Source: a virus
Taxonomy: Duplodnaviria; Heunggongvirae; Uroviricota; Caudoviricetes
Reading direction: 5' to 3' (one strand)
IMG/VR virus record: IMGVR_UViG_2778261341_000005
Length of the DNA stretch: 35,293 nt
Part shown: one piece after another, positions 1 through 35,293 of the stretch
How positions within the stretch are numbered: the stretch's first letter is position 1
How the letters are laid out: every line of letters begins with the position of its first letter
Notes under the pieces: model-generated
What the model saw: the letters and a program-made list of their open reading frames with translations, nothing else
The model's database searches: none
Told to the model about the DNA's origin: nothing
Program-made: the position numbers and the translations under genes

Positions 1-1293
<1,293 letters not shown>

Positions 1294-1407
1294 TACCCAA
1301 TTTTTCTGAATCTAAAAAGCGCCTGCGGGTGGTTTTAGTGGGAGATTAACATATTGAAAATAAAGATTTTTTATTTTCATGTGTCCAGATAACGTCCATC
1401 TTTGAAA

Positions 1408-1450
1408 CAAAAAGCCCGCAGTTTTTTTACGCCGCGGGCTTTGTTTTTCT
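1408..1450. terminator. hairpin terminator downstream of serS, apparently bidirectional
   Basis: aaagcccgc ... gcgggcttt stem with A-run on the 5' side and tttgttttt on the 3' side; read on the minus strand it is the counterpart of the terminators that end hok units 2 and 3. Confidence 0.55.
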
Positions 1451-1533
1451 TTGTGACTTTTGTGTGAGGGTGCGACTTTCGACCGAACCTTTGGCAACCG
1501 GATAGCGGGGGCTTTCACCCCCGCTGCGGTTTC

Positions 1534-1674
1534 TTACGGTTTACACTGCAAGAACGCCGCAAATTCTGACCACATGATGTTAAGTCTGAACTCACACGGA
1601 GAACGGTGTATCATCCAGACGGTCAACAACATGGTTAAGCATAAAATGCTCACGATGATCGTTTTTTGCGGCAT
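1534..1674 (-). CDS. Hok/Gef-family type I toxin, copy 1 (46 aa)
   Basis: Minus-strand ATG with AAGGAG Shine-Dalgarno; product MPQKTIIVSILCLTMLLTVWMIHRSPCEFRLNIMWSEFAAFLQCKP: one TM helix then a C-E-F-R ... E-F-A-A-F block as in Hok/Gef. Six substitutions relative to copy 2 without frame disruption. Below the 60-aa track threshold. Confidence 0.7.
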   Translation of the reverse strand: MPQKTIIVSILCLTMLLTVWMIHRSPCEFRLNIMWSEFAAFLQCKP

Positions 1675-1715
1675 AGCGCTTGACTCCTTTTACAGGGAGG
1701 CGCTAACCTTCCACT

Positions 1716-1775
1716 TGTCTAGGGTAGGAAGGGTTAGGCCTCGGGTTAAACAAATGTTTTACTCGGGGCCTTTCC
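1716..1775 (+). ncRNA. putative Sok-like antisense RNA, unit 1 (boundaries approximate)
   Basis: Plus-strand TTGACT (1680-1685) and TAACCT (1704-1709) promoter-like hexamers antisense to the hok leader, then ggccucggg ... cucggggcc hairpin plus UUU. Confidence 0.3.
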
Positions 1776-1891
1776 ACATCCGGCCTTCAGGTATTCCTTC
1801 CAGCCGTCAGCCGAAAGGCACCCGCATGTAATTTACTGATTTCCCTTTGTGTGCGCAATGCTCAGTATTGAAGCTGTTGAGGGGAGACGGC

Positions 1892-1916
1892 AAAAAAAAG
1901 CCCGCATATTGCGGGC
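1892..1916 (-). terminator. intrinsic terminator ending the hok unit-2 transcript
   Basis: gcccgca-tat-tgcgggc hairpin preceded on the plus strand by A8, i.e. followed by U8 on the minus strand. Confidence 0.55.
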
Positions 1917-2006
1917 AATGAAGTCAGTACGCTAACCCAAAAGGGTGCCATATCAGCCGAACCCGGCAACCGGATAGCGGGGGGCTTTCACCCCCGCTGC
2001 GGTTTC

Positions 2007-2147
2007 TTACTGTTTACACTGCAAGAACGCCGCAAATTCTGACCACATGATGTTAAGCCTGAACTCACACGGTGAGTTGTGTATCATCCAGACAATCATC
2101 AAAATAGTTATGCATAAAATGCTCACTATGATCGTTTTTTGCGGCAT
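2007..2147 (-). CDS. Hok/Gef-family type I toxin, copy 2 (46 aa)
   Basis: Translated codon by codon from the sequence: MPQKTIIVSILCITILMIVWMIHNSPCEFRLNIMWSEFAAFLQCKQ; AAGGAG 10 nt upstream of ATG; TAA stop at 2007-2009. Confidence 0.72.
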   Translation of the reverse strand: MPQKTIIVSILCITILMIVWMIHNSPCEFRLNIMWSEFAAFLQCKQ

Positions 2148-2188
2148 AGCGCTTGACTCCTTTTACAGGGAGGCGCTAACCTTCCACT

Positions 2189-2248
2189 TGCTTAGGGTAG
2201 ATGGTCAGGGCCTCGGGTTAACATTAAAGTTGACTCCGGGGCCTTTCC
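2189..2248 (+). ncRNA. putative Sok-like antisense RNA, unit 2 (boundaries approximate)
   Basis: TTGACT 2153-2158, TAACCT 2177-2182; hairpin 2209-2243 (ggccucgg / ccggggcc with a G-U pair) followed by UUUCC. Confidence 0.3.
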
Positions 2249-2364
2249 ACATCCGGCCTTCAGGTATTCCTTCCAGTCGTCAGCCGAAAGGCACCCGCAT
2301 GTAATTTACTGATTTCCCTTTGTGTGCGCAATGCTCAGTATTGAAGCTGTTGAGGGGAGACGGC

Positions 2365-2389
2365 AAAAAAAAGCCCGCATATTGCGGGC
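2365..2389 (-). terminator. intrinsic terminator ending the hok unit-3 transcript
   Basis: Identical hairpin plus A8/T8 tract, 473 bp from the unit-2 copy. Confidence 0.55.
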
Positions 2390-2479
2390 AATGAAGTCAG
2401 TACGCTAACCCAAAAGGGTGCCATATCAGCCGAACCCGGCAACCGGATAGCGGGGGGCTTTCACCCCCGCTGCGGTTTC

Positions 2480-2620
2480 TTACTGTTTACACTGCAAGAA
2501 CGCCGCAAATTCTGACCACATGATGTTAAGCCTGAACTCACACGGTGAGTTGTGTATCATCCAGACAATCATCAAAATAGTTATGCATAAAATGCTCACT
2601 ATGATCGTTTTTTGCGGCAT
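2480..2620 (-). CDS. Hok/Gef-family type I toxin, copy 3 (46 aa)
   Basis: Nucleotide-identical to copy 2 over the ORF (shifted by 473 bp). Its upstream promoter differs from copies 1-2 but keeps TTGCAC-N17-TAAATT on the minus strand (~2776-2806). Confidence 0.68.
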   Translation of the reverse strand: MPQKTIIVSILCITILMIVWMIHNSPCEFRLNIMWSEFAAFLQCKQ

Positions 2621-2661
2621 AGCGCTTGACTCCTTTTACAGGGAGGCGCTAACCTTCCACT

Positions 2662-2718
2662 TGTCAGGTAGGAAGTGTCAGGGCCTCGGGTTAACGTTAG
2701 TTGACTCGGGGCCTTTTC
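2662..2718 (+). ncRNA. putative Sok-like antisense RNA, unit 3 (boundaries approximate)
   Basis: Same promoter hexamers as unit 2 shifted by 473 bp; hairpin 2682-2713 with a different, shorter loop than units 1-2. Confidence 0.28.
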
Positions 2719-2775
2719 ACATCCGGCCTTCAGGTATTCCTTCCAGCCGTCAGCCGAAAGGCACCCGCGCGTAAT

Positions 2776-3440
2776 TTACCTTTTACGTCCGTTACGTGCA
2801 ACGGATGACGTGGCTGTTTTTCCTTCCCCTTCGCCATCCTTTTTCGGAGCAGTTGTGCAAAAGTGTGCAAAAGTGATTTTTGCTGCCACTCCCCGCCAGG
2901 CCGCGCCAGTTCTGGCTTTCCTGATTTTTTCGTTTTCGTCGTCGGATCCTTTTTCAGATCTTCGATCGTGACGTAATTTTAAAAATCTCTTGTTATTCAG
3001 TGCATTAAATTTTTTCGGGATCCTCAGAAAGCCGGAGTTTTTGCACACTTTTGCAAAACCTTGCACAAAGTGCAAAACCATTCAGAAGGGAAAACCTCAG
3101 TAATGGCGCGCCCTGGCGGGGTGTTTTGCACCCATTTCGATTTGCAAAATTTATCGTACACAAATACCGGAGGCGTGTGCGGGGTAGCGCCGATTACGTC
3201 ACTTTACGCGTTACGTCGCCCCCGAAAATTTCCGGCCATTTGCGGCGATTCTGGGGCGCAGAAATCGTTTTCTGATGTCAGGGGATCGAATCGGGCCGGC
3301 GGGGTTATCTCTTCGTTACGTGGCGTTACGTGACGTTTTACGCGGGGATTACGTGGGGCGTTTCGTCCATCTTTTTTTCTGCTGCGGGTGGTTTTTTCGT
3401 GGTGGGTGATGTCCGGTGATGAATATTTTTTATTGTCGTG
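2776..3440. promoter_or_regulatory. non-coding block with operator-like and iteron-like repeat arrays (function unknown; possible att or regulatory region)
   Basis: No convincing ORF. Inverted copies of tgcaaaagtgtgcaaaa at ~2861-2884 and ~3040-3060 flank an AT-rich GATC-containing spacer; palindrome TTGCACaaaGTGCAA at 3061-3075; further TTGCA half-sites at ~3124 and ~3141. Direct (c)gTTACGTg repeats cluster at 2786-2806, 3193-3220 and 3314-3356. Confidence 0.35.
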
Positions 3441-3446
3441 GGAATA

Positions 3447-3476
3447 AAAAAGGCCACATTGCGCGGCCTGTTAAAA
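3447..3476 (-). terminator. intrinsic terminator at the end of the late/tail operon
   Basis: Minus-strand ggccgcgcaatgtggcc hairpin followed by ttttttatt, immediately after the stop of the 557-aa gene. Confidence 0.55.
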
Positions 3477-3483
3477 TGAATAA

Positions 3484-5157
3484 CTATTCGATTATTGGTG
3501 AATATTTATTTTTAAGCTGGCGGCACTCCTGAGCGACCTGGCTGAACTGTGCGGCCTGCGGAGACGTGCCCGTTTTGGGGTGGGTATGTGATGCTGTAAT
3601 ATCTGCCAGCTCTTCCACCACATCGGCAAGGTCCGTCAGCATGGTCAGTACATTAATGCCCTCGTTTCCCAGCTTCACCGTATCGCCAACCAGCTTCTGC
3701 GCCAGCGCAATACTGTGACGGACGCCCTTAATCTTTTCGGTAAGGCTGCCGCCCACGGTGTCCTGGGTGTCGCCTTCCACGTCGCGCTCACAGGTACCGG
3801 CAACCACCATCATGTGCCCGCCCGTGCTGATGCTGTAGTTCTCTTCAGTGATATGGGTGACCGCGCCAGCCTGAAGCGTGGATACGCCCAGGACGGTGGT
3901 TGTGTCGGTTGCCTGTATGGTGGTCTCCCGGCTGGTCAGGCTCCGCTTTTCCTCGTCTGCACTCACCACGCGCTCGCGTGATGTCTCCTGTATCCGCTGG
4001 TCTGTCTGGCGCTCCCAGTCTCCGGCGACCGTCACGCGCTGCGATACGCCGTCGCGCTGTTGCTGCAACTGCTCGCCCGGCTTCACGTCGGGCAGATTGT
4101 GGCCCTCTGCCATTATCTGGCGGATGAAGGGCTTATCCGCCCGGCCTTCCACAAATCCCACTTCCACCAGGGTTCCGGGCGGCGGGAACTGGAACATGCC
4201 GGACTCACTGCCCGCCATGGGAACGGGGAGGGGAACGGCGTTATAAACGGGCGTATCCGCTGCCGGGTTGCCGTTCTCGTCAAGCAGCTGGAGATTCACC
4301 GCGTAGCGGGGTCTGAACGGGTCGGCAATATTGCCCGCGCTGACGGCTTCGGTCGGCGCCTCAACACGTGCCAGTTTGGGCAGGTGAAGCCCTGATGCCA
4401 GTTCAGGGAAGGCCTTTTCAGCCTGGCGACGGAAAGGGGACTTCTGGAGGGGGGCGCCGGTGGCTTTATTGCGTGGTGTCCACGTGATGGTCATGTTGTC
4501 ATCTTCCAGCATGACCATCGTCAGGCGCTGACCGTTCACCTCCACACCCGGTCGCAGCGTCGGAATCATCGGGAGGGTCATACTGTGCCCGCCCGTTGAT
4601 GCCTGGCTGAACTCGTGCGGGATGGTGACGGGGCGACCGGAAAACATCCCCTGCGCGGCAGCAGCGGCCATAATGCCGCCGTCCGGTAACGGATGCCAGA
4701 TGTAATCCGGTACGGAGAAAATACGCCCCAGACTGGCCAGCAGTTCGTAGCCCGTGCCGCTGTGTGTGAAATGCGGAACGGGTCTGTCAGTGTAAGCCGC
4801 GTTGTCCGGCAGGATGATTTCCAGCCCGCTGGCCTCACTCAGCCACTGTGTGACCGTGCGCATTGTCGGGTGCTGAAATGAACAGGGGAAGGGGTGATCA
4901 AGGATCCCCGCCATTTCACGAATCAGAAGCCGCACCGAGCCGTTTTCAGCGGGCTGGCTGCGTTCAACGTATCCGGTAAACCAGCGCACCAGGTCGTTTC
5001 CGTATCCGATATCGAGACGAACGGGGCGCCCGGTGTAGTTCTGCTCTGTTCTGGCCGTGATAAATCCGCGTCCGCACGCGTTCAGCTCAAGCATGACGGA
5101 ACAACTGACCAGCTGAATGGTGTCGTTACCCAGTAACAGACGTTTAGTGGGGTTCAT
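3484..5157 (-). CDS. baseplate hub / central spike protein (gpV-like OB-fold; possibly a gpD-gpV, VgrG-like fusion)
   Basis: 557 aa; mid-protein segment VPLPVPMAGSESGMFQFPPPGTLVEVGFVEGRADKPFI resembles the gp5/gpV/VgrG OB-fold motif; C-terminal SHTHP near the tip (His-x-His apex as in spike proteins); last gene of the tail operon. Confidence 0.5.
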   Translation of the reverse strand: MNPTKRLLLGNDTIQLVSCSVMLELNACGRGFITARTEQNYTGRPVRLDIGYGNDLVRWFTGYVERSQPAENGSVRLLIREMAGILDHPFPCSFQHPTMRTVTQWLSEASGLEIILPDNAAYTDRPVPHFTHSGTGYELLASLGRIFSVPDYIWHPLPDGGIMAAAAAQGMFSGRPVTIPHEFSQASTGGHSMTLPMIPTLRPGVEVNGQRLTMVMLEDDNMTITWTPRNKATGAPLQKSPFRRQAEKAFPELASGLHLPKLARVEAPTEAVSAGNIADPFRPRYAVNLQLLDENGNPAADTPVYNAVPLPVPMAGSESGMFQFPPPGTLVEVGFVEGRADKPFIRQIMAEGHNLPDVKPGEQLQQQRDGVSQRVTVAGDWERQTDQRIQETSRERVVSADEEKRSLTSRETTIQATDTTTVLGVSTLQAGAVTHITEENYSISTGGHMMVVAGTCERDVEGDTQDTVGGSLTEKIKGVRHSIALAQKLVGDTVKLGNEGINVLTMLTDLADVVEELADITASHTHPKTGTSPQAAQFSQVAQECRQLKNKYSPIIE

Positions 5158-5159
5158 GG

Positions 5160-5702
5160 TTACTCCAGCGCATCATTGACGGGTTTGAGGACCTTTTCTT
5201 CGAACCAGGTCATTTTCTCCGGTGTTTCGTCGGCCACGGTCCCGCCTTTTGCGCCGGGCGTCTGCGGTGTCTGTTTACGGCTGCTGCCGGGGGTGGCGCG
5301 TGCCTGGCGTTTTTCCGGTACGCTTCGTCTTTCGCGTAATGTGAAGCTGACCTGCCAGGCGAGGCGGTCGGTCTGCTGCTGTGCGTCTATCTGCCCGGAG
5401 AATGTCCCTTCACGAAAGTTAATGGCGGCAGCGGTGGCGTTTGCGATACGGTAAACTTTCAGGGCACCGTCCCCGGTGGTGGCAGAGGCCAGCTGGAAAA
5501 TGCGCTGAAGGGCCCGCTCATTGTCAAAGGTGATCATCCCGGTTACGCGAAGCTCTTTGGCCTTGATGCCCTGCTCGGCGTTCGCGGTGCTCGATGTCTG
5601 ACCGGACTGGTCCTTTTCCTGGAACTGCATCGAGGGCGAAATAACCATGTTCTGCATGAAAATACCCTCACCATCAAGGGCGAGCAGTGCGGTCTGGCTC
5701 AT
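5160..5702 (-). CDS. hypothetical protein in tail operon (180 aa)
   Basis: Translationally coupled between the 241-aa gene and the spike gene; no motif recognised. Confidence 0.35.
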   Translation of the reverse strand: MSQTALLALDGEGIFMQNMVISPSMQFQEKDQSGQTSSTANAEQGIKAKELRVTGMITFDNERALQRIFQLASATTGDGALKVYRIANATAAAINFREGTFSGQIDAQQQTDRLAWQVSFTLRERRSVPEKRQARATPGSSRKQTPQTPGAKGGTVADETPEKMTWFEEKVLKPVNDALE

Positions 5703-6399
5703 GGATCATTTTCCCCAGTTCAGTTAATGAGTCTGCCGCCAGGAGTGCGGCCACAGTATGTACGGCGGTCGGTGCCGGGATATCCTTCACCATGGCCGCC
5801 GCTGCGGCGCGGTGATACCCCCGGTACTGAAATACCCAGGCCTGCGCCTTCTGTTCTGCCAGTGTTCTGATCCCCTCTTCCAGTCCGGCAAGTGCGCCAG
5901 CCCGTCTGCTGATAAAGCGGCTTATCTGGCGGCGAAGCCCTGCGGCATCCGGGCGTTGTGCTGCCAGCTGCCTGGCCTGTGCTGCACGGGCGGCGCTGAC
6001 TGCGTTGCGCATTGTGGCAACGGAAAGATGCACAGGTGCGGGCAGGGTGTCGGTGGTGATCGGGATTTGCATTTTGTCAGTGCTCAGACTGGCGGCAGCC
6101 TGTGCCATGCGCTGTGCCTGCGTGAATACCGGCACGGGCAGAACGGCGGTCAGTGCCGCCATTGACTGTATAAAAAGATCGTGGGTGTTTTCGGCAATCA
6201 TGATAATGGTCACGTCGCCGGATGCACGGCTTCCGGCCATTTTCCCGGCCAGCCAGTTTATGGCGTTCGGAGGGCTTAAATATACCCCCGATTCTTCATA
6301 TCGTCCCAGCCCGTAAGTCCACGGTGTGACGGGGATGACGGAACAGCTCAGCGGGGGCATGTCAGCGCTGACGCTGATTGTTTTTCTTGTCCACGTCAT
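5674..6399 (-). CDS. hypothetical protein in tail operon (241 aa, Ala-rich)
   Basis: GGAGG Shine-Dalgarno 5 nt upstream of ATG at 6399; starts 11 nt after the fibre-assembly stop; no motif recognised. Confidence 0.35.
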   Translation of the reverse strand: MTWTRKTISVSADMPPLSCSVIPVTPWTYGLGRYEESGVYLSPPNAINWLAGKMAGSRASGDVTIIMIAENTHDLFIQSMAALTAVLPVPVFTQAQRMAQAAASLSTDKMQIPITTDTLPAPVHLSVATMRNAVSAARAAQARQLAAQRPDAAGLRRQISRFISRRAGALAGLEEGIRTLAEQKAQAWVFQYRGYHRAAAAAMVKDIPAPTAVHTVAALLAADSLTELGKMIHEPDRTARP

Positions 6400-6410
6400 G
6401 GTGCCTCCGG

Positions 6411-7007
6411 TCAGCCTGCGTGATGATCCGGCGAAGGAGATTCAGGCCAGACAATATCCGGCGCGTTGCCCGTGTCTGTCCGGTTCAGTAATACCCGGTA
6501 TTTTTTCCACAGGGGAAGCAGGGCGCTTTCATCGTCGGTCGCCATATTTAAATCCACGGCATCCTGGAGGATGTTTATTGTATTTGTTGCTTCCTGTATT
6601 AATTCCCGTTTTTTGTTCTCCGCCTCGCTCACCCGGTAAGCCTGTTCTGCTGCTTCATCCTTAACCCATGATGAACCATCCCACCGGCAGAACTCCCCGT
6701 CCGGTTTTATTATGGTCACGTTTTCCGGTAACGGGCCCGGCTCAGTAATCAGTAAGGCGCTTCCCGACTCCAGACGCCAGACGGTTTTACCCCGGTGATC
6801 TTCCATGAGGTGCCAGGTGTTTTCATCCTCATCAAAGATAGCCACGTGTCCTTCAGGAATGTCAGGCGGGGCAATGTCCGTTGAGTGCGCAGGCAGTCCG
6901 GTATGCGGAGGGATCCATGCATCGCCTTCGCCGATAAATTCATTTGTTCCGGCTGACAGGTTGTAGATTTTAATTGTCTGCGGGTGTTCGCTCATTTTAA
7001 AGGTCAT
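6411..7007 (-). CDS. tail fibre assembly protein (gpG / Tfa-like chaperone)
   Basis: 198 aa immediately downstream of the fibre gene; N-terminal pattern (IKIYNLSAG...WIPP...[17 protein letters not shown]) typical of tail fibre assembly proteins. Confidence 0.7.
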
Positions 7008-9067
7008 TATGCAAGCCTCACGATGTAGTTAAATGCGATGTTTTTAACGGTGTTTTCGGCATTACCGGTGGGGTTAATGGTCAGGCCGTGACCATGTGAA
7101 CCCAGTGCGATCGTGTGGGCGTGTTCGCCAATGCCTACAGGGTGCGTGTGTGCCGGAAAGTTAACCGTCAGGCTTGCCCCTGAACCCGGCCCGTATGCGG
7201 TCCAGTCACCGCTGCCTTCCGGTGACGCGGTGGCGGTTCTCAGTGCTATGCTTGCAGAGCCTGAACCCGCGCTTCCTGTTGTTTTTGTGCCGTAATTGAA
7301 GGATGAGGTCGTTTTCGTGCCAAGGTTAGTGTTTGAGACGCTCCCCCCGTGGGTGTGGGATTTGATACCGTCCTGCTCCTGTGACAATACCGCACGACCG
7401 CTGGCGGGTTTCCCCTTGATTGTCCAGCCGCGCATATCCGGGATGCGACCGTCCGGACAGGCTTTTGCCAGCAGGGGGTATTGCGCTTTATCGAATGTCT
7501 GCCCCACCATGATGGCGTAACCGTCAGGCGGGGTGTCTGACGGCCACGGAAAAGGAATACCAGCCGGTAATGCCTCAGTTGCAGGCAGTGCGCCGATGTC
7601 CTGTGGTGTGGGTTTGTTTTTATCCGTGTAAGTGCGGTACCAGGTGGTTTTTCTTCCCCGATCCAGTATCACCCCGGTAAATTGTGCCCGGTGTTCTTTT
7701 GTGGCCGGATCTGAATCTTCCAGACCTGTGGTGATCCTGACTATTCCACCGATGAGTTCGCCAAACACTTCAATCAGGCAGCCACCCAGGCAGATATCGC
7801 CATACCCCGTGTCAGTAAGCACGCTGTGCTGTGACAGTGAAATATTGGCCCTTAATACCCAGCTCCCCGTTCTGAATGCACCGCGCTCATTCAGCCATTC
7901 CACGAACTGTTCTGTTGTCCAGCGTTGCCCTGCTTTACCCACGTATCCGTCAGCATCATAAACCCGGGGAGCACCGATGTTGATAATAAACAATTCCTTG
8001 TTGGGGATGTCCTCACCATTGCGGTTTTTCGCAAGCCGACCATCGGCGTTGTCCATGGCGATCTTTATCGCTTTTGGCGTGGCTGCCTGTGTTTCTGATG
8101 TACTGGTGGTGGCGCTGCTTAACTGTGTGAAGCCCTTTTCTTTCAGCGTTGCGTCCGGGTGATTACGTGATCTCTCGTGTTTTTTCAGGGCGTCCAGACT
8201 GCGGCGCTCTTCCGGGGTTCCTCTGGGGCGGAGGTCAGTCACGTTGCCGTCTTCATCAATTTCAGCGATGGCACAAAAATATTGCTGAATGCCGTCCCTC
8301 GGATACGTTTTCCGTAAACGCTCTTCCGTAACGTCCGGGTCGGCTGTTATGATTTCGTGCTCTGTCGCCCATTCACTGGTGAGCGTGCCGGTCCACCACA
8401 CATTCAGCCAGATACGGGACGGGGAGGTGGGCGTGACCATTGGTGTGTCTTCGGTCAGCTCTGCGCGTAGCCCCTCCACGTAACCCACCCCTTTGTTGAC
8501 TGTCCAGGTTTCGCCTTTCTTAACCAGCCACCCGTCATCAAAAAAAGTTGCCTTCCCGTAGATATCGACGTTTTCGCGGCGCTGGCGTTCGTCCATGGAT
8601 GCCAGGCGTGCCGTGAAGTCTATCTGCCAGGTCTGCGCCGGGGTGGTGATACCAGTGGCTTCTTTCGCACCGCTGTACTCCATGAGCATGGAACGAACCA
8701 GCACATTACCTTCGTTACCGTTGTGGGTTCTGATTTTTTTCTGTGTGGGTGCATGAACAATCATGGCCAGCGTGCTGGTTGCTTTGCTGACCAGTCCCAC
8801 CCAGTTAAATTCAAAATCACCCAGCTCTGCCCCCAGGGTGACCGAATAAACCACGGCATTCTCATTCACCACGCCGGTTTTACCAACGGCCTGGCGGTGA
8901 ACAATCTGATCTTCAGGCGGCAGGATTTCGTCGGGGGATACCGGCGTTTCCAGGTTGAGGTCCGGGACGTTTGCAAAAATAAACTCATCCAGCACAACGG
9001 GGGTGCCTTCCACCGCCTGCTGTGCCTTGAGCCGGATAAAGGCGCTGGTAATTACAGATTTCGCCAT
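7007..9067 (-). CDS. tail fibre protein (gpH-like)
   Basis: 686 aa; contains [35 protein letters not shown], closely matching the conserved motif of P2 H and related fibres; C-terminal Gly/Ser/His-rich domain with repeated HxH. Confidence 0.85.
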
Positions 9068-9089
9068 AAAGTCATACTCCTTCAGTCAT

Positions 9090-9638
9090 TCACTCTGCCC
9101 TGGCCGTCCAGCAGATATACTCCCCTTCGTATGCGCCATAATGGATGATGAAGGGGTTAAGGGTTTCCACCTCAAAACGGTAACGGCGGCATGTCCTGCC
9201 ATATTTGCGGATGATCTCCAGAAGAAGATCGCTGTTGTCGGCTATCTGGCTGTCTGTCACCCGCACCAGGATCACATCCCAGTCCACGCCGGGCTGGCGC
9301 TCGAGTAACTCCACGTAGCCGATGCCCAGCCGTTCAAAAATGGCGATAAAGCCCGCCACCTCGCCAGCCTCCTGTGCATTGATGAAGGCGTAACTGATGC
9401 GGCGGCGGTAGATCTCCGTGGGTTCCCCTTTAAAGCGGGTGATGTCCCGCTCCCATGCCAGCAAATCAAGTACAGGCTCTGCACATGTCATGGGGTCAAA
9501 CTGGCGCACGGGCCAGGTGATCCATTCCCATACGCGGGACCAGAAAGCCTGCGCGGCCCGCAGCAGTTTGTCGGGTTCCCCCCTGTCCATCCAGGAGGGC
9601 AGTTTCAGCGAGCGAAGCCGCTGCAAAAAGTTATTCAA
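9090..9638 (-). CDS. baseplate protein (P2 gpI-like)
   Basis: 182 aa directly upstream of the fibre gene; W..P..C...L.LLAW motif pattern of the P2 tail protein I family. Confidence 0.6.
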   Translation of the reverse strand: MNNFLQRLRSLKLPSWMDRGEPDKLLRAAQAFWSRVWEWITWPVRQFDPMTCAEPVLDLLAWERDITRFKGEPTEIYRRRISYAFINAQEAGEVAGFIAIFERLGIGYVELLERQPGVDWDVILVRVTDSQIADNSDLLLEIIRKYGRTCRRYRFEVETLNPFIIHYGAYEGEYICWTARAE

Positions 9639-10815
9639 TGACCACCTCCACTGTCAGGGATTCGAGCCGTGGCACGGCCAGATCGCTGATGATGTCTTCC
9701 AGTGAAAACTGAACCGAAGCCACCATCGGGAAGGTCTGATGAATTTCCTTGCCCAGCGTGGAAAACGAAAAGCGCGAATAGGGCCAGACTTTTTTCACGT
9801 TAAAGCGGGCGTTCTCCCTGAAAGCGCAGCGTATCAGGTCGTCGATATCCTGTTTCAGCCCTTCCGCGCCGTCCGGTGGCAGGGTGGTTGAACTTCTGAT
9901 GTATACGGTGACCTCCAGACGGTGACGCGTCTCCGGCATGGCGAAACACTGCAAATCATCCCCGTGTCCGTGGTGCCCCTCTTCGTTGATGTAGCGGTTG
10001 ACTGCTTCAATGAAAGGGGCAGAGGCCTCGCCGCTGTCCAGTAACAGGTAGGCGTTGGCCGTTCCCGGTCCTCTCGGGGCGTCGTGCTGAAAGTAGATCC
10101 GGTCGATGCTCAGGCCCGCCACGCTGGCAATAAGTCCCCGGTAGACGGCGTCCGTGTGGTAACTGCTCACGAGGTTAAACTGGTTGCGTATTCTGTCGCG
10201 CAGTTCGTCGTCGCTTTCCTCATCGGCACCCGGTACGGTCAGCCAGTCCTCCCGGTTCACCACGGATGCAATGCCGGGAATGGCAACGGGAAGGATACGG
10301 AAGTACCCCGGCGCGAGGTTGTGCCCGCTGCCTTCGGTGGTGGCTTCCACGGGAACGGATGCGCCGCTTTTACCGCTGCTGATAAGCGTTTCCTCCGTGA
10401 CGGCCATGCTGTGTATCACGCCGTTGATTCTGGCGGTCTGGACGATGGTCCCTTCGGGGATGAGGACGTCATCATTTGCCCTGGTTTTGGCAAACCAGAT
10501 CACGCCACGGGCCTTACTGGCCGGTTTTGGGGTGATGTTGACGTCGTGCGCATGAAGCAGAAGAAGTGACCGGTCAGCCGTGGCGACAAACATACCGGGC
10601 AGCACAACGTCAACCAGTGCATCACGCAGCCACTGAACGGGTCGTATGACAATGGTCAGAATGAGCCGCCAGAAGGGACTCATGGGCGAGGTGTTGGTGA
10701 TGAGTCCGGTTTTCTGTACATCCTCATGAAAGAGGGTGGCGATCTCTTCTTCTGTTTCCGGCATACCGCTTTCACGGAATACCTGATTAAAATCAACGTC
10801 CGGTTTCCCTTTCAT
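9631..10815 (-). CDS. baseplate protein (gpJ-like)
   Basis: 394 aa; position between the gp25-like and gpI-like genes as in P2 W-J-I; size-compatible. Confidence 0.5.
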   Translation of the reverse strand: MKGKPDVDFNQVFRESGMPETEEEIATLFHEDVQKTGLITNTSPMSPFWRLILTIVIRPVQWLRDALVDVVLPGMFVATADRSLLLLHAHDVNITPKPASKARGVIWFAKTRANDDVLIPEGTIVQTARINGVIHSMAVTEETLISSGKSGASVPVEATTEGSGHNLAPGYFRILPVAIPGIASVVNREDWLTVPGADEESDDELRDRIRNQFNLVSSYHTDAVYRGLIASVAGLSIDRIYFQHDAPRGPGTANAYLLLDSGEASAPFIEAVNRYINEEGHHGHGDDLQCFAMPETRHRLEVTVYIRSSTTLPPDGAEGLKQDIDDLIRCAFRENARFNVKKVWPYSRFSFSTLGKEIHQTFPMVASVQFSLEDIISDLAVPRLESLTVEVVIE

Positions 10816-11164
10816 AGTTCACCCTGGTGTTTATGCGTCCAAAATCCTGTGTCTCTGCTGTCACATGCAGCCTGCCCGGTGCCTCTTCGTTAATGAACAC
10901 CGTCCCCGGAACCAGCCGTTCATCATCCTCAACCAGGAGGATAAGCCGGGTAATGATGTCGCTGCGCAGCGTCGGGCTGCGTTCGCCGATAAGCAGGGCG
11001 GCGATCCCGCTTTCGATAATGCTGTGCACCACGTCCTGGCCGATGCTGACCCGGTTATCACATCGCTGTGGCTCGTTTCCGCTGTTCAGCGTAAAACTGC
11101 CGTCAGTGATAAGCAGGTCGATGTAAAGCGATGGCGTGTTCATCCCGCGTAAAGCTCCGTCCAT
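10793..11164 (-). CDS. baseplate wedge protein (gp25 / gpW-like), tentative
   Basis: 123 aa; N-terminal RGMN and IGERSP (GER motif) reminiscent of gp25-like proteins; overlaps tape-measure 3' end and gpJ-like 5' end. Confidence 0.4.
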   Translation of the reverse strand: MDGALRGMNTPSLYIDLLITDGSFTLNSGNEPQRCDNRVSIGQDVVHSIIESGIAALLIGERSPTLRSDIITRLILLVEDDERLVPGTVFINEEAPGRLHVTAETQDFGRINTRVNYERETGR

Positions 11165-13326
11165 TCATCCAGTTGCCCCGGCGTCATCGGGTTCTGCGTG
11201 TTGATTGTCAGATTGCCGAACGTCCGGCTGTTGTCGATACGGGTTGAGGTGTCCGTGCGTATCTGGTTGCGTATGCCTCCGGGTGGCAGCTCTGCGCTGA
11301 TGCGGTTGCCTGCCAGTGCCGGGACGGCGGTTTCTGCAATCTGCGGAGGTACGGTGCTGCCCGTTGCGCCCCGCGTCATGGTGTTCACCTGCTCCGTGGG
11401 CTTCATGTCGATACTGATACCGGGGATTTTGTTCAGCTTTTCCGCAAGCCAGTTCCACGTCCGGTTAAACGAGTTTTTAATGACGTTCCATAAGTCCCCG
11501 AAAACGTTACCGATGATCCCCGCCATTTTCCGGAAGGATTCGACCGGGGCGGTCGGGTCAAATGCAGCCACCACGTCCTGCCACCCTCTGATGACGATGG
11601 TGAAGATGTCGATCAGGTCTCTTATTGCGCCGATCACCATTTCCAGCGGGGTAGAAATCAGGCTGACTGCGGCGGCCACCAGGCGTCCGCATGTTTCCCC
11701 GGCACGGGTGACGCTGTTCATCTGTCCCGTGGTCAGCTGTACCGGTGTAAACAGATCGGAGAAGGCACCGAACAGGGTTTTTATGCCCTGCCATACCGGG
11801 GCCAGCGCCCGTGCAATGTCGCCGAACGCGGCAGTCACCGGGCTCATGGCGTCCAGTGCGCCGGTAAAACCATCAATAAAGCCGCGAATAAAGGCTTTGA
11901 TGGGCTGCCAGAACTTAATGGCTACCACCACCAGAGCGGCGATGGCGGCAACAACCAGGAGGACCGGGGCGCCCATGGTCAGAAACGACACGCCCGCCAG
12001 ACGCGCGGCAAGACTGGTGGCAATGATGACGCTGCGTACTTTTGTGAGTGCGAGCGTGTACAGACCCCAGGCTGCCCTGGCGCCCTTTATGATGGCCTTA
12101 TGGCCTTCCATGATGAAGCTGAACACACCCAGCACGATGTTCGTGACCGCACCGGCTGCGCCCAGCGCCAGCATGGTCAGCGTGATGTAACCCAGCCAGC
12201 GGGCGATGTTCGGGAACATGTTCAGCCAGCGCACGAACGTCGCGCCGATATCGGCAAAACGGCCAGCCAGTGGTGCGAGAATGGGGTAGAGGGCGTTACC
12301 GATGGCGGCCCGGATGTTGTAGAAGGAGGCCACAAGGCGGTCCCACGGGTCGGTCATGGCTTCCGCCATTTCCGTGGCACGCTTCATGCCGTCATTACGC
12401 CCCAGCGCTGATATGCTCCGGTTAAGCATTTCCTGCTGTCCCCAGAGTTTTTTAATCACGTCCGCACCACTGCCGAAGGCGTCATCCAGCGCCTGTTGTG
12501 CCGCCACGTTACCCTCAATGTTCCTGCCGAACCTCGCCTGCAGACGGTCGAGGATGTCACCCATGGGTAAAATCTTCCCGGTGGCATCGACGAAACTCAT
12601 CCCCATTTTTTGTGCGGCAGCGGGGGCACTGCGCAGGAACTCCTCATAGATGCCTGATGCCTCGGTACCCATGGTCCGTGACAGGGTGCCCAGTATGGCA
12701 AACTGCTCTGCCATGCTGACGCCAAAATCCGCGCCAGCGTTTTTGGTGCCCTCAATAAGCTCCTGCATGGTGCTCATTTCCACGCCGAACTGCTGAACCA
12801 TCCACGCGGTTTTACCAGCCAGATCTTCAGCAAAACCCACGGCACCCATGGCAGAAAACTCACTGCGGAAACGGGCACCCATGGCGGCAAGGTAAGTACT
12901 CGCCTCTTCACTGCTGACGCGGGCAGCCACGGCCAGGGTACTGGTTGCTGCCGTCACACGGGGTAAATCCCCGTCGCTCAGCCCGTCCAGTGCGCCGCGA
13001 ATATGCCATGCGGAACGGATGATCTCCGTGGAAGACTGACCGAATGCGGTCCCCAGTTTCATGGCCTGCGTGGTGAGGGCGGTCAGCGCCTGCGCTCCGA
13101 CGCCTTTGGCCTCAAGCTCGCTCAGCGCCTTCTGCATCTCCCACGCCGGATCCATTGCGGCGCGGATACCTTCAGCCACACCCCACAGTCCGGCCACACC
13201 CACACCGATACGCGCGAACGCGCCCTGCGAGCGTTCGGCGAATCCCGTCACGGATTCCTGAACCTGCCGCAGCGGGCGGGTAAGCTGGTCTGTCAGATTG
13301 ATAATGAAATCCAGCTGGCTGGCCAT
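11140..13326 (-). CDS. tail tape measure protein
   Basis: 728 aa, Ala/Gly-rich with internal hydrophobic segments; preceded by a chaperone gene with a frameshift site. Confidence 0.85.
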   Translation of the reverse strand: MASQLDFIINLTDQLTRPLRQVQESVTGFAERSQGAFARIGVGVAGLWGVAEGIRAAMDPAWEMQKALSELEAKGVGAQALTALTTQAMKLGTAFGQSSTEIIRSAWHIRGALDGLSDGDLPRVTAATSTLAVAARVSSEEASTYLAAMGARFRSEFSAMGAVGFAEDLAGKTAWMVQQFGVEMSTMQELIEGTKNAGADFGVSMAEQFAILGTLSRTMGTEASGIYEEFLRSAPAAAQKMGMSFVDATGKILPMGDILDRLQARFGRNIEGNVAAQQALDDAFGSGADVIKKLWGQQEMLNRSISALGRNDGMKRATEMAEAMTDPWDRLVASFYNIRAAIGNALYPILAPLAGRFADIGATFVRWLNMFPNIARWLGYITLTMLALGAAGAVTNIVLGVFSFIMEGHKAIIKGARAAWGLYTLALTKVRSVIIATSLAARLAGVSFLTMGAPVLLVVAAIAALVVVAIKFWQPIKAFIRGFIDGFTGALDAMSPVTAAFGDIARALAPVWQGIKTLFGAFSDLFTPVQLTTGQMNSVTRAGETCGRLVAAAVSLISTPLEMVIGAIRDLIDIFTIVIRGWQDVVAAFDPTAPVESFRKMAGIIGNVFGDLWNVIKNSFNRTWNWLAEKLNKIPGISIDMKPTEQVNTMTRGATGSTVPPQIAETAVPALAGNRISAELPPGGIRNQIRTDTSTRIDNSRTFGNLTINTQNPMTPGQLDEWTELYAG

Positions 13327-13327
13327 G

Positions 13328-13791
13328 TCACCTTCCGTTAAATGCGATCGCTATACCTTCAGCGGTCTTGTTGGCGCGGGTACGGGCAAAATATTCATCC
13401 AGCCAGATGGCCCGGGCGATGCTCTCTTCGTCGTCCGGCTCTCCGGGGAGGTAGTGACGCCGCAATGCCAGATACTGCTCAAGGGGATTGCGGCGGATGC
13501 TTTCGACCCGCGCGGTCAGTTTTTTAACTCAATCTCCAGTTTCGGGGAGTAAACCTCGTTAATCTTCTCGACGATCTGCATCTCACAGCCCGGATAACGC
13601 GCAATCAGGTCAGCCAGTGCGTCGCGGCTGGCAGGCGTCACGATGCGGTTAAGATAGGTGCTCATCGGCGCCACCTTGTTGGTCATCGTGATTTCGTTGA
13701 TGAGGTTGTTAAATGCCGTTTTGTTCGGTTCAAAGCTCAGGGTTACGCCCGCAACGGACAGGATGATGGTGCCGGTGTTCTTCGTGGTCAT
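13328..13791 (-). CDS. tail assembly chaperone, predicted -1 frameshift product (E+E'-like, ~154 aa)
   Basis: After a -1 slip at A_AAA_AAC (plus coordinates 13519-13525) the reading frame stays open for 63 codons and stops at TGA 13328-13330, overlapping the tape-measure ATG (13324-13326). Confidence 0.5.
13516..13791 (-). CDS. tail assembly chaperone (gpE-like, 91 aa)
   Basis: 91-aa ORF immediately upstream of the tape measure; ends ...GAG TTA AAA AAC TGA with slippery heptamer A AAA AAC. Confidence 0.6.
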   Translation of the reverse strand: MTTKNTGTIILSVAGVTLSFEPNKTAFNNLINEITMTNKVAPMSTYLNRIVTPASRDALADLIARYPGCEMQIVEKINEVYSPKLEIELKN

Positions 13792-14024
13792 TGCAGTTTC
13801 TCCGTGTTTCGTATGGTTTCCACCAGGCTGTTATGCCTGGCGGCACATTCGGTGTAGCGGCTCGTGAGGGTTCGCAGTGCCGCATCAAAATCAGCGCCCG
13901 TCGGGCCTGCCAGTCTCGGCAGTGTCTTCGGGCATTCCGTCAGCTGGTTTTCCTGCCAGGGTACGCTCAGCGGCTTCAGCACGGGCGTTGAACAGCCGGA
14001 CGTAATCATCAGTAGCGCACACAT
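13788..14024 (-). CDS. o-spanin (Rz1-like lipoprotein), start approximate
   Basis: ORF in an alternative frame overlapping the 3' part of the Rz-like gene; signal peptide with lipobox (LLMITSGC). Confidence 0.5.
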   Translation of the reverse strand: MCALLMITSGCSTPVLKPLSVPWQENQLTECPKTLPRLAGPTGADFDAALRTLTSRYTECAARHNSLVETIRNTEKLQ

Positions 14025-14277
14025 TGCGGAATACCGGGCGGACGGTTTCCGTGTGAATAACGCGTTCAGTGTGAATTTCATTGCCCTTTAACGCCTCCAG
14101 CCGTTTTTCCAGTATGCGGGCGGACTGCTGCCCGGCTTCTGTCACCGCCCGTCGCGTGGCTTCCATGGCTTCCTGTTCGGCAAGCACCACCCTGGCGTCA
14201 TGCCAGTCATGGGCCAGCCAGCCCGCCCACATGGCGGCAAAGAGGATCACCAGGCAGCCCGCCAGCTGTTTCATCAT
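13891..14277 (-). CDS. i-spanin (Rz-like)
   Basis: 128 aa, N-terminal TM segment then charged/helical periplasmic domain; start overlaps the endolysin stop; embedded Rz1-like frame. Confidence 0.65.
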   Translation of the reverse strand: MMKQLAGCLVILFAAMWAGWLAHDWHDARVVLAEQEAMEATRRAVTEAGQQSARILEKRLEALKGNEIHTERVIHTETVRPVFRNVCATDDYVRLFNARAEAAERTLAGKPADGMPEDTAETGRPDGR

Positions 14278-14612
14278 TTCACCCCGTTGTGCTCAAGGCT
14301 GAAATGATTGCCGTCTGCCCGGCTGAAGCGTCCGCCCCATGTGCCGCCGATGGATTCCCAGTATTCCCCCAGCGGCCTGTAGGCGTCGGTGTCGGTCTGG
14401 TATTCGCCGTTAATAAACAGGTTGAAGTCCACCGCGAGGCGCAGGGTGTGAAGGCTGTTGCGGATGCCTTTTCCGGTTTTCGCATTCAGTGCTGCCTGCT
14501 CCGGCGTGCGGTATGCCTCACCGAAGGTCAGGCGATAGCCGTGCTCCTGCGCCCAGTGAATAAGGTCGGCAATCATGACGGCAAACAGCTGTTGTTTTTC
14601 GCTCAGATTCAT
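14274..14612 (-). CDS. endolysin, peptidase M15 family (L-alanyl-D-glutamate peptidase type)
   Basis: 112 aa with HTLRLAVD ... DGNHFSLEH (His-x6-Asp ... His zinc-ligand pattern of M15 endolysins). Confidence 0.75.
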   Translation of the reverse strand: MNLSEKQQLFAVMIADLIHWAQEHGYRLTFGEAYRTPEQAALNAKTGKGIRNSLHTLRLAVDFNLFINGEYQTDTDAYRPLGEYWESIGGTWGGRFSRADGNHFSLEHNGVK

Positions 14613-14662
14613 GGGGTATCTCCTGTGCGTTATACAGGTTCAGGGAAGGTGAAATGTAAGGC

Positions 14663-14968
14663 TTATGGGTCATTTCTGCGTTCCTTATGCTTCAGGTAGC
14701 GGTCTGCCAGACGGCAAAAGCATTCTTCAATAAAGGCGCTGCCCATAATGCCCAGCGCGCACGCCAGACCGACCACAACCAGTTCCGGCATGTCCGGAAA
14801 TTTAAACAGCGGAATGGCGGCAACCGGCGCCACGGCAGAGCCCATAATCATTCGCCCGATAAGCAGACGGGCTGTGATGCGATCGCGGCTCACCATGAGA
14901 CGCCCCAGCCCGATGGCGGCACCGATGATAATCAGTTTTGCCAGGAGTGAAGTCTGACCGTCCGGCAT
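14663..14968 (-). CDS. holin (putative, 3 TM segments)
   Basis: 101 aa with three hydrophobic helices and a charged C-terminus; directly upstream of the endolysin. Confidence 0.6.
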   Translation of the reverse strand: MPDGQTSLLAKLIIIGAAIGLGRLMVSRDRITARLLIGRMIMGSAVAPVAAIPLFKFPDMPELVVVGLACALGIMGSAFIEECFCRLADRYLKHKERRNDP

Positions 14969-14972
14969 GGCA

Positions 14973-15434
14973 TCACCCCTTCAGATCGCGGGTGTCACGG
15001 GCTGACAGGTAGGGCACGCCGTCAATGCTGATAAAGTCCGGGCTTGTGACCATGAACTTGATTTTTTTCGTGGTCTTTCCGGCTTCGCCTGCGCTGATGT
15101 TCACCACGTCCGACAACATGGGGACGCAGCCGAACACCTCGATTTTTTCCTCCTCGCTGCCGTTGTTGGCATAAAAGAGAAAATCCTTTTCAGGAATGGC
15201 GCGCCACGACCCCGCAGAGCGGGCCACGGCACCAAACTTTTTAAAGTTCTGTGCGTCGACTTCCACCTCCACATCGGCAGAAACAGAACCACGGGTGTAG
15301 CCGTTCGGCACGCCGCGCGTCTGTGCCACGGCGCTGTTGTCGGTGATGGTGACGGTGGCGCTTTCCACGTGGATCATGATCCCGTCGTAGTTGATATCAA
15401 ACGCGCCGCCGCTGATACGTTCATTTCCGGCCAT
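14973..15434 (-). CDS. tail tube protein (FII-like); start placed at internal ATG 15432-15434
   Basis: About 153 aa following the sheath gene; GGAG 8 nt upstream of the ATG; track ORF extends to 15464. Confidence 0.5.
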   Translation of the reverse strand: MAGNERISGGAFDINYDGIMIHVESATVTITDNSAVAQTRGVPNGYTRGSVSADVEVEVDAQNFKKFGAVARSAGSWRAIPEKDFLFYANNGSEEEKIEVFGCVPMLSDVVNISAGEAGKTTKKIKFMVTSPDFISIDGVPYLSARDTRDLKG

Positions 15435-15435
15435 G

Positions 15436-16581
15436 TCAGATCTCCAGTGCTGTGTCGAGTTCAATACTTACGCCAATGGCTTTTGCGCTCTCGTAGGGGC
15501 GTACCACAATGTAAATCTGCACGTGTGTACTGCTGGTCCAGACGATGGTGATATCCCCGTCCTGTGGCGGTTTAACCTCGCCGGGGAACGGTACGCCGTT
15601 AATCTCCGTGGCGAGCGCCATTTCACGCAGCGTGCGGCTGAAATATGTCTGGCTGGCGGCAATGCTGCCCGGTGTGCTGTTGAGCGCGCGATCCGCAAGG
15701 CGGGCAATGGCGCGCAGACGTACACGGCGGGAGACCTTATCCACCACGCGCACGTTTTCGATGACCTGGTAATCGCCACCCTCCACATCAAGGGTGCGTC
15801 CGTCTGACCAGTAGAGCCCGTCGAAATCGTGATACCACATGGGCACGCTGAAGCGTTTGCCTTCCAGCGAGCGCAGCGTGGCCAGCTCAAGGGGCTGTTT
15901 CTTGCCGTCCTGCGGGATCTCATCGTTACCCATCGCCACCAGGGCACCGGTTGCCACACGTGCCGGACTGTCCGCAACGGTGACGGAAGGATTACAGAGA
16001 CGGCCCGCCAGTACGCCGGGCTCATTTCCCCATAAGCGGGGAACCACCATCACGCCAGGTGCTGCCACGCCGTCCTGTATGGCACTGATGCGGGTGACGT
16101 ATGCCGCCCATGCCTCATCCTTGCCCGGTCCGGCCACGCACAGCATGAACCAGACAAAACGGCCATAAGCGGACTGAAGCAGGGCGCGGGTTTCGGTGGC
16201 GCGGTTAACGGCATCTTTGGCCGTGATGTCAATGGCAATCACCACGCCCTCGGCAGAAGCAATGGTCTGCGCTTTTTTCACCGCGTCCACCCATGCGGCG
16301 TTAGCGTCGCCGCCCTCCGGTGCCGGGGGTTTGGGTTCAGACAGAACGTGAACATAGGCAAACCAGTTCTGGCCACCGTTGGCGATTGCGGCGGTAAGCG
16401 TGGATTTAAGCAGGCTTTCATCCGGTCCCAGCACGTCGTCCAGGTCGGTCTCAGGGGAGACGGAAAGGGTGTTACCTGTGTTCTTTTTGCCATAGCCCAC
16501 AAAAAGCAGCGTGCGCTCCACTTCACGGGTGGCACCGTTGAAACGGTTCTGATGGCTTACGGTTACATTCGGCCAGCTCAC
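15436..16581 (-). CDS. tail sheath protein (FI-like)
   Basis: 381 aa, position and size as P2 FI upstream of the tube gene; no motif recalled with certainty. Confidence 0.55.
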   Translation of the reverse strand: MSWPNVTVSHQNRFNGATREVERTLLFVGYGKKNTGNTLSVSPETDLDDVLGPDESLLKSTLTAAIANGGQNWFAYVHVLSEPKPPAPEGGDANAAWVDAVKKAQTIASAEGVVIAIDITAKDAVNRATETRALLQSAYGRFVWFMLCVAGPGKDEAWAAYVTRISAIQDGVAAPGVMVVPRLWGNEPGVLAGRLCNPSVTVADSPARVATGALVAMGNDEIPQDGKKQPLELATLRSLEGKRFSVPMWYHDFDGLYWSDGRTLDVEGGDYQVIENVRVVDKVSRRVRLRAIARLADRALNSTPGSIAASQTYFSRTLREMALATEINGVPFPGEVKPPQDGDITIVWTSSTHVQIYIVVRPYESAKAIGVSIELDTALEI

Positions 16582-16592
16582 GGTGTGACTCC

Positions 16593-17303
16593 TTATCTGA
16601 TATCCTGTGCGTCAACGTCCAGGCCGTAGCCCATTGCGTTCATCTGGCGTGCCAGGATGTGTGAAAATTCTTCGTTTGTTACCCCCAGAAAGACGCGCGA
16701 CGGAAGGGTAATGGTCCATGTCCGGGCCTTCTGTTGACGTGGTCCGGCGATAATCTGATCTTCCATAACGGTGATCAGCAACCCGGCCTGCGCCCGCGAA
16801 AGCGTTAACAGGTATTTCATGGATGCTTTCCGCCAGCGCCCCTTCTGACGTACCTTAAAGCCCAGCTCCCGCAGTCGTTTTGCCTGTCGGCGGGTGGCGG
16901 TCTGCCCGCTCTGGTCCTGACCGCTGAAGCTGTCAGCACTGACCCGGATTTCTGCGCCGTTGTGGTGAACCCAGCCCACGGCACCGGCACTGATGCGGCT
17001 CCTGCCACTGGTGTGATTGCCGTTACGGAAATAAACCTTTACGGCATCCTGTCCGGGCATCTCACGGACCGCCAGAAGACGCGGCAGCTTTCTGAACATT
17101 TTCCCCTTGCCGCGTTTCCGGGGTGCCCATGCTGTGCCGTCCGGCGCGGTCTGATCGCGCTGATGGCGTCTGGCTGCGGCGATAATGCCGTGCCGGGCAA
17201 TACGCCATAACAGGCGACGGCGTTTTTTCGGGGGCAGATCCAGCGACTGAAGCATCGCCTGCGCTTCTGCCAGCTGCTGCGGGTTCAGCTGGCCGCTTAT
17301 CAT
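16593..17303 (-). CDS. tail completion / virion morphogenesis protein (gpS-like)
   Basis: 236 aa, basic; start overlaps the stop of the gpR-like gene; position as P2 S. Confidence 0.5.
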   Translation of the reverse strand: MISGQLNPQQLAEAQAMLQSLDLPPKKRRRLLWRIARHGIIAAARRHQRDQTAPDGTAWAPRKRGKGKMFRKLPRLLAVREMPGQDAVKVYFRNGNHTSGRSRISAGAVGWVHHNGAEIRVSADSFSGQDQSGQTATRRQAKRLRELGFKVRQKGRWRKASMKYLLTLSRAQAGLLITVMEDQIIAGPRQQKARTWTITLPSRVFLGVTNEEFSHILARQMNAMGYGLDVDAQDIR

Positions 17304-17773
17304 TCGCGGCTCCTGCTGACAAACAGATCCATGGTTTCCGCCGTCCAGATTTCAGGGTTAACCAGTGTCCAGCGTTTCCCCCTGTACGGAACGGGGCCGT
17401 CCTCCTGCACCCGGATGATCAGCGGGTCAGCCAGTCCCACCGTGATATCGAGAAGGCACGAGTCCTCATCGTTAAACTGCGGGTCGACGTTCACATCCTC
17501 CGGGCGGAATTCCTCCCTCAGCGGGTCCGCGTGCTCTTCCAGCCAGGCCATGACCAGCGCGTAAACCAGCCCCGGTGAGTATTTGCGGAACGGGAAGTTA
17601 TCCCATGCAATCACGCCGGTGTACGTCATCACGCCCATGCGGATCTGGTCGTTACCCAGCGCCTTCTGACTGCGGATAAGCTGCGCGTCTTCCTGACTGC
17701 TCATGAAGAACTGCATGGCGTCAGGCGGCAGATTTTCGGTAATGAAGGCGGTCAGGCTTTCCAGCTGGTTCAT
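17300..17773 (-). CDS. tail completion protein (gpR-like)
   Basis: 157 aa; LVYALVMAWLEEHADP resembles the P2 gpR region around VLAWLRENQPD; start overlaps the gpL-like stop. Confidence 0.5.
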   Translation of the reverse strand: MNQLESLTAFITENLPPDAMQFFMSSQEDAQLIRSQKALGNDQIRMGVMTYTGVIAWDNFPFRKYSPGLVYALVMAWLEEHADPLREEFRPEDVNVDPQFNDEDSCLLDITVGLADPLIIRVQEDGPVPYRGKRWTLVNPEIWTAETMDLFVSRSRE

Positions 17774-18243
17774 ATGATGTGCACTCCCGCGCGTCTGTGC
17801 CCCAGCATGTTACGCATGACCAGCGAGGCTTCAGCCAGTAAGGTGGCGCGTGTGTCCTCGCTTTCCTGCCCCGGATAGGTTTCACGGCGACCAATGGTGG
17901 CGAACTCGCCCATAAGATCGGCCTTGGCACGGGCATAAACGGCCTTTTTGTACTGTGCGACCAGCTGGGTTTCATCGCCCAGCCTGGCCCCTGGTACGTC
18001 TGCGGCGCGTTCATGCCCCTGCGCCTTCCAGTGCGCCACAACCGGCGCCAGCGTGGTGTTCACCTCGGCCACTGCGGCAAGCAGCGCCATGGCCGCCGTG
18101 TCGTCGGGTAAATCAGCCGGAAGCGTGCGTGACCCCTGAAGCTCAGCCAGATCAAGGTCCGGCCAGAACGGCTCGCCGTTTGTCACCGTCTGCGGTGTGG
18201 ATTTCAGCGGTTTACCGCTGACGCTGAAGCTCGGTTCACTCAT
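17770..18243 (-). CDS. head completion / stabilisation protein (gpL-like)
   Basis: Start placed at internal ATG 18241-18243 (GAGG Shine-Dalgarno); follows the small terminase as in P2. Confidence 0.6.
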   Translation of the reverse strand: MSEPSFSVSGKPLKSTPQTVTNGEPFWPDLDLAELQGSRTLPADLPDDTAAMALLAAVAEVNTTLAPVVAHWKAQGHERAADVPGARLGDETQLVAQYKKAVYARAKADLMGEFATIGRRETYPGQESEDTRATLLAEASLVMRNMLGHRRAGVHII

Positions 18244-18350
18244 GACGTGCCTCATATGAATAAAAAGGCGGGCTGTCCGGGATTCCACGGCCATACAGTT
18301 TCCGTCACTGATGCCTCCTCCCGCGCCCGCCCGGCCCTGCGGGTAGTCGT

Positions 18351-19049
18351 TTACGCTGCATTAAGGGCGCTGATGCGTGCCCTGATGCGCGCCCTGATAC
18401 TTTTTACGCCAGCGGTCCGGCTCAGTGCCGCGGCCTGTGCCAGGTAGTCGTCTGCCTTCTCCAGCACGGCAATATCATTAACCGCAGTGGCTTTCGGTTT
18501 GCCGTCCCTGTCACGAAGAAGATTCAGTCCGGCGAGCCTGAACCATTTCGCGCGAATTTCCTCGTGTAACCGCCATTTCGTGGTGACGTTCTCAAAGGTG
18601 CGTGAAAAGTACGGCTCAATGCTGTGCCCGGCCTCGCTGTTATCGGTCGCCCACTGCAGCACCGTGTCGGCCACAAACGTGGGCAGGGTGCTCCGGAAGT
18701 TGTCCGGTGTGCTCTGCCCTTCGCTGATGGCAATATCCGCCCAGTCAAGGGCACGACCCAGTTCGCCCGTGTCAAACAGCCAGATAATGCAGTACACCAG
18801 TACAGGGCAGGAGAAGCGCCTGCCGTCTGCGATATACCGCTCCGCGACGGGCAGCCAGCGCGGCAGGAGCGTGTCGCGCTTGAACTCCTGCCGCTCTGCA
18901 CGGACCGGAAGGCTGCGCAGGCGTGCCACGTCGCGTTCAAGTTCCGCGTGTAACAGGTGGAAGCTGACCGGAGAGGCGGTCATCGCCTCCCGCCGTTCCA
19001 GTGCCTCCTGTGTGCGGATTTTTGCCCGGTGTCGCTGGCAGGGTGTCAT
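18351..19049 (-). CDS. terminase small (endonuclease) subunit (gpM-like)
   Basis: Start at internal ATG 19047-19049, 17 nt after the capsid stop; LLPRWLPVAE resembles P2 gpM LLPFWLPWV. Confidence 0.7.
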   Translation of the reverse strand: MTPCQRHRAKIRTQEALERREAMTASPVSFHLLHAELERDVARLRSLPVRAERQEFKRDTLLPRWLPVAERYIADGRRFSCPVLVYCIIWLFDTGELGRALDWADIAISEGQSTPDNFRSTLPTFVADTVLQWATDNSEAGHSIEPYFSRTFENVTTKWRLHEEIRAKWFRLAGLNLLRDRDGKPKATAVNDIAVLEKADDYLAQAAALSRTAGVKSIRARIRARISALNAA

Positions 19050-19066
19050 TGCGCCGCCCTCTGTGC

Positions 19067-20095
19067 TTATGCACCGCCACCTGCGGGTTCTTCTGCCGCT
19101 TCTGCGCCCCTGATGGTCAGTTTGTCGTAGGCCGCGTAAATTTCGTCGTGCTCCACGGCGTAACCTTCCATGCGCAGATAGTTGTTTTCGAAACGCTTGC
19201 GATCGTCGTTCCACTCTGCCCGGCGCTGACGGGTGCCGCGCTGCGTGTAGATGTGAAGGTTCGCCAGCGTGGTGACAATCAGGCGGCCTTCCGGCATGAA
19301 CGGCGGGGTGTATGCCGTCAGTCCGGCGATCTGGCGACCGATAAGCTGCGCGGCCACTTTTTCGGTTGGGGCGTCGATGGCATTAAGCAGCGTCACCTTG
19401 TCCTGTGCCACAAGGTCGGGGGCTACCAGTACCACCAGATCCGGATGACCGCGATACGATTCATCAATGAGGGTGTGCACGAGATCTGCCACTGCCGCAT
19501 CCAGCCCGATAAAGTCGCCACCCTTGCCCAGCGTCGGGCCTGCGTCCACGATCTGTTTTGCGCTTCGGGCTTTGACGATGGCATGCCAGCCGGTGTTGAC
19601 GTCCTCGCCGTTTTTGTTGGTTGTCGGGTCGGTATCCTCAGCCACGCTGGTACCGTTAAAGGCGATGCGGAGGATATCCAGCGCAATCTGTCTGTTAACG
19701 AAATTCTGAATGCGGTTAAAAAACTCGTTTTCACCACCGGCGTTTGCCCAGGTCACCAGTGTGGTGTACAGGAGGTGGGCACCCGAATCGGTCTCAGCCA
19801 GCTTGTATTCATTCCCGGTAACACCCAGCGGAAGGGTGAAGCGGGCATTTTTTTTACGGCCGGTGTGAAGGCCCGGCACGCCGGTGGTGACCACCTGGCC
19901 TGTCACCTGTTCAACATCCAGCACGTTTGGCAGTTTTGATAAAAACTCATCGGAGTGCATGATGGCGTCACGCAGTGCGGTTTCTTTCGGGTCAGACAGC
20001 GCAAAATAGCGTGAGACGTCGTCGGTCCCGTTTGCCGCGCCCAGCCCGGCTGCGTACTTGCGAAGCAGGGCTTCAGTTTTCTGGTTCAGTTGCAT
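19067..20095 (-). CDS. major capsid protein (gpN-like)
   Basis: 342 aa; GKGGDF and PDLVVLV blocks as in P2 N. Confidence 0.85.
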   Translation of the reverse strand: MQLNQKTEALLRKYAAGLGAANGTDDVSRYFALSDPKETALRDAIMHSDEFLSKLPNVLDVEQVTGQVVTTGVPGLHTGRKKNARFTLPLGVTGNEYKLAETDSGAHLLYTTLVTWANAGGENEFFNRIQNFVNRQIALDILRIAFNGTSVAEDTDPTTNKNGEDVNTGWHAIVKARSAKQIVDAGPTLGKGGDFIGLDAAVADLVHTLIDESYRGHPDLVVLVAPDLVAQDKVTLLNAIDAPTEKVAAQLIGRQIAGLTAYTPPFMPEGRLIVTTLANLHIYTQRGTRQRRAEWNDDRKRFENNYLRMEGYAVEHDEIYAAYDKLTIRGAEAAEEPAGGGA

Positions 20096-20106
20096 GTTGC
20101 GTATCC

Positions 20107-21162
20107 TTAAACAAAGTCAAACGGTTTTTCGTTTTCTGTCGGCGCGCCTGCCGGGCGTGGCGTGATGCCGGTGGCTGACAGCTTCGTGGTCAGTTCATCA
20201 AGTTTTTCGGCAATGGCTTTGATTTCTTCTTTGTCGGTGTTGTCCCGGCGACGGGCGGTAAAGCGGCGGTAACGTTCGCCTTTTTCCGGTGTGATGGTGC
20301 TGAAGGCTTTGATGGCGTCTTCCAGCTTCGCTTTTGCAGCGGTAAAGGCTTCGGCTTTAACCTCGTCTTCCGGGGCGGCTTTCACTTCTTCTGCCAGCTC
20401 TGCCACCTCTGCGGCGGCGTCGGCGATTTCGGCGGCGATTTCCGCGACTTCGGCTTTTGCTTCTTCCGGTGTGTCTGCTGTACCCTCGCCGCTGGCAGCG
20501 GCGCTGCCGCCTTCCACCAGGGTGATCAGCTTTTCAAGCAGTGCTTTAATTTCGTCCATTTTTGCGTCCTCGCCTGTGTCAGGCTTTTCGTTGTCGGTGT
20601 TACCGTTCTGCTCTGTGCTGAACAGGCGGCGTAAAAAAGACTGCGGTTTTCCGGCAGGTGTGGGGGCTGTACCCTCACGTGGCACGAGCGCTCCCATCGA
20701 GAACGCCTGCACATTTGCCCGCTGGCATGTGTATTCCTGGTCGTTCATGATGAAGCGGATTTTTTCGGTGCTCAGGCTGGCGGGGATATCCGTCACCGCC
20801 ACGCCCAGGAGATAGTCGCGTCCGCTCTTTGCAAAATTCCCCGCCAGCTCTGCGGAGGTGAAGAGCTTCTGCCCGTAGCTGTTGGCCTCAATCAGGAACC
20901 GGTTAGGGATAAGGCGGGCGTAAAGTTTCACCTTGTCGCCTTCGGTTTCCACCTTCAGAGCATCCACCTCGCCAAGGTTGTTTGTGAACTGGCGACTGGC
21001 GTAATCGTCTGTATGCCAGGGCCATAACATCGCGGTATAGGTGTTGCGGGAATAGGTTTCAGCGGCATCAATCAGCCACTGCGGATCAATTTCGCGACCG
21101 TCAGCGGTCGGCCCTGATGTGGCGATGCATGTCCAGTCGGTCATCAATGTTGGCTGCGGCAT
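20107..21162 (-). CDS. capsid scaffolding protein (gpO-like)
   Basis: 351 aa; N-terminal domain similar to P2 O (LGVAVTDIPASLSTE), acidic Ala/Glu-rich coiled-coil C-terminal half. Confidence 0.8.
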   Translation of the reverse strand: MPQPTLMTDWTCIATSGPTADGREIDPQWLIDAAETYSRNTYTAMLWPWHTDDYASRQFTNNLGEVDALKVETEGDKVKLYARLIPNRFLIEANSYGQKLFTSAELAGNFAKSGRDYLLGVAVTDIPASLSTEKIRFIMNDQEYTCQRANVQAFSMGALVPREGTAPTPAGKPQSFLRRLFSTEQNGNTDNEKPDTGEDAKMDEIKALLEKLITLVEGGSAAASGEGTADTPEEAKAEVAEIAAEIADAAAEVAELAEEVKAAPEDEVKAEAFTAAKAKLEDAIKAFSTITPEKGERYRRFTARRRDNTDKEEIKAIAEKLDELTTKLSATGITPRPAGAPTENEKPFDFV

Positions 21163-21308
21163 TATGGTCTCTTTTACGTGAAAATCTGAAGAAACTGCGG
21201 TGAGTGTCGGGATTTTTACGGCAGGGGGCTACTGACTTAATTCGGTTGCTTTCGGATAACACGGAATAGCCGAACACAGCCGAAATTCTCTGCCTGAATG
21301 CGGACCGG
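21163..21308. promoter_or_regulatory. divergent late promoter region between O and P operons (putative)
   Basis: Only intergenic space between the divergently transcribed head operons; no clean TGT-N12-ACA Ogr-type dyad could be confirmed. Confidence 0.35.
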
Positions 21309-23132
21309 ATGCGCCGCCATAATGGGCGCATGGCTAAATATTCTGACGAAATTAAAGAGGCGGCCCGCTCGCTTTATCTGAAGCGGTGGCATCCCCGGGA
21401 TATTGCGGCGGAGCTCTGTATTCCGCCGCGCACGGTTTACCACTGGTGTGATGTGGGGCAGTGGGCCGCCCTGCTGCCCGCTGAATCCGTTGAGGAGGTG
21501 ATCGCCCGGCGTATTGATGTGCTGACCGGGCGCGAGGGCAAGACGGAGTGCGAACTTGCCGAACTGCGCGAGCTTATCGCACAGCACGTGAAGATTATCG
21601 CCCAGAAAAACAAACACGCTGAAAGGATGGCGGAAATTGCCGCCACGCGTCCGGCAGTGTGCGACGACGGTGTGGCGGCGACCAGCGGCGGGGGTGAAGG
21701 GAAAAAGCGGCGCTACCGGAAAAACGACGTTTCCGGGCTGACTGCTGAAATGCTGGATGCATGGGCGCGTAAAAATCTTTATGCCTACCAGCTGCACTGC
21801 CGCGAGAACCGGTACCGTGAGTGGCGTTTCATTCTCAAGAGTCGCCAGATAGGCATGACCTGGTATTTTGCATGGGAGGCGTTCGAAGATGCGGTGGTGA
21901 CCGGTGATAACCAGATATTCTTTTCTGCGTCACGGGTTCAGGCGGAAATCTTCCGCGAATATATTATTAACTTCGCCCTGCAGTTCGGGATCACGCTCAC
22001 GGGTAAGCATATCCGTTTAAGCAATGGCGCAATGCTGCGTTTCCTGTCCACCAATGCCAGTACCGCCCAGGGATTTAACGGCCACCTTTACGGCGATGAG
22101 GTGTTCTGGATCCCAAAATTCACGCGACTGCATGAAGTGGCCTCGGCAATGGCAACCCACGACAAATACCGAACGACGTACTTTTCCACGCCCAGCGCCA
22201 AAACCCACCAGGCTTATCTGGTGTGGAACGGTGACGAGTGGCGCGGCGATGATCCGGCGCGTCGTGCGGTTGAGTTTCCGAAAGAAAGTGCGATGCGTGT
22301 GGGGTGCGAATGTCCGGACGGGATCTGGCGCTACATTATCCGTCTGGAAGAGGCGGTGGCGGGTGGCCTGTCCGCGCGGGTCAATATTGAACGTATCAGG
22401 AATCGCTATAACCCGACCACCTACGCGATGCTGTACGGCTGCGAGTTTGTTGACAGCAAGGATGCGGTATTTAAGTTCTCCGAACTGGTCAGGTGCGAGG
22501 TGGAGATGGAGACGTGGGGGGACTACGACCCCACCGCAGCACGTCCGTTCGGCAATCGTGAGGTGTGGGCGGGCTTTGACCCGTCAAGGTCCGGGGATAA
22601 TTCCACGTTCGTGATTGTGGCTCCGCCGCTTCATAAGGGCGAACGTTTCCGGGTGCTCGCCGTCTGGCAGTGGCAGGGATTTAATTTCAGCTGGCAGGCC
22701 GAACAGATCCGCGAACTGATGCAGCGCTTTAACATTACCTATATCGGCATCGATATTACCGGCATCGGGAAAGGGGTGTTTGATATCGTCAGTCGCTTTG
22801 CGCCGCGTGAGGCTAACGCCATTCTTTACAGCGTGGAGAGCAAAAACCGCCTGGTGATGAAGATGATAGACGTGGTGGCCCATAAGCGTATCGAGTGGGC
22901 GAAAGATGCCATTGATGAGGCCAGCCGTGAACGCACGGAGATCCCCGCGTCGTTTATGGCCATACGCCGCACCACCACAAAAAGCGGTAACGCGCTGACG
23001 TTCGTGGCGGAACGGTCAGATGTTACGGGGCATGCGGATGTGTTTTTTGCCATTTCGCACGCCGTGATTAATGAGCCTGTTGATTATGACTATGAGCGCC
23101 CGTCCACATGGGCCTTCGGGAAAGCCGCATGA
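21309..23132 (+). CDS. terminase large (ATPase) subunit (gpP-like); start may be the ATG at 21330
   Basis: 607 aa; position and size as P2 P; stop overlaps the portal start (ATGA). Confidence 0.8.
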   Translation: MRRHNGRMAKYSDEIKEAARSLYLKRWHPRDIAAELCIPPRTVYHWCDVGQWAALLPAESVEEVIARRIDVLTGREGKTECELAELRELIAQHVKIIAQKNKHAERMAEIAATRPAVCDDGVAATSGGGEGKKRRYRKNDVSGLTAEMLDAWARKNLYAYQLHCRENRYREWRFILKSRQIGMTWYFAWEAFEDAVVTGDNQIFFSASRVQAEIFREYIINFALQFGITLTGKHIRLSNGAMLRFLSTNASTAQGFNGHLYGDEVFWIPKFTRLHEVASAMATHDKYRTTYFSTPSAKTHQAYLVWNGDEWRGDDPARRAVEFPKESAMRVGCECPDGIWRYIIRLEEAVAGGLSARVNIERIRNRYNPTTYAMLYGCEFVDSKDAVFKFSELVRCEVEMETWGDYDPTAARPFGNREVWAGFDPSRSGDNSTFVIVAPPLHKGERFRVLAVWQWQGFNFSWQAEQIRELMQRFNITYIGIDITGIGKGVFDIVSRFAPREANAILYSVESKNRLVMKMIDVVAHKRIEWAKDAIDEASRERTEIPASFMAIRRTTTKSGNALTFVAERSDVTGHADVFFAISHAVINEPVDYDYERPSTWAFGKAA

Positions 23133-24181
23133 GCAAGAAACGCAGAAACAAAACGTCACGCGTGACGAAAAAAGCATTCACGCCTGCACGTGGCAGCACA
23201 ATCACCTTCGGTCAGCCGGAACCGGTACTGACCACCGGCACGGATTACCACAACATCTGGTATGACAACGAATATAACCACTGGCAGCTGCCGATTAACC
23301 GTCTGGCACTGGCGCAGCTCCCGAACCTTAACGCCCAGCACGGTGGGGTACTGTATGCCCGTCGTAACATGGTGGCGGGGGGCTATACCGGTGGTGGTCT
23401 CACAACGGACCAGATGGAACAGGCGGTGTTTGACTACCTGTTGTTCGGCGATCTCGCTCTGCTCAAGGTGCGTAACGTATTCGGCGACGTCGTGGCACTT
23501 GAGCCGCTTCCGTCGCTGTATCTCCGGCGCCGCAAGACCGGCGAGTTTGTGGTGCTTCAGGAAGGGCCCGCGCTGGTCTATGTGCCGGAAGATATTATCT
23601 TTCTGCGGATGTATGATCCGCGCCAGCAAATTTACGGCCTGCCGGACTATATCGGAGGCATCCATTCGGCGCTGCTGAACAGTGAGGCCACCCTTTTTCG
23701 TCGTCGTTACTACAACAACGGGGCGCATATGGGGTTCCTGCTGTATACCAATGATCCCGGAATTACCACGGAGATGGAGGATGAGATCCGCGAGAAGGTG
23801 GCGGAGTCCAAGGGACTGGGAAATTTCCGCAATCTGTACATCAATATCCCTAAAGGGGCACCGGACGGGGTGAAAATTATCCCGATTGGTGAGGTGAGCG
23901 CCAAGGATGAATTTTCAAACATCAAGGGGATCAGTGCCCAGGATGTGTTTACAGCACACCGTTTTCCTGCCGGGCTTGCGGGTATTATCCCAACAAACGG
24001 AGCCACCATCCCCAACCCGGAGACGACGCGTGAAACGTACCGCAAGGATGAGGTGATACCGCTTCAGCGTAAAATCATGAATGCCGTGAACAGCGATCCC
24101 GATATACCGGAACACCTTCACCTCCGTTTTGATGCAGACGCCGGGCATGTGGCGGAAGAAAAAGTGGTGCCGGTCGGGTAA
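23129..24181 (+). CDS. portal protein (gpQ-like)
   Basis: ATLFRRRYYNNGAH and GLGNFRNLYINIPKGAPDGVKIIPIGEVSAKDEFSNIKGISAQD match P2 Q blocks; start ATG 23129-23131 overlaps the P stop. Confidence 0.9.
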   Translation: MSKKRRNKTSRVTKKAFTPARGSTITFGQPEPVLTTGTDYHNIWYDNEYNHWQLPINRLALAQLPNLNAQHGGVLYARRNMVAGGYTGGGLTTDQMEQAVFDYLLFGDLALLKVRNVFGDVVALEPLPSLYLRRRKTGEFVVLQEGPALVYVPEDIIFLRMYDPRQQIYGLPDYIGGIHSALLNSEATLFRRRYYNNGAHMGFLLYTNDPGITTEMEDEIREKVAESKGLGNFRNLYINIPKGAPDGVKIIPIGEVSAKDEFSNIKGISAQDVFTAHRFPAGLAGIIPTNGATIPNPETTRETYRKDEVIPLQRKIMNAVNSDPDIPEHLHLRFDADAGHVAEEKVVPVG

Positions 24182-24218
24182 AATGTCCTCCCCGGGATAC
24201 ATGTTATCGGGAGGTAAG

Positions 24219-24482
24219 ATGCGGATTTTTAAAGCCCGGTGTCCGGACTGTGGCGCACCTGCTGTCATCCGGAAGACAGACTGGAAAACCCCTGAACTTG
24301 CGGATCTGTACTGTGCATGCAGTGATGTCGAATGCGGGCATACCTTCGTCTGTACGATGACCTTTTCCCACACACTCAGTCCCGGTGCCCGCTCCGGTCG
24401 CAATCTGGTGAAGTTCCTGGTGGATACCATGCGGCCGGAAGATCGCCGGTATGCGCTTGAACTTCTGTCGCGGCATTCCTGA
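24219..24482 (+). CDS. Ogr/Delta-family zinc-finger late transcription activator
   Basis: 87 aa; C-x2-C-x22-C-x4-C (Cys8, Cys11, Cys34, Cys39); GGAGG Shine-Dalgarno upstream of ATG 24219. Confidence 0.8.
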   Translation: MRIFKARCPDCGAPAVIRKTDWKTPELADLYCACSDVECGHTFVCTMTFSHTLSPGARSGRNLVKFLVDTMRPEDRRYALELLSRHS

Positions 24483-24499
24483 CGCGCTTCGCTTGTCTG

Positions 24500-24542
24500 C
24501 TGCTTCACCGGGGCAAAAAGAATTTTTGCCCCGGTGAAGCAG
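24500..24542. terminator. perfect 20-bp-arm palindrome (3-nt loop) between convergent genes; putative bidirectional terminator
   Basis: ctgcttcaccggggcaaaaa-gaa-tttttgccccggtgaagcag; no flanking U-tract, so terminator function is an inference. Confidence 0.4.
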
Positions 24543-24544
24543 CT

Positions 24545-25108
24545 TCATGAAAAATCTGGTACTGAATACAGTGGTATAACCTGAAATCCGTTACACTTCC
24601 AGGACTGCGCTATATCTGGTGACTGCGTGATGGCGGGTAACGGGATTCTGTCATTACAGGTCACCCATGCCTTTGGCTCAGAGGTCAGGATCATTAACGC
24701 AATGCGGTAACTTTGTAGCCTGGCCTCATCATCCTCTGAAAGCCCGAACGGGATATCTGATTTTACCTCATCCATCTGTTCGATTCTCTTCCCTAAAAAT
24801 ACCGCGAGGAAGTTTCTGCTCTCCTGGCATAAGGCCATTTCCGGTATTGTGTACAGTGATTCAACATGTCGGCCTGCATGGTTCCAGGCTTTCACAGCGA
24901 CATCGTGTCGTGTAATGTCGAAAGAAAGGCTTTCTTTGCCCGGAGTGGGTGATCTCCATGCTACCGCCTTTGCGGTAAGTGCCTCCAGTGCAATACGGTG
25001 TACGCATAAGAGCATGAGGGTGTCATCGTCAGGAATCGCCAGTGTGTTTATTTTTTTCAAGCTGATCAATTTCATGGAGGTTATATTTTTTAGTTGTCTT
25101 CTTTTCAT
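24545..25108 (-). CDS. hypothetical protein (187 aa), lower-GC cargo gene
   Basis: Start placed at ATG 25106-25108 with AGGA Shine-Dalgarno (track ORF extends to 25240 over the upstream small gene); no motif recognised. Confidence 0.45.
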   Translation of the reverse strand: MKRRQLKNITSMKLISLKKINTLAIPDDDTLMLLCVHRIALEALTAKAVAWRSPTPGKESLSFDITRHDVAVKAWNHAGRHVESLYTIPEMALCQESRNFLAVFLGKRIEQMDEVKSDIPFGLSEDDEARLQSYRIALMILTSEPKAWVTCNDRIPLPAITQSPDIAQSWKCNGFQVIPLYSVPDFS

Positions 25109-25125
25109 ACGTTTTTTCCTTTCAG

Positions 25126-25290
25126 TCACGAGAGCAACCAGATAACCGCAACGGTTGCCGCATAAATTCTGGCGATAAAGCCCGGTGTGAAGTGGCGAAA
25201 CGGGTTTTCCCACGTCAGGAATGCCATTAAAGCAATCCATGCAATGGTAAAAATCAGCGCGCCCTTAACGGCGATAAACAGTTCGTTCAT
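25126..25290 (-). CDS. small membrane protein (54 aa, two predicted TM helices)
   Basis: AAGGAG 8 nt upstream of ATG 25288-25290; product MNELFIAVKGALIFTIAWIALMAFLTWENPFRHFTPGFIARIYAATVAVIWLLS; below track threshold. Confidence 0.4.
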   Translation of the reverse strand: MNELFIAVKGALIFTIAWIALMAFLTWENPFRHFTPGFIARIYAATVAVIWLLS

Positions 25291-25364
25291 TGTGGTGTTC
25301 TCCTTTGTTTATCGGGTGAATGAATTTCGTTGCTGTGAGAAAAATCAGGCGTGCCAGCGCAGCC

Positions 25365-25553
25365 TTACTGCTGACGGCGTTCCCGGAGTTCGGTCAGTGC
25401 TGCAAGTAAATTCTCCCACCACGTTTCTTCCACGACCGGATTTTGTCGTGAAAGCAACTGCTGCGCCGACTCAATCATCTTCTTCAGGTCTTTGTCGCTG
25501 ATCCTCCTGGTGTCGTTCATGGTGCGCTCCTTTAGTTGGCTGTTTCTGGTCAT
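25365..25553 (-). CDS. hypothetical small protein (62 aa or shorter)
   Basis: ORF abutting the stop of the 138-aa gene; charged and helical; no motif. Confidence 0.3.
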   Translation of the reverse strand: MTRNSQLKERTMNDTRRISDKDLKKMIESAQQLLSRQNPVVEETWWENLLAALTELRERRQQ

Positions 25554-25555
25554 GT

Positions 25556-25972
25556 TTATGGTCTTTGTTGTCTGCGTGATTGTCTGCTGGCGGTTGAATT
25601 CACATAGCGGGCAATTGCTGCTTTGCGGTTAATCAATGCCAGTGTTCTGGTCAGTTCTGCGTTGTGTTTGTGTGCCTGCTCTTCGTGGTACTGCCGCATG
25701 ATTTTTCCGGCAGGCGTGAGCGGCTCCGGCTCCCCGGGCGGACGGCGCGGACGAACGGCGACAAGCCAGCTGCGGTTAGTGCTGTCCGGTCGTCCGTTGA
25801 GTATGTCGGTGATGATGGTCGTGGTGGTTCTGTCGGGGCTGACGACCGTGATTTCCAGCTCGTCGCCCGGTTGTGGTCTCGTGGCAATGTTGTTCAGGGG
25901 CAGTAAGGGCGTGCGCTGGCGCATCATTTCGTCAAATTGCCGGTGCTGCATGCTGCAATAAAAGCGGGTCAT
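25556..25972 (-). CDS. hypothetical protein (138 aa) downstream of A
   Basis: Start overlaps the A stop (translational coupling). Confidence 0.45.
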   Translation of the reverse strand: MTRFYCSMQHRQFDEMMRQRTPLLPLNNIATRPQPGDELEITVVSPDRTTTTIITDILNGRPDSTNRSWLVAVRPRRPPGEPEPLTPAGKIMRQYHEEQAHKHNAELTRTLALINRKAAIARYVNSTASRQSRRQQRP

Positions 25973-28497
25973 TGTGGCGCCTCCGTATTCGGTGCGGGGG
26001 TGATATCAATGCGGCGGGTGCTGTCATTCCAGTACGCGGTGCGTCCGTCAGCCAGGCGAACGCGGGCACCGTGACGGACGGAAACGACGGCGCTTTCATG
26101 CAGATGCACGCCCAGCGCATTGAGCTCGCGGGTGATTTGTGCGGTGATGTGTGGTTCAGAGGTCAGAGCGACACTCACGCGAACGCCGCCAGCGGGCGCA
26201 CTGATGCCGCCGTTTTTCACGGTTTCCGTGTCAGGTGGCAGGTTTTTCAGCTGCCTGGTGAGTTGTTTTCGCTCTGTGGGGGTCAGTGACCTTAACCATT
26301 CACCCAAATCACCTTCCGGCAGGGTAAGTCGCTGCTCCCTGCGTCCGTCCGGCTGCCTTTCTGGCGGGTCGTTTATGGTCAGATTCTGGTCAGGGGGACA
26401 GTTATTGCCACGAGTCCAAGGTGCGGCAAAGCCGCACTCAACGTCAAAACCCTCGTCCGTGCGGTCTTCGTTTTCCGGCTTACGTCTGACCAGTTTCCAG
26501 GTGTCCGGGTGGGTGCATATGGTGTAGCGCTCCCCGAGTGACGGGGCGCGGACGCCGTAAATGCGTTGCGGGAATTCGCCGTAGTCGTTGGCCTCTTCGG
26601 CAGTTTCGTATGCGGTGCGGACCAGGTACGTGTTGCGGGGAATGAGCACACCACCCTGGCGGGTGATATATGTGGCAAAACATCCCACGTCGGCGGCGGC
26701 CAGTATGGCGTCAATGTCGTCATGGTCCAGACGCTGCGGGACAGCCGGGTTACGGGCCATCTGCCCGGCAAGGCGGCGGAGTTCTCGCCATACCTGGCGG
26801 GGAGGGATACCGAAGAACTGGAACTGGCGGATGCGGTGAAGGGCCGCCCAGCCGATGGCGTTCTCCACGGTTTCGGCCATGGTTTTGCCTGATTCCTTAT
26901 CGACGTAAGGTTTGCCGGTTTTCGGGTCATTCCCCATGAAGGCGCTGGCGTCCAGGTTCTTACCGATATAGGTCGCGATATAGCTCGCCGGTGTGCCTTT
27001 TGCCGGGTCGATTTTTTCGCATTTAAAACGCGGGGAGATATCATCACCCAGCTCTGCGCGGTCCTCCCTGATGGCGGCGTTGCGCATGATTTCAGTGATA
27101 CGGGCTTCGTTTTCCGGGCTGGTGAATACCAGCATGTGCCAGTGCGGTGTACCGTCGTGGTGGGGCTCCACGGTGCGCACGCCGTACCAGCCCAGCCCGG
27201 CCTTGTTGATGGCCCTGCGGACGGCGGCGAAAAAGCGGTAAACCAGATAATCACTGGCATCACGTACCGTTGCTCCGCAGTATTTCGGGTTCAGGCTGCC
27301 GTCATCGTTCACGCTGTGAAAACGGGAAGGGGCTGTGACGGTGACGAAAAACGCCAGGTCGCCGCGTGCTTCGGCGACCTGCTCCATTCCCCGGACGCAG
27401 GCCATCATCTCGTTACGGCGGTTACGCGGATTAGAGAGACCTGCCCAGTAGATATCCTCAAGGCTGAACCGTTCTCCCTCTTCGTTCTCGATGTCCCAGG
27501 CCTTCAGAAAATCGCGGGTGCGCTGGCGTTTTTCGCGCCAGTCCAGTAACGCTTCATGGCTGATATATACCGATGTCTTACGTGACACCAGACCTGCGGC
27601 GCGTAACAGCTCTTCACGCCAGATGTCCCGGAGGTGTCTTAACTGACTGTTCCACCATGTCGCACAGGAAAGGCGCATGACCGCACCCGGCACCTGTTCC
27701 GGGTCGGGGGCGGTGCGGCGGTCGGGTCTGATTTCCAGCGACGGCCAGCAGGGTGGCGTGATACCCAGTTTTAACGCCATGTGTGCCAGTGGCTGGTAGG
27801 TCAGTAACCAGGTGAACAGGTCATCGTCACCCCTGCCGGTCTTTTCGATGACCTCATCACATGCGCGCTCCAGTGCGGCGGAAAACGCGGTGGCGGTCAG
27901 GGTGGCAAGGCGCTGGATTTCGTCACGGCTCAGCTGCGGCAGCATAAGCAGTTCATCCAGCCGTTCGCGGGCGGCGGTGGCCTTAAAGGCCGGGGTGGCA
28001 AAGCGTTCATTCACACGGGCGATACGTTTCAGGCGGGCACGCAGCCCGTGACGAACGAAGTTATCCGCCGCGTATGCGCTGTTGTTCTTAAGCCCTTCCC
28101 GGCGTGCGCTCTCCTGTTTGCGGCTCAGGCGTGCCAGGTCCCGGATGAGCGGACCGGCAAGAAACGGCGGCAGGGCGCGCAGCTCTGCCATGGCTTCAGA
28201 TACCAGCGTGGGTGGATTTTCGCGTTTGTGCCGCGCCAGTTTTTCCAGCCTGATCCGACGCTCTTCGTCGTGGTGAAGATGCGAATTAATTCGCTTGCCT
28301 TCGTCTGTGTTTGTCAGGAAGTCGACGGTCTCTTCATCCAGTCTTGCATCAATGCGAATGTCTTCGTTGATGTAGCTCTGAATGGCCTGGCGCAATGCGG
28401 TTGGTTGCGCTCTGCCGAATGTTTCAGGATCGATAACCGGTAGCGGGGCGTTCCACGGGTACGCCAGTTGTGCGTTATGGTCGCTCATGCGTCGCAC
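25969..28497 (-). CDS. replication initiation protein A (HUH rolling-circle endonuclease, P2 gpA family)
   Basis: 842 aa; HUH motif (HHDGTPHWHMLVF) and twin-tyrosine motif (YIATYIGKN). Confidence 0.9.
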   Translation of the reverse strand: MRRMSDHNAQLAYPWNAPLPVIDPETFGRAQPTALRQAIQSYINEDIRIDARLDEETVDFLTNTDEGKRINSHLHHDEERRIRLEKLARHKRENPPTLVSEAMAELRALPPFLAGPLIRDLARLSRKQESARREGLKNNSAYAADNFVRHGLRARLKRIARVNERFATPAFKATAARERLDELLMLPQLSRDEIQRLATLTATAFSAALERACDEVIEKTGRGDDDLFTWLLTYQPLAHMALKLGITPPCWPSLEIRPDRRTAPDPEQVPGAVMRLSCATWWNSQLRHLRDIWREELLRAAGLVSRKTSVYISHEALLDWREKRQRTRDFLKAWDIENEEGERFSLEDIYWAGLSNPRNRRNEMMACVRGMEQVAEARGDLAFFVTVTAPSRFHSVNDDGSLNPKYCGATVRDASDYLVYRFFAAVRRAINKAGLGWYGVRTVEPHHDGTPHWHMLVFTSPENEARITEIMRNAAIREDRAELGDDISPRFKCEKIDPAKGTPASYIATYIGKNLDASAFMGNDPKTGKPYVDKESGKTMAETVENAIGWAALHRIRQFQFFGIPPRQVWRELRRLAGQMARNPAVPQRLDHDDIDAILAAADVGCFATYITRQGGVLIPRNTYLVRTAYETAEEANDYGEFPQRIYGVRAPSLGERYTICTHPDTWKLVRRKPENEDRTDEGFDVECGFAAPWTRGNNCPPDQNLTINDPPERQPDGRREQRLTLPEGDLGEWLRSLTPTERKQLTRQLKNLPPDTETVKNGGISAPAGGVRVSVALTSEPHITAQITRELNALGVHLHESAVVSVRHGARVRLADGRTAYWNDSTRRIDITPAPNTEAPQ

Positions 28498-28901
28498 TCC
28501 CCGGCAGTCGCCGCCTGAAACGCCGCGCGGTACAGCACGAGAAGGCGCTGGTATTCACCGATAAAGTCTTCTGCGGTGTATATGCCTTTCACGGCCACGC
28601 TGTGGTTTGTCATTTCCAGAACAAGCGTCATCTCTGACGACGACCAGCTGATGGCGGTGCTGTCGGTTCCGTTGATGTGAAATAAACCAAAACCATCACC
28701 ATCACCTTTCACGTCCACGCGGTAACGGTCGTCAACGGTGAAGGAGAAATCCCCGTATGTGGTGACGCGTCTGGCGGCCCGTTTACAGGCGCGGCGGTAA
28801 TAGTCGTGCCAGTCGTTCAGGCGGGAAGCCAGCCGGGGATCCACTGCCCACATCCAGTTAAAAAAATCCTGAATATCTGAAAGTCCCTTAACGCTCTTCA
28901 T
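28485..28901 (-). CDS. hypothetical early protein (138 aa)
   Basis: Overlaps the start of A by 13 nt; no motif. Confidence 0.45.
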   Translation of the reverse strand: MKSVKGLSDIQDFFNWMWAVDPRLASRLNDWHDYYRRACKRAARRVTTYGDFSFTVDDRYRVDVKGDGDGFGLFHINGTDSTAISWSSSEMTLVLEMTNHSVAVKGIYTAEDFIGEYQRLLVLYRAAFQAATAGECDA

Positions 28902-28969
28902 GAGAACCTCCGGTAACAGACGTGCGGAAGCCTCCCGCGCACGGGTGCGGGATGGCTTCAGGATGTTGT

Positions 28970-29197
28970 TTAGTGGTGGTGTTGCTGGTTGATGAGGCTT
29001 TGCAGTTCTGCCATATCTTCGGCGAGATAGCTGAAGACAGCAGCGCAGTAACGGTTTGATAGCGCGTGCGTGCGCTCATGCAGCATGTTGATATGCATGA
29101 TTTGCGCGACGCGTGATGCGCGCCAGAGTCTGCGGTTGATTTCAGTGCGGATGTGAAGACGCTCAGCGCGGGCGCGCTGTTGCCTGCGGTTTGCCAT
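28970..29197 (-). CDS. hypothetical early protein (75 aa, basic)
   Basis: Preferred over the overlapping 206-aa ORF 28888..29508, whose product is low-complexity S/T/R-rich. Confidence 0.4.
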   Translation of the reverse strand: MANRRQQRARAERLHIRTEINRRLWRASRVAQIMHINMLHERTHALSNRYCAAVFSYLAEDMAELQSLINQQHHH

Positions 29198-29376
29198 GGT
29201 GTTTGGCCTCTTGTAGTAAGTTCTGAAAACTCACCATCCAGAGCTGCGAAACAGTGGGTGGCGAGACGTACGAGGTTCGCAGTACCGGCTACAAGAGATC
29301 CCGGCCCGACCGAAGTCGGCCCCGTACGCCCCGCCATAATTCTGACGCGAAAAAGACGTGGCGATACAGTACGCAC

Positions 29377-29397
29377 AAAAAAACCGCTGGCGCGGTT
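29377..29397 (-). terminator. intrinsic terminator inside the early region (putative)
   Basis: Plus strand aaaaaaa + accgctggcgcggt: read on the minus strand a GC hairpin followed by T7. Confidence 0.4.
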
Positions 29398-29519
29398 GTG
29401 CGCTCTTGTAGTCGGCAGGCTGCGAAACCCGGCACCCGTTTTATGAGGTGCAGCGGGAATGTAACCTGACTGATTGCGGCATGGCAAGCGGTTTTTTTGT
29501 GTGTGCATGTTCTGGTTTC

Positions 29520-29819
29520 TTACTGGTTCAGAAAAAAATCAAAAACCTTGTCAATGCGTTGCAGTAGCTCTTGCTGTATTGCTTCCGGCGTTTCCGGTTC
29601 ACCTGGCGCCTCCAACGTCGCGCAGAAATCAGCGATTTCATGATGGAGCGCCAGGCGAATGGCAGGAGCCGTGGTTCTGGCGTGCTCCAGCTCATCCAGC
29701 AGTGCCAGCACAGCAGACGGCGAGAGCATTGCGCGAAATGCCAGTAATTTTTGAGGCGTTGCCATTCGTTGCAGGGCAAATGCCAGTTCGCGTAGCTTCT
29801 GGTGGTTGATGGTGCTCAT
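29520..29819 (-). CDS. hypothetical early protein (99 aa), paralogue of 30108..30359
   Basis: Shares ADFCATLEAPGEPETPEAIQQELLQRIDKVFDF with DDFTATLSGPGAPVTPGEIHRDLKRRIENAIDY of the neighbouring gene. Confidence 0.45.
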   Translation of the reverse strand: MSTINHQKLRELAFALQRMATPQKLLAFRAMLSPSAVLALLDELEHARTTAPAIRLALHHEIADFCATLEAPGEPETPEAIQQELLQRIDKVFDFFLNQ

Positions 29820-30082
29820 GCTCTGGCTTCCTTCAGTAGCTGGTTAAACATGTGAGTAAGTGGATTGCTACACCCGAACGGCATCGGGTTTACGTGGTAA
29901 GAAGCCCGGCCTCCTGTTTTGCGAGCGCGACCACCTGTGCTGCGGTTTGTTCTGATGACTAAGCCACCGCGCCAGAGTCGGCGTAACTCAGCATTAATGG
30001 CTGTGGTCTGGGTATTCAGTGCCGTGGCGATTTCACTTCCGCTGCACCCCGGATTGGCTGCGATGTAGTCCAGAATGGTCAT
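29816..30082 (-). CDS. small winged-helix-like DNA-binding protein (88 aa), putative
   Basis: LDYIAANPGCSGSEIATALN ... LRRLWRGGLV pattern typical of wHTH regulators. Confidence 0.4.
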   Translation of the reverse strand: MTILDYIAANPGCSGSEIATALNTQTTAINAELRRLWRGGLVIRTNRSTGGRARKTGGRASYHVNPMPFGCSNPLTHMFNQLLKEARA

Positions 30083-30107
30083 CGTGAGATCTCCTTTGCA
30101 GTTCCGG

Positions 30108-30359
30108 TTATTCAGTCGGGTTCAGGGTGTAATCAATGGCGTTTTCAATACGGCGTTTAAGGTCCCGGTGGATCTCACCTGGTGTTACTGGTGCGCCCGG
30201 ACCGCTCAGCGTTGCCGTGAAGTCGTCGATTTCCTCCAGTAACAGATTGCGGAGTACGGCGATGTGGTGGCGTGCGTCTTTACCGGGTTTACGTGCGTTG
30301 GTGGTGTACTTGCTGATCATGGCCGCAGCTCTCCGTGGGCTTGTGTTTCTGATTTCCAT
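30108..30359 (-). CDS. hypothetical early protein (83 aa), paralogue of 29520..29819
   Basis: See paralogue. Confidence 0.45.
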   Translation of the reverse strand: MEIRNTSPRRAAAMISKYTTNARKPGKDARHHIAVLRNLLLEEIDDFTATLSGPGAPVTPGEIHRDLKRRIENAIDYTLNPTE

Positions 30360-30574
30360 GCCCCTCTGATGGCCGTTACTTCGCGAACGGTACTGGCAAT
30401 CGCGGTGATTTGTGTTCCGTCAGCCAGATGGATGTAGAGATAATCAGCGTCTGACGGGCACGGCGTGGTCGTTGTGATCAAATGACTTTCCACCATGAAC
30501 TCGTGGCCCACGGCATCGGTGAAACGCGTCAGCATGGTGGCGGTAAATATGCTGTTCATCGACCTGCCCCTCAC
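30317..30574 (-). CDS. hypothetical early protein (about 80-85 aa)
   Basis: ORF in operon context; start uncertain. Confidence 0.35.
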   Translation of the reverse strand: MRGRSMNSIFTATMLTRFTDAVGHEFMVESHLITTTTPCPSDADYLYIHLADGTQITAIASTVREVTAIRGAWKSETQAHGELRP

Positions 30575-30849
30575 GCTGAAAACTGGCCGGACTGTGTCCG
30601 GAGTTCTGCCAGTTCGCGCTCGAGGCGCAGGTTTTTCATATAGAGTTCACTGATGGTCTGTTTTGCTGTCACCATTGCCATGCTTTGCATTTGCAGGGCC
30701 ATGTAGGTGGCAAAATGCTTGTCTTTATCTATTTCTGATATTCTTTCATCCAGTACATTGGTTATTTCAGTCAGCGTTTTTTGCGTAAATTCAATATGCG
30801 CCGGGTCGGTAAATAGTTTGTTTATTTCTGTAGGTGTATTGATGCTCAT
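30571..30849 (-). CDS. hypothetical early protein (92 aa, coiled-coil-like)
   Basis: ORF in operon context; no motif. Confidence 0.4.
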   Translation of the reverse strand: MSINTPTEINKLFTDPAHIEFTQKTLTEITNVLDERISEIDKDKHFATYMALQMQSMAMVTAKQTISELYMKNLRLERELAELRTQSGQFSA

Positions 30850-30928
30850 AGCTGTTTCTCCGTTTCTGGATTGAGTGAAGCCCTCCGCAGATGCGGATGG
30901 TTTTAATGTTTTCTGTCCGGTTGGTTAT

Positions 30929-31054
30929 TTATTTACGGCGTTCTTCGCCAGTAAATAAAGATTCGATATTTTTCAGCGCTTCGATAATTCGCATAATGCC
31001 AATCGCCATAAGCACGGAAATAATCAGAATCACCCATGAAAGAAATACGCTCAT
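30929..31054 (-). CDS. small membrane peptide (41 aa), putative
   Basis: ATG overlaps the TGA of the upstream gene (ATGA); product MSVFLSWVILIISVLMAIGIMRIIEALKNIESLFTGEERRK (one TM helix plus charged tail); below track threshold. Confidence 0.35.
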   Translation of the reverse strand: MSVFLSWVILIISVLMAIGIMRIIEALKNIESLFTGEERRK

Positions 31055-31293
31055 GCTGCATTCCCAAGTGCGTATGGCTCAATATGTACTCCGCATTCTG
31101 CATCACGAACAAGCTCAGACAGCTCATTGAGAGCATCCAGATCGTCAGCGTAAAAAGCTGCATCATACAGGCTGCGAATTGCTCTGGTCAGTGAGTCTCT
31201 TGCTGCATGTTCTGCGGCAACTCCTGACATACTCAGGCGAAAGTTAAAGCGCTCAAGGGCTTTATTGATGAGAACCTTATATTCTTTGTCCAT
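31051..31293 (-). CDS. hypothetical early protein (80 aa)
   Basis: ORF in operon context. Confidence 0.4.
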   Translation of the reverse strand: MDKEYKVLINKALERFNFRLSMSGVAAEHAARDSLTRAIRSLYDAAFYADDLDALNELSELVRDAECGVHIEPYALGNAA

Positions 31294-31313
31294 TGTATTT
31301 CCCCGGAAAACAA

Positions 31314-31568
31314 TTAAACAAAATCGCTTAATGATTTACCTGATTCAATCTTCTCTATCGTGTCTTCAATAGCCATGTATGCGGCGTAATCGCCTGCGAG
31401 GTCGGCGCATTTCTGTAGCCCCTGTAATGCGCTGATGATATCTTCTTTTGCTTCCCATAAAGGTTTTGCTGTATTTAGTGCATTACGGGCATTATTAGCT
31501 ATGAGCCGGTGTATGATAATTGTGTAGGCTGATGCTATCTCTGCCATGTCTTTTGTCGTTGTTGCCAT
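31314..31568 (-). CDS. hypothetical early protein (84 aa)
   Basis: ORF in operon context. Confidence 0.4.
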   Translation of the reverse strand: MATTTKDMAEIASAYTIIIHRLIANNARNALNTAKPLWEAKEDIISALQGLQKCADLAGDYAAYMAIEDTIEKIESGKSLSDFV

Positions 31569-31571
31569 GTA

Positions 31572-31907
31572 TTAATTCCCCCATGGATGCTGAAAACTGC
31601 GACCGCTGATTAACCGGTCTGCCGTTCTTAATGCTTCGTGCAGGGTGAAATCCTGCCCGAACTGCTCATCTCCGCGAGTCAGGGAGTAACAGGTATTTCC
31701 GGTAATCGGGTTGCGTGCGCCTCTGTGTATGACAATTCCGGCATCATTAATCAGCCAGGTGTGTTTACCGGTTTGTTTAACCAGATGCCCGTCAGGTGTG
31801 GCGTGCGTTTCCTGCAGGCTGTAGTGCGAGTTGCTGCGTGATGCGCTGGTTGAGAAACGGTTAGCGTGGCGTTCTGTTCCGGTGCGGAAGCTGCGTCTCT
31901 GTGTCAT
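31572..31907 (-). CDS. hypothetical early protein (111 aa), first gene after the 31908-32015 promoter/operator region
   Basis: Upstream intergenic region carries palindrome ccacgc-ccggc-gcgtgg. Confidence 0.4.
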   Translation of the reverse strand: MTQRRSFRTGTERHANRFSTSASRSNSHYSLQETHATPDGHLVKQTGKHTWLINDAGIVIHRGARNPITGNTCYSLTRGDEQFGQDFTLHEALRTADRLISGRSFQHPWGN

Positions 31908-32015
31908 ATCGGAAAACCCCGTTTAAGTTAAATGAAAATCAGTGCCGGGATGTTTAACCACGCCCGGCGCGTGGTATTCTGGTGTTTCCACACAACCAGA
32001 AAAAAGGTAACTAAC

Positions 32016-32339
32016 ATGATTGATAAAAGCGTTAAGGACGCTATCACTGAATACCTGGTTAGCATTTACACAACTAATCTTGCTGTGGCTCCTGTTGATA
32101 AGTTGACCGACCCAAGAGACTCAGTGGGAGTGGTGTCCGATCTGCTTATTTCGCTCCTCATTAGCGAACTTCCCGATGATAAAAGGGATGCATTGATGAA
32201 AACTGCGTCAGAAATTTTGCGTCAGATAGAGGGGCAACAAGCCTTTGCTCCCTATGCCGTGAATATAAGGACACGCTTTCATAGTATTAATCATCTTGCG
32301 TGCTTTATTCGCGCCTCTAAAGACAAACCAGATCTCTGA
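32016..32339 (+). CDS. hypothetical protein (107 aa), AT-rich cargo cassette
   Basis: Start placed at ATG 32016; convergent with and overlapping the 3' end of the 172-aa gene; no motif. Confidence 0.4.
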   Translation: MIDKSVKDAITEYLVSIYTTNLAVAPVDKLTDPRDSVGVVSDLLISLLISELPDDKRDALMKTASEILRQIEGQQAFAPYAVNIRTRFHSINHLACFIRASKDKPDL

Positions 32340-32835
32340 CTTGTTCAACAATATATTTTTCCACCCCTTCTTTGACTGGCAGGTTCCGGTCAAGGGAGGG
32401 GAAAAGAATCAATGGTTTTTGTAAAAATCCCATTAACGTCGATAAAAACTCAATTTTCACATTGAAGCCTTCTGATTTTCGTCGCATTATTTCGCGTTGT
32501 ACGATTGGCCACATGTAGTCCAGGTTAATTTCCTTTAGCTCCGCAACATAATTAAGGTATGCCTCGCACCCCTGAATGCTTACAGGTCTAAAAGAAATAT
32601 CCAGATAATTATCAGGAATAATCGTACTGGTTGAATAAATAATTCCACCCACAACCCTATCTTTGTGCTTTATTGCTCTGACAAAAAATGTTTTGCCTTC
32701 TAAATCCCTTTCTGTTGCCAGCCAGGGGTCTCCTGTTATCAGGCAATCCTCATCAATGGCGATTACTTCGCCAGCCTTACTCCCGTGTTCGCTGTATTTC
32801 TTATGCATACCTTCTTCTTCTGGTGTAATCGTCAT
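32317..32835 (-). CDS. hypothetical protein (172 aa), AT-rich cargo cassette
   Basis: Visibly AT-rich coding sequence relative to flanking phage genes; no motif recognised. Confidence 0.5.
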   Translation of the reverse strand: MTITPEEEGMHKKYSEHGSKAGEVIAIDEDCLITGDPWLATERDLEGKTFFVRAIKHKDRVVGGIIYSTSTIIPDNYLDISFRPVSIQGCEAYLNYVAELKEINLDYMWPIVQREIMRRKSEGFNVKIEFLSTLMGFLQKPLILFPSLDRNLPVKEGVEKYIVEQVRDLVCL

Positions 32836-32855
32836 ATATCCTCCTTCGTGCCGGG

Positions 32856-33251
32856 TTATTCCGTCGTTTTGCTTTTGTAAATAGTGGTTTTATTAAGTGC
32901 CATTTCTCCGAATATATCCACAGCCTGATCAACGGGCAGATTAATCATTATTCCACGGGTTGCGTATAGCATTATTCCGATGCATCCATTTTCTCTACTT
33001 TCGCAAAAGTGCCCGAACTCTGCTTCTGGTTTAAGTATCAGGTCATCAATGTTTTCATTCGCTTTTAGCTTTGAACAAAAGTTAATTAATCCTTCAAGCT
33101 CTTTGTGTAACTCGCTATAGGTTGTTGTGATTGTTATTTTCGGTGAGCCTTCCAGATGCATCAGTATCGTGGCGTCCTTGTGTTCCTCTTTCAGGAGGCT
33201 TAACTGCTTAAGGACGGTTGCGGTTTTTTCTGATTTATTTTTGCCGCTCAT
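32856..33251 (-). CDS. hypothetical protein (131 aa), AT-rich cargo cassette
   Basis: Visibly AT-rich; lies directly downstream of the Cox-like gene; no motif recognised. Confidence 0.5.
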   Translation of the reverse strand: MSGKNKSEKTATVLKQLSLLKEEHKDATILMHLEGSPKITITTTYSELHKELEGLINFCSKLKANENIDDLILKPEAEFGHFCESRENGCIGIMLYATRGIMINLPVDQAVDIFGEMALNKTTIYKSKTTE

Positions 33252-33257
33252 CGATCA

Positions 33258-33782
33258 TCACCGTTCGTTTACATCCTGGCTCTGTTCCAGCTTTGACTTT
33301 CTGCCTTTGTAAACCCGTTTTCCATTGACGGTCTGGCAATCTTCCTTATCAGCCGGGGTAAACTTTCTTTTCTGGCGGTCGTATGTCCAGTAGCTTTTCC
33401 AGTTGTGCCATTCTGGTGGCTCGCATTCCGGGAGTTCGTCGGCCAGCTTGTCCCACTCTCTGACGTTAAACCACCAAACACCATCCGAATTCTCATCTTC
33501 AGGGTTTGAGCGGGTTTTATGCCCTGGCATCTGGTTACGCTGAAGAGCTGCGCGTAATGCTGTTTTTGTTAATCCGATGTAGGCGGCCCCTTTTTCAAGT
33601 GAGCAAAGCCCGGCTATTGGGCCATCTAGCCGCAGGGTTGCCCCTTTTTTATATGTGCGCTGTGGCTTTTGTTCGTCGTTGTTATCTGTTGCTTCTTGTT
33701 GACTGGTATCGGCGTTGATGTACGCCGCTCCAGTTGTGTGATCGGTGTCAGATAACTCTTTATCGGCAATGAAGTCCCGCAT
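33258..33782 (-). CDS. Cox/Apl-like excisionase-regulator (HTH), extended form; true start uncertain
   Basis: Core ATLRLDGPIAGLCSLEKGAAYIGLTKTALRAALQRNQMPG ... DGVWWFNVREWD aligns with P2 Cox (VTLMTDAIPYQEFAKLIGKSTGAVRRMIDKGKLP ... EYWVYLPAWN); divergent from the C repressor gene. Confidence 0.5.
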   Translation of the reverse strand: MRDFIADKELSDTDHTTGAAYINADTSQQEATDNNDEQKPQRTYKKGATLRLDGPIAGLCSLEKGAAYIGLTKTALRAALQRNQMPGHKTRSNPEDENSDGVWWFNVREWDKLADELPECEPPEWHNWKSYWTYDRQKRKFTPADKEDCQTVNGKRVYKGRKSKLEQSQDVNER

Positions 33783-33883
33783 TTGTTATCCTCTCGCACA
33801 GGTGCGCCTATTGCACCTTATGAAGGTTTGTTTTGGTTTGTTTAATGTCGAAATTACGACACTTTTGCGAGGATTTTAGTGGT
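33783..33883. promoter_or_regulatory. immunity switch region between cox-like and C genes (putative early and repressor promoters/operators)
   Basis: Position between divergent Cox-like and C genes; contains GCAC-N2-GTGC and a further TTGCACC repeat. Confidence 0.4.
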
Positions 33884-34231
33884 ATGAATTCGACACTGTC
33901 AATAAGTATCGGTGAAAAAATCTTGATGATCCGGAAAAGTGAGAGGCTTACAAGGAAGCAATTCTTTGAGCTTACAGGGATTCCTGTTAATACGCAGAGG
34001 TATTACGAAACGGGAAGGCAAGATGGAATCGGAAGTGAGATCTTATTAAAGATCACAAAAAATTTACGTTTTAAAAAATATGCACTTTGGTTAACAACTG
34101 ATGAAACGTTTGAAGCTGGGGGTCAAATTGCCCCGGCTCTCTCTCTTGATGGATCTTCTCAGTCGGAGGGCGATCTGGCTTCAATCGACGTTACCCAAAA
34201 ATCATCCCGATCAGGCCGCAATGCTGGCTGA
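33884..34231 (+). CDS. immunity repressor (P2 C-type, HTH)
   Basis: From ATG 33884 (GAGGA Shine-Dalgarno): MNSTLSISIGEKILMIRKSERLTRKQFFELTGIPVNTQRYYETGRQ ... GGQIAPALSLDG closely parallels P2 C (EKIVLMRKSEYLSRQQLADLTGVP...YYESGR...SGQIAPALAHFG). Confidence 0.8.
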   Translation: MNSTLSISIGEKILMIRKSERLTRKQFFELTGIPVNTQRYYETGRQDGIGSEILLKITKNLRFKKYALWLTTDETFEAGGQIAPALSLDGSSQSEGDLASIDVTQKSSRSGRNAG

Positions 34232-34300
34232 CGTTACACATCGAGCGGGTTTCATCCCGCAGGGAGTGTTTGGTTAATTTATCCGTTGGAGGGGCTAATC

Positions 34301-35293
34301 ATGTCGATTAAGCAACTCAAAGACGGACGTTATAAGGTTGATGTAAGGCCACAAGGGACGGAAGGAAAGCGGATTCGTAAGATTTTTACCCTGAAGTCAA
34401 AGGCGCAGGAGTTTGAAAGGTATGTTTTGCAGAATTTTCATGATAAGCCATGGCAGGCTAAGCCAGCAGATCAGCGTCGGTTATCCGAACTGATAGAGGC
34501 CTGGTGGTTGCTTGATGGTCGTAACCAGGATTACGGGGATACCTACAGGGTCAGACTGGAAAAGATAAACCGTGAGATGGGTGATCCTCGTGCCAGTCAG
34601 ATGACGCGAAAATTTATGCTCGGGTACCGGTCCGACAAATTACAGGCCGGGTTAATGCCTTCCAGCATTAACCGCGATTTGTGTGCCTTGTCTGCAATGT
34701 TCAGCTCGCTGATTGAGGGTGAGGTGTTCCATAACGAAAACCCGGTTCGGGGAATACGTAAGCTGAAAGTCAGGAACACAGAGATGGCCTTTCTTTCAGA
34801 TGAGGAGATTGAACGACTGCTTGAACGACTCGATGGAGATGCGCGGCGTGTTGCCATTCTGTGTCTTTCCACGGGGGCAAGGTGGGGCGAAGCAGCTGGT
34901 TTACGTGGGGAACATATTGTAGGTAACCGCGTGATGTTCTTTAACACCAAGAACGGAAAATCTCGCGCCGTTCCCGTTTCTGATGCGGTACTTGCGTTAA
35001 TTAAAACCCGCAGAACCGGATTGTTGTACCAGGCTGATTACCTCAGATTTCGGGAGATCCTTCAGGAGGTGAAGCCGGACTTGCCGAAAGGGCAGGCCAC
35101 CCATGTCATGCGTCATACATTCGCTACACATTTCATGATGAATGGCGGAAATATCGTTACGCTACAACGAATCCTGGGCCATGCCACGATTCAACAAACG
35201 ATGACGTATGCGCATTTTTCGCCGGACTTTTTACAGGATGCAATCAGCTTTAATCCGCTGGCTGAAAGTGTCCATAAACTGTCCATCGATTAG
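34301..35293 (+). CDS. int: tyrosine integrase (P2 Int family)
   Basis: MSIKQLKDGRYKVDVRPQGTEGKRIRKIF ... ILCLSTGARWGEAAGL ... HVMRHTFATHFMMNGGNIVTLQRILGH ... YAHFSP matches P2 Int blocks including the catalytic R..H..R..Y region; stop is the last codon of the window. Confidence 0.93.
   Translation: MSIKQLKDGRYKVDVRPQGTEGKRIRKIFTLKSKAQEFERYVLQNFHDKPWQAKPADQRRLSELIEAWWLLDGRNQDYGDTYRVRLEKINREMGDPRASQMTRKFMLGYRSDKLQAGLMPSSINRDLCALSAMFSSLIEGEVFHNENPVRGIRKLKVRNTEMAFLSDEEIERLLERLDGDARRVAILCLSTGARWGEAAGLRGEHIVGNRVMFFNTKNGKSRAVPVSDAVLALIKTRRTGLLYQADYLRFREILQEVKPDLPKGQATHVMRHTFATHFMMNGGNIVTLQRILGHATIQQTMTYAHFSPDFLQDAISFNPLAESVHKLSID

Follow-up and report, generated by a model that had tools for sequence, protein, structure and literature searches.

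The window analysed here (the whole stretch of DNA, 35,293 nucleotides long) opens with the host gene serS and runs through a prophage, and the question raised by its first kilobases is where the host chromosome stops and the phage begins. The open reading frame list leaves 2190 bp (1294-3483) between the serS stop and the last phage ORF, and a hok array and a block of short repeats fill this gap; both are real by Tandem Repeats Finder, Pfam and motif counts, as the original prediction had described them. That prediction took the gap for an intergenic region much larger than expected and held that the window could not tell whether the hok units and the repeat block are host or prophage DNA. 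The size stands, but to call the gap an oversized intergenic region is incorrect, since functional elements of the phage (att arm, hok/sok cargo and cos) make up most of it, and the question of origin, which indeed could not be decided from the window, was answered with outside genomes. Our main reading, to which we assign a probability of about 0.82, is that an intact temperate phage of ~34 kb has its left end at 1294-3483, made up of an att arm, hok/sok cargo and a cos region. The phage is a member of the P2/HP1 family (Peduoviridae) with an HP1-type layout, and the segment is an ordinary prophage end, whose att arm, hok array and cos are all known kinds of element. The features are collected in Table 1, and the segment is described below from its phage side toward serS.

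Table 1. Features of the segment between serS and the last phage gene, with the genes that bound the prophage (window coordinates).
Feature	Position	Strand	Basis
serS (serine-tRNA ligase), host gene	1..1293	+	ORF; serS annotation in every matching E. coli genome
Host DNA: serS 3' untranslated region and 5' half of the serS intrinsic terminator (AAAAAGCGCCTGCGGG)	1294..1329	+	K-12 identity
att core/crossover region CCTGCGGG (attL)	1322..1329		Duplicated at the int-side end in NZ_AP045168.1
Phage att arm beside the core, with tandem arm-type repeat GTGTCCAGATAACGTCCATC (1381-1400)	1330..1408		Also present with the phage at the zapB site
GC-rich hairpin with flanking A and T runs, hok unit 1 3'-end terminator	1409..1448		Sequence
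Tandem hok/sok array, 473-bp unit, 2.7 copies, 94% matches	1493..2779	-	Tandem Repeats Finder
hok unit 1, 46 aa	1534..1674	-	PF01848 27.8 bits (cut-off 22); phrog_251 E 4.6e-19
hok unit 2, 46 aa	2007..2147	-	Pfam PF01848 29.4 bits
hok unit 3, 46 aa, peptide identical to unit 2	2480..2620	-	ORF list, alignment
hok mRNA leader/sok region, units 1, 2 and 3	1663..1823, 2136..2296, 2609..2766	-	Rfam RF01794
Repeat block, putative non-coding cos (DNA packaging) region	2780..3450		Homologous to SW5 and ESSI-2 genome-end regions
TGCAAA/TTTGCA cluster on the att side of cosN, candidate cosB-like terminase-binding sites	3039..3149		Motif positions
Predicted cosN, 16-nt cohesive-end sequence GGCGTGTGCGGGGTAG	3172..3187		Alignment with phiO18P, ESSI-2, SW5, 186 and P2
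TTACG(T/C) repeats on the tail-gene side of cosN	3194..3354 (3194, 3204, 3211, 3316, 3326, 3338, 3349)		
Tail operon intrinsic terminator	3451..3469	-	
Last phage gene, baseplate protein, HP1 orf35 homologue	3484..5157	-	tblastn, PHROG
Tyrosine integrase, other prophage end	34298..35293	+	Pfam PF24624, PF00589

The repeat block and its relation to known cos sites

The 557-aa gene that bounds the segment on the phage side matches phrog_2258 (E 1e-241) and, by tblastn, is 38% identical over its full length to orf35 of HP1 and HP2 and 66% identical to its counterparts in SI7 and SW5. In HP1, HP2, F108, phiO18P, SW5 and ESSI-2, the orf35 homologue is the last gene before the genome end. A cohesive end of 16 nt is annotated in phiO18P (GGCGGGAGCGGATGAG), and it aligns with 3172-3187 of the window, with 11 of 16 positions identical. 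The ESSI-2 record carries 15 nt common to both of its ends, 13 of which are identical to the window motif, and the break of the SW5 record falls within the homologous motif, although the ends of these two records could in principle be assembly break points. The cos sites of 186 and P2 share GGCGTG(-)GCGGGG with the window motif, and the 5' part of the 186 site is identical to it at 12 of 13 positions. In 100 of 120 IMG/VR contigs, the motif lies 104-1578 nt (median 191) from the end of the orf35-like gene, and in the window the distance is 296 nt. These comparisons establish that the cos motif is homologous to those of related phages and conserved in position; on the same alignments, terminase is predicted to cut at GGCGTGTGCGGGGTAG, which would leave 16-nt cohesive ends and make the block an active cos.

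Short repeats flank the predicted cosN on both sides. The 704 bp from 2780 to 3483 hold 8 of the 15 window occurrences of TGCAAAA (expected 0.3) and 8 of the 21 of TTACGT (expected 0.42). An inverted partial copy of the TGCAAA/TTTGCA cluster lies at 2852-2914; ESSI-2-type phages have TGAAAA-type motifs at the positions of the window TGCAAA cluster, and in phiO18P TTTTTTGCAAAAG lies ~25 nt away from the cos end. On the tail-gene side, SW5 and L004 carry TTCCGT at the first positions of the TTACG(T/C) repeats, which may be a second set of packaging-protein sites. Between phage subtypes, the flanking repeats keep their positions and change in sequence, and we propose that the TGCAAA and TTACGT repeats around cosN could be the sites at which packaging proteins assemble. 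A long-range inverted repeat within the block (2888-2914 with 3098-3124) was dropped because its signal across 110 related loci was only weakly above that of shuffled controls.

The cos of P2 itself gave little by direct search. Its 19-nt sequence was not found in the window with up to 3 mismatches, the position that cos occupies in P2 (downstream of portal and ogr) holds just a bidirectional terminator, and when the P2 cos junction was compared with the window by BLAST, the sole match was the 13-mer GCGGGGTGTTTTG at 3116-3128 (E 0.21), which is suggestive and not significant alone.

Many short direct and inverted repeats are also a property of iterons and centromere-like sites, and hok/sok modules are classically plasmid-borne, so that the block could be read as an iteron-type origin, a partition site or an array bound by a regulatory protein, or, given that RefSeq annotates an ORF within it, as coding sequence (2776-3081). 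An origin or partition site is at odds with the setting, however: no rep or par gene adjoins the block, whose neighbours are hok and the baseplate gene, the annotated ori nick site of P2 lies inside replication gene A, and a search of the plasmid collection gave no match on a genuine plasmid, the single match being a 1.2-Mb record. The phage collection yielded no nucleotide match to the block either, its matches being to the hok units only. As for coding sequence, we rejected the ORF because it has no Pfam or PHROG match, and the RefSeq 'hypothetical protein' is unlikely to be a gene. SW5 and L004 lack a counterpart of the left part of the block (2780-3038), and this favours a function other than cos, but the conserved core has homologues at the genome ends, mapped or recorded, of related phages and keeps a fixed position beside the orf35-like gene. 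We consider it unlikely that the block is anything other than a cos region, and it can now be labelled as the predicted cos site of this coliphage lineage.

The hok array and the copies of the phage in other strains

Next to the block, three 46-aa ORFs belong to the Hok/Gef family (PF01848, above the cut-off of 22) and form the centre of a module that spans about 1409-2779. The array DNA is 78-87% identical to Stx-phage hok loci, and homology with these loci, as with the phage at the prpB site, starts at the GC-rich hairpin at the serS-proximal end of the module, which is probably also a back-up terminator for serS read-through. Upstream of each hok, the sok family RF01794 scored 51.3, 44 and 35.8 bits (E 5.8e-10, 5.1e-8 and 7.7e-6 for units 1, 2 and 3), all below the gathering score of 59, and nothing exceeded the gathering score in an Rfam scan of 1200-3600. 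Alignment of the units shows that the leader stem-loop differs among the three. In the predicted fold of the unit-2 transcript (1938-2298, minus strand, with the transcript ends assumed), 5' GGGUGCC pairs with 3' GGCACCC, at -150 kcal/mol and z = -6.95. Each unit has an intact hok, its own terminator and an mRNA whose two ends are predicted to pair and close the molecule. A search for a mok frame gave no hok-strand ORF of 20 aa or more across a hok start, a promoter scan of the region gave no consensus sigma-70 sites, and PADLOC returned no defence-system match for Hok or for four accessory ORFs. Other strains carry one to three copies of the unit, a range that unequal recombination between units would explain. 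We suggest that the array may act against cells that have lost the prophage, by killing them, or against other phages, by abortive infection, or in both ways.

The same phage occupies other chromosomal sites. In NZ_AP042483.1, it lies at the zapB-rraA site with 99.4% identity and with homology from window position 1314, and in other strains further copies with hok units and repeat block adjoin prpB and ytfP, the prpB-site copy being homologous from 1409 onward. Among 5426 complete genomes, just 12 have the repeat block, and in each it adjoins the last tail gene of this phage. The phage represents a coliphage lineage that is rare in E. coli and has no sequenced isolate. At serS itself, the lysogen NZ_AP045168.1 is 99.4% identical over window 1-5200, and the annotation of its prophage covers head, tail, lysis, replication and integration genes in full, together with one partial ash-family pseudogene; large ORFs throughout the window match this gene set.

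The sok scores below threshold and the missing mok frame, together with the disruption of tail-fibre genes in some related copies, would suit a decaying prophage remnant whose att, cos and hok units no longer work. We regard such decay as quite improbable, since all three hok ORFs are intact, 99.4%-identical copies at two chromosomal sites imply recent movement, and large ORFs throughout the window match the full gene set of the NZ_AP045168.1 prophage.

The att core within the serS terminator

K-12 MG1655 and the window are identical up to and including 1329; beyond this point K-12 diverges and runs straight on to dmsA. This prophage-free serS locus, the comparison that the original prediction had proposed, lacks the segment, and the expectation that a prophage boundary lies here therefore survives. 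Of 5426 complete E. coli genomes, 5075 have the empty serS-dmsA junction intact, and about 350 have it interrupted. As had been noted, the integrase gene lies at the opposite end, and the window ends at the int stop codon, so that the other att site falls outside it. We therefore read the far site from the near-identical NZ_AP045168.1, in place of the window's own genome. On the int side, its sequence is ...AAACCTCCTGCGGG|CGCTTTTTTTGTCTCC and then leads on to dmsA; the direct repeat that it shares with the segment is CCTGCGGG, 89 bp past the int stop, and this core is also found at attL of the zapB site. The 8-bp core has five further chance occurrences within the window, and the junction was therefore rightly said not to be findable from the window alone.

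Taking together the identity with K-12 up to 1329, the core at the int end and the presence of the phage at other sites, we conclude that the only host DNA in the gap is 1294-1329 and that 1330-3483 is phage DNA. The suggestion that the hok array and/or the repeat block belong to the host (as a strain-specific island or as what remains of an older element, with the prophage boundary near 3483), for which one could cite the hok loci of E. coli chromosomes and the repeated use of a junction that could collect remnants, is already contradicted and hardly credible, since K-12 and the genomes with an uninterrupted junction lack the segment, the segment moves with the phage to zapB (from 1314 or 1330) and to prpB (from 1409), and the core is duplicated at the int end. 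The annotation is thereby settled with the prophage starting at 1330, instead of 3484.

The core sits inside the serS terminator hairpin, for which folding gave -16.3 kcal/mol in the native form and -11.2 in the hybrid attL version; no tRNA or tmRNA gene that could serve as an integration target was found in the window. Tyrosine-integrase recombination at CCTGCGGG would insert the phage into this transcription terminator hairpin, excision would be expected to restore an attB reading AAAAAGCGCCTGCGGGCGCTTTTTTT, and the attP junction is predicted as AAACCTCCTGCGGGTGGTTTT.

The window itself held one hint at the junction, a 20-nt GTCCA repeat pair that lies beside the core and recurs at 35268-35287 (GTGTCCATAAACTGTCCATC), inside the 3' end of int. 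By analogy with the annotated arm sites of the P2 record, the GTCCA repeats on both arms are candidate arm-type sites for Int binding. An arm related to 1330-1408 is also present in a P2-tail-type prophage at serS.

Comparison with known phages and cargo exchange

Nucleotide comparison gave no match to an isolated phage, SI7 coming closest (9% coverage, 73% identity), and the nearest relatives found are Salmonella SI7 and SW5 (genus Irrigatiovirus) and Cronobacter ESSI-2 (genus Seongnamvirus). With the HP1-like Peduoviridae (HP1, HP2 and phiO18P), the phage shares the order last baseplate gene (orf35 homologue), cos, attP and int, a homologous cohesive-end motif, P2-type capsid and terminase genes, Ogr, Cox and a tyrosine integrase. 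The cos sites of HP1 and HP2 adjoin attP (Lavigne et al. 2009, PMC2771037), and in the HP1 record 192 bp lie between orf35 and cos and 250 bp between cos and attP, with int following. Where HP1 has 250 bp between cos and attP, however, the present phage has a 1.3-kb hok/sok array, which may have been inserted into an HP1-type layout. It further differs from HP1-like phages in that its early, int and att region is shared with P2-tail-type prophages, the Int of the one at serS being 94% identical, and from phiO18P in that its target is a terminator hairpin, whereas phiO18P has a tRNA-Leu-like sequence annotated beside int.

The cos motif has the 5' half of its cohesive end in common with 186 (GGCGTGGCGGGG), through GGCGTG(T)GCGGGG, and, like the P2 cos, which shares the 13-mer described above, it has TGCA-containing repeats beside it. 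In contrast to both P2 and 186, the site lies beside attP and not beside the portal gene, and the predicted overhang is 16 nt, compared with 19 nt. The hok units resemble the R1 parB and Stx-phage ('MokW-like') hok loci in the Hok/Gef peptide (PF01848, phrog_251), the sok-like leader and the predicted closure of the mRNA by 5'-3' pairing. They differ from these loci in that there are three tandem copies, varying in number by strain, in that no mok frame was detected, in the divergence of the leader stem-loop across the three units and in their location between cos and attP. General knowledge of prophage ends, hok/sok systems and cos sites is unchanged by these results.

In a related phage, the place of the hok array is taken by a gene for AbiH, an abortive-infection protein. 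Tentatively, and as a possibility that we hold to be less probable than not, the cos-attP interval of HP1-type phages might be a hotspot of cargo exchange like those of P2 and P4, used here for three diverged hok/sok units, perhaps with Sok specificities that do not cross-react, as anti-phage or anti-loss cargo that is swapped together with int-att. If so, the hok array and the int-att module would be exchanged between phages with HP1-type and P2-type tails. The lineage also gives a small example of modular phage evolution, in which one int-att-hok module is joined to either kind of tail genes and the cargo beside cos (hok array or AbiH) differs. In the cos-adjacent hotspots of P2 and P4 (PMC9122126), variable accessory cargo likewise lies directly beside cos. 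The P2 hotspot is at a cos that adjoins the portal gene, whereas here cos adjoins attP, and the cargo here is a type I toxin-antitoxin system and not a PADLOC-listed defence system.

Placement of the prophage boundary beside serS

The original prediction had flagged the stretch between serS and the last phage gene as a prophage boundary that could not be decided from the window alone. ORF positions gave the same 2190-bp gap (1294-3483), the hok array and repeat block said to fill it proved real (by TRF, Pfam, PHROG and motif counts), and the integrase was indeed at the far end, where the window stops at the int stop codon. In prophage-free K-12 MG1655, a 238-bp interval separates serS from dmsA. 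The window agrees base for base with K-12 up to and including position 1329 (...AAAAAGCGCCTGCGGG), after which K-12 goes on CGCTTTTTTTGTCTCC and the window TGGTTTTAGTGGG. Neither K-12 nor the 5426 complete E. coli genomes searched yielded a prophage-free locus with the gap segment intact, and a 121-bp probe spanning the K-12 junction was intact in 5075 of these genomes. For the far prophage end, we took advantage of NZ_AP045168.1, a lysogen with a 99.4% match to window 1-5200 whose prophage spans serS to dmsA; 89 bp beyond its int stop, ...GTTAAACCTCCTGCGGG is joined to CGCTTTTTTTGTCTCC and the sequence runs on into dmsA. Because K-12 diverges after 1329 and the int-end junction carries the same 8 bases, the direct repeat is the 8-mer CCTGCGGG (1322-1329), and host DNA in the gap is limited to 1294-1329. 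By chance the window contains five other copies of this 8-mer, so the junction could not be found from the window alone; the earlier observation is confirmed, and the boundary question is now answered.

Within the intrinsic terminator of serS, the att core occupies the loop and 3' stem; the native hairpin has a predicted fold of -16.3 kcal/mol. The hybrid attL hairpin (predicted, -11.2 kcal/mol) has a shorter stem and keeps the U tract, and a strong hairpin follows it at 1409-1448. Both sites into which this integrase has integrated, serS-dmsA and zapB-rraA, are intrinsic-terminator hairpins (window 1322-1329; ~7995-8020 and ~5000-5030 in comparison loci L002 and L010, respectively), and at both the phage arm brings a replacement 3' stem half and T tract.

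NZ_AP042483.1 carries the same phage (99.4% identity) in the zapB-rraA interval, at a site that is likewise a terminator hairpin (GGCACC...GGTGCC); its core is imperfect, reading CCTGCGGG at one end but CCTTGCGG at the other. Homology starts at window 1314, so this copy includes the att arm, three hok units, and the repeat block. More copies of the phage type sit beside prpB and ytfP, each with one to three hok units and the repeat block, which was present in only 12 of the 5426 complete genomes and always adjoined the same last tail gene. The presence of near-identical copies at two different chromosomal positions speaks for recent activity, against the possibility that the att, hok and cos elements are inert. 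That the hok array and repeat block are a host island is contradicted by the K-12 junction, which lacks them, and by their travelling with the phage. By these comparisons, the segment after 1329 is phage DNA.

Feature coordinates in the window
Feature	Position	Strand	Remarks
serS	1-1293		window start
GTGTCCAGATAACGTCCATC arm repeat	1381-1400		att arm
hok array	1493-2779		473-bp tandem unit, 2.7 copies, 94% matches (Tandem Repeats Finder)
three intact 46-aa ORFs	1534-1674, 2007-2147, 2480-2620	minus	Pfam Hok/Gef above curated cut-off; PHROG 251
first large phage ORF	3484-5157	minus	
GTGTCCATAAACTGTCCATC, near-copy of GTGTCCAGATAACGTCCATC	35268-35287		inside 3' end of int

The att arm and the hok array

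Positions 1330-1408 are specific to the integration module: the whole of 1330-1500 was present in only 11 genomes, and ~570 others match only from 1409 on, where the sequence is hok-locus DNA common to Stx phages. Similar GTCCAC pairs flank the int gene in ESSI-2 and SW5, and the annotated Int P' arm site of P2 likewise overlaps the end of int; we infer that the two arm repeats are arm-type integrase sites. At the same serS site, the prophage of strain LZSFT34 has tail genes of P2 type (D, sheath, tube etc.), a related arm, two hok units adjoining ogr, and an integrase 94% identical to that of the window, so the int-att-hok module is common to phages with different tail modules. The prophage at L014 (NZ_CP132728.1, serS site), whose tail genes are of P2 type, has the Cox, repressor, att arm and hok units of the window phage as well as its integrase (94%), and shows tail-module exchange, cos position included, between otherwise similar phages. 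This prophage additionally has TumE-family and ParE-like toxin genes.

Each hok unit consists of a Hok ORF, a leader region matching Rfam sok (RF01794; E 6e-10 to 8e-6, below the gathering score), and a terminator; a mok-like frame overlapping the start of hok was not detected in any of them. The predicted unit-2 transcript (1938-2298, minus) folds at -150 kcal/mol (z = -6.95), with 5' GGGUGCC pairing with 3' GGCACCC, and such an end-paired closed fold is typical of hok mRNAs. Stx phage hok loci share 78-87% identity with the window units. The peptide is identical in units 2 and 3 and has several substitutions in unit 1. No two units have the same leader stem-loop (GGCCCCGAG...loop...CCCGAGGCC; ~1720-1790, 2195-2260 and 2665-2730, minus; columns 201-250 of the unit alignment): it varies in its loop and 3' flank, and outside it the aligned units are nearly identical. 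Each unit may have a distinct Sok-target specificity. Different strains carry one, two or three copies, which is what unequal recombination between 473-bp repeats would produce. By analogy with known hok/sok systems, the array would kill prophage-losing cells, exclude other phages, or both.

The repeat block and the predicted cos site

Within 2780-3483 (704 bp) lie 8 of the window's 15 copies of TGCAAAA (0.3 expected) and 8 of its 21 copies of TTACGT (0.42 expected), together with several inverted repeats. The 557-aa protein of the adjoining phage gene is a baseplate protein (phrog_2258) and a full-length homologue of HP1 orf35, and in HP1, HP2, F108, phiO18P, SW5 and ESSI-2 the orf35 homologue is the last gene before the record end. 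The HP1 record runs from orf35 (end 32163) through the genome end (32355) to cosL (1-9), attP (251-694) and int; cos sites of HP1 and HP2 adjoin attP, whereas P2 has its cos downstream of the portal gene (Lavigne et al. 2009, PMC2771037). We found no P2-type cos in the window, where the P2 position (downstream of portal, ogr) holds a terminator only.

We joined the record ends of ESSI-2 and SW5 and aligned them with the window. GCGGGTGCGGTGTAG stands at each end of ESSI-2, and the SW5 record breaks within the same motif (between GGCGGGTGC and GCGGTGTAG), which corresponds to window 3172-3187, GGCGTGTGCGGGGTAG. The reverse complement of the 16-nt cohesive end annotated in phiO18P (GGCGGGAGCGGATGAG) aligns with it, and the first 12 nt of 186 cos (GGCGTGGCGGGG) match it with one gap. 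The related Vibrio phage PV94 has 16-nt 5' overhangs, shown experimentally (PMC3986222). At least 120 viral contigs in IMG/VR contain a degenerate form of the motif, and 100 of 120 have the end of an orf35-like gene on the matching side and strand, at a median distance of 191 nt (296 nt in the window).

On the att side, the window, SW5 and L004 (a prophage beside yegQ) have TGCAAA-type motifs where the consensus of 108 distinct relatives has TGAAAA-type repeats; phiO18P has TTTTTTGCAAAAG ~25 nt from its cos end, and P2 has TGCA-containing repeats beside its cos. Repeats that keep their place while changing sequence by subtype would fit recognition sites of a co-evolving packaging protein. On the tail-gene side, TTACG(T/C) repeats stand where SW5 has TTCCGT. 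The left part of the block (2780-3038), in which the TGCAAA and CCCCGCCAGG elements recur as a partial copy in inverted orientation, has no counterpart in SW5, and a conservation test of the long inverted repeat had a weak outcome.

The block could instead be coding, since RefSeq places a hypothetical ORF there, but this ORF has no family match and spans the TGCAAA repeats. The protein in question, WP_224083737.1 (window 2776-3081, minus; 43864-44154 in locus L001), is probably a false gene call. A plasmid-type iteron or partition site is unlikely, as no rep or par gene is adjacent and the sole 'plasmid' match is a 1.2-Mb record. That E. coli record, CP061270.1 (PLSDB), carries this prophage end and is almost certainly a piece of chromosome misfiled as a plasmid. 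We conclude that the repeat block is, as judged from motif and position, the phage's predicted cos region.

Other variable loci and relation to known phages

The interval from the ogr terminator to the replication region contains a 231-aa ORF (24545-25240, minus) with no Pfam or PADLOC match and only weak matches to PHROGs of unknown function. The NZ_AP045168.1 prophage has different small ORFs here, which makes the interval a second variable cargo locus, in the place that tin and old occupy in P2. In three related prophage copies (L015, L016 and L017, ~9150-11200), the annotation splits the tail-fibre gene into two partial pseudogene pieces ~500 bp apart, a segment that may be invertible or mis-assembled.

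The phage is rare in E. coli and has no close sequenced isolate (best, SI7, 9% coverage at 73% identity); it is a new HP1-like member of Peduoviridae with P2/186-like early genes. Every part is of a known kind: a tyrosine-integrase att site, hok/sok type I toxin-antitoxin cargo, and a cos in the HP1 position. The one mildly interesting point is the cargo beside cos. The related phage at yegQ (L004, NZ_CP027388.1), which has the same tail end and a cos core 72% similar, carries an AbiH abortive-infection gene (4766-5731) in its cos-att interval in place of the hok array, and the defence hotspots of P2 and P4 directly adjoin cos (Rousset et al. 2022, PMC9122126).

Follow-up and report, generated by a model that had tools for sequence, protein, structure and literature searches.

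The window analysed here (the whole stretch of 35,293 nucleotides of caudoviricete DNA) carries, at the phage end just downstream of serS, a tandem array in which three copies of a hok-like gene are arranged head to tail on the minus strand. Tandem Repeats Finder called a single array at 1493-2779, with a period of 473 bp, 2.7 copies and 94% matches, in agreement with a preliminary description of the same DNA, which had proposed hok/sok-like units repeating every 472/473 bp. The extent given there, 1481-2780, proved too narrow, since the terminator assigned to copy 1, a hairpin followed by T5 at 1409-1439, widens the functional array to approximately 1409-2801. The proposal of a hairpin and U8 terminator for each unit accordingly holds for copies 2 and 3, and copy 1 ends at this different hairpin with its shorter T tract. 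Each unit contains an intact minus-strand ORF of 46 codons preceded by the AAGGAG Shine-Dalgarno sequence, both as first described. The peptides of copies 2 and 3 are identical, and that of copy 1 departs from them at six residues (L13I, M15I, L17M, T18I, R24N, P46Q). Features of the array are collected in Table 1.

Table 1. Features in and beside the tandem hok array (positions in the window; transcripts, folds and sok genes are predictions)
Feature	Position	Strand	Remarks
Attachment-site core	1322-1329	.	CCTGCGGG; inside serS terminator; prophage starts just right of it
hok mRNA, copy 1	1409-1823	-	~415 nt; 5' end GGGUGCC at 1823
3' fold-back element, copy 1	1468-1486	-	
3' stem-loop, copy 1	1496-1531	-	
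hok copy 1	1534-1674	-	46 aa, MPQKTIIVSILCLTMLLTVWMIHRSPCEFRLNIMWSEFAAFLQCKP; Pfam HOK_GEF 27.8 bits; product RefSeq WP_001135720.1
Shine-Dalgarno-sequestering hairpin	1675-1704; 2148-2177; 2621-2650	-	AAGGAG with CUCC; predicted dG -10.5 kcal/mol
Shine-Dalgarno AAGGAG	1684-1689; 2157-2162; 2630-2635	-	9 nt 5' of each ATG
sok copy 1	1680-1775	+	TTGACT-N18-TAACCT promoter 1680-1709; RNA 1711-1775
Leader ORF GUG...UAG	1703-1777	-	24 codons; copy 1 only; ends at invariant UAG abutting anti-SD hairpin
Mini-ORF GUG-GAA-GGU-UAG	1703-1714 (copy 1)	-	3 codons; in all three copies
hok promoter-like site, copy 1	1830-1858	-	TTGCGC-N17-TAAATT; -35 1853-1858, -10 1830-1835
hok mRNA, copy 2	1892-2296	-	~405 nt; fold-back element 1943-1960; 3' stem-loop 1968-2004
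Terminators, copies 2 and 3	1892-1916; 2365-2389	-	hairpin and T8
hok copy 2	2007-2147	-	46 aa, MPQKTIIVSILCITILMIVWMIHNSPCEFRLNIMWSEFAAFLQCKQ; Pfam 29.4 bits; product RefSeq WP_032209945.1
sok copy 2	2153-2248	+	TTGACT-N18-TAACCT promoter 2153-2182; RNA 2184-2248
hok promoter-like site, copy 2	2303-2331	-	TTGCGC-N17-TAAATT; -35 2326-2331, -10 2303-2308
hok mRNA, copy 3	2365-2766	-	~402 nt; fold-back element 2416-2433; 3' stem-loop 2441-2477
hok copy 3	2480-2620	-	46 codons; peptide identical to copy 2
sok copy 3	2626-2718	+	TTGACT-N18-TAACCT promoter 2626-2655; RNA 2657-2718
hok promoter-like site, copy 3	2773-2801	-	TTGCAC-N17-TAAATT; -35 2796-2801, -10 2773-2778

Whether the array belongs to the host or to the prophage, a question raised with the first description, was addressed by comparison with related chromosomes. 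Up to position ~1329 the window matches both K-12 and a P2-like lysogen exactly; divergence sets in at ~1330, and the array sequence was not found in the serS-dmsA spacer of K-12. The attachment-site octamer recurs between int and dmsA in a genome 99.5% identical to the window, where int-C-cox adjoins dmsA at the other end of the prophage. The matter is settled: the array is prophage cargo rather than host DNA, and it can now be placed as a phage-owned element at the attachment-site end of the phage. The hok unit also adjoins ogr in P2-like prophages at serS. Two unrelated prophage types using the serS site have it at the attachment-site end, a position expected of a module that penalises prophage loss or acts in the lysogen. 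The unit occurs in Stx phages as well, between lom and L0129. For the body of the prophage, a search for close phage relatives gave no more than 11% coverage at 73% identity, to Salmonella phages SI7/SW3/SW5.

The assignment of the three ORFs to the Hok/Gef family is right, and membrane toxicity is the predicted property of their products. All three peptides score above the Pfam HOK_GEF (PF01848) gathering score of 22 bits, residues 9-44 matching positions 7-42 of the 42 in the profile, and score 69-72 bits against PHROG 251. They are 45% identical to K-12 HokA and 32% identical to R1 Hok, with the C..T, CE and E..AAF positions in register. Specifically, C12-x-T14, C27-E28 and E37 align with C16, T18, C31, E32 and E41, the positions kept in >80% of 1264 Hok peptides, and the window copies have P26 at the consensus L30 position. 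Assignment to a named subfamily is a different matter. The NCBIfam model for HokA (NF007290) gave 38-41 bits against a cut-off of 89, and orthology with HokA was rejected; the corresponding Hok model (NF007279) gave 27-30 bits against a cut-off of 73. No PADLOC model matches the peptides, so that library gives no support for a role in defence.

Putative signals for transcription on both strands lie where they had been proposed. The copy 3 hok promoter-like site is in unique sequence beyond the repeat, where it overlaps a CGTTACGT motif, and the hok -10 varies little within the family (mostly TAAATT, TACATT in three members, and TAGATT or TAGAAT in Salmonella and E. albertii loci). Both the hok and the sok motifs are weak matches, and a promoter consensus scan of 1294-3483 reported none at its thresholds; the promoter assignments are therefore based on conservation and position. 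On the hok strand, the Rfam sok model (RF01794, gathering score 59) aligned with the leaders of copy 1 (1663-1823; 51.3 bits, E 5.5e-10), copy 2 (2136-2296; 44 bits, E 4.8e-8) and copy 3 (2609-2766; 35.8 bits, E 7.2e-6), in each case below that score. The predicted Sok RNA, of ~60-65 nt, would comprise a 5' tail of 25-26 nt, a hairpin and UUUCC, and would be antisense to nt 49-113 of the hok mRNA leader.

Comparative folding supports a hok-type architecture for the predicted mRNAs. A 5'-3' fold-back, the Shine-Dalgarno hairpin, pairing of the AUG region and a 3' stem-loop all emerge from an RNAalifold consensus built on 22 sequences (E. coli prophages, Stx phages, Salmonella and E. albertii). 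In this alignment 98.9% of consensus-fold cells are paired, compared with 34-43% when partners were slid as a control, and 11 pairs show compensatory changes, compared with 1-5. The fold-back, composed of GGGUGCC/GGCACCC and UCGGCUGA/UCRGYYGA, reproduces the R1-type pairing of tac (5' end) with fbi (3' fold-back element); its 14 pairs are 98-99% paired in the 22 sequences, with one-sided changes in four and compensatory double changes in none. Covariation is found in helix 15 of the 3' stem-loop, which is 99.5% paired and has compensatory changes (GC to AU, AU to GC) in 4/9 pairs; it corresponds to the stable stem-loop that bounds the processed mRNA in R1-type systems. Helices 7 and 8 of the Shine-Dalgarno hairpin are 100% paired. 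For the Shine-Dalgarno sequence, its hairpin, the 5' end and the fold-back element, every copy in the window and all 22 relatives have identical or compatible sequence.

Folding of individual sequences gave a more variable picture. In the minimum-energy fold of copy 1, nt 1-11 pair with nt 344-356 (5'-3' pairing probability 0.99); the fold-back was not chosen in those of copies 2 and 3 (probabilities 0.57 and 0.0). In every model, full-length or 3'-trimmed, the first two G of GGAG have an unpaired probability <=0.04; for the last two G the value is <=0.27, except for one base at 0.73 in full-length copy 3. Such single-sequence folding did not reproduce activation by 3' trimming, the Shine-Dalgarno sequence being mostly paired in both forms.

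Overall, these findings are best explained by three tandem hok/sok type I modules carried as attachment-site-end cargo of a prophage with a P2-type int-C-cox module between serS and dmsA, a reading to which we assign a probability of roughly 0.85. From its minus strand each module would express a structured ~400-nt mRNA, whose product is a membrane toxin of 46 aa with a single helix, and from its plus strand a Sok RNA of ~60-65 nt. The course of events proposed for the module takes its first two steps from comparative sequence analysis and its remaining three from the R1 paradigm. The 5' end (GGGUGCC..UCGGCUGA) would pair with the 3' element ~350 nt downstream and so lock the full-length mRNA; a local hairpin would sequester the strong Shine-Dalgarno sequence, and codons ~38-41 would pair with the AUG region. 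By analogy with R1, 3' trimming to the GC-rich stem-loop would allow the 5' end to refold into a GGGUGCCUUUC/GAAAGGCCCC stem; Sok would then pair through its 5' tail and the duplex be destroyed, as it is by RNase III in relatives. Once the short-lived Sok ceases to be made, the stable mRNA would be translated and Hok would collapse the membrane potential.

The relation of Sok to hok translation is where the units appear to part from the paradigm. A mok-like ORF overlapping hok was found in none of the three copies: in copies 1 and 2 all frames are closed or without a start codon within 45 nt 5' of the hok AUG, and the sole open frame in copy 3 has no ATG, GTG or TTG. This bears out the earlier remark that canonical mok is lacking, and overlapping mok was likewise not found in the 933W, Salmonella and E. 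albertii relatives. With no mok reading into hok, Sok must bring about destruction of the mRNA, or else block a short leader ORF or a standby site for ribosomes, as opposed to an overlapping mok. It is conceivable that the units work exactly as R1 does, with translation of a short mok equivalent as far as an invariant UAG (1703-1705 and the corresponding sites in the other copies), where the ribosome, on terminating, would melt the anti-SD arm; Sok would block this leader ORF. R1 itself needs translation up to the hok Shine-Dalgarno sequence (PMC9841398). Nineteen of the 22 family members have an ORF ending at this UAG, which lies at the base of the Shine-Dalgarno hairpin; these ORFs have 3 codons with a GUG start and/or 16-25 codons with a start (AUG or GUG) at nt 44-46, preceded by GAAGG, and Sok spans the body of the longer ORF. 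The long ORF is nonetheless confined to copy 1 among the window copies, leaving copies 2 and 3 with GUG-GAA-GGU-UAG without a Shine-Dalgarno sequence, and it is intact in 5/12 distinct family alleles, not significantly different from our own chance estimate of ~0.2-0.25. Three relatives have no UAG-ending ORF whatsoever. As a conserved substitute for mok, the 3-codon mini-ORF was not supported, its GUG being GUA in the Stx-phage clade and missing in E. albertii. Moreover, the UAG is complementary to the sok -10 (TAACCT), and this suffices by itself to account for the invariance of the UAG. On balance we regard a translated leader peptide of this kind as unlikely.

Rather less probable still is the proposal that the copies are decaying relics, homologous to hok but no longer expressed or toxic, like most chromosomal hok loci of K-12. 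Inactive hok loci are common, as illustrated by K-12 hokA, which is severed from its leader by IS150, and the weak promoters of the array, together with the G-to-A substitution that copy 3 has in its tac-stem partner (GAAAAGGCCCC), would fit such decay. Against it, the array contains neither an IS nor a frameshift, its translational and folding signals are kept in the copies and the 22 relatives, and the three intact ORFs evolve with a dN/dS of 0.23-0.30 within and between clades. The latter is better evidence of selection on the peptide than the six changed codons of copy 1, offered for this purpose in the preliminary description; the changes do leave the frame intact, which is in itself a weak argument. 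The exact peptides, moreover, fall in public clusters named Hok/Gef and recur on hundreds of contigs, and 42/45 diverse Hok homologs proved toxic elsewhere; the cloned set included the 933W allele 72_1589, which is 57% identical and is absent from the three non-toxic homologs (2026 preprint). Finally, the idea that the repeat is a non-coding family, or that it codes for its plus-strand ORFs of 123, 85 and 84 aa, can practically be dismissed, as these ORFs have no Pfam match, vary among copies in length and start, and lie antisense to an ORF above the Pfam Hok/Gef cut-off (consistent with their initial description as the antisense strand of the hok loci), and the covariation favours a fold of the minus-strand RNA.

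As a gene find the array adds nothing, since the three genes are already known from RefSeq and from a curated Hok catalogue. In the genome 99.5% identical to the window, RefSeq/PGAP annotates "Hok/Gef family protein (x3)" at the position of the array. The peptides have catalogue entries as well, that of copy 1 being #1307 (2026 preprint); the loci first described as hidden were so only in the initial ORF track. The same survey found hok enriched in prophages, and described hok "islets" of 2-6 copies, formed by local duplication, which account for 10% of Hok homologs and 13.5% of those in Escherichia chromosomes (2026 preprint). Sok and mok were excluded from it on purpose. Two features visible in these sequences go beyond that catalogue: the clade has no overlapping mok, and copies within one array differ almost only in the Sok segment. 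The first is of interest because the R1 paradigm requires mok to be translated; a mok-less clade, if confirmed, would show that Sok can be coupled to hok translation in another way.

The second feature is most evident in copies 2 and 3, where 14/15 differences fall in the 65-nt Sok-encoding segment, and none of ~240 positions in the Shine-Dalgarno region, ORF and 3' UTR differs. An independent two-copy array (L011) shows 16/65 differences in the segment against 0/240, and over five arrays the Sok segment has 0.24 differences per site against 0.03-0.13 elsewhere; this concentration of differences is not part of the published survey of hok islets. Duplexes predicted for the Sok tail have energies of -48 to -50 kcal/mol for cognate pairs and -23 to -33 kcal/mol for non-cognate pairs. 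The pattern would fit mutually insulated antitoxins and is not proof of them; relaxed constraint on a cis-complementary segment, coupled with recombination between paralogues, could generate it without selection. We therefore offer as a tentative proposal, held at less than even confidence, that in this mok-less prophage clade tandem copies are kept as mutually insulated pairs, the 65-nt Sok/target segment being swapped or diversified as a cassette. Each Sok would then silence mainly its own hok, without an overlapping mok frame. Copy-specific antitoxin logic is reported for the ibs/sib family, and hok/sok would, if the proposal is true, possess a logic of the same kind.

Among known systems, repetition of type I modules within one intergenic region has precedents in ibs/sib and ldr/rdl (PMC2887945). 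The R1 hok/sok/mok system resembles the units in its single-helix toxin with CE-R and E-AAF motifs, in a cis-antisense RNA against the leader, predicted here, and in the 5'-3' fold-back, sequestered Shine-Dalgarno sequence and protective 3' stem-loop (PMC9841398), likewise predicted here; it differs in being a plasmid system with mok and a toxin of 52 aa, whereas the window has three tandem prophage copies encoding 46 aa without overlapping mok. K-12 HokA, besides the identity noted above, shares the MPQK start and WMI..S.CE core and is the best NCBIfam model, but hokA has an annotated mok. The hokW-sokW module of Sp5 (Takada et al. 2021, PMC8621323) is also prophage-borne, and its hok is the sole one from a prophage whose role has been tested: it aids lysis and phage release after induction. 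Identity with hokW was rejected: HokW has 51 aa, its primers encode MKQQKAM...DYESEK, and in 933W/Sp5 the window unit has its homologue in another ORF, of 46 aa and beside lom. As hokW belongs to a different locus and clade, results obtained with it are not simply transferable to the array.

In contigs representing one genome per species, an exact 23-nt pattern gave no matches, and a protein-pattern scan yielded six loci in all: those of Salmonella and E. albertii, and those of three assemblies labelled Planococcaceae, Vagococcus and Xanthomonas, which are probably contaminated. The closest relative remains the unnamed 46-aa hok of Stx phages (933W, Sp5/VT2-Sakai, Stx2-86), cluster 72 of the 2026 Hok catalogue and PHROG 251 'MokW-like host killing'. 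That gene is single-copy, lies in the late or moron region rather than at the attachment-site end, and encodes a peptide of the MSQKSL... clade as opposed to MPQKTII... in the window; variability in the part overlapped by its Sok (0.029) is not out of the ordinary, compared with 0.022 in the ORF. It is nevertheless phage-borne, 78-89% identical in nucleotide sequence over 377 nt of the unit, and shares with the window copies the 46-codon ORF, the segment from Shine-Dalgarno to AUG, the 5' end, the fold-back element and the absence of mok.

The tandem organisation set out in the preliminary description is confirmed, and its interpretation as hok/sok-like units is supported: Tandem Repeats Finder returns a single array at 1493-2779 (period 473, 2.7 copies, 94% matches) that carries three minus-strand ORFs. 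The peptides of copies 2 and 3 are identical, copy 1 differing from both at six residues, and AAGGAG lies 9 nt 5' of the ATG in every copy. All of the promoter-like motifs listed earlier were found at the spacing claimed (minus-strand TTGCGC or TTGCAC-N17-TAAATT; plus-strand TTGACT-N18-TAACCT), but as putative hok-strand and sok-strand promoters they are weak, and a consensus scan, at its thresholds, reported none in 1294-3483. The hairpin with U8 terminator assigned to each unit is present as a T8-type structure in copies 2 and 3 only; copy 1 ends at another hairpin, with T5, at 1409-1439, and the functional array therefore spans approximately 1409-2801.

Features located in the window
Feature	Position	Strand	Remarks
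hok ORF, copy 1	1534-1674	minus	46 codons
hok ORF, copy 2	2007-2147	minus	46 codons
hok ORF, copy 3	2480-2620	minus	46 codons
Leader ORF, 24 codons	1703-1777		copy 1 only; ends at UAG abutting the SD hairpin
C4 antisense RNA	29254-29341	minus	Rfam 81.1 bits, above gathering score
isrK	29377-29451	minus	Rfam 65.5 bits, above gathering score
Integrase	34286-35293		window's end; Pfam Int_N + Phage_integrase

As annotation and catalogue entries, the three hok genes are already known. An E. coli O22:H8 genome, 99.5% identical, has three RefSeq "Hok/Gef family protein" genes at exactly the same positions beside serS; the exact peptides occur in public clusters of that name (~640-1000 contigs), and by megablast 666 of 5426 complete E. 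coli genomes contain the unit. The exact copy 1 peptide is also present (#1307) in the alignment of a 2026 preprint (10.1101/2025.08.07.668861), whose catalogue comprises 1264 Hok peptides. This preprint reports prophages to be enriched in hok, and "islets" of 2-6 copies, arising by local duplication, to hold 10% of Hok homologs (13.5% in Escherichia chromosomes). Of 45 homologs assayed there, 42 were toxic; 72_1589, the 933W allele belonging to this 46-aa clade, was cloned for that assay and is not one of the three non-toxic ones. Tandem type I loci had been noted by 2010 (PMC2887945). What remains of interest is the mok-less design, together with the divergence of the Sok segment between tandem copies.

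Membership in the toxin family, for which a Pfam search had been proposed, is borne out: two distinct peptides score 27.8 and 29.4 bits against Hok/Gef (gathering score 22), and the peptides match PHROG 251 at 69-72 bits. Identity is 45% to K-12 HokA and 32% to R1 Hok, and C-x-T, CE and E..AAF, the conserved positions, align. Since the peptides fall far under the cut-offs of the NCBI HokA and Hok subfamily models, they form a separate clade. Selection on the peptide had been argued from the six changed codons, by themselves a weaker basis than dN/dS (0.23 for copy 1 versus copy 2; 0.24-0.30 versus the Stx-phage and Salmonella alleles), values to be read with the constraints of RNA structure that overlaps the hok ORF. 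The plus-strand ORFs of 84-123 aa have no Pfam match.

Comparison with the prophage-free serS-dmsA region, suggested as a means of separating host from prophage cargo, places the array with the latter: it is phage DNA. The window follows K-12 up to ~1329, within the serS terminator, and diverges from there, and the 238-bp K-12 spacer has no hok-array sequence. At its opposite end, as seen in the 99.5%-identical genome, the insert carries integrase, HTH repressor and Cox, adjoining dmsA, and the octamer CCTGCGGG recurs at this dmsA-side end. Integration swaps the 3' arm of the serS terminator, from GCGCCTGCGGGCGC followed by T7 in K-12 to GCGCCTGCGGGTGG followed by TTTTAG in the lysogen (1310-1440). 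The phage-supplied hairpin at 1409-1439 has T-runs on either side, on both strands, and could stop both serS read-through (plus) and hok copy 1 (minus). Over 3484-35293 the prophage combines a P2-type int/HTH repressor/Cox module with structural genes that, in the phage collection, are related only to those of Salmonella phages SI7/SW3/SW5 (73% identity, 11% of the query); the product of 3484-5157 (557 aa) matches only Phage_base_V, weakly and below threshold. The C4 antisense RNA and isrK matches are adjacent, in the early region.

Beside the array, TGCAAAAGTG-like decamers cluster at 2850-3137 (direct copies at 2856 and 2866; inverted at 3039-3068 and 3124-3137), with a 27-nt inverted pair at 2888-2914/3098-3124. 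As the order is A, B ... A', B', this is not one hairpin; the cluster resembles a group of protein-binding sites and falls within a minus-strand ORF (2776-3081; RefSeq 'hypothetical protein') that has no Pfam or PADLOC match. A second motif, CGTTACGT, has at least four occurrences in the stretch that separates the array from the tail genes (2790-2799, 3209-3218, 3314-3333, also 3193 and 3348). At 2790 it overlaps the -35 (TTGCAC, 2796-2801) of the innermost hok promoter, in the palindrome CCGTTGCACGTAACGG, so that this copy alone might be controlled by a phage factor.

The modules are most likely toxin-antitoxin cargo of the prophage. Three roles would be compatible with the data: killing of cells cured of the prophage, in keeping with the att-end position and with the logic of stable mRNA and unstable Sok; aid to lysis after induction, shown for hokW, a different locus (Takada et al.); and phage exclusion, as reported for R1 hok/sok according to a paper citing that work. 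PADLOC has no model matching the hok peptides.

Similar arrays recur at the serS site. A P2-like prophage (ogr, gpD) in another strain has the same left end and two hok copies, and in a third strain there are three copies, of other alleles, at 474/724-bp spacing. Across strains (contigs L041, 5068-6406; L002, 6240-6852; L011; L018) one, two or three copies are found, spaced by 458 to 724 bp; one array mixes peptides of the array-forming MPQK clade and of the MSQK clade of Stx phages, and two different prophage types carry the array at their end. Outside serS, in Stx phages such as 933W, VT2-Sakai and Stx2-86, a locus between lom and L0129 is 78-89% identical to the unit over 377 nt. This is not the published hokW, since HokW of Takada et al. 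has 51 aa and their primers encode MKQQKAM...DYESEK. Assemblies assigned to Planococcaceae, Vagococcus and Xanthomonas pisi (L035, L036, L038) contain near-identical enterobacterial hok loci, most likely through contamination.

Divergence between copies is concentrated in the segment encoding Sok and its target. Copies 2 and 3 show no differences in ~240 columns (SD region, ORF, 3' UTR) versus 14 differing columns in this 68-column segment, and an independent two-copy array on a viral contig shows 16/65 versus 0/240. Summed over nine co-resident pairs from five arrays, differences per site are 0.24 in the Sok segment, against 0.03 in the leader, 0.08 in the SD region, 0.12 in the ORF and 0.13 in the 3' UTR. 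The segment is the most variable in the MPQK clade (0.169 versus 0.054 for the ORF) but not in the single-copy Stx clade (0.029 versus 0.022). The predicted Sok RNAs (62-65 nt) have a 5' tail of 25-26 nt and a strong hairpin; predicted tail-target duplexes reach -48 to -50 kcal/mol for cognate and -23 to -33 kcal/mol for non-cognate pairs, the latter having only 7-9 contiguous matches in common. Sok alleles also recombine with ORF alleles, contig L018 joining a copy 2 Sok segment to a copy 1 ORF type. This pattern fits mutually insulated antitoxins, but a cis self-complementary segment under relaxed constraint, together with patch recombination between paralogues, would produce it too. Many alleles circulate, so that a constant difference between co-resident copies is not in itself significant.

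The Rfam sok model, which spans the hok-strand leader as far as the AUG, matches the three leaders at E = 5.5e-10, 4.8e-8 and 7.2e-6, all under the gathering score. An RNAalifold consensus of 22 distinct units (window, E. coli prophages, Stx phages, Salmonella, E. albertii) comprises a long-range helix that joins the 5' end (GGGUGCC, UCGGCUGA) to an element ~350 nt downstream (UCRGYYGA, GGCACCC), a hairpin in which the Shine-Dalgarno pairs with CUCY, pairing of AUGCCGCAAA with UUUGCGGCGU at codons ~38-41, and a GC-rich 3' stem-loop. Paired cells amount to 98.9%, versus 34-43% with partners slid by 1-3 columns, and compensatory double changes to 11 pairs (four in the 3' stem-loop) versus 1-5, structure and counts coming from one and the same alignment; the fold-back helices show one-sided changes only. 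In single-sequence thermodynamics the SD hairpin is predicted at -10.5 kcal/mol and the SD core is mostly paired before and after 3' trimming (GGAG unpaired probability in all models at most 0.04 for the first two G and 0.27 for the last two bases, except one base at 0.73 in full-length copy 3), so that these models do not account for a release of hok translation.

The lack of a canonical overlapping mok also stands. In no frame of the three copies does a mok-like ORF reach the hok SD: the hok frame has a UAA stop in CUGUAAAAGGAG, the second is stopped by an invariant UAG in GGUUAG, and the third meets a stop further upstream in copies 1 and 2 and in copy 3 lacks any ATG, GTG or TTG. Such a frame is likewise absent from the 933W, Salmonella and E. 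albertii relatives. A short leader ORF ending at this UAG might substitute for mok, and some ORF ends there in 19 of 22 family sequences; all three copies have a 3-codon GUG-GAA-GGU-UAG abutting the SD hairpin. We regard this substitution as unlikely and keep it as a rival, because only 5 of 12 distinct alleles keep the long form intact, the Stx clade has GUA in place of the GUG of the 3-codon ORF, and the UAG doubles as the complement of the sok -10. The units thus differ from R1, where translation of mok at least as far as the hok SD is mandatory, and in their modelled fold they match the R1-type design of tac/fbi fold-back, closed SD and protective 3' hairpin (PMC9841398).

Follow-up and report, generated by a model that had tools for sequence, protein, structure and literature searches.

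Three near-identical hok/sok-like paralogues stand in tandem within one intergenic stretch of the viral DNA analysed here (the window: IMG/VR record IMGVR_UViG_2778261341_000005, 35,293 nucleotides). The question that this locus raises is whether each of the toxin genes is controlled by its own antisense RNA. The balance of the evidence is that the array comprises three toxin–antitoxin (TA) systems of type I and of the hok/sok kind, carried as cargo by a P2-family prophage, and that each is probably controlled mainly by its own Sok RNA.

The array has a repeat period of 473 nt (2.7 copies, 1493-2779; TRF) and is located at the attL end of an Escherichia coli P2-family prophage inserted in the serS terminator, which lies upstream of the array. 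Comparison with the serS-dmsA intergenic sequence of K-12, and with NZ_CP067426 at the right junction, resolved the prophage junctions; no convincing att direct repeats emerged when the two ends of the prophage were compared by BLAST. In near-identical genomes, RefSeq places three genes here, each named 'Hok/Gef family protein'. The junction and the toxin-strand features, in window coordinates, are as follows.

1322-1329: left prophage junction, att core CCTGCGGG within the serS terminator, with the array on the prophage side
1534-1674, minus strand: hok ORF of unit 1, 46 aa, MPQKTIIVSILCLTMLLTVWMIHRSPCEFRLNIMWSEFAAFLQCKP; Pfam HOK_GEF 27.8 bits (cut-off 22)
2007-2147, minus strand: hok ORF of unit 2, 46 aa, SD AAGGAG at 2162-2157; Pfam HOK_GEF 29.4 bits
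2480-2620, minus strand: hok ORF of unit 3, of the same nucleotide sequence as that of unit 2
1408-1823, minus strand: predicted hok mRNA of unit 1, 5' end GGGUGCC at 1823 (start of the Rfam sok alignment)
1473-1468 and 1524-1505, minus strand: fbi-like GCACCC and 3' hairpin of the unit 1 mRNA
1439-1414: terminator hairpin of the unit 1 mRNA, common to serS
1896-2296, minus strand: predicted hok mRNA of unit 2, ~400 nt, terminator at 1916-1900
2331-2326 and 2308-2303, minus strand: predicted hok promoter of unit 2, -35 TTGCGC and -10 TAAATT, read from the sequence
2369-2766, minus strand: predicted hok mRNA of unit 3, terminator at 2389-2373
2801-2796 and 2778-2773, minus strand: predicted hok promoter of unit 3, -35 TTGCAC and -10 TAAATT

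Assignment of these small, hydrophobic membrane toxins to the Hok/Gef family follows from the Pfam profile (PF01848), the gathering score of which is exceeded by both distinct proteins. Scores with two NCBIfam models fell below their cut-offs, i.e. 37.9-40.7 bits against 89 for HokA (NF007290) and 27.3-30.5 bits against 73 for the Hok family (NF007279); as judged by these profile comparisons, the array Hok belongs to a divergent subfamily distinct from HokA. No promoters, for either hok or Sok, came out of a strict scan of 1300-3000 for the sigma-70 consensus, so the promoter calls rest on homology and conservation only.

The 5' GGGUGCC and 3' GGCACCC of the predicted mRNAs are complementary, in a tac/fbi-like manner, and are invariant across the family of related units. 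In the minimum free energy (MFE) fold of the unit 1 mRNA, nt 1-22 pair with nt 330-356; the folds of the unit 2 and 3 mRNAs have local structures instead of 5'-3' pairing. The ORF list contains no frame of 20 aa or more overlapping the hok start, as a mok-like frame would; there is an in-frame UAA 18 nt 5' of the hok start, the short frames upstream of hok are not alike among the units, and the hok SD (AAGGAG) sits 9 nt before the AUG. Because there is no mok ORF, repression of the R1 type, through the mok initiation region, cannot apply as such. The predicted Sok binding region lies 25-85 nt upstream of the hok SD, and MFE folds of the full mRNAs gave no consistent route from Sok binding to SD occlusion; a switch between GAGGC:GCCUC and CUCC:GGAG pairing might, speculatively, provide one.

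On the opposite strand, each unit has a candidate antisense RNA, the ends of which are inferred.

1713-1774, plus strand: predicted Sok-like RNA 1, tail ~1713-1736, stem-loop 1737-1770; fold -24.2 kcal/mol, z -3.8
1680-1685 and 1704-1709, plus strand: predicted Sok 1 promoter, -35 TTGACT and -10 TAACCT
2186-2247, plus strand: predicted Sok-like RNA 2, tail ~2186-2208, stem-loop 2209-2243, then UUUC; fold -26.1 kcal/mol, z -3.8
2153-2158 and 2177-2182, plus strand: predicted Sok 2 promoter, -35 and -10
2659-2717, plus strand: predicted Sok-like RNA 3, stem-loop 2682-2713; fold -27.6 kcal/mol, z -4.7
2626-2631 and 2650-2655, plus strand: predicted Sok 3 promoter, -35 and -10

The Rfam sok model (RF01794, positions 1-157) matches the minus-strand leaders at 1663-1823, 2136-2296 and 2609-2766 with E values of 5e-10 to 7e-6 and scores of 51.3, 44.0 and 35.8 bits, none of which reaches the gathering score (59). 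Every unit conserves, just upstream of Sok and inside the hok leader, a promoter-like TTGACT-18-TAACCT element. Folding of both strands of the hairpin, as the earlier note had suggested, favours the plus strand in 17/17 family variants (mean difference -9.9 kcal/mol), on which there are two to three G.U pairs as against none on the minus strand, and variants in the upper stem retain pairing. The target stem-loop in the hok leader likewise has one architecture in 28/28 variants, with compensatory changes in the inner stem. Only 3-4 U follow the Sok hairpin, making termination at this point uncertain. The GGCCUCGGG/CCGGGGCC hairpin is the conserved 3' stem-loop of the predicted plus-strand Sok-like RNA. 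The earlier note had considered that this hairpin might be both the Sok-like RNA and its target; a plus-strand antisense RNA is supported by the folds, but the variable part is mainly the 5' tail. Most of the changes fall in this predicted single-stranded part of Sok, whose complement is found in the target stem-loop of the hok leader, namely in its loop and 5' arm.

How sharply the differences are localized is apparent when the repeat is read in another phase, in which it becomes a 427-nt repeat, with a single mismatch, separated by three variable blocks (V) of ~45 nt with indels.

1764-2190 and 2237-2663: copies 1 and 2 of the 427-nt near-perfect direct repeat, one mismatch at 1804/2277
1718-1763: variable block V1, spanning the Sok tail (in the target, the loop with the 5' arm) and also the Sok hairpin's apical loop
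2191-2236: variable block V2, from the alignment and permutation test
2664-2707: variable block V3, from the alignment and permutation test

In the MAFFT alignment, unit 2 (1913-2190) is the same as unit 3 (2386-2663) over 278 nt without a mismatch, a tract that spans the inter-unit terminator, the fbi region, the 3' hairpin, the hok ORF and its SD, and the predicted Sok -35/-10. Across the whole of these two units, 19 of 397 aligned columns differ, and 15 of the 19 lie inside one 50-column window (2191-2236 / 2664-2707), a degree of clustering reached by none of 100,000 permutations. The clustered differences are at 2191-2203 (11 columns), 2223, 2226, 2227 and 2236; the remaining four are at 2247, 2277 and 2299-2300. 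Comparison of units 1 and 2 places 17 of their 33 differences in the same block (0/100,000 permutations match); of the others, 13 are substitutions within the hok ORF, and the few that remain are in the 3' UTR. Thus, the earlier proposals that divergence is uneven and concentrated in the antisense/target region, and that unit 1 differs again there, are upheld by the alignment of the three units, the permutation test and the family-wide variability described below. The claim that units 2 and 3 are identical in the hok ORF, 3' hairpin and promoter hexamers holds for the ORF, hairpin and Sok hexamers, but not for the hok -35 (TTGCGC as against TTGCAC), because homology between the two units stops at 2309/2779. 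Similarly, divergence does occur in the hairpin loop and flanks, as had been proposed, but mostly in the 5' flank (2191-2203), with only four columns in the apical loop and upper stem.

The same distribution is seen beyond the window. A DNA pattern scan of viral contigs gave 107 loci, from which 99 related units (66 distinct) were analysed, and the V block is the most variable segment over this set. In E. coli, 1037 genomes have a match, at roughly 1300 places in all. The Sok tail has a nucleotide diversity (pi) of 0.364 and the hairpin loop one of 0.303, as against 0.04-0.11 for the flanking leader, a contrast slightly inflated by the 30 flanking bases that the search pattern fixes; the second codon positions of hok have a value of 0.111 and the third positions one of 0.307. 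In windows of 20 columns, the number of alleles is 29 at the tail, compared with a median of 13. Since the tail value is only slightly above that of third codon positions, positive diversifying selection is not demonstrated.

The tail alleles are discrete (n=28) and are shuffled against the hok alleles: 13 of the 28 are found beside two to six different hok CDS alleles, and 8 of 44 CDS alleles beside two or more tail alleles. Among pairs of units that are 1-3% divergent outside V, 95/114 differ at four or more of ~40 V columns. V3 is the same in strain 154 (O22:H8, NZ_CP067426) despite two hok CDS differences. The exact tail and CDS alleles were too numerous for a four-gamete test to give a complete set, and mosaicism is argued from the shared alleles instead. 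Every neighbouring pair within an array differs in V, by 25-59%, and the array L012 provides a second neighbour pair with an identical hok CDS yet different V; the chance of a random V match is 0.086. The same V allele occurs on two viral contigs of one genome. Local hypermutation of V is ruled out, as V alleles recur unchanged on differing backgrounds and V3 is constant between strains that differ in their hok CDS. To account for the pattern, long-lived alleles must have recombined; divergence of duplicates in situ would not suffice. Discrete, long-lived tail alleles are probably reshuffled against hok by recombination in the conserved flanks, with the two 427-nt copies being a recent duplication or conversion tract that has V blocks at its bounds.

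With respect to function, a plausible model is one of copy-specific antisense recognition. The minus strand would give a hok mRNA of ~400 nt, from which the 46-aa Hok is translated using its own SD, and the plus strand a Sok of ~60 nt, whose 5' tail, ~22 nt long, would be single-stranded and whose G+C-rich 3' stem-loop is conserved. By analogy with R1 and hokW/sokW, the tail would begin pairing at the apical loop and 5' arm of the hok-leader stem-loop, after which the duplex would lengthen and the hok mRNA be silenced or cleaved. Because a single DNA segment encodes Sok on one strand and its target on the other, changes in V keep the cognate match and weaken pairing with the paralogues; each unit is thus likely to be under mainly its own Sok. 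Consistent with this proposal, calculated duplexes are at -46.5 to -47.8 kcal/mol for cognate tails and -21.3 to -30.8 kcal/mol for non-cognate tails, the latter retaining about half of the cognate energy. The tails have perfect runs of 8 nt (1/2), 9 nt (1/3) and 6 nt (2/3) in common, plus their first 5 nt (ACUUG), so partial cross-repression may occur, especially involving unit 1.

What has caused the pattern is a separate matter from whether recognition is copy-specific. Neutral drift and mosaicism, in the absence of selection for orthogonality, are a possible though rather unlikely explanation, in which cross-talk, whether or not it takes place, did not shape the pattern: V would drift near the neutral rate, as the only part of the unit free of constraint on its primary sequence since sense and antisense co-vary automatically, whilst the toxin, the promoters and the structured leader are kept constant by purifying selection. 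On this account, the contrast between units 2 and 3 reflects a recent duplication or gene conversion that homogenized 1764-2190 and 2237-2663 and ended at V by chance. The proximity of the tail diversity to that of hok third positions fits with this, as do the evident mosaic structure, the genome holding identical V alleles and the four differences in 73 nt between units 2 and 3 in 2237-2309, outside their identical tract, a normal inter-allelic level for the leader. Moreover, identical TA copies would be harmless, so there is no obvious selective benefit in avoiding cross-talk. However, conversion or duplication tracts stop at V on both sides, both here and in L012; V alleles are discrete and stable while their flanks change, as with V3 in strain 154; and the proportion of close pairs differing at four or more V columns is above that expected from a uniform neutral rate without allele exchange. 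That no array has two equal V blocks argues in the same direction, weakly given the chance of a random match. An account based on selection, which we regard as speculative and somewhat improbable, is that the Sok tail/target block is an incompatibility-type determinant for prophage addiction modules, kept by negative frequency-dependent selection. If so, the population of P2-family phages would maintain at least 28 discrete specificities; the hok of an incoming phage would be neutralized by any resident Sok of like type (anti-addiction), such that rare types win; and the attL arrays would be collected specificities, built by recombination in conserved flanks, that also guard against loss of the prophage, or its displacement by related phages.

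Two further possibilities dispense with a working antisense control. It is very unlikely that the units are decaying, silent relics, with V representing erosion of a disused antisense region: the chromosomal hok/sok loci of K-12 are reported to be inactive (PMC1635323), hok is frameshifted in 5/32 protein alleles of the family and the promoters are weak by consensus, yet all three ORFs and their SDs have stayed intact with hardly any variation, as have the promoter hexamers, the tac/fbi complements, the terminators and both hairpin stems, the variation keeps the stem-loop architectures via compensatory changes, and V alleles recur unaltered across many contigs. Least probable of all is that the variable hairpin region is a leader element bound by a protein or by ribosomes, or terminates read-through from serS on the plus strand, with no antisense RNA being involved. 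A plus-strand hairpin could act on any plus-strand transcript, and Sok is here a prediction from sequence; but the homology to the Rfam sok/hok leader holds position by position, including the location of the promoter, the TTGACT-18-TAACCT element is conserved directly upstream in every unit, and the array is downstream of the serS terminator.

Features of the hok/sok locus of R1 (parB) that the array has, or is predicted to have, are a Hok/Gef toxin, an mRNA of ~400 nt whose 5' and 3' ends are complementary (PMC1635323, PMC9841398), a cis antisense RNA of ~60 nt in which a single-stranded 5' tail precedes a stable stem-loop, and an antisense promoter inside the leader, the hok SD overlapping the Sok -35. 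In R1, the 11-nt 5' tail of Sok recognizes a loop of the refolded hok mRNA (PMC1635323), and R1 hok is not silenced by the chromosomal Soks of K-12 (PMC9841398). By contrast with R1, the array lacks a mok frame, its hok has its own strong SD, its Hok is of 46 rather than 52 aa, its leader scores below the Rfam gathering threshold, and it is a prophage-borne tandem triplicate where R1 has a single plasmid locus. The hokW-sokW module of Sakai prophage 5 (EHEC O157:H7), a functional type I TA (PMC8621323), is likewise prophage-encoded, and its antisense RNA, like those predicted for the array, is complementary to the 5' UTR of hok; however, it is present as a single copy in a lambdoid Stx phage, whereas the array has three predicted modules by attL in a P2-family prophage.

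Concentration of variation in the recognition end of the antitoxin is a pattern already known from other tandem TA families. The E. coli Ibs/Sib pairs are, like the array units, tandem and highly similar paralogues, and have, as predicted for the array, cis-encoded antitoxin RNAs that vary in the recognition region; repression is cognate-only, the recognition domains are hypervariable and swapping of a domain swaps specificity (PMC2943612). The Ibs/Sib toxin and RNA are, however, unrelated to those of the array, Sib extends over the complete ibs ORF and recognizes its target through two domains, and specificity is experimental for Ibs/Sib but inferred for the array. ZorO-OrzO and ZorP-OrzP of EHEC are near-identical tandem duplicates with a short variable region at the 5' end of the antitoxin RNA, as predicted for the array. 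Repression is again cognate-only, region V1 of the antitoxin deciding discrimination, and OrzP, with 15/18 complementary bases, cannot repress zorO (PMC3919570); the differences are that the Zor/Orz antitoxin is divergently encoded, with only 18 nt of complementarity, and that its V1 is of 3 nt as opposed to ~45 nt for V in the array. With the principle thus established, the pattern in the array would not surprise a specialist. If each unit answers only to its own Sok, the array would be a natural set of three nearly isogenic, mutually orthogonal hok/sok pairs, within a family of at least 28, with which the rules of Sok-type recognition could be worked out in an otherwise constant module, and one providing orthogonal parts for kill-switches or plasmid stabilization.

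A survey of Enterobacteriaceae found that 10% of hok genes are in islets, of 2-6 copies within 2 kb, with islets accounting for 13.5% of chromosomal hok in Escherichia; it put the islets down to local duplication and reported enrichment of hok in prophages (bioRxiv 10.1101/2025.08.07.668861). That survey covered the Hok CDS only, with Sok, mok and mRNA structure outside its analysis, and does not mention that divergence is concentrated in the Sok region (bioRxiv 10.1101/2025.08.07.668861). The present results indicate that hok islets are mosaics, not plain duplications, in which the antitoxin-recognition block behaves like an exchangeable cassette, a behaviour that bears on competition among prophage-borne addiction modules. 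On contigs representing one genome per species, the family pattern was found only in Escherichia albertii and on an 857-bp contig of a Xanthomonas assembly; the latter match is probably contamination, and the hok/sok unit family looks to be confined to Escherichia.

The three tandem hok/sok-like units of the window form a repeat with a period of 473 nt (2.7 copies, 1493-2779), and a three-way alignment bears out the earlier note's proposal that divergence between them is concentrated in the antisense/target region. Over 278 nt there is no difference between unit 2 (1913-2190) and unit 3 (2386-2663); differing columns then fall at 2191-2203 (11 columns), 2223, 2226, 2227 and 2236, followed by 2247, 2277 and 2299-2300, and homology stops at 2309/2779. 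A single 50-column window contains 15 of the 19 differing columns, which was reached by 0/100,000 random placements. The same block holds 17 of the 33 differences between units 1 and 2 (again 0/100,000), the rest being divided between the hok ORF (13 substitutions) and the 3' UTR (a few). If the repeat is phased differently, the array runs V1, a 427-nt repeat, V2, the 427-nt repeat again, and V3, where V is the variable block of each unit (Sok tail/target loop plus apical loop of the Sok hairpin).

1718-1763, 2191-2236, 2664-2707: V1, V2 and V3
1764-2190, 2237-2663: 427-nt repeat, copies 1 and 2, with one mismatch, at 1804/2277
1534-1674, 2007-2147, 2480-2620, minus strand: hok ORFs of units 1, 2 and 3, 46 aa each
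1823, 2296, 2766, minus strand: predicted hok mRNA 5' ends (GGGUGCC), from the RF01794 alignment
Upstream of these 5' ends: hok promoter-like hexamers TTGCGC (unit 3, TTGCAC) and TAAATT, spaced by 17 nt
1916-1900, 2389-2373, minus strand: intrinsic terminators of hok mRNA; unit 1 uses the serS terminator jointly

The ORFs score 27.8 and 29.4 bits against Pfam HOK_GEF (cut-off 22) but are far under both the NCBIfam HokA and Hok-subfamily cut-offs, and therefore belong to a divergent Hok subfamily. Three 'Hok/Gef family protein' genes occupy the same position in three RefSeq genomes, 99.3-99.4% identical over 1300-3500. In the viral-contig set, frameshift or truncation affects the C-terminus of 5/32 Hok protein alleles; part of the population's copies are therefore in decay, and the window's three are all intact.

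The Rfam sok model RF01794 represents 157 nt of hok leader, and its full length aligns to minus-strand positions 1663-1823, 2136-2296 and 2609-2766 (51.3, 44.0 and 35.8 bits, E 5e-10 to 7e-6, all under the gathering score of 59). The predicted hok mRNAs are ~400 nt, like that of plasmid R1, the hok/sok paradigm; GGCACCC, the complement of the 5' GGGUGCC, lies ~350 nt downstream, and in the MFE fold of unit 1 nt 1-22 pair with nt 330-356. By contrast with R1, the window subfamily is without mok (2148-2296, minus strand, and its counterparts in units 1 and 3): no ORF of at least 20 aa overlaps the hok start in the three units, a UAA in frame with hok stands 18 nt 5' of it, and the short upstream frames are not the same between units. 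The R1 route of repression, via the initiation region of mok, therefore cannot apply unchanged. The SD of hok itself (AAGGAG, 9 nt 5' of the AUG) overlaps the Sok -35, and folding gave no account of how Sok binding 25-85 nt upstream of the SD would stop translation. RNase III cleavage of the duplex, as shown for R1 and hokW/sokW (PMC9841398, PMC8621323), would by analogy be the default expectation for the window units.

All units examined have an unchanged TTGACT-18-TAACCT on the plus strand, and a transcript from a few bases past TAACCT would comprise a ~22-nt tail, then a terminal hairpin, GGCCUCGGG...CCGGGGCC.

1680-1709, 2153-2182, 2626-2655, plus strand: predicted Sok promoters, in the same place as the Sok promoter in the Rfam consensus
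1737-1770, 2209-2243, 2682-2713, plus strand: predicted Sok hairpins, then UUUC or UUUU

The predicted Sok RNAs fold at -24.2, -26.1 and -27.6 kcal/mol (z-scores -3.8 to -4.7), their minus-strand complements at only -12 to -16 kcal/mol. That the plus-strand hairpin is always the more stable among 17 distinct family variants (mean difference -9.9 kcal/mol), with 2-3 G.U pairs that are C.A mismatches on the other strand, is good evidence that the helix is selected in a plus-strand RNA. The hairpin that the earlier note suggested might be both the Sok-like RNA and its target does belong to the predicted Sok, but as its conserved 3' stem-loop; only the apical loop and upper stem vary, and the divergence is mostly found on the 5' side of the hairpin, where the tail is predicted to be single-stranded. 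In hok mRNA, the sequence complementary to this tail comprises the loop and 5' arm of another stem-loop (GAGGC...GCCUC). The architecture of that stem-loop is constant in 28/28 variants; its inner stem shows compensatory changes and its apical loop measures 7-14 nt. In R1, the 11-nt 5' tail of Sok first recognises a loop of the refolded hok mRNA (PMC1635323).

Predicted tail-target duplexes are at -46.5 to -47.8 kcal/mol for cognate and -21.3 to -30.8 kcal/mol for non-cognate pairs. There are precedents for such discrimination: zorO is not repressed by OrzP despite 15/18 complementary bases (PMC3919570), Sib RNAs act on cognate ibs mRNAs only, with recognition domains always in hypervariable regions (PMC2943612), and R1 hok is not silenced by the five K-12 chromosomal Soks (PMC9841398). 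Because of these energies and precedents, we infer that each unit would most likely be controlled by its own Sok. The first five bases are common to non-cognate tails, perfect runs between tails are 8 nt (units 1/2), 9 nt (1/3) and 6 nt (2/3), and there may be partial cross-repression involving unit 1.

A search pattern from three conserved blocks yielded 107 IMG/VR contigs; together with three E. coli loci and the window itself, these gave 99 full units, 66 of them distinct.

Nucleotide diversity (pi) by region of the unit
Sok tail/target loop: 0.364
hok codon position 3: 0.307
Sok hairpin apical loop: 0.303
hok codon position 2: 0.111
5' leader: 0.096
Hairpin stems: about 0.04, partly fixed by the search pattern

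Over 20 columns at the tail there are 29 alleles, the median for such windows being 13. Of 28 tail alleles, 13 are found with two or more hok CDS alleles (six at most), and 8/44 hok CDS alleles with two or more tail alleles; 95/114 unit pairs with 1-3% divergence outside V differ at at least 4 of about 40 V columns; and V3 is the same in the window and E. coli O22:H8 strain 154 (NZ_CP067426), the unit-3 hok differing at two sites. For these reasons V alleles are discrete and stable types, and exchange has moved them relative to the sequences that flank them. Local hypermutation as their source was rejected, since V alleles recur unchanged and V3 is constant despite the hok changes. Nor can in-situ divergence of a duplicate account for about 35% divergence in 45 nt beside 427 nt with one change; the pattern needs either a recent duplication/conversion tract with V at its ends, or recombination in the conserved flanks that brings in V alleles.

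Tail pi is hardly above that of hok third codon positions, so much of it can be put down to relaxed constraint on primary sequence; whatever mutation occurs, a cis-antisense pair remains complementary. The V blocks of neighbouring units differ by 25-59% in all arrays recovered, and the array at locus L012 contains a second neighbour pair with identical hok CDS yet different V, but because two random units would share a tail allele with a chance of only 8.6%, neighbour difference alone is weak evidence. The benefit of avoiding cross-talk within an array is not obvious. Competition of related prophages, in which a same-type resident Sok would cancel the addiction module of an incoming phage, is a more natural, if speculative, driver. 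Two viral contigs of IMG genome 2534681673 (L044 and L064) have the same Sok tail and loop allele, so identical specificities can coexist at separate loci.

Hok islets of 2-6 copies and hok enrichment in prophages have been catalogued, at the Hok peptide level only, with Sok explicitly outside the analysis (bioRxiv 10.1101/2025.08.07.668861). For Ibs/Sib and Zor/Orz, hypervariable recognition regions in the antitoxins of tandem type I loci are already established; the window array is a further case of this kind, from a hok subfamily that lacks mok and resides in P2-family prophages. On a scan of contigs from one genome per species, the family appears confined to Escherichia; an exact match to its leader pattern in a Xanthomonas pisi assembly (NZ_JPLE01000227.1, 857 bp) is probably contamination.

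In NZ_CP067426, one of the three RefSeq genomes above, a P2-family prophage is annotated between serS and dmsA, with P2-family capsid, GPO scaffold, portal, terminase, Cox, ogr, replication endonuclease and integrase genes. Comparison with K-12, whose AAAAAGCGCCTGCGGGCGCTTTTTTT is split here, places the insertion point in the serS terminator.

1-1293: E. coli serS, at the window start
~1322-1329: left prophage junction, from the K-12 comparison
Just past the window end (~5330-5350 of locus L111): right prophage junction, from the K-12 comparison
29254-29341, minus strand: C4 antisense RNA (Rfam, 81.1 bits, above gathering score)
29377-29451, minus strand: isrK (Rfam, 65.5 bits, above gathering score)

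The three hok units are thus all carried as cargo of the prophage, adjoining attL. The att core is ~CCTGCGGG, within the serS transcription terminator, and a phage-supplied replacement bidirectional terminator at 1414-1439 is used by serS and by hok unit 1 alike. Other strains have a comparable array of two units, placed between serS and ogr of a different P2-like prophage; same-family arrays of 2-3 units occur beside serS at the ogr-proximal end of such prophages (L003 3160-3997, L002 2994-4551, L012, L040, L070), and in some strains unit spacing is ~722-725 nt instead of 473, with ~250 nt extra or a small ORF between units.

From hok unit 3 to the first tail-side gene, ~700 nt (2780-3480) are without a convincing ORF, although RefSeq annotates a small hypothetical protein on the minus strand. 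Long-range inverted repeats here (2852-2872/3039-3059, 21 nt, 95%; 2888-2914/3098-3124, 27 nt, 85%) could form an imperfect hairpin of ~270 nt; CGTTACGTG motifs recur at 2790, 3209, 3314 and 3324, and TGCAAAAGTG repeats also lie within the stretch. The C4 antisense RNA and isrK matches are adjacent, in the early region of the P2-family prophage.

Follow-up and report, generated by a model that had tools for sequence, protein, structure and literature searches.

In Haemophilus phage HP1, homologues of the P2 hub protein gpD and the P2 spike protein gpV are fused in the product of orf35 (2023 paper, PMC10612066). In P2, which also belongs to the Peduoviridae, the two are separate proteins expressed from different operons. 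According to the paper on the P2 Apex domain, HxH alone is conserved throughout the Apex domains of spikes and allows such a domain to be recognized, three copies of the motif caging Fe via His197 and His199. Phages Mu (gp44 and gp45) and T4 (gp27, gp5 and gp5.4) likewise distribute over separate proteins modules that follow one another in a matching order along the tail axis, and in T4 the spike protein gp5 additionally carries a lysozyme domain, while the tip is a PAAR protein of its own. Hub and spike are joined in one chain in the VgrG proteins of type VI secretion systems (T6SS), in Afp8 and Pvc8, and in the contractile injection system (CIS) spikes of Algoriphagus and Anabaena; VgrG-type proteins have a blunt beta-helix end that receives a separate PAAR cap.

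Here, we describe a 557-aa protein encoded in a window of 35,293 nucleotides (IMG/VR record IMGVR_UViG_2778261341_000005), which is an Escherichia coli prophage inserted between dmsA and serS. Very probably, it serves as the hub-spike at the centre of the contractile tail in a temperate myophage of the HP1 type and unites hub, spike and tip in one polypeptide. This three-part architecture is typical of the HP1 orf35 family; the fusion of hub and spike is already on record, and the gene is an ordinary part of an HP1-like prophage. The features discussed below are collected in Table 1.

Table 1. Coordinates of the 557-aa gene, the modules of its product and the neighbouring tail genes (nucleotide positions in the window; residues are those of the 557-aa protein).
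Feature	Position	Strand	Basis
Probable hub-spike-apex gene, 557 aa, stop included	3484..5157	minus	ORF list, translation, phrog_2258, HP1 synteny
Hub module, residues 1-228, gp27/Mu gp44/P2 gpD-like fold	4474..5157	minus	pLDDT about 90, Foldseek, BFVD, phrog_196
Linker, fusion junction, residues 229-242 (RNKATGAPLQKSPF)	4432..4473	minus	split relatives, pLDDT dip, phrog_4011
Spike OB-fold domain, residues 243-350 (from about 243)	4108..4431	minus	sub-threshold PF04717 and TIGR01646; VgrG profile; Foldseek
Predicted triple-stranded beta-helix, needle shaft, residues about 351-500	3658..4107	minus	T4 gp5 profile match
Putative apex, residues 501-557: helix 503-523, HxH 524-526 (nt 3580-3588), helix 535-555	3487..3657	minus	invariance, model
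Terminator-like hairpin and T-run, end of late tail operon	3451..3469	minus	consensus match only
orf34-like 180-aa baseplate protein, HP1 orf34-like	5160..5702	minus	Pfam PF25759 HP1_ORF34 'baseplate complex protein', E 5e-54
orf33-like 241-aa protein, HP1 orf33-like, probably not a hub	5674..6399	minus	phrog_1677
Fibre chaperone	6411-7007	minus	gene separate from 557-aa gene
Fibre	7007-9067	minus	gene separate from 557-aa gene
Baseplate wedge genes around hub-spike	9090..11164	minus	Pfam
gpI-like wedge gene	9090-9638	minus	Pfam Tail_P2_I, E 4e-7
gpJ-like wedge gene	9631-10815	minus	Pfam Baseplate_J, E 1e-29
DUF2590 wedge gene	10793-11164	minus	Pfam DUF2590, E 8e-41
Tape measure protein	11140..13326	minus	phrog_28, E 9e-69; RefSeq annotation, near-identical E. 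coli N51 prophage

The gene corresponds to an ATG-to-TAA open reading frame of 557 codons on the minus strand at 3484-5157 (ORF list and translation). An earlier note on this DNA had assigned a 557-aa product to this position; the reading frame is real, and the strand is here corrected to minus, the plus-strand frame being broken by many stops. The start codon lies 2 nt past the stop of the upstream gene and is preceded by GGAG at 7 nt, while a GC-rich hairpin followed by a T-run stands 15 nt past the stop codon of the gene itself. From this arrangement on both sides it follows that the gene closes an operon, an HP1-type tail operon, which bears out its earlier description as a terminal tail gene.

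The surrounding prophage is of the HP1/ESSI-2 type within the Peduoviridae and combines P2-type head genes with an HP1-type tail module. Its late operon, of P2/HP1 type, is complete (capsid, terminase, portal, sheath, tube, tape measure protein, wedge and fibre), and an integrase gene bounds it. Read along the minus strand, the order is sheath (DUF2586), tube (HP1 Orf24), lysis genes, chaperone, tape measure, DUF2590, gpJ-like, gpI-like, fibre, fibre chaperone, orf33-like, orf34-like and finally the 557-aa gene, so that the tail module from the tape measure gene to the orf35 counterpart repeats the order of HP1 orf27-orf35 gene for gene. The 557-aa gene is carried by 12 of 5,426 complete E. 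coli genomes at 96-99% identity, where it is annotated as 'hypothetical protein', the label that RefSeq also gives the protein in E. coli.

On sequence comparison, the protein is a full-length orthologue of HP1 orf35 (UniProt P51739), to which it is 38% identical over 100% of the query (tblastn). The profile phrog_2258, 'baseplate protein', covers residues 1-557 with positions 1-544 of its 544 (E 1.2e-241). Altogether, 75 phage records match the protein in tblastn, with identities of 66% for Salmonella SI7, 58% for ESSI-2-like phages, 40% for Aeromonas phiO18P, 38% for HP1/HP2 and 36% for K139; orthologues thus occur in the isolated phages HP1, HP2, K139, phiO18P, ESSI-2 and SI7. A megablast search of the gene against the phage collection returned nothing, the matches being found at the protein level only, and a clustered protein database yielded 1,145 clusters at E<=1e-5. 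Within the family, the window protein and HP1 orf35 are collinear over their full length, both are encoded by the last tail-operon gene after orf33 and orf34, and both keep an HxH motif together with its two flanking helices; nothing of substance separates them, the 557-aa protein being the E. coli orthologue.

The AlphaFold2 model of the protein, a monomer built on 57 homologues, has a mean pLDDT of 82.6, with values of about 90 for residues 1-230 and 380-440. Searched against the PDB with Foldseek, it gave full-length matches to fused hub-spikes at E-values from 3.5e-19 to 4e-13, among them the Algoriphagus CIS (7aef_q, 3.5e-19), the Anabaena CIS (7b5h_AJ, 2e-18), T6SS VgrG (9jg9, 8gra, 4mtk and 7q5p, TMq about 0.5), Pvc8 (6j0m and 9qgm) and Afp8 (6rbk), with the full-length VgrGs aligning over 570-680 columns. 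The N-terminal part also matched hub-only proteins, namely Mu gp44 (1wru, 5e-10), the 43-kDa protein of MuSo2 (3cdd, 2e-10) and the hub structures 9vzk_1 (1e-8), 8eon_E (4e-8), 6u5h_A (9e-6) and 9b45_d; hubs of P1, E217, Pa193, Bas63, phiTE and R2 pyocin are included in this group, and alignments to complete hub structures span about 300-340 columns at TMt 0.50-0.56. The C-terminal half matched the spike-only proteins Mu gp45 (9ki1_V, 6e-5), P2 gpV (3qr8, 4e-3) and the R2 pyocin spike (6e-3). Among viral predicted structures (BFVD), the matches are mostly named 'Phage protein D' or 'tail protein', the best of them being a stand-alone protein of 243 aa (TMt 0.76). Folds of the gp27/gp44 type and of the gp5/gpV type are thus both present, the outcome for which a structure prediction had been proposed as the check.

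At the level of primary sequence, the resemblance to known hubs and spikes is fainter. The P2 gpD family Phage_GPD gave no match to the protein at E<=1, and alignment of the family profile with single P2 gpD (probability 0.3%) and gpV sequences in hhalign, a comparison of low power with single-sequence templates, produced no signal; the similarity to P2 gpD is one of fold only. A profile of 30 homologues matched VgrG over positions 293-520 against VgrG 400-623 (E 1.4e-4). Weak matches to DUF6827 (E 0.02-0.15) fell below threshold and were set aside.

Since the best structural matches are VgrGs and spikes of extracellular contractile injection systems (eCIS), and some database homologues bear names such as 'VgrG1' or 'Gp5/Type VI secretion system Vgr protein OB-fold domain', one could take the protein for a VgrG from a bacterial T6SS, or for an Afp8/Pvc8-type eCIS spike, and not for a virion protein. 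The probability of this is negligible: genomic context rules it out, as the gene ends a complete P2/HP1-type late operon, has orthologues in isolated phages and has no Hcp, TssB/TssC or Afp genes nearby, and the cut-offs of the VgrG TIGRFAMs are missed as well (TIGR03361, 17.9 bits against 121.8; TIGR01646, 14 bits against 186.35), the scores amounting to about a tenth of what they require. The protein is accordingly a virion protein by context, whereas VgrG is a secretion component, and it differs from VgrG-type proteins further in carrying an HxH apex of its own in place of a cap. An assignment as tail fibre, tailspike or tail-associated lysin likewise has only a very slight probability; HxH motifs and beta-helical segments do occur in fibres, and T4 gp5 includes a lysozyme, but the prophage encodes its fibre and fibre chaperone in separate genes, no enzymatic Pfam domain was detected in the 557-aa protein, and the Foldseek matches, which rule this identity out, are to hubs and central spikes.

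The boundaries between modules rest on secondary structure, pLDDT and relatives in which the two parts are encoded separately. In Vibrio, Pseudoalteromonas and Pseudomonas relatives of the HP1 subgroup, hub and spike are split into adjacent genes, as in Vibrio phage 1.202.O (gp40 of 229 aa and gp41 of 231 aa), Pseudoalteromonas phage ACA2 (gp48, 'P2 gpD-like', and gp49, 'cell puncturing device') and Pseudomonas phage phi3 (gp34, with a hub ORF upstream lacking annotation). Each module is 35-39% identical to its counterpart there and the order is kept, the difference being that two genes lie in different frames and overlap by 10-28 nt; in addition, the spikes of Vibrio cyclitrophicus phages are shorter and have a Cys-rich end instead of the helix-HxH-helix. 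Over its whole length, the N-terminal module can be aligned with gp40 of 1.202.O, a protein in its own right, and in BLASTP the stand-alone hub stops at about window residue 226 and the spikes start at about 243. Together with the start of the spike-only profile phrog_4011 at residue 242 and a fall in pLDDT to 74-61 over residues 231-260, these relatives define an N-terminal module of about 228 residues and a linker at 229-242. An N-terminal module therefore exists, as had been claimed, at about 228 residues and not the ~300 first given to it. Its residues 25-128 match phrog_196, 'baseplate hub' (E 1.8e-5).

This module is short, at 228 aa against 387 aa for P2 gpD, and is much shorter than Mu gp44 too. 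In its predicted secondary structure, a single barrel at the N-terminus is followed by an alpha/beta insert and, at the C-terminal end, a short sheet; of the two tube-like barrels, one may be missing. On these grounds the protein could be the central spike and only part of the hub, with the orf34-like or the orf33-like protein supplying the rest of the three-fold/six-fold adaptor. The gene immediately upstream, probably translationally coupled to the 557-aa gene, encodes the conserved orf34-like 'baseplate complex protein', and in the minimal myophage Pam3 a hub with a single tube-like barrel is accompanied by a separate hexameric tube initiator. We nevertheless consider a partial hub unlikely. 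The N-terminal part aligns with complete hubs over the 300-340 columns given above, and the alignments with VgrGs extend to 570-680; moreover, every contractile tail normally includes a tube initiator as a distinct component, whose presence does not mean that the hub is incomplete.

The absence of a separate gpD-like hub gene had been noted earlier, with a search of the unassigned ORFs as its check, and this search found nothing hub-like in the prophage. Every ORF of at least 250 aa is assigned (fibre, gpJ-like, tape measure, sheath, capsid, scaffold, terminase, portal, replication endonuclease and integrase), and the two neighbours without an assigned role, of 241 and 180 aa, gave no hub signal. 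For the orf34-like protein, PDB sequence searches, including one with a 53-sequence orf34 profile, returned no match, hhalign against a single P2 gpU sequence, a comparison of low power, gave no gpU signal, and no sequence or profile link to any hub, tube or gpU protein emerged in the tests run, which also weighs against its completing the hub. It is a possible tube initiator equivalent to P2 gpU, and HP1 orf34 has been listed as an uncertain gpU homologue (PMC10612066, Table S1). The orf33-like protein returned nothing in a PDB sequence search, only 10 homologues of it were found, and it evolves fast; its AlphaFold2 model, of low confidence (pLDDT 62, mixed alpha/beta with long helices), had no Foldseek match at E<=0.001, and a hub fold is unlikely for this protein because the prediction is helix-rich. 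The interpretation as a fused, VgrG-like hub-spike is therefore supported by the full-length fold matches, the lack of any other hub gene in the prophage and the split relatives.

The spike begins with an OB-fold domain. A segment in the middle of the protein had been likened to the gp5/gpV OB-fold signature, and the motif is indeed there: FQFPPPGTLVEVGFVEGRADKPFI (FQFPPPG...KPFI) occupies residues 322-345 (nt 4123-4194), within a region that has OB-fold-type matches in Foldseek and in sub-threshold HMM searches. These last are to Pfam PF04717, Phage_base_V, at residues 310-345 (E 0.0024, 18.6 bits, below the cut-off of 23.8) and to TIGR01646, vgr_GE, at residues 313-362 (E 0.0012, below cut-off). 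Further along, the profile of 30 homologues matches the C-terminal beta-helix of T4 gp5 (4jiv, 4ku0 and 1k28) over positions 414-507 (E 9e-7 to 1e-5), a likeness in sequence between the T4 shaft and that of the window protein; the T4 lysozyme domain is absent from the latter. In the monomer model, residues from about 351 to 500 form an extended, unpaired chain, the behaviour expected of a segment whose fold requires an intertwined trimer.

Beyond the shaft, residues 523-527 (nt 3577-3591) read SHTHP. This stretch stands 30 residues from the C-terminus and contains the sole HxH among the 14 histidines of the protein. Neither H524 nor H526 varies in an alignment of 57 sequences that share 36-69% identity with the window protein, and over the last 65 residues of a 26-sequence alignment only a G, an N and the two H are invariant, from which we conclude that the motif is constrained and does not represent a chance match. 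An HxH near the C-terminus, the feature by which the P2 Apex paper identifies such domains, is thus present, in agreement with the earlier comparison of SHTHP with the metal-binding apex of membrane-piercing spikes; metal binding itself would follow by analogy. The C-terminal region had also been described as ending near SHTHP. The motif is there, although not at the extreme C-terminus, as it sits between two predicted helices, for which the monomer model gives pLDDT values of 80-89. Helix 503-523 is strongly amphipathic (its hydrophobic moment was reached by 0.15% of 2,000 shuffles), the conserved last helix of the family, 535-555, ends in K-(L/Y)-x-P-I-I, and both are common to the whole family, split members included.

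With P2 gpD and gpV the protein shares the hub fold, the OB-fold, the beta-helix and an HxH-P motif. The P2 gpV sequence HKHPGDSGGTTG, reading ...LHTHKHPGDSGGTTGSPL, has the pattern H-K-HPGDSGGTTG, with His197 and His199, and ends 12 residues after HxH, as against 30 helix-flanked residues here. One family member, P0176, carries HTHPGDSGGTTG, reading ...QHTHPGDSGGTTGKP..., in which HPGDSGGTTG follows the HxH. Of the 26 sequences in the C-terminal alignment, one, presumably P0176, reaches Pfam PF18946, 'GpV Apex motif' (E 2.9e-4); the window protein has no match to this family, and the profile of the C-terminal 65 residues found only non-significant matches in the PDB (for example influenza HA2, E 0.58).

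These observations leave some room for a different reading of the motif, in which HxH would act as a clamp for trimer register or folding, as in fibres and tailspikes, and the distal end of the spike would be a helical bundle or be capped by another protein. Such a role would fit the position of HxH between two predicted helices 30 residues from the C-terminus, the lack of an apex match among solved structures, the single family member that reaches the GpV Apex motif and the finding, in the P2 Apex paper, that the P2 Apex domain is dispensable in the laboratory. We rate it as rather improbable, however, as the motif follows the beta-helix at a position corresponding to that in gpV, one relative has the gpV apex sequence after its HxH, and the annotation of the prophage includes no gene for PAAR or any other cap (small ORFs scanned for PAAR contained none). 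If the chain reverses at HxH, moreover, the motif would still lie at the distal extremity. In our reading, the chain would turn back at the putative metal cage, and its final helix would fold against a coiled coil of three chains. Tentatively, and with the balance of probability against it, the tip could then be unlike that of every solved spike, with residues 503-523 as a coiled coil under the beta-helix, a turn that holds the HxH cage, and residues 535-555 packing back to give a six-helix-bundle apex.

Taken as the central hub-spike, the protein would be expected, by analogy with the systems described above, to form trimers, bind a metal, pierce a membrane and move on contraction as related spikes do. 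Three chains would make up the axial hub-spike, residues 1-228 closing the tube end as a trimer and forming a plug below the tube initiator (probably the orf34-like protein), while the hub modules would seat the DUF2590, J and I wedges. With so short a hub module, the ring may show only three tube-like barrels, as in Pam3, with a neighbouring protein supplying the six-fold interface. The OB-folds and the intertwined triple beta-helix would provide a rigid needle, and the three HxH motifs (H524 and H526) would enclose a metal ion in an octahedral cage of six histidines, stiffening the tip; the metal in the cage of P2 gpV is Fe, and a counterpart cage is expected by analogy. Sheath contraction would drive the needle through the outer membrane, after which it would leave the tube end and DNA would pass. 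P2 gpV moves to the periplasm on contraction (PMC12407873); in the fused protein, hub and spike, being covalently joined in one chain, would leave together, as in T6SS VgrG.

The 557-aa protein can safely be renamed baseplate hub-spike protein, and outside annotation the finding has little significance. The helix-flanked HxH is the sole mildly unusual feature and poses a small structural question for spike specialists; if the six-helix-bundle apex is true, it would be a new spike-tip variant, possibly with a role of its own in membrane insertion or plug release. From an evolutionary and mechanistic standpoint, the HP1 orf35 family shows, in a compact and naturally occurring form, all three functions of a puncturing device held by one polypeptide, and its close relatives with split genes make it a convenient system for the effects of fusion on assembly and on release after contraction.

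In the split relatives, those phages of the HP1 subgroup in which hub and spike are separate adjacent genes, the two reading frames differ and the genes overlap by 10-28 nt at all three loci (L005, L006 and L007), so what distinguishes the fused state from the split one is an indel that shifts the frame where the two modules join. The hub ORF of one such relative, Pseudomonas phage phi3, carries no annotation at all.

Elsewhere in the tail operon, the orf33-like protein, with a helical, Ala-rich C-terminal half, is evolving much faster than the products of neighbouring genes; just 10 homologues of it were found, versus >1,000 clusters for the hub-spike, and its 241 residues gave no fold match. 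The tail fibre gene is an intact ORF in the window, whereas in the near-identical prophage of E. coli N51 (L001) it is annotated as two pseudogene fragments.

Between serS and the prophage end lie three tandem repeat units of 473 bp each, with mutual identities of 91-100%; the corresponding stretch of E. coli N51 holds three Hok/Gef family toxin genes. In the early/regulatory region, adjoining Rfam matches to a C4 antisense RNA (81 bits) and the Hfq-binding sRNA isrK (65 bits) both exceed the gathering score.

Positions of the features described, by sequence
Feature	Sequence	Position	Strand	Product
orf33-like gene	window	5674-6399	-	241 aa
Tail fibre gene	window	7007-9067		686 aa
Tail fibre gene	L001	14085-16151		
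Tandem repeats	window	1507-2779		
C4 antisense RNA	window	29254-29341	-	
isrK sRNA	window	29377-29451	-	
Split hub and spike	L005	2471-4101		
Split hub and spike	L006	2474-3849		
Split hub and spike	L007	2501-4137		
Stand-alone spike gp41, Vibrio phage 1.202.O	L006	3154-3849		231 aa

The short gp41-type spike also occurs in ~10 related Vibrio cyclitrophicus phage records. These stand-alone Vibrio spikes lack the helix-HxH-helix end and have instead a Cys-rich terminus (...GKGVCTGASICPFMGKPHVDVSTTVYAGK), a replacement that suggests a different tip, possibly one binding metal through Cys/His, within the same phage subgroup.

Follow-up and report, generated by a model that had tools for sequence, protein, structure and literature searches.

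Does the tail assembly chaperone gene of this prophage yield one protein or two? A chaperone frameshift is an expected feature of long-tailed phages, among which G-T frameshifting is widely conserved; in lambda, the two products G and GT occur at a molar ratio of about 30:1. The earlier note had proposed a programmed -1 ribosomal frameshift at this locus, by which a 91-aa chaperone would be extended up to the tape-measure gene. We analysed the locus in the window, i.e. in the whole stretch of 35,293 nucleotides, and in its relatives. The proposal is supported by comparative signatures, namely the position of the gene, an invariant heptamer and a conserved -1 open reading frame (ORF) without a conserved start codon. 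We consider it very probable that a ribosomal -1 shift gives a fusion of the chaperone with a DUF6890 domain. The shift, its efficiency and the roles of both domains are what we infer here from the comparison of sequences and from known systems.

The chaperone locus and its genomic context

The window is an E. coli prophage of the P2 family (Peduoviridae). In a close E. coli prophage, which is 96% identical along 94% of a 24-kb query, the element is flanked by serS and dmsA and encodes a portal, terminase, scaffold, capsid, Ogr, Cox, integrase and replication endonuclease of the P2 type. The tail and lysis block, in the order sheath, tube (14973..15464 in the window), holin, endolysin, spanins, chaperone and tape measure, resembles those of three genera of Peduoviridae, Irrigatiovirus (Salmonella phage SI7), Bielevirus (Aeromonas phage phiO18P) and Evevirus (ESSI2_ev239). 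In identical prophages, PGAP names the chaperone 'putative phage tail assembly chaperone'. The features of the locus are as follows, in window coordinates.

13791..13516, minus strand: tail assembly chaperone ORF, the short 0-frame product (91 aa plus TGA; from the ORF list and its translation)
13525..13519, minus strand: slippery heptamer A_AAA_AAC (A6C motif), in X_XXY_YYZ phase, with which the chaperone ORF ends before its stop
13518..13516, minus strand: 0-frame stop TGA, directly 3' of the heptamer, a possible pause element
13519..13328, minus strand: -1 extension, 63 sense codons plus TGA (13330..13328), translated as LTARVESIRR...AIAFNGR
13465..13334, minus strand: part of the extension matching DUF6890 and phrog_7050 (extension residues 19-62)
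13465..13328, minus strand: separate 45-aa 'DUF6890 family protein' of PGAP, starting at TTG 13465
13326..11140, minus strand: tail tape measure gene, 728 aa, with its ATG at 13326..13324 (PhageMin_Tail)

The minus-strand sequence bears out most of what had been described from the letters alone. The 91-aa ORF does end with GAG TTA AAA AAC TGA, the heptamer stands in the claimed phase, and the -1 frame holds exactly the 63 sense codons announced, up to its TGA. This frame begins with CTG ACC GCG CGG, the CTG being at 13519..13517, and is closed only 3 codons upstream of the heptamer. The full extension translates as LTARVESIRRNPLEQYLALRRHYLPGEPDDEESIARAIWLDEYFARTRANKTAEGIAIAFNGR, and the predicted fusion product has 154 aa (...EIELKN-LTARVES...NGR). 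One detail was wrong: the -1 TGA was said to overlap the tape-measure ATG, but the junction reads TGAcATG and the two codons are 1 nt apart. The long product, expected to end exactly at the tape-measure start, is indeed adjacent to it, but with this spacer and without overlap.

There are 73 in-phase X_XXY_YYZ heptamers in the window ORFs of at least 80 aa. Only the chaperone site both lies 0 codons before the stop and opens a -1 ORF that reaches the start of the next gene. The larger -1 ORFs that we examined at other heptamers derive from ORFs nested in, or overlapping, other frames. Elsewhere in the window, TTTTTTT occurs in phase 3 codons before the end of a 99-aa ORF (29819..29520, minus strand). 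This heptamer, at 29538, is followed by a 206-aa -1 ORF (region 28888-29819, minus strand) that is rich in Pro, Arg, Ser and Thr and overlaps a 75-aa ORF. Given this composition and this overlap, the ORF is probably spurious and the pairing coincidental, and we rejected it as a second frameshift.

The neighbouring genes provide some additional observations. A 97-aa ORF (13788-14081, minus strand) has a lipobox-like LLMITSGC, matches phrog_2425 and, weakly, the Rz-like spanin phrog_456, and overlaps in another frame the 3' end of the Rz-like i-spanin gene (13891-14277, minus strand). It looks like an overlapped o-spanin of the Rz1 type. Its TGA overlaps the chaperone ATG (ATGA, 13791-13788), and PGAP does not list it in closely related E. 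coli prophages. The slot between the holin and the M15 endolysin holds a 753-bp DNA methyltransferase gene in two E. coli prophage loci (L001:1537-2289 and L083:14613-15365) and a methyltransferase in phiO18P, but only about 50 nt in the window (14612-14663), from which it appears to be a variable cargo site. In related E. coli, three tandem Hok/Gef toxin genes lie between serS and the tail-fibre end of the prophage (L083:1290-2628). Finally, the otherwise near-identical prophage of E. coli O22:H8 strain 154 has a sheath gene (DUF2586) annotated as frameshifted, i.e. as a pseudogene (L001:1-774), so that this copy is probably defective.

Conservation of the heptamer and of the -1 frame

Both parts of the predicted fusion have strong matches in family databases. 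The chaperone matches the Pfam family Phage_TAC_10 (PF10963; E = 9.2e-31, 106.3 bits for a cut-off of 25.7, model positions 2-82 of 82) and phrog_1214 (E = 3e-31). The -1 translation matches DUF6890 (PF21830; E = 3.8e-21, 75.0 bits for a cut-off of 23.6, model positions 1-44 of 44) and phrog_7050 (E = 3.9e-25). Pfam membership was judged by the gathering threshold, which both proteins exceed across the full model. The tape-measure ORF matches PhageMin_Tail in Pfam and the tape measure family phrog_28 (E = 9e-69). Tail assembly chaperones with solved structures include HK97 gp13 (2OB9), YqbN (3KLU) and Rbstp2171 (3FGX), and we found no sequence relative with a solved structure. The AlphaFold model of the window chaperone is modest (mean pLDDT 66.9), and the best PDB fold match of this model, 3FGX, is not significant (probability 0.96, TM 0.58 normalised by target length, E = 0.19). 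Fold searches gave 0 matches at E ≤ 0.001.

We compared 83 loci, i.e. the window, 40 IMG/VR contigs, 37 species genomes, an identical E. coli prophage locus (L001) and 4 phage loci; the phages in the set are SI7, phiO18P, ESSI2_ev239 and P05B. The loci come from Enterobacterales, Aeromonas, Morganella, Xenorhabdus, Photorhabdus and Gallibacterium, and chaperone identity ranges from 42 to 100%. AAAAAAC makes up the last 7 bases of the chaperone ORF in 83/83 loci. It is immediately followed by a stop codon in all of them (TGA in 45, TAA in 28 and TAG in 10), and the -1 ORF is 60-64 codons long throughout. In every locus inspected, this ORF ends a few bases from the tape-measure start or overlaps it (ATGA), the true overlap having been seen in a sister clade of the window's lineage.

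The heptamer is conserved beyond what its amino acids impose. Among 70 distinct sequences, its three wobble positions never vary, and the nine codons before it have wobble sites with 2-4 alleles each (e.g. AAA 30 and AAG 12 for a Lys, TAC 45 and TAT 18 for a Tyr). The codon before AAA is GTA (Val) in 51 sequences, ATA (Ile) in 18 and TTA (Leu) in 1, i.e. its third base is always A. That the amino acid changes while the heptamer bases stay fixed points to selection acting on the nucleotides and not on the protein.

To place the window in the wider family, we scanned 1.84 billion cluster representatives with the fusion protein using HMMER, which gave 72 matches. Seventy of these representatives match the chaperone part alone or the extension alone, and none of the 72 is a convincing clean in-frame fusion of chaperone and DUF6890. 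Two candidates that cross the junction were rejected: P0094, apparently a frame-error gene call, and P0081, a marginal case that is apparently a fragment. We then examined the DNA of three distant Phage_TAC_10 proteins (29-35% identity). Their genes have A_AAA_AAG or A_AAA_AAA at the homologous V/A-K-K position, a 0-frame stop 7-16 codons past the heptamer, and a DUF6890-like -1 ORF of 62-63 codons that ends at the tape-measure start. The other Phage_TAC_10 loci, L084-L087, are like the window in having a homologous chaperone and extension and the same slip position, but differ from it by these stronger heptamers and by the stop lying 7-16 codons downstream. On these comparisons, the putative slip position is conserved across the family, within which the window's subfamily combines a weak heptamer with an adjacent stop. 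We also observed a tandem duplication of the chaperone domain within a single ORF in two distant members of the family, P0100 and P0113 (182 and 211 aa); in P0113 (L087:1501-2136), the second copy is followed by an A_AAA_AAG site and a DUF6890-like -1 ORF.

The two frames might also be joined at the level of transcription, if RNA polymerase slipped on the A6 run and added one A. The junction would then read ...ELKK-LTARV... instead of ...ELKN-LTARV.... Poly-A runs are known slippage-prone sequences, and all members have a run of at least six A's (seven in one distant member), such that conservation of the run cannot alone separate both mechanisms. However, six A's are short for productive slippage by bacterial RNA polymerase, and an invariant C caps the run at six in 83/83 loci, always in X_XXY_YYZ phase. 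Furthermore, distant relatives carry A_AAA_AAG, which is a classical ribosomal site of the dnaX type, the shift at the analogous position of P2 is entered in its record as translational, and the lambda G-T shift is described as ribosomal frameshifting. We therefore regard transcriptional slippage as quite unlikely, and retain the ribosomal shift as the preferred reading.

The -1 frame has the signature of a coding sequence. In 30 distinct 63-codon extensions, it is open in 30/30, and both other frames hold stops in 30/30. Its dN/dS is 0.13, against values above 1.6 in the other two frames. The variable columns at its codon positions 1, 2 and 3 number 23, 16 and 57 of 63. The first 18 codons of the extension, which lie upstream of the Pfam domain and of the TTG chosen by PGAP, have the same pattern as the remainder (8, 5 and 17 of 18 columns). 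These substitution patterns indicate purifying selection on the -1 frame, starting at its first codon.

This bears on the possibility that there are two separate genes and that the heptamer is incidental. A DUF6890 peptide of 45-63 aa would then be made by initiation, or by termination-reinitiation, at an internal TTG, GTG or CTG. Annotations are consistent with this: PGAP calls the 45-aa protein from TTG 13465, which has a weak GAG upstream, and SI7 gp15 is annotated from a GTG four codons past the site. However, no start position is conserved among 22 representatives. The TTG at codon 19 is the commonest candidate, in 9/22, and it is a Leu codon found elsewhere as CTG, TTA or CTC. The GTG of SI7 gp15, at codon 5, occurs in 5/22 and is GTC in the window, and in 5/22 representatives the first ~37 codons of the extension contain neither ATG nor GTG nor TTG. 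Database entries of DUF6890 accordingly begin at five different positions and are 45, 48, 51, 57, 59 or 63 aa long. In these data, the extension has no conserved start codon of its own. Two separate genes also leave unexplained the nucleotide-level invariance of the heptamer, and purifying selection acts on the 18 codons before the annotated start just as on the others. We consider two separate genes very unlikely. The last alternative is chance, i.e. a heptamer and an open -1 frame that coincide in a GC-rich intergenic gap where nothing is translated; frames of ~60 open codons are not rare in DNA of 55% GC and in-phase heptamers are many in the window, but the strong Pfam and PHROG matches of the -1 translation, the dN/dS of 0.13 and an arrangement kept in 83/83 loci from several bacterial orders effectively refute it, and we give it almost no credence.

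The proposed frameshift signal and its possible stimulators

If ribosomes shift at this site, is the heptamer assisted by other elements? The earlier note had pointed to a possible stimulatory structure downstream. Chaperone frameshifts of this class do not require such a structure. None is conserved in the window's lineage, but the sister clade does carry one. Two structures can be drawn in the window.

13518..13504, minus strand: 5-bp hairpin UGACC(GCGCG)GGUCG, from the MFE fold, starting right after the heptamer
13495..13458, minus strand: perfect 9-bp stem CGCCGCAAU/AUUGCGGCG, 23 nt downstream of the heptamer

The 5-bp hairpin is not conserved in relatives and is probably not a stimulator. 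The 9-bp stem is lineage-specific, being absent from SI7-like and other clades, and is too distant for a classical stimulator. The fold downstream of the window heptamer has a z-score of -0.93, and the folding energy of segments starting 1-9 nt past the heptamer is unexceptional (6th to 90th percentile of same-strand segments). We rejected a family-wide stimulatory structure, as RNAalifold on the 22 representatives gave 4 pairs and -1.19 kcal/mol. A search of Rfam gave no match at E ≤ 1. Upstream of the site, GGAG (8 nt before the heptamer) might act as a Shine-Dalgarno-like stimulator; it is present in only 3/70 distinct sequences and was rejected as a conserved element. We found no promoter or terminator on the coding strand of the gap.

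The sister clade, which is Evevirus-like, has a perfect 8-bp hairpin (CGRGUYCR-N15-YGGRCUCG) exactly 8 nt past the A6C heptamer. Its members are Escherichia phage ESSI2_ev239 (L044:1715-1765), L052-L056 and L066-L073. Compensatory A-U/G-C and G-U changes occur in the helix, which resembles a classical frameshift stimulator. The counterpart of this helix in the window is degenerate (6/8 pairs), and by this comparison the window's lineage has lost the hairpin or never had it. Two further loci, L035 and L042, have a different hairpin (-15.9 kcal/mol) with the same 5' start as that of the sister clade.

The heptamer itself is a poor frameshift site. In E. coli reporters, A_AAA_AAC gives 0.163% frameshifting without stimulator, 0.189% with the stimulators of IS911 and 0.739% with the pseudoknot of IS3, and re-pairing from AAC to AAA in the A site is poorly tolerated by bacterial ribosomes. 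Because this site is weak in E. coli (~0.16-0.7%), the adjacent stop may belong to the signal. Moreover, the stop is always adjacent here and not adjacent in the relatives with stronger heptamers, which suggests that slow termination may assist a slip in the P site (and E site). A stop that is decoded slowly in the A site would leave the tRNA on AAC in the P site (and the one in the E site) enough time to re-pair in the -1 frame. A stimulatory role of the 0-frame stop is thus possible. The stop-assisted slip and the classical tandem slip would yield the identical protein, ...ELKN-LTARV....

We tentatively propose a joint reading, which is possible but still doubtful: the signal would consist of the weak A6C heptamer and an obligatory adjacent stop, acting by a post-translocation P-site/E-site slip, and DUF6890 would be the 'T-like' tube-recruiting domain of contractile-tailed phages of the phiO18P/SI7 type. 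It is suggested by the stop of varying identity in 83/83 loci, by the lack of a conserved structure in the window's clade, and by the position of the stop, 7-16 codons away, in the relatives with A6G or A7.

Known systems, gene model and implications

We compared the locus with three known systems. The first is E/E+E' of phage P2, whose record (NC_001895) marks a -1 frameshift in the tail assembly chaperone gene that joins E to E', reportedly described by Christie and colleagues in 2002. The likeness is in the arrangement. Both phages are Peduoviridae, and the head, replication and lysogeny genes of the window's prophage are of the P2 type. Both have a 91-aa short product directly upstream of the tape-measure gene, a homopolymeric in-phase heptamer near its 3' end, and a -1 extension (~50-60 residues in P2, where E' overlaps T by 8 nt) that reaches the start of the tape-measure gene. 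The details differ. The heptamer of P2 is T_TTT_TTG and the 0-frame stop follows 6 codons later, whereas the window has A_AAA_AAC with an adjacent stop. In P2, E comes directly after the tube gene FII, whereas in the window the lysis cassette (holin, endolysin, spanins) lies between tube and chaperone. The proteins also belong to different families: E is Phage_TAC_7 (PF10109) and E' is Phage_P2_GpE (PF06528), against Phage_TAC_10 and DUF6890 in the window. The window chaperone and extension gave no match to Phage_TAC_7 or Phage_P2_GpE in Pfam at E ≤ 1, and BLASTP of the window fusion against P2 E gave no alignment. Hence, the 'E/E'-like' label of the earlier note is right for the arrangement but not for the proteins: as judged by this absence of sequence similarity, the system of the window is an analogue of E/E', not a homologue.

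The second system, lambda G/GT, has a similar arrangement: a -1 shift of low frequency, close to the 3' end of the chaperone ORF, yields two products with a common N-terminus. The lambda model assigns binding of the tape measure to the G part and recruitment of the tube protein to the T part. Lambda is a siphovirus, and Pfam returned no match of the window proteins to lambda-type families. The slip site of lambda is G_GGA_AAG, which is more efficient than A_AAA_AAC. The third system, insA/insAB' of IS1, has the identical AAAAAAC near the end of its upstream ORF and the same host, E. coli. Its -1 shift on A6C is proven in E. coli, with low efficiency and without an established stimulator. The product is an unrelated transposase, and the shift limits transposition instead of setting a chaperone ratio.

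Under the preferred reading, most ribosomes would stop at TGA 13518..13516 and release the 91-aa Phage_TAC_10 chaperone. A small share would slip back one base on A_AAA_AAC and then read CTG ACC GCG..., adding 63 residues with the DUF6890 domain. The resulting 154-aa fusion would stop 1 nt short of the tape-measure ATG. Judging from lambda G/GT and P2 E/E+E', the N-terminal part common to both products may coat the tape-measure protein and the rarer C-terminal extension may recruit the tail tube protein, and neither product would stay in the virion.

Existing records describe the locus otherwise. The records of the SI7, phiO18P and ESSI2_ev239 type, and the E. coli prophages annotated by PGAP, give the extension a CDS of its own under the name 'DUF6890 family protein' or 'hypothetical protein'. 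None of the RefSeq/GenBank records searched has a ribosomal-slippage annotation at the chaperone site. Our literature search returned no paper mentioning DUF6890 or PF10963, and the papers naming phiO18P together with 'frameshift' concern other subjects than this site. The comparisons presented above indicate that Phage_TAC_10 chaperones have DUF6890 as their C-terminal extension, encoded in the -1 frame.

The correct gene model would then be a joined CDS of 154 aa, and the current start codons are arbitrary. The main value of the finding is this correction of annotation; views of phage tail assembly and of recoding are unchanged. The locus also offers a natural and deeply conserved case of a weak A6C heptamer with an adjacent stop in gamma-proteobacteria. 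If the stop-assisted reading is true, the chaperone ratio would be set by the activity of release factors, not by mRNA structure. DUF6890 itself would gain a likely role and a gene model across many prophages of Enterobacterales, Aeromonas, Morganella, Xenorhabdus and Pasteurellaceae.

Follow-up and report, generated by a model that had tools for sequence, protein, structure and literature searches.

The four lysis genes found on the minus strand at positions 13788-14968 of the analysed window (35,293 nucleotides of a Caudoviricetes genome, IMG/VR record IMGVR_UViG_2778261341_000005) very probably make up the ordinary lysis module of an Escherichia coli prophage of the Peduoviridae, belonging to the HP1 subgroup and related to Irrigatiovirus. 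The module occupies the standard position of this subgroup within a long late operon. This location, between the tail tube and tail assembly chaperone genes, is already known and is canonical for the HP1 subgroup. Beyond correct annotation, the importance of the arrangement is slight. P2 is a poor template for HP1-group prophages, from which it differs in the tail genes and in the position of the lysis module as a lineage trait.

The lysis cassette and its proteins

The cassette contains holin, endolysin, Rz-like and overlapping Rz1-like open reading frames. Tube and sheath genes lie upstream; the tail assembly chaperone and then the tape measure genes lie downstream, all in the same orientation:

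15436..16581, minus strand: tail sheath, HP1 type (DUF2586; PF10758, E 2.6e-129; PHROG 907 'tail sheath', E 1e-146)
14973..15434, minus strand: tail tube, HP1 Orf24 family (PF10772 Phage_HP1_Orf24, E 2.8e-51)
14663..14968, minus strand: holin, class I, P2 Y family, 101 aa (PF04550 Phage_holin_3_2, PHROG 175)
14622..14673, minus strand: stub with about 16 codons (MTHKPYISPSLNLYNAQ) from the 5' end of an otherwise deleted N6/N4 DNA methyltransferase gene
14274..14612, minus strand: endolysin, small soluble M15 (VanY/LAS-type) zinc peptidase, 112 aa (PF13539 Peptidase_M15_4)
13891..14277, minus strand: i-spanin, Rz/LysB-like, 128 aa (PHROG 1152); its ATG overlaps the endolysin stop (ATGA)
13788..14081, minus strand: o-spanin, Rz1/LysC-like lipoprotein, 97 aa, +1 frame (PHROG 2425, 456); its stop overlaps the chaperone start (ATGA)
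13516..13791, minus strand: tail assembly chaperone, P2 gpE equivalent (PF10963 Phage_TAC_10, E 9.2e-31)
13519..13525, minus strand: -1 slippery heptamer A_AAA_AAC, ending immediately 5' of the chaperone TGA stop
13328..13518, minus strand: predicted -1 frame extension of the chaperone, 63 aa, P2 E' equivalent; ends 1 nt short of the tape measure ATG
11140..13326, minus strand: tail tape measure protein (PF10145, PHROG 28)

The limits of the cassette and the identity of its genes (a holin with three transmembrane segments, an M15 endolysin, an Rz-like i-spanin and an overlapping Rz1-like lipoprotein) had been proposed in a first-pass annotation, and Pfam and PHROG matches, hydropathy and the lipobox confirm them. 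Its placement of these genes between tube and chaperone also holds, with Phage_HP1_Orf24 upstream and Phage_TAC_10 downstream. An NCBIfam search with the cassette proteins returned no name above threshold.

The holin matches PF04550 (E 1.2e-19, 71 bits for a cutoff of 25) and PHROG 175 'holin' (E 8.6e-31). Three hydrophobic segments, at about residues 8-26, 35-53 and 62-80, were delimited by a Kyte-Doolittle scan, which is crude and stands in for a dedicated predictor. The C-terminus is charged, with six K/R and five D/E among the last 25 residues. The protein is 69% identical to the SI7 holin and, over its full length, 37% identical to P2 Y. The endolysin matches PF13539 (E 3.5e-10, 40.7 bits for a cutoff of 25) as well as PHROGs 1768, 465 and 2649, all named 'endolysin', and carries the zinc and catalytic motifs H55-x6-D62 and D100-x2-H103. 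A hydropathy scan of all 112 residues, N-terminus included, gave no hydrophobic window. A sequence search of the PDB with this protein yielded only a spurious match (0.008, to an NRPS carrier domain). A single-sequence AlphaFold model was obtained with a pLDDT of 68; three of its five top Foldseek matches in the PDB are M15/LAS peptidases (the Ply500 catalytic domain, LdcB and the T5 endolysin), at non-significant E values of 0.19-0.45.

The i-spanin matches PHROG 1152 'Rz-like spanin' (E 1.8e-30), has an N-terminal hydrophobic segment at residues 5-23 and is 60% identical to SI7 gp13. The o-spanin matches PHROG 2425 (E 7.8e-22) and PHROG 456 'Rz-like spanin' (1.6e-5). It carries the lipobox ITSG|C30, and SI7, ESSI-2 and P2 LysC all share its Cys30, Cys50 and Cys79 in their homologous frames. 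Its frame covers the 3' half of the i-spanin gene, with 191 nt of overlap and 103 nt beyond. The pair is thus of the 'overlapped' P2 lysB/lysC type, and not embedded. Scores of the o-spanin against the P2 LysC models are below their cut-offs (27), at 19.5 bits for PF23793 and 19.3 bits for NF038368. It would work like LysC, but it is not filed as a LysC equivalog. The homologous frame of Yersinia phage vB_YenM_324 is annotated 'O-spanin'; in the genome annotation of these E. coli prophages, the o-spanin frame is left out.

Tail genes and gene order in the HP1 group

The sheath is 67% identical to that of SI7 and 48% identical to HP1 orf23, and has no P2 match. For the tube, the start was taken as the ATG at 15434, following the RefSeq annotation of a sister prophage; the mechanically derived open reading frame extends to a TTG at 15464. 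Homologues of the tube occur in 75 phage records, all of them with HP1-group hosts.

The end of the chaperone gene has the features of a programmed -1 frameshift. A_AAA_AAC is found at the same position in SI7, HP1, K139 and phiO18P, and phi3 carries the variant A_AAA_AAG 30 nt before the chaperone stop. A slippery site followed by an open -1 frame of 60-63 aa is present in all six phages checked (A_AAA_AAC in five, A_AAA_AAG in phi3). The distal part of the extension corresponds to the open reading frame 13328-13465, annotated as a stand-alone 'DUF6890' protein (PF21830, E 1.3e-21). As read from the sequence, this 'DUF6890' frame is predicted to be the chaperone's -1 frameshift extension, of the P2 E/E+E' type, which the genome annotation of these E. 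coli prophages presents as a separate protein.

For nine of the ten HP1-group genera checked, namely those of HP1, K139, phiO18P, F108, ESSI-2, phi3, SI7, vB_YenM_324 and ev239, the annotation gives the order sheath, tube, lysis genes, chaperone, tape measure; yong1, the tenth, has unnamed genes in the slot. For HP1, the order was taken from the GenBank record and from the literature (PMC7312051). There, hol and lys lie between ORF24 (the tube) and ORF25, in a late transcript, and have been characterised experimentally as encoding a pinholin and a SAR endolysin (PMC7312051). The tube-lysis-chaperone order of the subgroup has been described (PMC7312051, PMC10612066, PMC2771037). The ACA phages are a known exception to it. 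The first-pass annotation had seen in this order a rearrangement peculiar to the prophage, and this view has to be abandoned: the same order is annotated in HP1 and eight further genera, and the tail is of HP1 type. Close relatives with an identical order belong to a standard, characterised lineage, the HP1 subgroup. The contrast drawn with P2 was right, since P2 has its lysis genes between X and R/S, and FI/FII after the fibre genes. Comparison of gene order around the cassette gives the same picture, the order matching that of HP1-group genera (9/10) and differing from that of P2.

Contents of the tube-chaperone slot

The slot itself is constant throughout the subgroup, but what it holds is mosaic. 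The enterobacterial phages of the HP1 group share the four-gene cassette of this prophage. In HP1, K139 and F108, the slot holds an HP1-type holin and an endolysin of the lysozyme family, and in phiO18P a lambda S-type holin and a methyltransferase. In the prophage studied here, the 50-nt gap between holin and endolysin is filled by the methyltransferase stub, and the junction supplies the ribosome-binding site of the endolysin, CAGGAG. Sister E. coli prophages have an intact 753-bp methyltransferase gene at the same point; BLAST comparison with them delineates a 700-bp indel, and alignment a common 5' end. The presence or absence of the methyltransferase within the cassette is a small, clean case of moron turnover. 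A PADLOC search of the accessory open reading frames gave no defence match.

These observations raise the question of whether the tube-chaperone junction is a cargo slot, where the lysis cassette and morons (the DNA methyltransferase, a DksA-like zinc-finger gene) are exchanged horizontally, so that the cassette has a history different from that of the flanking tail genes. The chances of this are about even. Three holin families (HP1-type, lambda S-type and P2 Y-type) and at least two endolysin families (GH24 lysozyme and M15) are found in the slot. Prophages whose flanks are 98-99% identical differ in having or lacking the methyltransferase, and phiO18P has another methyltransferase there. 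The nearest relative of the holin outside the HP1 group is P2 Y. The M15 endolysin is 79-86% identical to the same-slot endolysins of SI7, ESSI-2, YenM_324 and ev239, where the sheaths are only 58-67% identical. The published non-conservation of holin and endolysin among close relatives (PMC8537503) also argues for exchange. However, fast evolution and swapping of lysis genes are general to all phage groups. In any case, it complements, and does not replace, the explanation of the cassette as the standard HP1-subgroup lysis module.

The deletion could also be taken as a mark of decay, the prophage being cryptic and its cassette out of use. The loss of the 700 bp that took the methyltransferase out of the cassette was counted in favor of this possibility. 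Nevertheless, it is improbable: the structural and lysis open reading frames are all intact, with good ribosome-binding sites, and the deletion itself recreates a ribosome-binding site for the endolysin. Moreover, near-identical copies persist in several genomes and at two attachment sites. Of 5,426 complete E. coli genomes, 12 contain near-identical prophages and another 18 gave more distant matches.

Transcription and packing of the late operon

The genes of the cassette are tightly packed. The tube stop and the holin start are 4 nt apart, the holin ribosome-binding site being AAGGGG, and ATGA overlaps occur at the endolysin/Rz and Rz1/chaperone junctions. From this layout, the four lysis genes are probably coupled translationally to their neighbors. 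Two other regions of the window are relevant to transcription:

21163..21308, no strand assigned: intergenic region separating the divergently oriented scaffold (minus strand) and large terminase (plus strand) genes, with a nested TTCGG...CCGAA dyad
3451..3469, minus strand: terminator-like hairpin (8-bp stem, 5 GC pairs) and T run (TTTTTATT), directly 3' of the last tail gene

A scan for sigma-70 promoters gave scores at or below chance, with nothing credible within the cassette. Sites for a P2 Ogr-type activator, TGT-N12-ACA, occur at chance level (8 found, 7.3 expected), and the presumed late promoter region contains no such site. No further copy of the divergent region's TTCGG...CCGAA dyad occurs within the tail operon, and there is thus no sign of an internal late promoter. 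The consensus scans gave no excess of promoters or terminators, and a single strong minus-strand terminator, at 3469-3451. By analogy with the PO/PP promoters of P2, the divergent region is probably the late promoter region. The late operon with the lysis cassette probably ends at the hairpin. Since there is neither room nor signal for a promoter or terminator of its own, the cassette would be transcribed together with the head and tail genes. To judge from gene spacing and consensus scans, this transcript would start in the probable late promoter region, near 21.2 kb, and end at the 3.45-kb terminator.

One may go further and propose that selection has favored two features of the layout, the start of the holin gene 4 nt after the highly expressed tube gene and the ATGA overlap of o-spanin and chaperone. 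Translational coupling would then make the dose of holin, and with it the timing of lysis, depend on synthesis of the tail tube. The same junction would be the subgroup's preferred swap slot for lysis genes as well as for morons, namely the methyltransferase and the DksA-like zinc finger. This combined proposal is unlikely.

Relationships of the head, tail and immunity genes

The head module has the order Q, P | O, N, M, L (portal, large terminase | scaffold, capsid, small terminase, gpL), which is that of both P2 and HP1. Its proteins match Phage_GPO, Phage_cap_P2, Phage_term_smal, Phage_GPL and Terminase_5/6. Identities to P2 are 30% for the capsid, 41% for the terminase, 41% for the C repressor and 54% for the integrase. 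The P2-type head and immunity region recognised in the first-pass annotation is thus borne out. The tail has the features of the HP1 subgroup, with a DUF2586 sheath, a Phage_HP1_Orf24 tube, DUF2590 and J-like baseplate proteins, and no similarity to P2 FI/FII. Tblastn comparison of sheath, tube and baseplate with P2 gave no match. Overall, protein identities are 47-86% with SI7 and 25-59% with HP1, and P2 matches only the head, holin, replication, integrase and repressor proteins.

A recent mosaic, in which modular recombination joined a P2 head and immunity region to a rearranged tail-lysis region, is very unlikely. It would account for the detection of P2 homologues for the head and immunity/integration genes and for none of sheath, tube and baseplate, as well as for an integrase and a repressor slightly closer to P2 than to SI7. 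However, head and tail proteins rank the relatives alike, SI7 first, then HP1, then P2, and head and tail are thus not incongruent among the relatives compared. The identical gene order in nine genera also argues against a recent event. HP1-like tail genes have no similarity to those of P2 (PMC2771037), and the tail modules of the HP1 and P2 subgroups are deeply divergent, the difference in depth between head and tail being ancient and lineage-wide (PMC10612066). Of the modular recombination first suggested for this prophage, the recent mosaic has to be given up, and the term is defensible only for the separation of HP1-type from P2-type tail modules, which is ancient and already published.

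Proposed lysis route

Family membership suggests a canonical three-step lysis. The P2 Y-like three-helix holin would build up in the inner membrane and trigger at a set time, giving large holes. The signal-less 112-aa M15 zinc peptidase would then cross these holes and cleave the peptide stems of the peptidoglycan. Finally, the Rz-like inner-membrane spanin and the Rz1/LysC-like outer-membrane lipoprotein would disrupt the outer membrane. Lysis as in HP1, where a pinholin depolarises the membrane and frees a membrane-tethered SAR endolysin, is extremely unlikely even if the cassette shares its slot with that experimentally characterised pair (PMC7312051), because the endolysin has no N-terminal hydrophobic segment that could serve as a SAR helix and is an M15 peptidase instead of a Phage_lysozyme protein, and because the holin is of the P2 Y family, with three hydrophobic segments, and not of the HP1 holin family PF16080.

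Comparison with known systems

P2 (Y-K-lysA-lysB-lysC) has a homologous holin (37-39% identity), the same overlapped LysB/LysC spanin architecture and a cassette that also lies within a late morphogenetic operon. In contrast, the P2 cassette is located not at the tube-chaperone junction but between X and R/S, with FI/FII after the fibre genes (P2 record). In addition, the P2 endolysin K has no tblastn match to the M15 peptidase, lysA has no equivalent in this prophage, and the o-spanin falls under the LysC model cut-offs.

Haemophilus phage HP1 (Hpunavirus) has the same order, orf23 (sheath), orf24 (tube), hol, lys, orf25, orf26, orf27, and the same A_AAA_AAC site. Identities are 48% for the sheath, 52% for the tube, 36% for the chaperone (orf26), 43% for the -1 extension and 30% for the tape measure. 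However, the contents of the cassette are unrelated, HP1 having a pinholin of the HP1 family and a GH24 SAR lysozyme (PMC7312051). Immunity is of the CI type in HP1, whereas this prophage has a P2 C-like repressor.

The sister E. coli prophages differ by the methyltransferase between holin and endolysin, of which this copy has no more than the stub. Salmonella phage SI7 (Irrigatiovirus), ESSI-2, vB_YenM_324 and ESSI2_ev239 have the same cassette, made up of a Y-type holin, an M15 endolysin, Rz and an overlapping Rz1, in the same slot. Within this set, the whole-genome synteny comparison was confined to SI7. At the nucleotide level, a 6.4-kb query matches SI7 over 20% of its length with about 73% identity, and the protein identities are the 47-86% given above. 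These levels indicate that the prophage represents a separate species or a genus-level lineage.

Lysis Genes Between the Tail Tube and Chaperone Genes

The lysis cassette is made up of four minus-strand genes located between the tail tube gene and the tail assembly chaperone gene. On this point, ORF, Pfam, and PHROG evidence bears out the first-pass annotation.

Genes of the lysis cassette (13788-14968)
14663-14968, minus, holin, 101 aa; Pfam Phage_holin_3_2 (71 bits vs. a cut-off of 25), PHROG 175 "holin"
14274-14612, minus, endolysin, 112 aa; Peptidase_M15_4, above threshold
13891-14277, minus, i-spanin, 128 aa; PHROG 1152 "Rz-like spanin", single N-terminal hydrophobic helix
13788-14081, minus, +1 frame, Rz1-like o-spanin, 97 aa; lipobox ITSG/C30

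Three hydrophobic segments and a charged C-terminus characterize the holin, whose alignment with P2 gpY covers the full length (37% identity). The endolysin carries the motifs H55-x6-D62 and D100-x2-H103; its N-terminus has neither a hydrophobic segment nor a SAR-like helix. A PDB sequence search with this protein found no relative, and when a model predicted from the single sequence (pLDDT 68) was used to search for similar folds, Ply500, LdcB, and the T5 endolysin came up in the top five, no match being significant. The o-spanin frame covers the last 191 nt of the Rz gene and continues for another 103 nt. It scores below the curated LysC cut-offs; its Cys30, Cys50, and Cys79 are common to the equivalent frames of Salmonella phage SI7 and ESSI-2 and to P2 LysC. 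SI7 also has this frame open, at 62% identity, although it is missing both from the SI7 annotation and from the RefSeq annotation of a near-identical (sister) E. coli prophage.

According to Pfam, the cassette is preceded on the 5' side by the sheath (DUF2586) and then the tube (Phage_HP1_Orf24) genes, and followed on the 3' side by the chaperone (Phage_TAC_10) gene, a "DUF6890" ORF, and the tape measure gene. The block is tight. Four nucleotides separate the tube stop from the holin ATG (ribosome-binding site AAGGGG), ATGA overlaps join the endolysin stop to the Rz start and the Rz1 stop to the chaperone start, and the sole gap, 50 nt long, separates holin from endolysin. Scans for consensus signals gave no excess of promoters and one convincing minus-strand terminator (3469-3451), directly 3' of the last tail gene. 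From this spacing, the cassette is inferred to belong to a single late operon (~17.7 kb), which would start in the intergenic region between the divergent scaffold and terminase genes (21163-21308) and carry, in order, head, tail-completion, sheath, tube, lysis, chaperone, tape measure, baseplate, and fiber genes. The presumed late promoter region lacks the P2-type Ogr site TGT-N12-ACA. A nested dyad, TTCGG-N5-TTCGG...CCGAA-N5-CCGAA (21241-21284), lies within the same intergenic region and is a candidate late-activator binding site in this lineage. An Ogr/Delta-like zinc-finger gene is found on the plus strand 3' of the portal gene (24129-24548; Pfam E 2.5e-15); a longer opposite-strand ORF that overlaps it (24204-24548) is probably spurious.

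Gene Order in the HP1 Group and Relationship to P2

The tail-lysis order had been read as rearranged with respect to P2. However, the arrangement sheath, tube, lysis genes, chaperone, tape measure recurs in the annotation of nine genera of the HP1 group of Peduoviridae. It is that of Haemophilus phage HP1 (orf23, orf24, hol, lys, orf25, orf26, orf27) and of SI7, K139, phiO18P, ESSI-2, Pseudomonas phi3, Pasteurella F108, and Escherichia ESSI2_ev239; in Yersinia vB_YenM_324, the gene names read, in precisely this sequence, holin, endolysin, Rz-like spanin, O-spanin, tail assembly chaperone. In a tenth genus (yong1), small unnamed genes occupy the position between tube and chaperone. In HP1, hol and lys are located between ORF24 (tail tube) and ORF25 on a late transcript, and the two genes have been experimentally characterized (PMC7312051). 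Therefore, the order is standard in characterized relatives, and the placement of the cassette is a feature already known for the HP1 subgroup among P2-like phages.

The modular recombination also suggested by the first-pass annotation holds only as an ancient, published, lineage-wide event. Peduoviridae are split by their tail proteins into the HP1 group, including Irrigatiovirus, and the P2 subgroup, and one clade was proposed to have taken up a much older paralogue of the tail module (PMC10612066). HP1-like viruses have a capsid gene order in common with P2 and tail genes without similarity to P2 (PMC2771037). Here, the closest deposited phage is SI7 (Irrigatiovirus, Peduoviridae). In tblastn comparisons, head proteins are 51-78% identical to those of SI7, 33-53% to those of HP1, and 27-41% to those of P2; tail proteins are 47-85% identical to those of SI7 and 25-59% to those of HP1, with no P2 match for sheath, tube, and baseplate. 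Head and tail thus rank the relatives alike, the difference lying solely in how deep the split from P2 is. The integrase, at 54%, and the C-like repressor, at 41%, also resemble those of P2.

Host Sites and Accessory Regions

Host serS forms the start of the window (1-1293), the remainder being prophage. Of 5,426 complete E. coli genomes, 12 have near-identical copies, inserted either at serS or in the ytfP-ppa interval, and a further 18 have more distant matches; prophages at ytfP-ppa in other strains have a different integrase end. In the annotation of the matching E. coli genomes, the ~2.2 kb that separate serS from the end of the tail operon (within 1-3483) encode three Hok/Gef toxins as well as hypothetical proteins.

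In the early region, Rfam matches to C4 antisense RNA (81 bits) and the Hfq-binding RNA isrK (65.5 bits), above the gathering score, lie at 29254-29451 (minus), where they either overlap an Ash-like/transcription-regulator-like ORF (28888-29508) or fall at its 5' end. This arrangement suggests a P1/P7-style antisense-controlled antirepressor module. Three ORFs adjoin the Cox-like gene:

31932-32339, plus, ORF
32317-32835, minus, ORF
32856-33251, minus, ORF

They have no match in Pfam, PHROGs, or PADLOC, nor to SI7, HP1, or P2, and are possibly accessory cargo.

A Probable Frameshift Extension of the Chaperone

A -1 slippery heptamer, A_AAA_AAC (13519-13525, minus), immediately precedes the chaperone TGA stop. 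The -1 frame continues without a stop for 63 codons, takes in the DUF6890 ORF, and terminates 1 nt short of the tape measure start (13328-13525). The same site and extension are found in SI7, HP1, K139, and phiO18P, and in phi3 as A_AAA_AAG. Because of this conserved site and open frame, DUF6890 looks like an E'-type extension that frameshifting would add to the tail assembly chaperone. RefSeq annotates the ORF as a separate "DUF6890 family protein."

Comparison With Known Lysis Systems

Across the group, sequence comparison indicates that the slot between tube and chaperone is conserved and its contents are mosaic. SI7, ESSI-2, YenM_324, and ev239 have the same cassette as here, with endolysins 79-86% identical, whereas the slot holds an HP1-type holin and a GH24 lysozyme in HP1, K139, and F108, and a lambda S-type holin and a methyltransferase in phiO18P. 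The holin-endolysin gap of the present prophage (14613-14673, minus) keeps the ~16 first codons (MTHKPYISPSLNLYNAQ) of an N6/N4 DNA methyltransferase gene, which is intact (753 bp) at the corresponding position in sister prophages of E. coli, for example that in NZ_AP045168; a 700-bp deletion joins the stub to the endolysin ribosome-binding site. The phiO18P methyltransferase, distantly related, is also located between hol and lys.

Family membership and topology point to a canonical holin-endolysin-spanin route as the most likely lysis pathway. A class I, P2 Y-like holin would build up and then trigger, the soluble M15 zinc peptidase would pass through the holes and cut peptidoglycan peptide stems, and an overlapped LysB/LysC-type spanin pair would disrupt the outer membrane. 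In contrast to this cassette, that of HP1, in the same slot, pairs a SAR lysozyme with a pinholin (PMC7312051).

Follow-up and report, generated by a model that had tools for sequence, protein, structure and literature searches.

Portal-adjacent ogr, a putative gene-end hairpin and a predicted att-proximal cos site in a mosaic P2-family prophage

When a P2-family element carries the gene for its late activator directly behind the portal gene, followed by a perfect palindrome, three questions arise: has the gene moved, what does the palindrome do, and where would the DNA be cut for packaging? These questions are raised by positions 24,219 to 24,542 of IMG/VR virus record IMGVR_UViG_2778261341_000005 (Caudoviricetes), whose full 35,293-nt stretch was analysed and is referred to below as the window. 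An earlier note made from the letters alone took the gene to be relocated and left the other two questions without a settled answer. The answers depend on what kind of element the window is and on which phages it should be compared with.

The window is an E. coli-type prophage sited between serS/hok and dmsA. Its place and its kinship are fixed by the following features.

1-1293, left of the junction: host serS (Pfam).
1493-2779, host DNA left of the junction: hok/gef repeats (tandem-repeat finding and E. coli annotation).
2779..2780, no strand: prophage-host junction, att side (end of the match in E. coli genomes with other prophages).
3484-5157, - strand: last late gene, a baseplate protein in the gpD position, convergent on cos (PHROG 2258, E=1e-241).
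21309-23132, + strand: TerL, gpP-like, first gene of the rightward P-Q-ogr unit (Pfam Terminase_6N, Terminase_6C, Terminase_5).
23108-24181, + strand: portal protein, gpQ-like (Pfam Phage_portal).
25969-28497, - strand: replication endonuclease gpA (Pfam Phage_GPA, E=1.4e-106).

The junction was placed at 2779/2780 because E. coli genomes that carry other prophages at this site match the window only as far as position 2779. The host DNA that abuts it, 3' of serS, is a 473-bp tandem repeat present in 2.7 copies at 94% identity (1493-2779), and E. coli genomes annotate this repeat as two or three Hok/Gef family genes. On the far side, dmsA is the neighbour of the prophage in a near-identical E. 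coli lysogen, where a search beyond the integrase for an att core repeat gave no clear repeat. The same type of prophage, at 94-99% identity and with the same portal-ogr pair, was found in 12 complete E. coli genomes; E. coli O22:H8 strain 154 and the JNEC-KY strains have prophages 95-99% identical to it.

Judged by similarity, the element is a mosaic Peduoviridae (P2-family) prophage that joins late genes of the ESSI-2/SW3/K139 (HP1-like) kind to a P88-like (Xuanwuvirus) early region. TerL is 77% identical to that of SW3, 57% to that of ESSI-2, 47% to that of K139 and only 36% to that of P88; the portal protein gives a similar series (SW3 77%, ESSI-2 62%, K139 48%, P2 35%, P88 32%), and TerS identities back the same lineage for the late module. 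The late genes are not P88-like, and their order is that of ESSI-2. The stretch that begins at 24477 and runs as far as the integrase, at the right end, is by comparison 82-84% identical to P88-like phages, with gpA at about 82% nucleotide identity.

Two side observations concern these modules. The N-terminus of TerL (21309-21520, + strand) carries a Terminase_5/HTH domain at residues 14-69, ahead of the ATPase, as in gpP-like proteins. Within the early P88-like region, Rfam matches above the gathering score identify a C4 antisense RNA (29254-29341, - strand, 81 bits) and isrK (29377-29451, - strand, 65.5 bits) near a homologue of the gene called 'derepression protein' in relatives, which, by analogy, suggests a P1/P7-style antisense-RNA immunity or antirepressor circuit.

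The gene that raised the question, together with the candidate signals in front of it, is as follows.

24219-24482, + strand: ogr, an Ogr/Delta-family zinc-finger late-gene activator of 87 aa (Pfam PF04606, PHROG 603, cysteine spacing).
24179-24184, + strand: TAAAAT, a -10-like hexamer 35 nt 5' of the ogr ATG (conserved position in relatives).
24184-24201, + strand: TGT-N12-ACA dyad in the portal-ogr spacer, of doubtful significance (pattern scan).

By its domain match and cysteine pattern, the gene at 24219-24482 is a member of the Ogr/Delta family. The product covers the full 47-position model of PF04606, Ogr_Delta (E=1.4e-15, 57.4 bits against a cut-off of 26.3), and matches PHROG 603, a transcriptional regulator, with E=9e-30. 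Its cysteines are arranged as C8-x2-C11-x22-C34-x4-C39 and are invariant in an alignment with the SW3, ESSI-2 and K139 homologues, and its length falls within the 70-90 aa or so usual for the family. Together these results bear out the C-x2-C-x22-C-x4-C finger on which the earlier note had based its assignment. In a six-frame translation of the window, Ogr-type fingers occur at 24219-24482 only. The protein is 53-61% identical to the SW3 and ESSI-2 homologues and 48% identical to K139 orf13 over 84 aa, and its 30-aa C-terminal extension is common to K139 and ESSI-2. With P2 Ogr, 186 B and P4 Delta it shares the Pfam family, the spacing of the four cysteines and a place at the 3' end of a late operon that is followed by a gene-end hairpin; identity to P2 Ogr is only about 24%.

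The gene lies on the same strand as TerL and portal, and a 37-nt spacer separates the portal stop (24181) from the ogr start (24219). That it is convergent with the genes downstream of A was also correctly described, as the ORFs in 24545-25972 and gpA are all on the minus strand. The contrast drawn with P2 and 186 is likewise sound. In P2 and in P88-like prophages the ogr gene lies by attP, beyond the tail genes, and even at the same serS/hok site in other E. coli the P88-like or P2-like prophages have an ogr that adjoins att instead.

What does not hold is the view that the gene was relocated as a peculiarity of this element. A tblastn search with the Ogr protein of the window had matches in 130 phage records, and in SW3/SI7, ESSI-2, K139 and phiO18P the ogr homologue follows terminase and portal, convergent in SW3/SI7, ESSI-2 and K139 on the genes downstream of the replication gene. 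For K139 and the Salinivibrio prophage Smhb1 an Ogr homologue between portal and replication gene is a published layout (PMC8537503). Within Peduoviridae, an ogr gene between portal and replication gene marks the HP1/K139-type layout, and the window has it there.

The likeness to K139 is close. In K139 and Smhb1, as in the window, the Ogr gene (orf13 of K139) is downstream of terminase and portal, on their strand and convergent on what follows, and K139 has cos and attP together at the other side of the genome, as we propose for the window. K139 differs in having an extra small gene, orf14, between portal and orf13, in an annotated terminator that overlaps the end of orf13 with no P88-type palindrome, and in an early region that, unlike that of the window, is unrelated to P88. 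The Cronobacter phage ESSI-2 (Seongnamvirus) and the Salmonella phages SW3, SW5 and SI7 (Irrigatiovirus) share with the window the late order, the succession of portal, ogr and a convergent replication region, and, beside the last tail gene, the terminus motif GCGGGTGCGGTGTAG with its flanking architecture. They have early regions and integrases of their own, and the attP of ESSI-2 resembles the 3' end of tmRNA. In the HP1-like lineage the norm is that ogr ends the terminase-portal unit and that cos lies by attP, so nothing has moved within the element. We conclude that the portal-adjacent ogr is an ordinary trait of the K139-type, HP1-like branch and is displaced relative to P2 only.

The spacer in front of ogr offers hints of how the gene might be read. 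In the window, SW3 and ESSI-2 the TAAAAT hexamer stands about 35-40 nt 5' of the ogr start in spacers that are otherwise divergent, which hints at a possible weak promoter of its own. A consensus promoter scan of the plus strand gave no full sigma-70 match for an ogr promoter. The TGT-N12-ACA dyad of the spacer is kept in L003, a 95%-identical E. coli relative. This activator pattern, which late promoters under Ogr/Delta control would carry at about -55, is not enriched in the window, with 8 matches against 7.3 expected by chance, and it does not occur in the divergent scaffold/terminase promoter region (21163-21308). The activator site of Ogr proteins of the K139/ESSI-2 type may differ from TGT-N12-ACA.

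In P2, ogr has a promoter of its own and is also transcribed when the FETUD operon is read through. By analogy, the Ogr protein of the window would be a zinc-finger activator that switches on the late operons, and, as a member of its family, it would do so by contact with the RNA polymerase alpha subunit; it would first be made from a weak promoter of its own within the end of the portal gene and would later be supplied by read-through of the late P-Q transcript.

If the late module is of the HP1-like kind, the cohesive end may be sought where HP1-like phages have it, and in those phages cos adjoins attP (PMC2771037). The interval between the host junction and the last late gene contains the following candidates.

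3173-3187, + strand: predicted cos core GCGTGTGCGGGGTAG (homology to the ESSI-2, SW5 and K139 termini).
2852-2914 and 3039-3124, no strand: candidate terminase-binding region with a composite inverted repeat, TGCAAAA repeats and GATCC motifs.

Within the window, GCGKGTGCGGKGTAG is matched exactly at one place only, 3173-3187. The evidence for a terminus comes from the points at which database records are opened and from conservation, and it is on these that the cos assignment is based. In the linear ESSI-2 record both ends carry an identical 15-nt sequence, GCGGGTGCGGTGTAG, which falls between the last tail gene and the attP side. For SW5, the opening point of the record is within the sequence homologous to 3173-3187; in a 30-kb genome an arbitrary opening point would have a chance of about 1 in 2000 of falling there. 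In K139 the homologous sequence, GGCGGGTGTAG, is 17 nt away from the opening point of the record, and counted from the record start its attP lies at 511-534 and its int gene at 744-1781. A 21-nt pattern, GGCGKGTGCGGKGTAGYGCCG, recovers more than 120 viral contigs among the matches listed; the same baseplate gene has its convergent 3' end near the motif in 102 of 120 listed contigs, mostly 160-300 bp away. The flanks of the core are conserved across 113 unique homologous sequences.

In the window, measured from the core, the host junction is 393 bp away and the last late gene (3484-5157) has its stop at a distance of 297 bp. The GCGKGTGCGGKGTAG core, the conserved flank and the convergence on the last tail gene are those of an ESSI-2-type cos, and the pairing of a putative terminus motif at 3173-3187 with a host junction at 2779/2780 is the HP1/K139-type arrangement of PMC2771037, as far as homology can tell. 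From homology we therefore predict that terminase would cut at a cos at about 3173-3187, in the interval bounded by the att junction and the last tail gene.

The surroundings of the core carry repeats of several kinds. Some 50-320 bp upstream of it is a composite inverted repeat made of TGCAAAA repeats and the pair CCCCGCCAGGCCGCGCCAG / TGGCGCGCCCTGGCGGGG, with the same architecture in ESSI-2; the ESSI-2 record has the same inverted GGCCGCGCCAG pair and GATCC motifs upstream of its terminus. TGCA-type repeats also stand by the cos regions of P88 and P2 themselves. Octamers like GTTACGTG with at most one mismatch are frequent here: 5 of the 25 in the window fall in 2780-3483 (at 2791, 3210, 3315, 3325 and 3348), an interval that makes up 2% of it. 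They flank the cos core on either side and may serve as arm sites for the integrase or as sites for terminase.

Two further sequence matches were considered and rejected. Read as a P2-type cos, 3172-3190 gives a gapped 15/19 match with two indels, no better than shuffled sequence in a 35-kb scan. The segment 2884-2902 on the minus strand (GGCCTGGCGGGGAGTGGCA) had first been chosen for its agreement, at 12 of the first 13 bases, with the 186 cos; it is actually one arm of the inverted repeat, and ESSI-2 has this repeat upstream of its terminus.

The earlier note had found no P2/186 cohesive end between A and Q. This is correct and extends to the whole window, where the P2 cos 19-mer GGCGAGGCGGGGAAAGCAC, whose place in P2/186-type phages is between the portal and the cargo/old locus, has no match at three or fewer mismatches and the best approximate matches to the P2/186 cos have 5 mismatches, all inside genes. 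The further statement that cos is not identifiable is superseded by the homologue of the ESSI-2/SW5/K139 terminus at 3173-3187, outside the interval then searched. The site was missed because the P2/186 sequence was sought, and in the wrong place.

With cos predicted on the far side of the late genes, there remains the palindrome behind ogr, at the junction of the two convergent units. Its position, the block that contains it and the genes beyond it are as follows.

24477-24544, no strand: 68-bp block common with P88-like (Xuanwuvirus) phages, running from the ogr stop codon, at the left edge of the P88-like early region (similarity).
24499-24543, no strand: perfect 21+3+21 palindrome at the convergent-unit junction (inverted-repeat finding and RNA folding).
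24545-25108, - strand: variable cargo gene, about 187 aa from an MKRRQL start, low GC (ORF list).
25126-25290, - strand: small hydrophobic protein of 54 aa, cargo (ORF; 'hypothetical' in the relative L003).
25365-25972, - strand: two conserved small genes downstream of gpA, of 62 aa and 138 aa (PHROG 14672, E=2.5e-30, and PHROG 14984, E=7e-66, both of unknown function).

The arms (24499-24519 and 24523-24543) are 21 nt each, 100% complementary and separated by a 3-nt loop. The earlier description of a perfect palindrome between convergent gene ends thus stands, except for its size: it had been measured as 20+3+20 (24500-24542), one pair short. The RNA of each strand has a predicted folding energy of about -48 kcal/mol (z = -6.2 and -7.0), and none of 200 shuffled sequences was as stable. 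The minus-strand ORF stops at 24545, two bases past the palindrome, and from there to gpA all genes are on the minus strand. The reported lack of a flanking U-tract was verified on both strands: no T-run follows the hairpin, the plus strand continuing TTCATGAAAAAT and the minus strand AGACAAGCGAAG. A sequence scan gave only a chance-level partial match, and Rfam had no meaningful match to the hairpin, whether at the gathering threshold or with E values allowed up to 1. Of the features of a canonical intrinsic terminator, the stable G+C-rich stem at an operon end is present and the U run is absent; because the U run is missing, we class it not as a canonical terminator but as a gene-end hairpin, which may function in the manner of one.

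The palindrome belongs to a sequence that is widespread. The 68-bp block is 93% identical to the sequence straight after the portal stop in P88 and its relatives, and among 5426 complete E. coli genomes about 1100, or about a fifth, have a match to it. The dominant form among 125 copies is a quasi-palindrome with an 11-bp upper stem (CGGGGCA(T/A)AAA / TTT(A/T)TGCCCCG), a 6x6 internal loop and a 4-bp lower stem (GCTG/CAGC). Perfect 21-bp arms occur in the window and in only a handful of the other copies. In the perfect copies the right arm departs from the common form exactly where needed to mirror the left arm, including at the A:T variant of the window itself. From this pattern, the perfect symmetry is most simply explained as a template-switch 'correction' of a quasi-palindrome.

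In every context examined (P88, L012, and L003 and L004 with their different cargo) the block stands between convergent gene ends. Behind the portal of P88-like phages is a hairpin like that of the window in its 68-bp block, its place at the portal-side edge of the gpQ-gpA hotspot and its convergent ends. In P88 the block comes straight after the portal stop, is a quasi-palindrome and has cos a few hundred bp beyond; in the window it comes after ogr instead, its arms match perfectly and the predicted cos is 21 kb from the hairpin. Other phages fill the same position by other means: SW3 and ESSI-2 have canonical hairpin-plus-T-run terminators after ogr, and P2 has an annotated terminator, tQ, after the portal gene. 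The latter is the positional analogue of the window hairpin, although tQ has a T-run and the hairpin has none.

The proximity of the block to cos in P88 gives some substance to the suggestion that the palindrome is part of, or accessory to, the packaging site, since in P88-like phages it lies about 350-400 bp from the opening of the linear P88_4B11 record, between portal and cargo, in a P2-type cos neighbourhood. We consider this very improbable. SW3 and ESSI-2, whose terminase type the window shares, have no palindrome and do have a conserved terminus motif by the end of the tail genes, and the window has that motif at 3173-3187. Furthermore, the P88 cos-proximal sequence 3' of the hairpin is absent from the window, as a BLAST comparison of the P88 portal-to-cos interval with the window returned the hairpin block only. 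Because SW3 and ESSI-2, with the same terminase type and cos, are without the palindrome, and P88-like phages that have it carry a TerL only 36% identical, we do not take the hairpin to be a packaging part, and this disfavours the earlier note's proposal on that point. In its distribution the hairpin goes with the P88-type early/hotspot module and not with that of terminase and cos.

That hotspot is variable in content. Between gpQ and gpA, P2-family elements have a defence and cargo hotspot described by Rousset et al. (PMC9122126), and the cargo of the window occupies this locus. The cargo genes (24545-25290) have a GC content of 0.44-0.50 against 0.55-0.62 in the flanks, gave no match with Pfam and PADLOC, and stand where P88 has cos-proximal sequence after the hairpin. 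At this locus a 95%-identical E. coli prophage encodes a YafO-family toxin, along with one other gene. In a P88-like prophage of E. coli O111:H8 strain 8E (L013, 1900-2575), an inserted minus-strand gene of 174 aa with its own canonical terminator separates the portal stop from the hairpin block; cargo can thus be gained on the portal side as well.

A rival reading is that the palindrome works at the level of DNA: it would be bound by a protein as a symmetric site, or it would be a recombination landmark that marks the limit of the cargo hotspot and serves in the exchange of cargo and modules. The block does lie behind varied upstream contexts (the portal end in P88, ogr in the window, and in L013 the inserted minus-strand gene); the mosaic junction of the window falls at the block, as does the point where the similarity of E. 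coli relatives stops; and the block borders the gpQ-gpA hotspot (PMC9122126). However, the changes in the stem preserve pairing and not sequence (TA to AT, GC to AT), the centres of the arms are unpaired and different in most copies, so that beyond the upper stem there is no conserved symmetric recognition sequence, and junctions at gene-end hairpins are expected anyway, as these are neutral places at which recombinants survive. On balance we hold a DNA-level site to be unlikely. Its stronger form, in which the 68-bp block would be a dedicated P2-family landmark for exchanging cargo genes and whole late and early modules, with arms repeatedly 'perfected' by template switching, is in our estimate a doubtful proposition; if true, the block would here join an Irrigatiovirus-like late module with an att-proximal cos to a Xuanwuvirus-like early module.

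The hairpin might also have no function in the hybrid and be a hitch-hiking remnant of the P88-type portal-cos interval, brought along with the early module, its symmetry a neutral template-switch mutation. Perfect arms are indeed rare and scattered among the copies, the central stem is dispensable in most of them, and the ESSI-2-type late unit works elsewhere with ordinary terminators. Against this, essentially all 125 copies keep the upper stem and the lower 4 bp, as do about 1100 E. coli genomes, and the place of these stems with respect to gene ends is constant. Moreover, if the hairpin is set aside, the P-Q-ogr unit has no other recognisable stop signal before it would run antisense into the cargo genes. 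A mere remnant is therefore improbable.

Most likely, the palindrome is a gene-end RNA hairpin, a terminator or a 3'-end stabiliser, between convergent operons. Two stem pairs are changed on both sides with pairing kept (TA to AT and GC to AT), and in essentially every copy the upper stem is paired; the sample consists of close relatives, and the search pattern had fixed part of the left arm, so these paired changes lend modest support to selection on pairing. The hairpin would act on both convergent RNAs, as a terminator or as a barrier to 3' exonucleases, and would keep transcription of the P-Q-ogr unit out of the cargo/early unit and vice versa. As it has no U-tract, termination may rely on Rho or on the unusually long stem.

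Taken together, we regard it as probable that the window is a mosaic prophage with ogr in its normal HP1-like place, cos at about 3173-3187 and a palindrome that is a conserved RNA-level gene-end hairpin with no part in packaging. Two elements of this answer are already known: the portal-adjacent ogr is a lineage trait, and the palindrome of the window is one form of a gene-end hairpin that is very common. With P2 as the sole annotation template, such a layout would be called aberrant and cos would be missed. The GGCGKGTGCGGKGTAGYGCCG pattern offers a usable cos signature for P2-like enterobacterial prophages of the ESSI-2/Irrigatiovirus type, mostly about 160-300 bp from the last baseplate gene. 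For the P2 family, the element is a clear case of modules exchanged between two Peduoviridae lineages that differ in cos position, and a clean natural hybrid in which a P88-type early, immunity and integration module is combined with a packaging module whose predicted cos is at the other side of the genome.

Follow-up and report, generated by a model that had tools for sequence, protein, structure and literature searches.

The two small genes at positions 24545-25290 of the window, the whole 35,293-nt stretch that was analysed, look like uncharacterised accessory cargo of the early region, set in an established hotspot of a P2-like E. coli prophage adjoining serS; they assort independently of each other and do not form a unit. 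The larger gene encodes a 187-aa protein that is unusual only in carrying a compact phage module twice, and the smaller one encodes a 54-aa peptide that is a rare orphan. The preliminary description of this locus had joined the membrane peptide and the cytoplasmic protein into one plausible abortive-infection or superinfection-exclusion module. This pairing was not supported, since the two genes assort independently and no defence family of PADLOC, Pfam or NCBIfam was matched, and a defence or exclusion role for the pair is not favoured.

Location of the two genes in the gpA-gpQ hotspot

Both genes were located between the replication gene A and the Ogr/portal region, which places them in the gpA-gpQ hotspot, defined as the interval between A and Q. 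This hotspot is variable among P2-like prophages and is the site of P2 old and tin (Rousset et al. 2022, PMC9122126; PMC13586616), as the preliminary description had proposed from the position. The 54-aa ORF, its AAGGAG sequence, the 17-nt gap and the 187-aa ORF, all of which it had reported, were found on the minus strand at the positions listed below. Its placement of the genes between A and Ogr/portal was also correct, but the 138-aa and 62-aa genes that separate A from the peptide gene had been missed. The features of the locus were as follows.

23108-24181: portal gene (Q); the terminase gene also lies on the Ogr/portal side.
24219-24482, plus strand: gene of the Ogr/Delta zinc-finger late activator (PF04606 at 2.5e-15), right flank of the hotspot, convergent with the 187-aa gene.
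24499-24543, no strand assigned: perfect 21-bp hairpin between the convergent 187-aa and ogr genes (-41 kcal/mol on either strand, z about -9.6).
24545-25108, minus strand: 187-aa gene, beginning at an internal ATG of a 231-aa ORF, with AAGGA in front.
24545-24826, minus strand: repeat 2 of the 187-aa protein (residues 95-187 plus stop codon), a helical hairpin and a canonical EPxAW...T.S...W...G..V.PLY unit, net charge -4.2.
24827-25108, minus strand: repeat 1 of the 187-aa protein (residues 1-94), a helical hairpin and a divergent PVAW...LY unit, net charge +4.8.
25126-25290, minus strand: gene of the predicted 54-aa small membrane protein, recognised by its ORF, its hydropathy and PGAP annotation in relatives (WP_032209977.1).
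25300-25305, minus strand: Shine-Dalgarno sequence AAGGAG of the 54-aa gene, 9 nt before the ATG, read from the sequence.
25365-25553, minus strand: 62-aa early-operon gene (phrog_14672), adjoining the peptide gene upstream and present in most close relatives.
25556-25972, minus strand: 138-aa gene (phrog_14984), overlapping the end of gene A and near-core in the lineage of the window.
25969-28497, minus strand: replication endonuclease gene A (PF05840 at 1.4e-106), left flank of the hotspot.

The product of the Ogr/Delta gene was called by PGAP in relatives as an 87-aa protein. The composition of both genes looks foreign: the GC content was 0.491 in the 54-aa gene and 0.465 in the 187-aa gene against 0.556-0.60 in A, ogr, portal and terminase, as the lower GC seen earlier had suggested, and the GC3 of the 187-aa gene was 0.495 against about 0.65. 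A search of the window for a P2-type cos sequence found none.

The survey of related prophages between A and Q, proposed earlier as a check, revealed that close relatives carry different cargo. At 94-95% identity of the flanks, the hotspot contained genes for 54 plus 187 aa, for 54 plus 72 aa, or for a MarR protein plus 56 aa, and further arrangements were found in other relatives. In sister phages, the same spot was occupied by genes co-oriented with A that encoded an SSB-family protein, ClpX-zinc-finger-only proteins, MarR-like winged-helix proteins, Ead/Ea22-like proteins (in the hotspots of loci L020 and L045) or an HTH-M78 peptidase with a PIN protein, and larger membrane proteins were encoded on the opposite strand. 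In its operon-proximal part, the hotspot resembles the ea/nin stretches of lambdoid phages, with their regulatory and host-takeover genes, and not a defence island. Over its full extent, it abounds in defence systems (PMC9122126; PMC13586616); recognised defence systems occur in about half of P2-like prophages, many of them within the gpA-gpQ hotspot (PMC13586616). The RefSeq accessions of both proteins were not found in the available portion of the supplement text of Rousset et al. The gpA-gpQ hotspot is being mined for new anti-phage systems, and its operon-proximal part also holds small ea/nin-type genes; such genes, probably co-transcribed with the early genes, should not be scored as defence from position alone.

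The 54-aa gene encodes a predicted membrane hairpin

Both ORFs are genuine genes beyond chance. PGAP annotates both of them (WP_032209977.1 and WP_062857809.1) in three complete E. coli genomes with 95% DNA identity over the region. The 54-aa product contained two hydrophobic stretches by Kyte-Doolittle analysis, at residues about 4-26 and 34-54, in agreement with the two-helix membrane nature first ascribed to it. The 19-residue means were 2.2 (residues 4-22) and 1.55 (residues 35-53), with values below 0.3 in the loop and a GRAVY of 1.15. With its two hydrophobic stretches of about 20 residues and a short polar loop, the peptide is a predicted two-helix membrane hairpin. The loop reads WENPFRHFTPGFIxR in the window and W-[ED]-N-P-x-x-[HY]-F-T-P-G-F-I-x-R across the homologues.

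The peptide was found at 64-98% identity in at least five lineages, with length and hydropathy unchanged, and four of its homologues, at 64-75% protein identity, came from other P2-like prophages (L045, L046, L047 and L048). A word-indexed search returned only three clusters of homologues, and a profile search added two. The AAGGAG sequence was invariant across five related loci, whereas the remaining spacer varied, and the ORF together with its ribosome site was more conserved than the 74-nt spacer upstream. One variant of the gene showed an in-frame deletion of three codons. Compared with the L045 copy, the dN/dS of the peptide gene was 0.66, which indicates weak purifying selection. The gene was present in 7 of 5426 complete E. 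coli genomes, and the peptide matched no family in Pfam, NCBIfam, PHROG or PADLOC. An antisense ORF of 104 aa at 25187-25501 was considered as an alternative and rejected; it had no ribosome-binding site and was unannotated, whereas the peptide frame has a strong site and conserved hydropathy. This antisense ORF shares its wobble positions with the peptide gene, and counts of synonymous sites cannot tell the two apart.

The 187-aa protein is a tandem duplication

The frame of the 187-aa gene is retained in full-length relatives at 89%, 65% and 31% protein identity, all of which keep the two-part architecture. A compensated frameshift distinguishes codons 8-18 of the window gene from those of the 89% variant, which argues for selection on the frame that begins at the first ATG; outside the frameshifted patch, 7 non-synonymous and 3 synonymous changes were counted. 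The gene was present in 3 of 5426 complete E. coli genomes, and a 55-nt remnant of it remained in three genomes (L002 and two more). The dN/dS values of both the peptide gene and the 187-aa gene were high, which would fit relaxed constraint as well as either kind of arms-race gene.

The preliminary description had seen no recognisable motif in the 187-aa protein. Our results showed that it is an internal tandem duplication, in which the alignment of residues 24-92 with residues 122-187 scored 68, compared with 23.5 +/- 4.2 for shuffled sequences, and that it matches phrog_660 (2.5e-6), phrog_60 (4.9e-6) and phrog_5117 (2.5e-5), as well as phrog_28084. Repeat 1 scored 33 bits against a profile built from the C-terminal repeats of the relatives only. 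The AF2 model, computed from an alignment of 44 sequences (the window protein and 43 relatives), had a pLDDT of 92.4 and a pTM of 0.84; an alignment of 4 sequences gave a pLDDT of only 48, so the larger alignment was needed. In the model, repeat 1 consisted of helices 3-23 and 28-45, strands 50-54 and 63-66, helix 69-77 and strand 83-86, and repeat 2 of helices 98-118 and 125-141, strand 147-151, helix 164-172 and strand 176-182. For the 187-aa protein, the AlphaFold check suggested earlier yielded a confident model with no significant fold match among the solved PDB structures, and a sequence-profile search of the PDB returned 0 matches. The 187-aa protein matched no Pfam family at E ≤ 1 and no NCBIfam family significantly, and the alternative frame of 231 aa likewise gave nothing significant. 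At E ≤ 1, the PADLOC-DB v2 profiles matched neither of the two proteins nor the 231-aa ORF.

The core residues of repeat 2 were E144, P145, A147, W148, T161, S163, W170, G174, P179, L180 and Y181, of which P145, A147, W148, T161, W170, P179, L180 and Y181 occupied conserved columns. Repeat 1 retained A50, W51, T66, W75, G79, L85 and Y86 and lost both prolines. The conserved columns were limited to P, A, W, T, W, G, P, L and Y, with no set of acidic, histidine or cysteine residues suggesting catalysis; as the conserved residues are structural and not catalytic, the 187-aa protein was read as non-enzymatic. The protein is near neutral, with a pI of 7.7, which ruled out a role as a DNA mimic. The hairpin of repeat 2 contained a KSDIPFGLSEDDE turn. 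An exposed [DE]-I-P-F-G turn at the hairpin tip of the module resembles the C-terminal tip of SSB, DDDIPF.

The PVAW...PLY module in other phages

A word-indexed search with the 187-aa protein returned only 3 clusters. An exhaustive HMMER search of 1.84 billion representatives found 56 clusters at E ≤ 1e-3, two of which (P0002 and P0007) were full-length tandem proteins, and all the others matched repeat 2 only. The relatives were short proteins encoded in genomes of Escherichia, Salmonella, Klebsiella and Erwinia and in enterobacterial phages, including Cronobacter phages. The PHROGs matched by the window protein were also matched by 40-42 of the 44 aligned sequences, and all four of them (660, 60, 5117 and 28084) are without assigned function. 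The relatives were annotated as hypothetical, EaA, "Ea22", DUF551 domain-containing or, by mis-annotation, valyl-tRNA synthetase. Literature matches for "eaA" were spurious and arose from the article identifier "eaar4120".

The module consisted of a helical leader hairpin ending in IALxxLEAEP and a small alpha/beta domain with conserved E-P-V-A-W, T-x-S, W, G and P-L-Y. Some proteins, of 84-105 aa, consist of this module alone, and in others it precedes DUF551 or a MazZ-like dATP/dGTP pyrophosphohydrolase domain on the N-terminal side. Among the 44 aligned sequences, 10 contained DUF551, always as a separate domain at the C-terminus. The 187-aa protein itself had no Pfam match to DUF551 (PF04448) and none to the Ead/Ea22-like family PF13935. 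Repeat 2 resembled this family in its match to the profile, its core residues and its leader hairpin with the ending IALxxLxxEP, and the 187-aa gene shared with it an early, non-essential position next to replication genes. The family usually carries one module, whereas the 187-aa protein carries a tandem pair without the DUF551 or MazZ-like fusion.

All family members were co-oriented with early genes and lay in early non-essential regions. One member was found beside the ea22 and EaA genes of a lambdoid phage, in its exo-xis region (L038), others after O/P-like replication genes in lambdoid prophages (L040-43), and others downstream of gene A in P2-like prophages other than that of the window (L008, L044, L045 and L047). 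A compact phage domain family without Pfam entry or solved structure has thereby been delineated, for which a confident model now exists. Its members are frequent in prophages of E. coli and Salmonella, Stx-type lambdoids among them.

The two genes occur independently of each other

The peptide gene was found in seven arrangements, which are listed below.

Arrangement 1: peptide and 187-aa gene (window type).
Arrangement 2: peptide, 13 nt, 65%-identical 189-aa gene (L047).
Arrangement 3: peptide, 75-aa leader-only ORF, DUF7446, truncated Ead/Ea22, 105-aa single-repeat family member (L045).
Arrangement 4: peptide, unrelated 72-aa ORF, 55-nt remnant of the 187-aa gene (L002 and two more genomes).
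Arrangement 5: peptide alone, as the last gene before Ogr (L009 and L018).
Arrangement 6: peptide and a 173-aa protein without assigned function (L046).
Arrangement 7: peptide and a ClpX-zinc-finger-only protein (L048).

The peptide gene was thus found without a gene of the 187-aa family in L002, L009, L018, L046 and L048, and genes of the family were found without the peptide in L008 and L044, within the same hotspot, and in all lambdoid contexts. An obligate module of two genes was not observed; each gene occurs without the other, and therefore neither needs the other. Counted by type of arrangement, a family gene was present in about 4 of 7 arrangements with the peptide and in 2-3 of 10 without it, and this recurrent adjacency is explained equally well by shared ancestry of a mosaic region and by functional linkage. 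Three diverged lineages (the window type, L047 and L045) had the peptide next to a family member, and functional linkage rather than shared ancestry could be the reason.

The genes probably close the early lytic operon

All genes from the cox-like gene to the 187-aa gene were on the minus strand with tight spacing. The best sigma-70-like match in 24000-35293 was TTGACA-18-TAAAAT at 33902-33873, upstream of the cox-like gene, and no minus-strand site of this type was found between 29458 and 24545 by a crude consensus scan, in which the number of matches was no higher than chance. In L045, L046 and L048, the peptide gene overlapped the stop codon of an upstream gene of 143-150 aa, so that in these relatives the homologues appear to be translationally coupled to the early lytic operon. 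More than 1000 E. coli genomes and P88-like phages share the 21-bp hairpin behind the 187-aa gene, which a scan of the window flagged only in part; it is probably a bidirectional terminator that closes the early operon. Judged from the crude promoter scan and the arrangement of the genes, both are probably the distal end of an early (cox...A) lytic operon of about 9 kb. Their co-orientation with early operons, together with the stop-codon overlaps in three homologues, led us to read both as accessory genes of the early lytic cycle. In P2, old and tin are expressed from the prophage, whereas the present genes look like the tail of an early lytic operon. P2 tin/orf91 is co-oriented with A and yet is expressed in lysogens.

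Possible functions of the two genes

The best explanation of these results, held tentatively, is that two separate early accessory genes lie side by side, the 187-aa protein being a non-enzymatic host-factor binder and the peptide an independent membrane hairpin. Both genes would be expressed in the lytic cycle, from the early promoter, and not in the lysogen. The 187-aa protein would be soluble and non-catalytic, built of two tandem copies of the module. The single-copy relatives probably act as dimers, and in the tandem form, as the opposite charges suggest, the basic copy 1 (+4.8) may pack against the acidic copy 2 (-4.2) as an intramolecular pseudo-dimer. Early in lytic growth, the protein would bind a host protein, and because the family always lies beside phage replication or recombination genes, this target would most probably be tied to DNA replication or repair. 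The SSB, ClpX-zinc-finger, MarR-like and Ead/Ea22-like proteins encoded at the same spot in sister phages point to cargo of the host-takeover type. The 54-aa protein would be an inner-membrane hairpin, semi-conserved at the end of the operon, and the exchange of its downstream partner genes suggests that it acts on its own.

The position in the early operon and the non-enzymatic, binding-type architecture would also suit a counter-defence role, in which the 187-aa protein is an early inhibitor that binds and neutralises a host immune protein. Rapid turnover, mosaicism, a high non-synonymous rate and the fusion of other family members to MazZ-like dNTP pyrophosphohydrolase domains are in keeping with such a role, but the pI of 7.7 speaks against a DNA mimic, no defence system is known as the target, and only two known types of anti-defence system, amounting to 28 elements, occur among 1511 P2-like prophages (PMC13586616); we regard this role as unlikely. 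The peptide could instead act by itself as a superinfection-exclusion or injection-blocking protein, with the 187-aa protein as unrelated cargo. Its retention while the downstream genes change, the conserved polar loop between its hydrophobic helices and its strong ribosome-binding site would be expected of such a protein. Its apparent expression from the early lytic operon, the coupling in relatives to a gene downstream of A, its presence in only 7 of 5426 complete E. coli genomes and the lack of homology to known exclusion proteins in family scans and homologue searches make this quite unlikely.

An abortive-infection or exclusion module of two genes, in which the repeat protein senses an incoming phage and activates or releases a membrane-depolarising hairpin, would account for the location in a defence hotspot, the tight spacing (17 nt here and 13 nt in L047), the foreign composition and the recurrent adjacency, with co-divergence in L047, where the peptide is about 70% and the larger protein 65% identical. 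Such a module is improbable, given that either gene was found without the other in several arrangements, that the 187-aa family resides mostly in lambdoid early regions without a membrane partner, that there was no PADLOC match and, by the crude scan, no promoter-like site of its own, and that the association of about 4/7 against 2-3/10 was not distinguishable from shared ancestry. An equally low probability was given to decaying or neutral cargo without current function. The great rarity of the genes (3 and 7 of 5426 complete genomes), the high dN/dS, the compensated frameshift near the N-terminus of the 187-aa protein and the 55-nt remnant in three genomes would fit decay, whereas the full-length frames and the two-repeat architecture kept at 31-89% identity, the restoration of the frame by the compensated frameshift, the confident AF2 model and the higher conservation of the peptide ORF compared with its upstream spacer argue against it. 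A more far-reaching version of the host-factor reading, which we consider a long shot, would make the PVAW...PLY module with its leader hairpin a widespread host-factor-binding domain of temperate phages of enterobacteria, whose turn competes for SSB-partner sites on replication or repair enzymes of the host; the tandem 187-aa form would then be bivalent, and the membrane hairpin would tether or localise the effect.

Comparison with known systems

The present genes share with P2 old and tin the slot between A and the portal gene, the variability among related prophages and the foreign composition, but no sequence or domain similarity was found. According to a 2026 bioRxiv preprint, Old is an ABC-ATPase/TOPRIM nuclease, whereas the present pair consists of a 54-aa membrane hairpin and a non-catalytic repeat protein.

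T4 Imm and HK97 gp15 are small inner-membrane exclusion proteins of other phages. The peptide is similar to proteins of this type in size and in its predicted two-helix hairpin, but shows no detectable homology to them.

YfdT of the CPS-53 prophage of E. coli K-12 has in common with the module family a leader helix of about 40 residues and lacks the PVAW...PLY unit, and orf35 of phage cdtI, a full family member, occupies the YfdT position of a yfdQRST-like cluster (L004). Multicopy yfdQR plus yfdS or yfdT inhibits the initiation of replication, and only YfdR has been shown to bind DnaA (PMC4776307). The link of the family to replication through YfdT is weak, because YfdT lacks the PVAW...PLY unit.

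Lambda Ea22 and the Ead_Ea22 family (PF13935) are likewise mosaic early accessory proteins, with a helical N-terminal part and swappable small C-terminal domains, but the 187-aa protein has no PF13935 match. The Ea22 variants of Stx phages carry an insert of 63 residues, which the original paper puts in the N-terminal region, and an identity of this insert with the module is not claimed. In phage PhiR57_1, an 84-aa member of the module family adjoins ea22 and is itself labelled "Ea22".

Leader-hairpin turn and frame variation of the 187-aa protein

The turn of the leader hairpin in the 187-aa tandem-repeat protein carried a short recurrent motif, and two alternative reading frames overlapped the 54-aa and 187-aa genes.

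24746-24784: DIPFG-type turn, residues 116-128 of the 187-aa protein
25187-25501, + strand: 104-aa antisense ORF, an overlapping alternative frame
24545-25240, - strand: 231-aa frame, an extension of the 187-aa gene with its start inside the gene of the 54-aa membrane peptide

Of the 44 aligned sequences, 13 had [KR][SD][DE]-I-P-F-G-[LM]-x-E-D-D at this turn; the shorter pattern [DE][IT]PFG was present in 21 of the 55 representative matches. Beyond the window, the turn motif was carried by the database representatives P0010, P0016, P0019, P0024, P0029, P0038, P0052, and P0056, as well as by a 105-aa ORF of the related locus L045. The acidic C-terminal tip of the E. coli SSB is DDDIPF. The turn sequence resembled this tip, although the tip is C-terminal in SSB and the turn is internal in the 187-aa protein.

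Comparison of the window copy with L001, the 89%-identical RefSeq variant, revealed a compensated frameshift across codons 8-18 of the 187-aa gene (25054-25087), in which the loss of one A after codon 7 was offset by a one-base gain about 30 nt further on, so that 11 residues were changed and the frame was kept. The database protein P0006 (64 aa) was a frameshift fusion that joined the N-terminus of the peptide to the 231-aa frame. Neither the 104-aa antisense ORF nor the 231-aa frame was backed by a ribosome site or an annotation.

Putative mosaic junction and cargo of the hotspot

Positions 4180-5455 of L045 contained a 75-aa leader-only ORF and the 105-aa ORF, a complete family member, which were almost identical in their first 50 residues and were separated by a DUF7446 gene and a truncated Ead/Ea22 gene. 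This arrangement suggests that DNA was inserted or recombined at the IALAALQ-KP joint, apparently a mosaic junction. K-12 YfdT parted from the family there as well.

In sister P2-like prophages, the hotspot between genes A and Q held other cargo. This cargo (L036 4973-5311 and 4551-4967, L048 3685-4017, L030 4992-5309, and L020 4429-4920) comprised small proteins consisting of the ClpX C4 zinc finger alone (PF06689, 4e-18), which could be ClpX decoys, together with an SSB-family protein (PF00436, 1e-12), a MarR-like winged helix, and an Ead/Ea22-like protein.

Flanking elements and the early region

Further features were located outside the 54-aa and 187-aa genes.

24499-24543: perfect 21-bp inverted repeat (-41 kcal/mol on each strand), flanked by the converging ogr and 187-aa genes
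33873-33902, - strand: near-consensus promoter TTGACA-18-TAAAAT, just upstream of the cox-like gene (33258-33782)
33833-34231, + strand: divergent 132-aa ORF, with the TTGACA-18-TAAAAT site inside or facing it
1-1293: serS (seryl-tRNA synthetase; PF00587 and PF02403), within which the window starts

P88-like phages shared a 57-nt stretch over the left arm of the inverted repeat at 93% identity. A short part of the repeat region also had matches in over 1000 E. coli genomes with no other similarity there.

The candidate promoter with the divergent ORF is probably the prophage's early promoter and immunity switch. A second low-GC stretch (30500-34500, 0.41-0.46) extended over the immunity region and the beginning of the early operon. 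Within it lay a DUF4761 gene (31572-31907), several ORFs without a family, and a 92-aa ORF (30571-30849) with weak PADLOC PDC-M64B/C matches (E 5e-4). For a 99-aa ORF of the early operon (29520-29819, - strand), the Ead_Ea22 match scored 22.9 bits (E 1.3e-4), below the cutoff of 27.

Because the window opened in serS and the first prophage structural genes lay about 2 kb downstream of it, the prophage was placed as integrated near serS.
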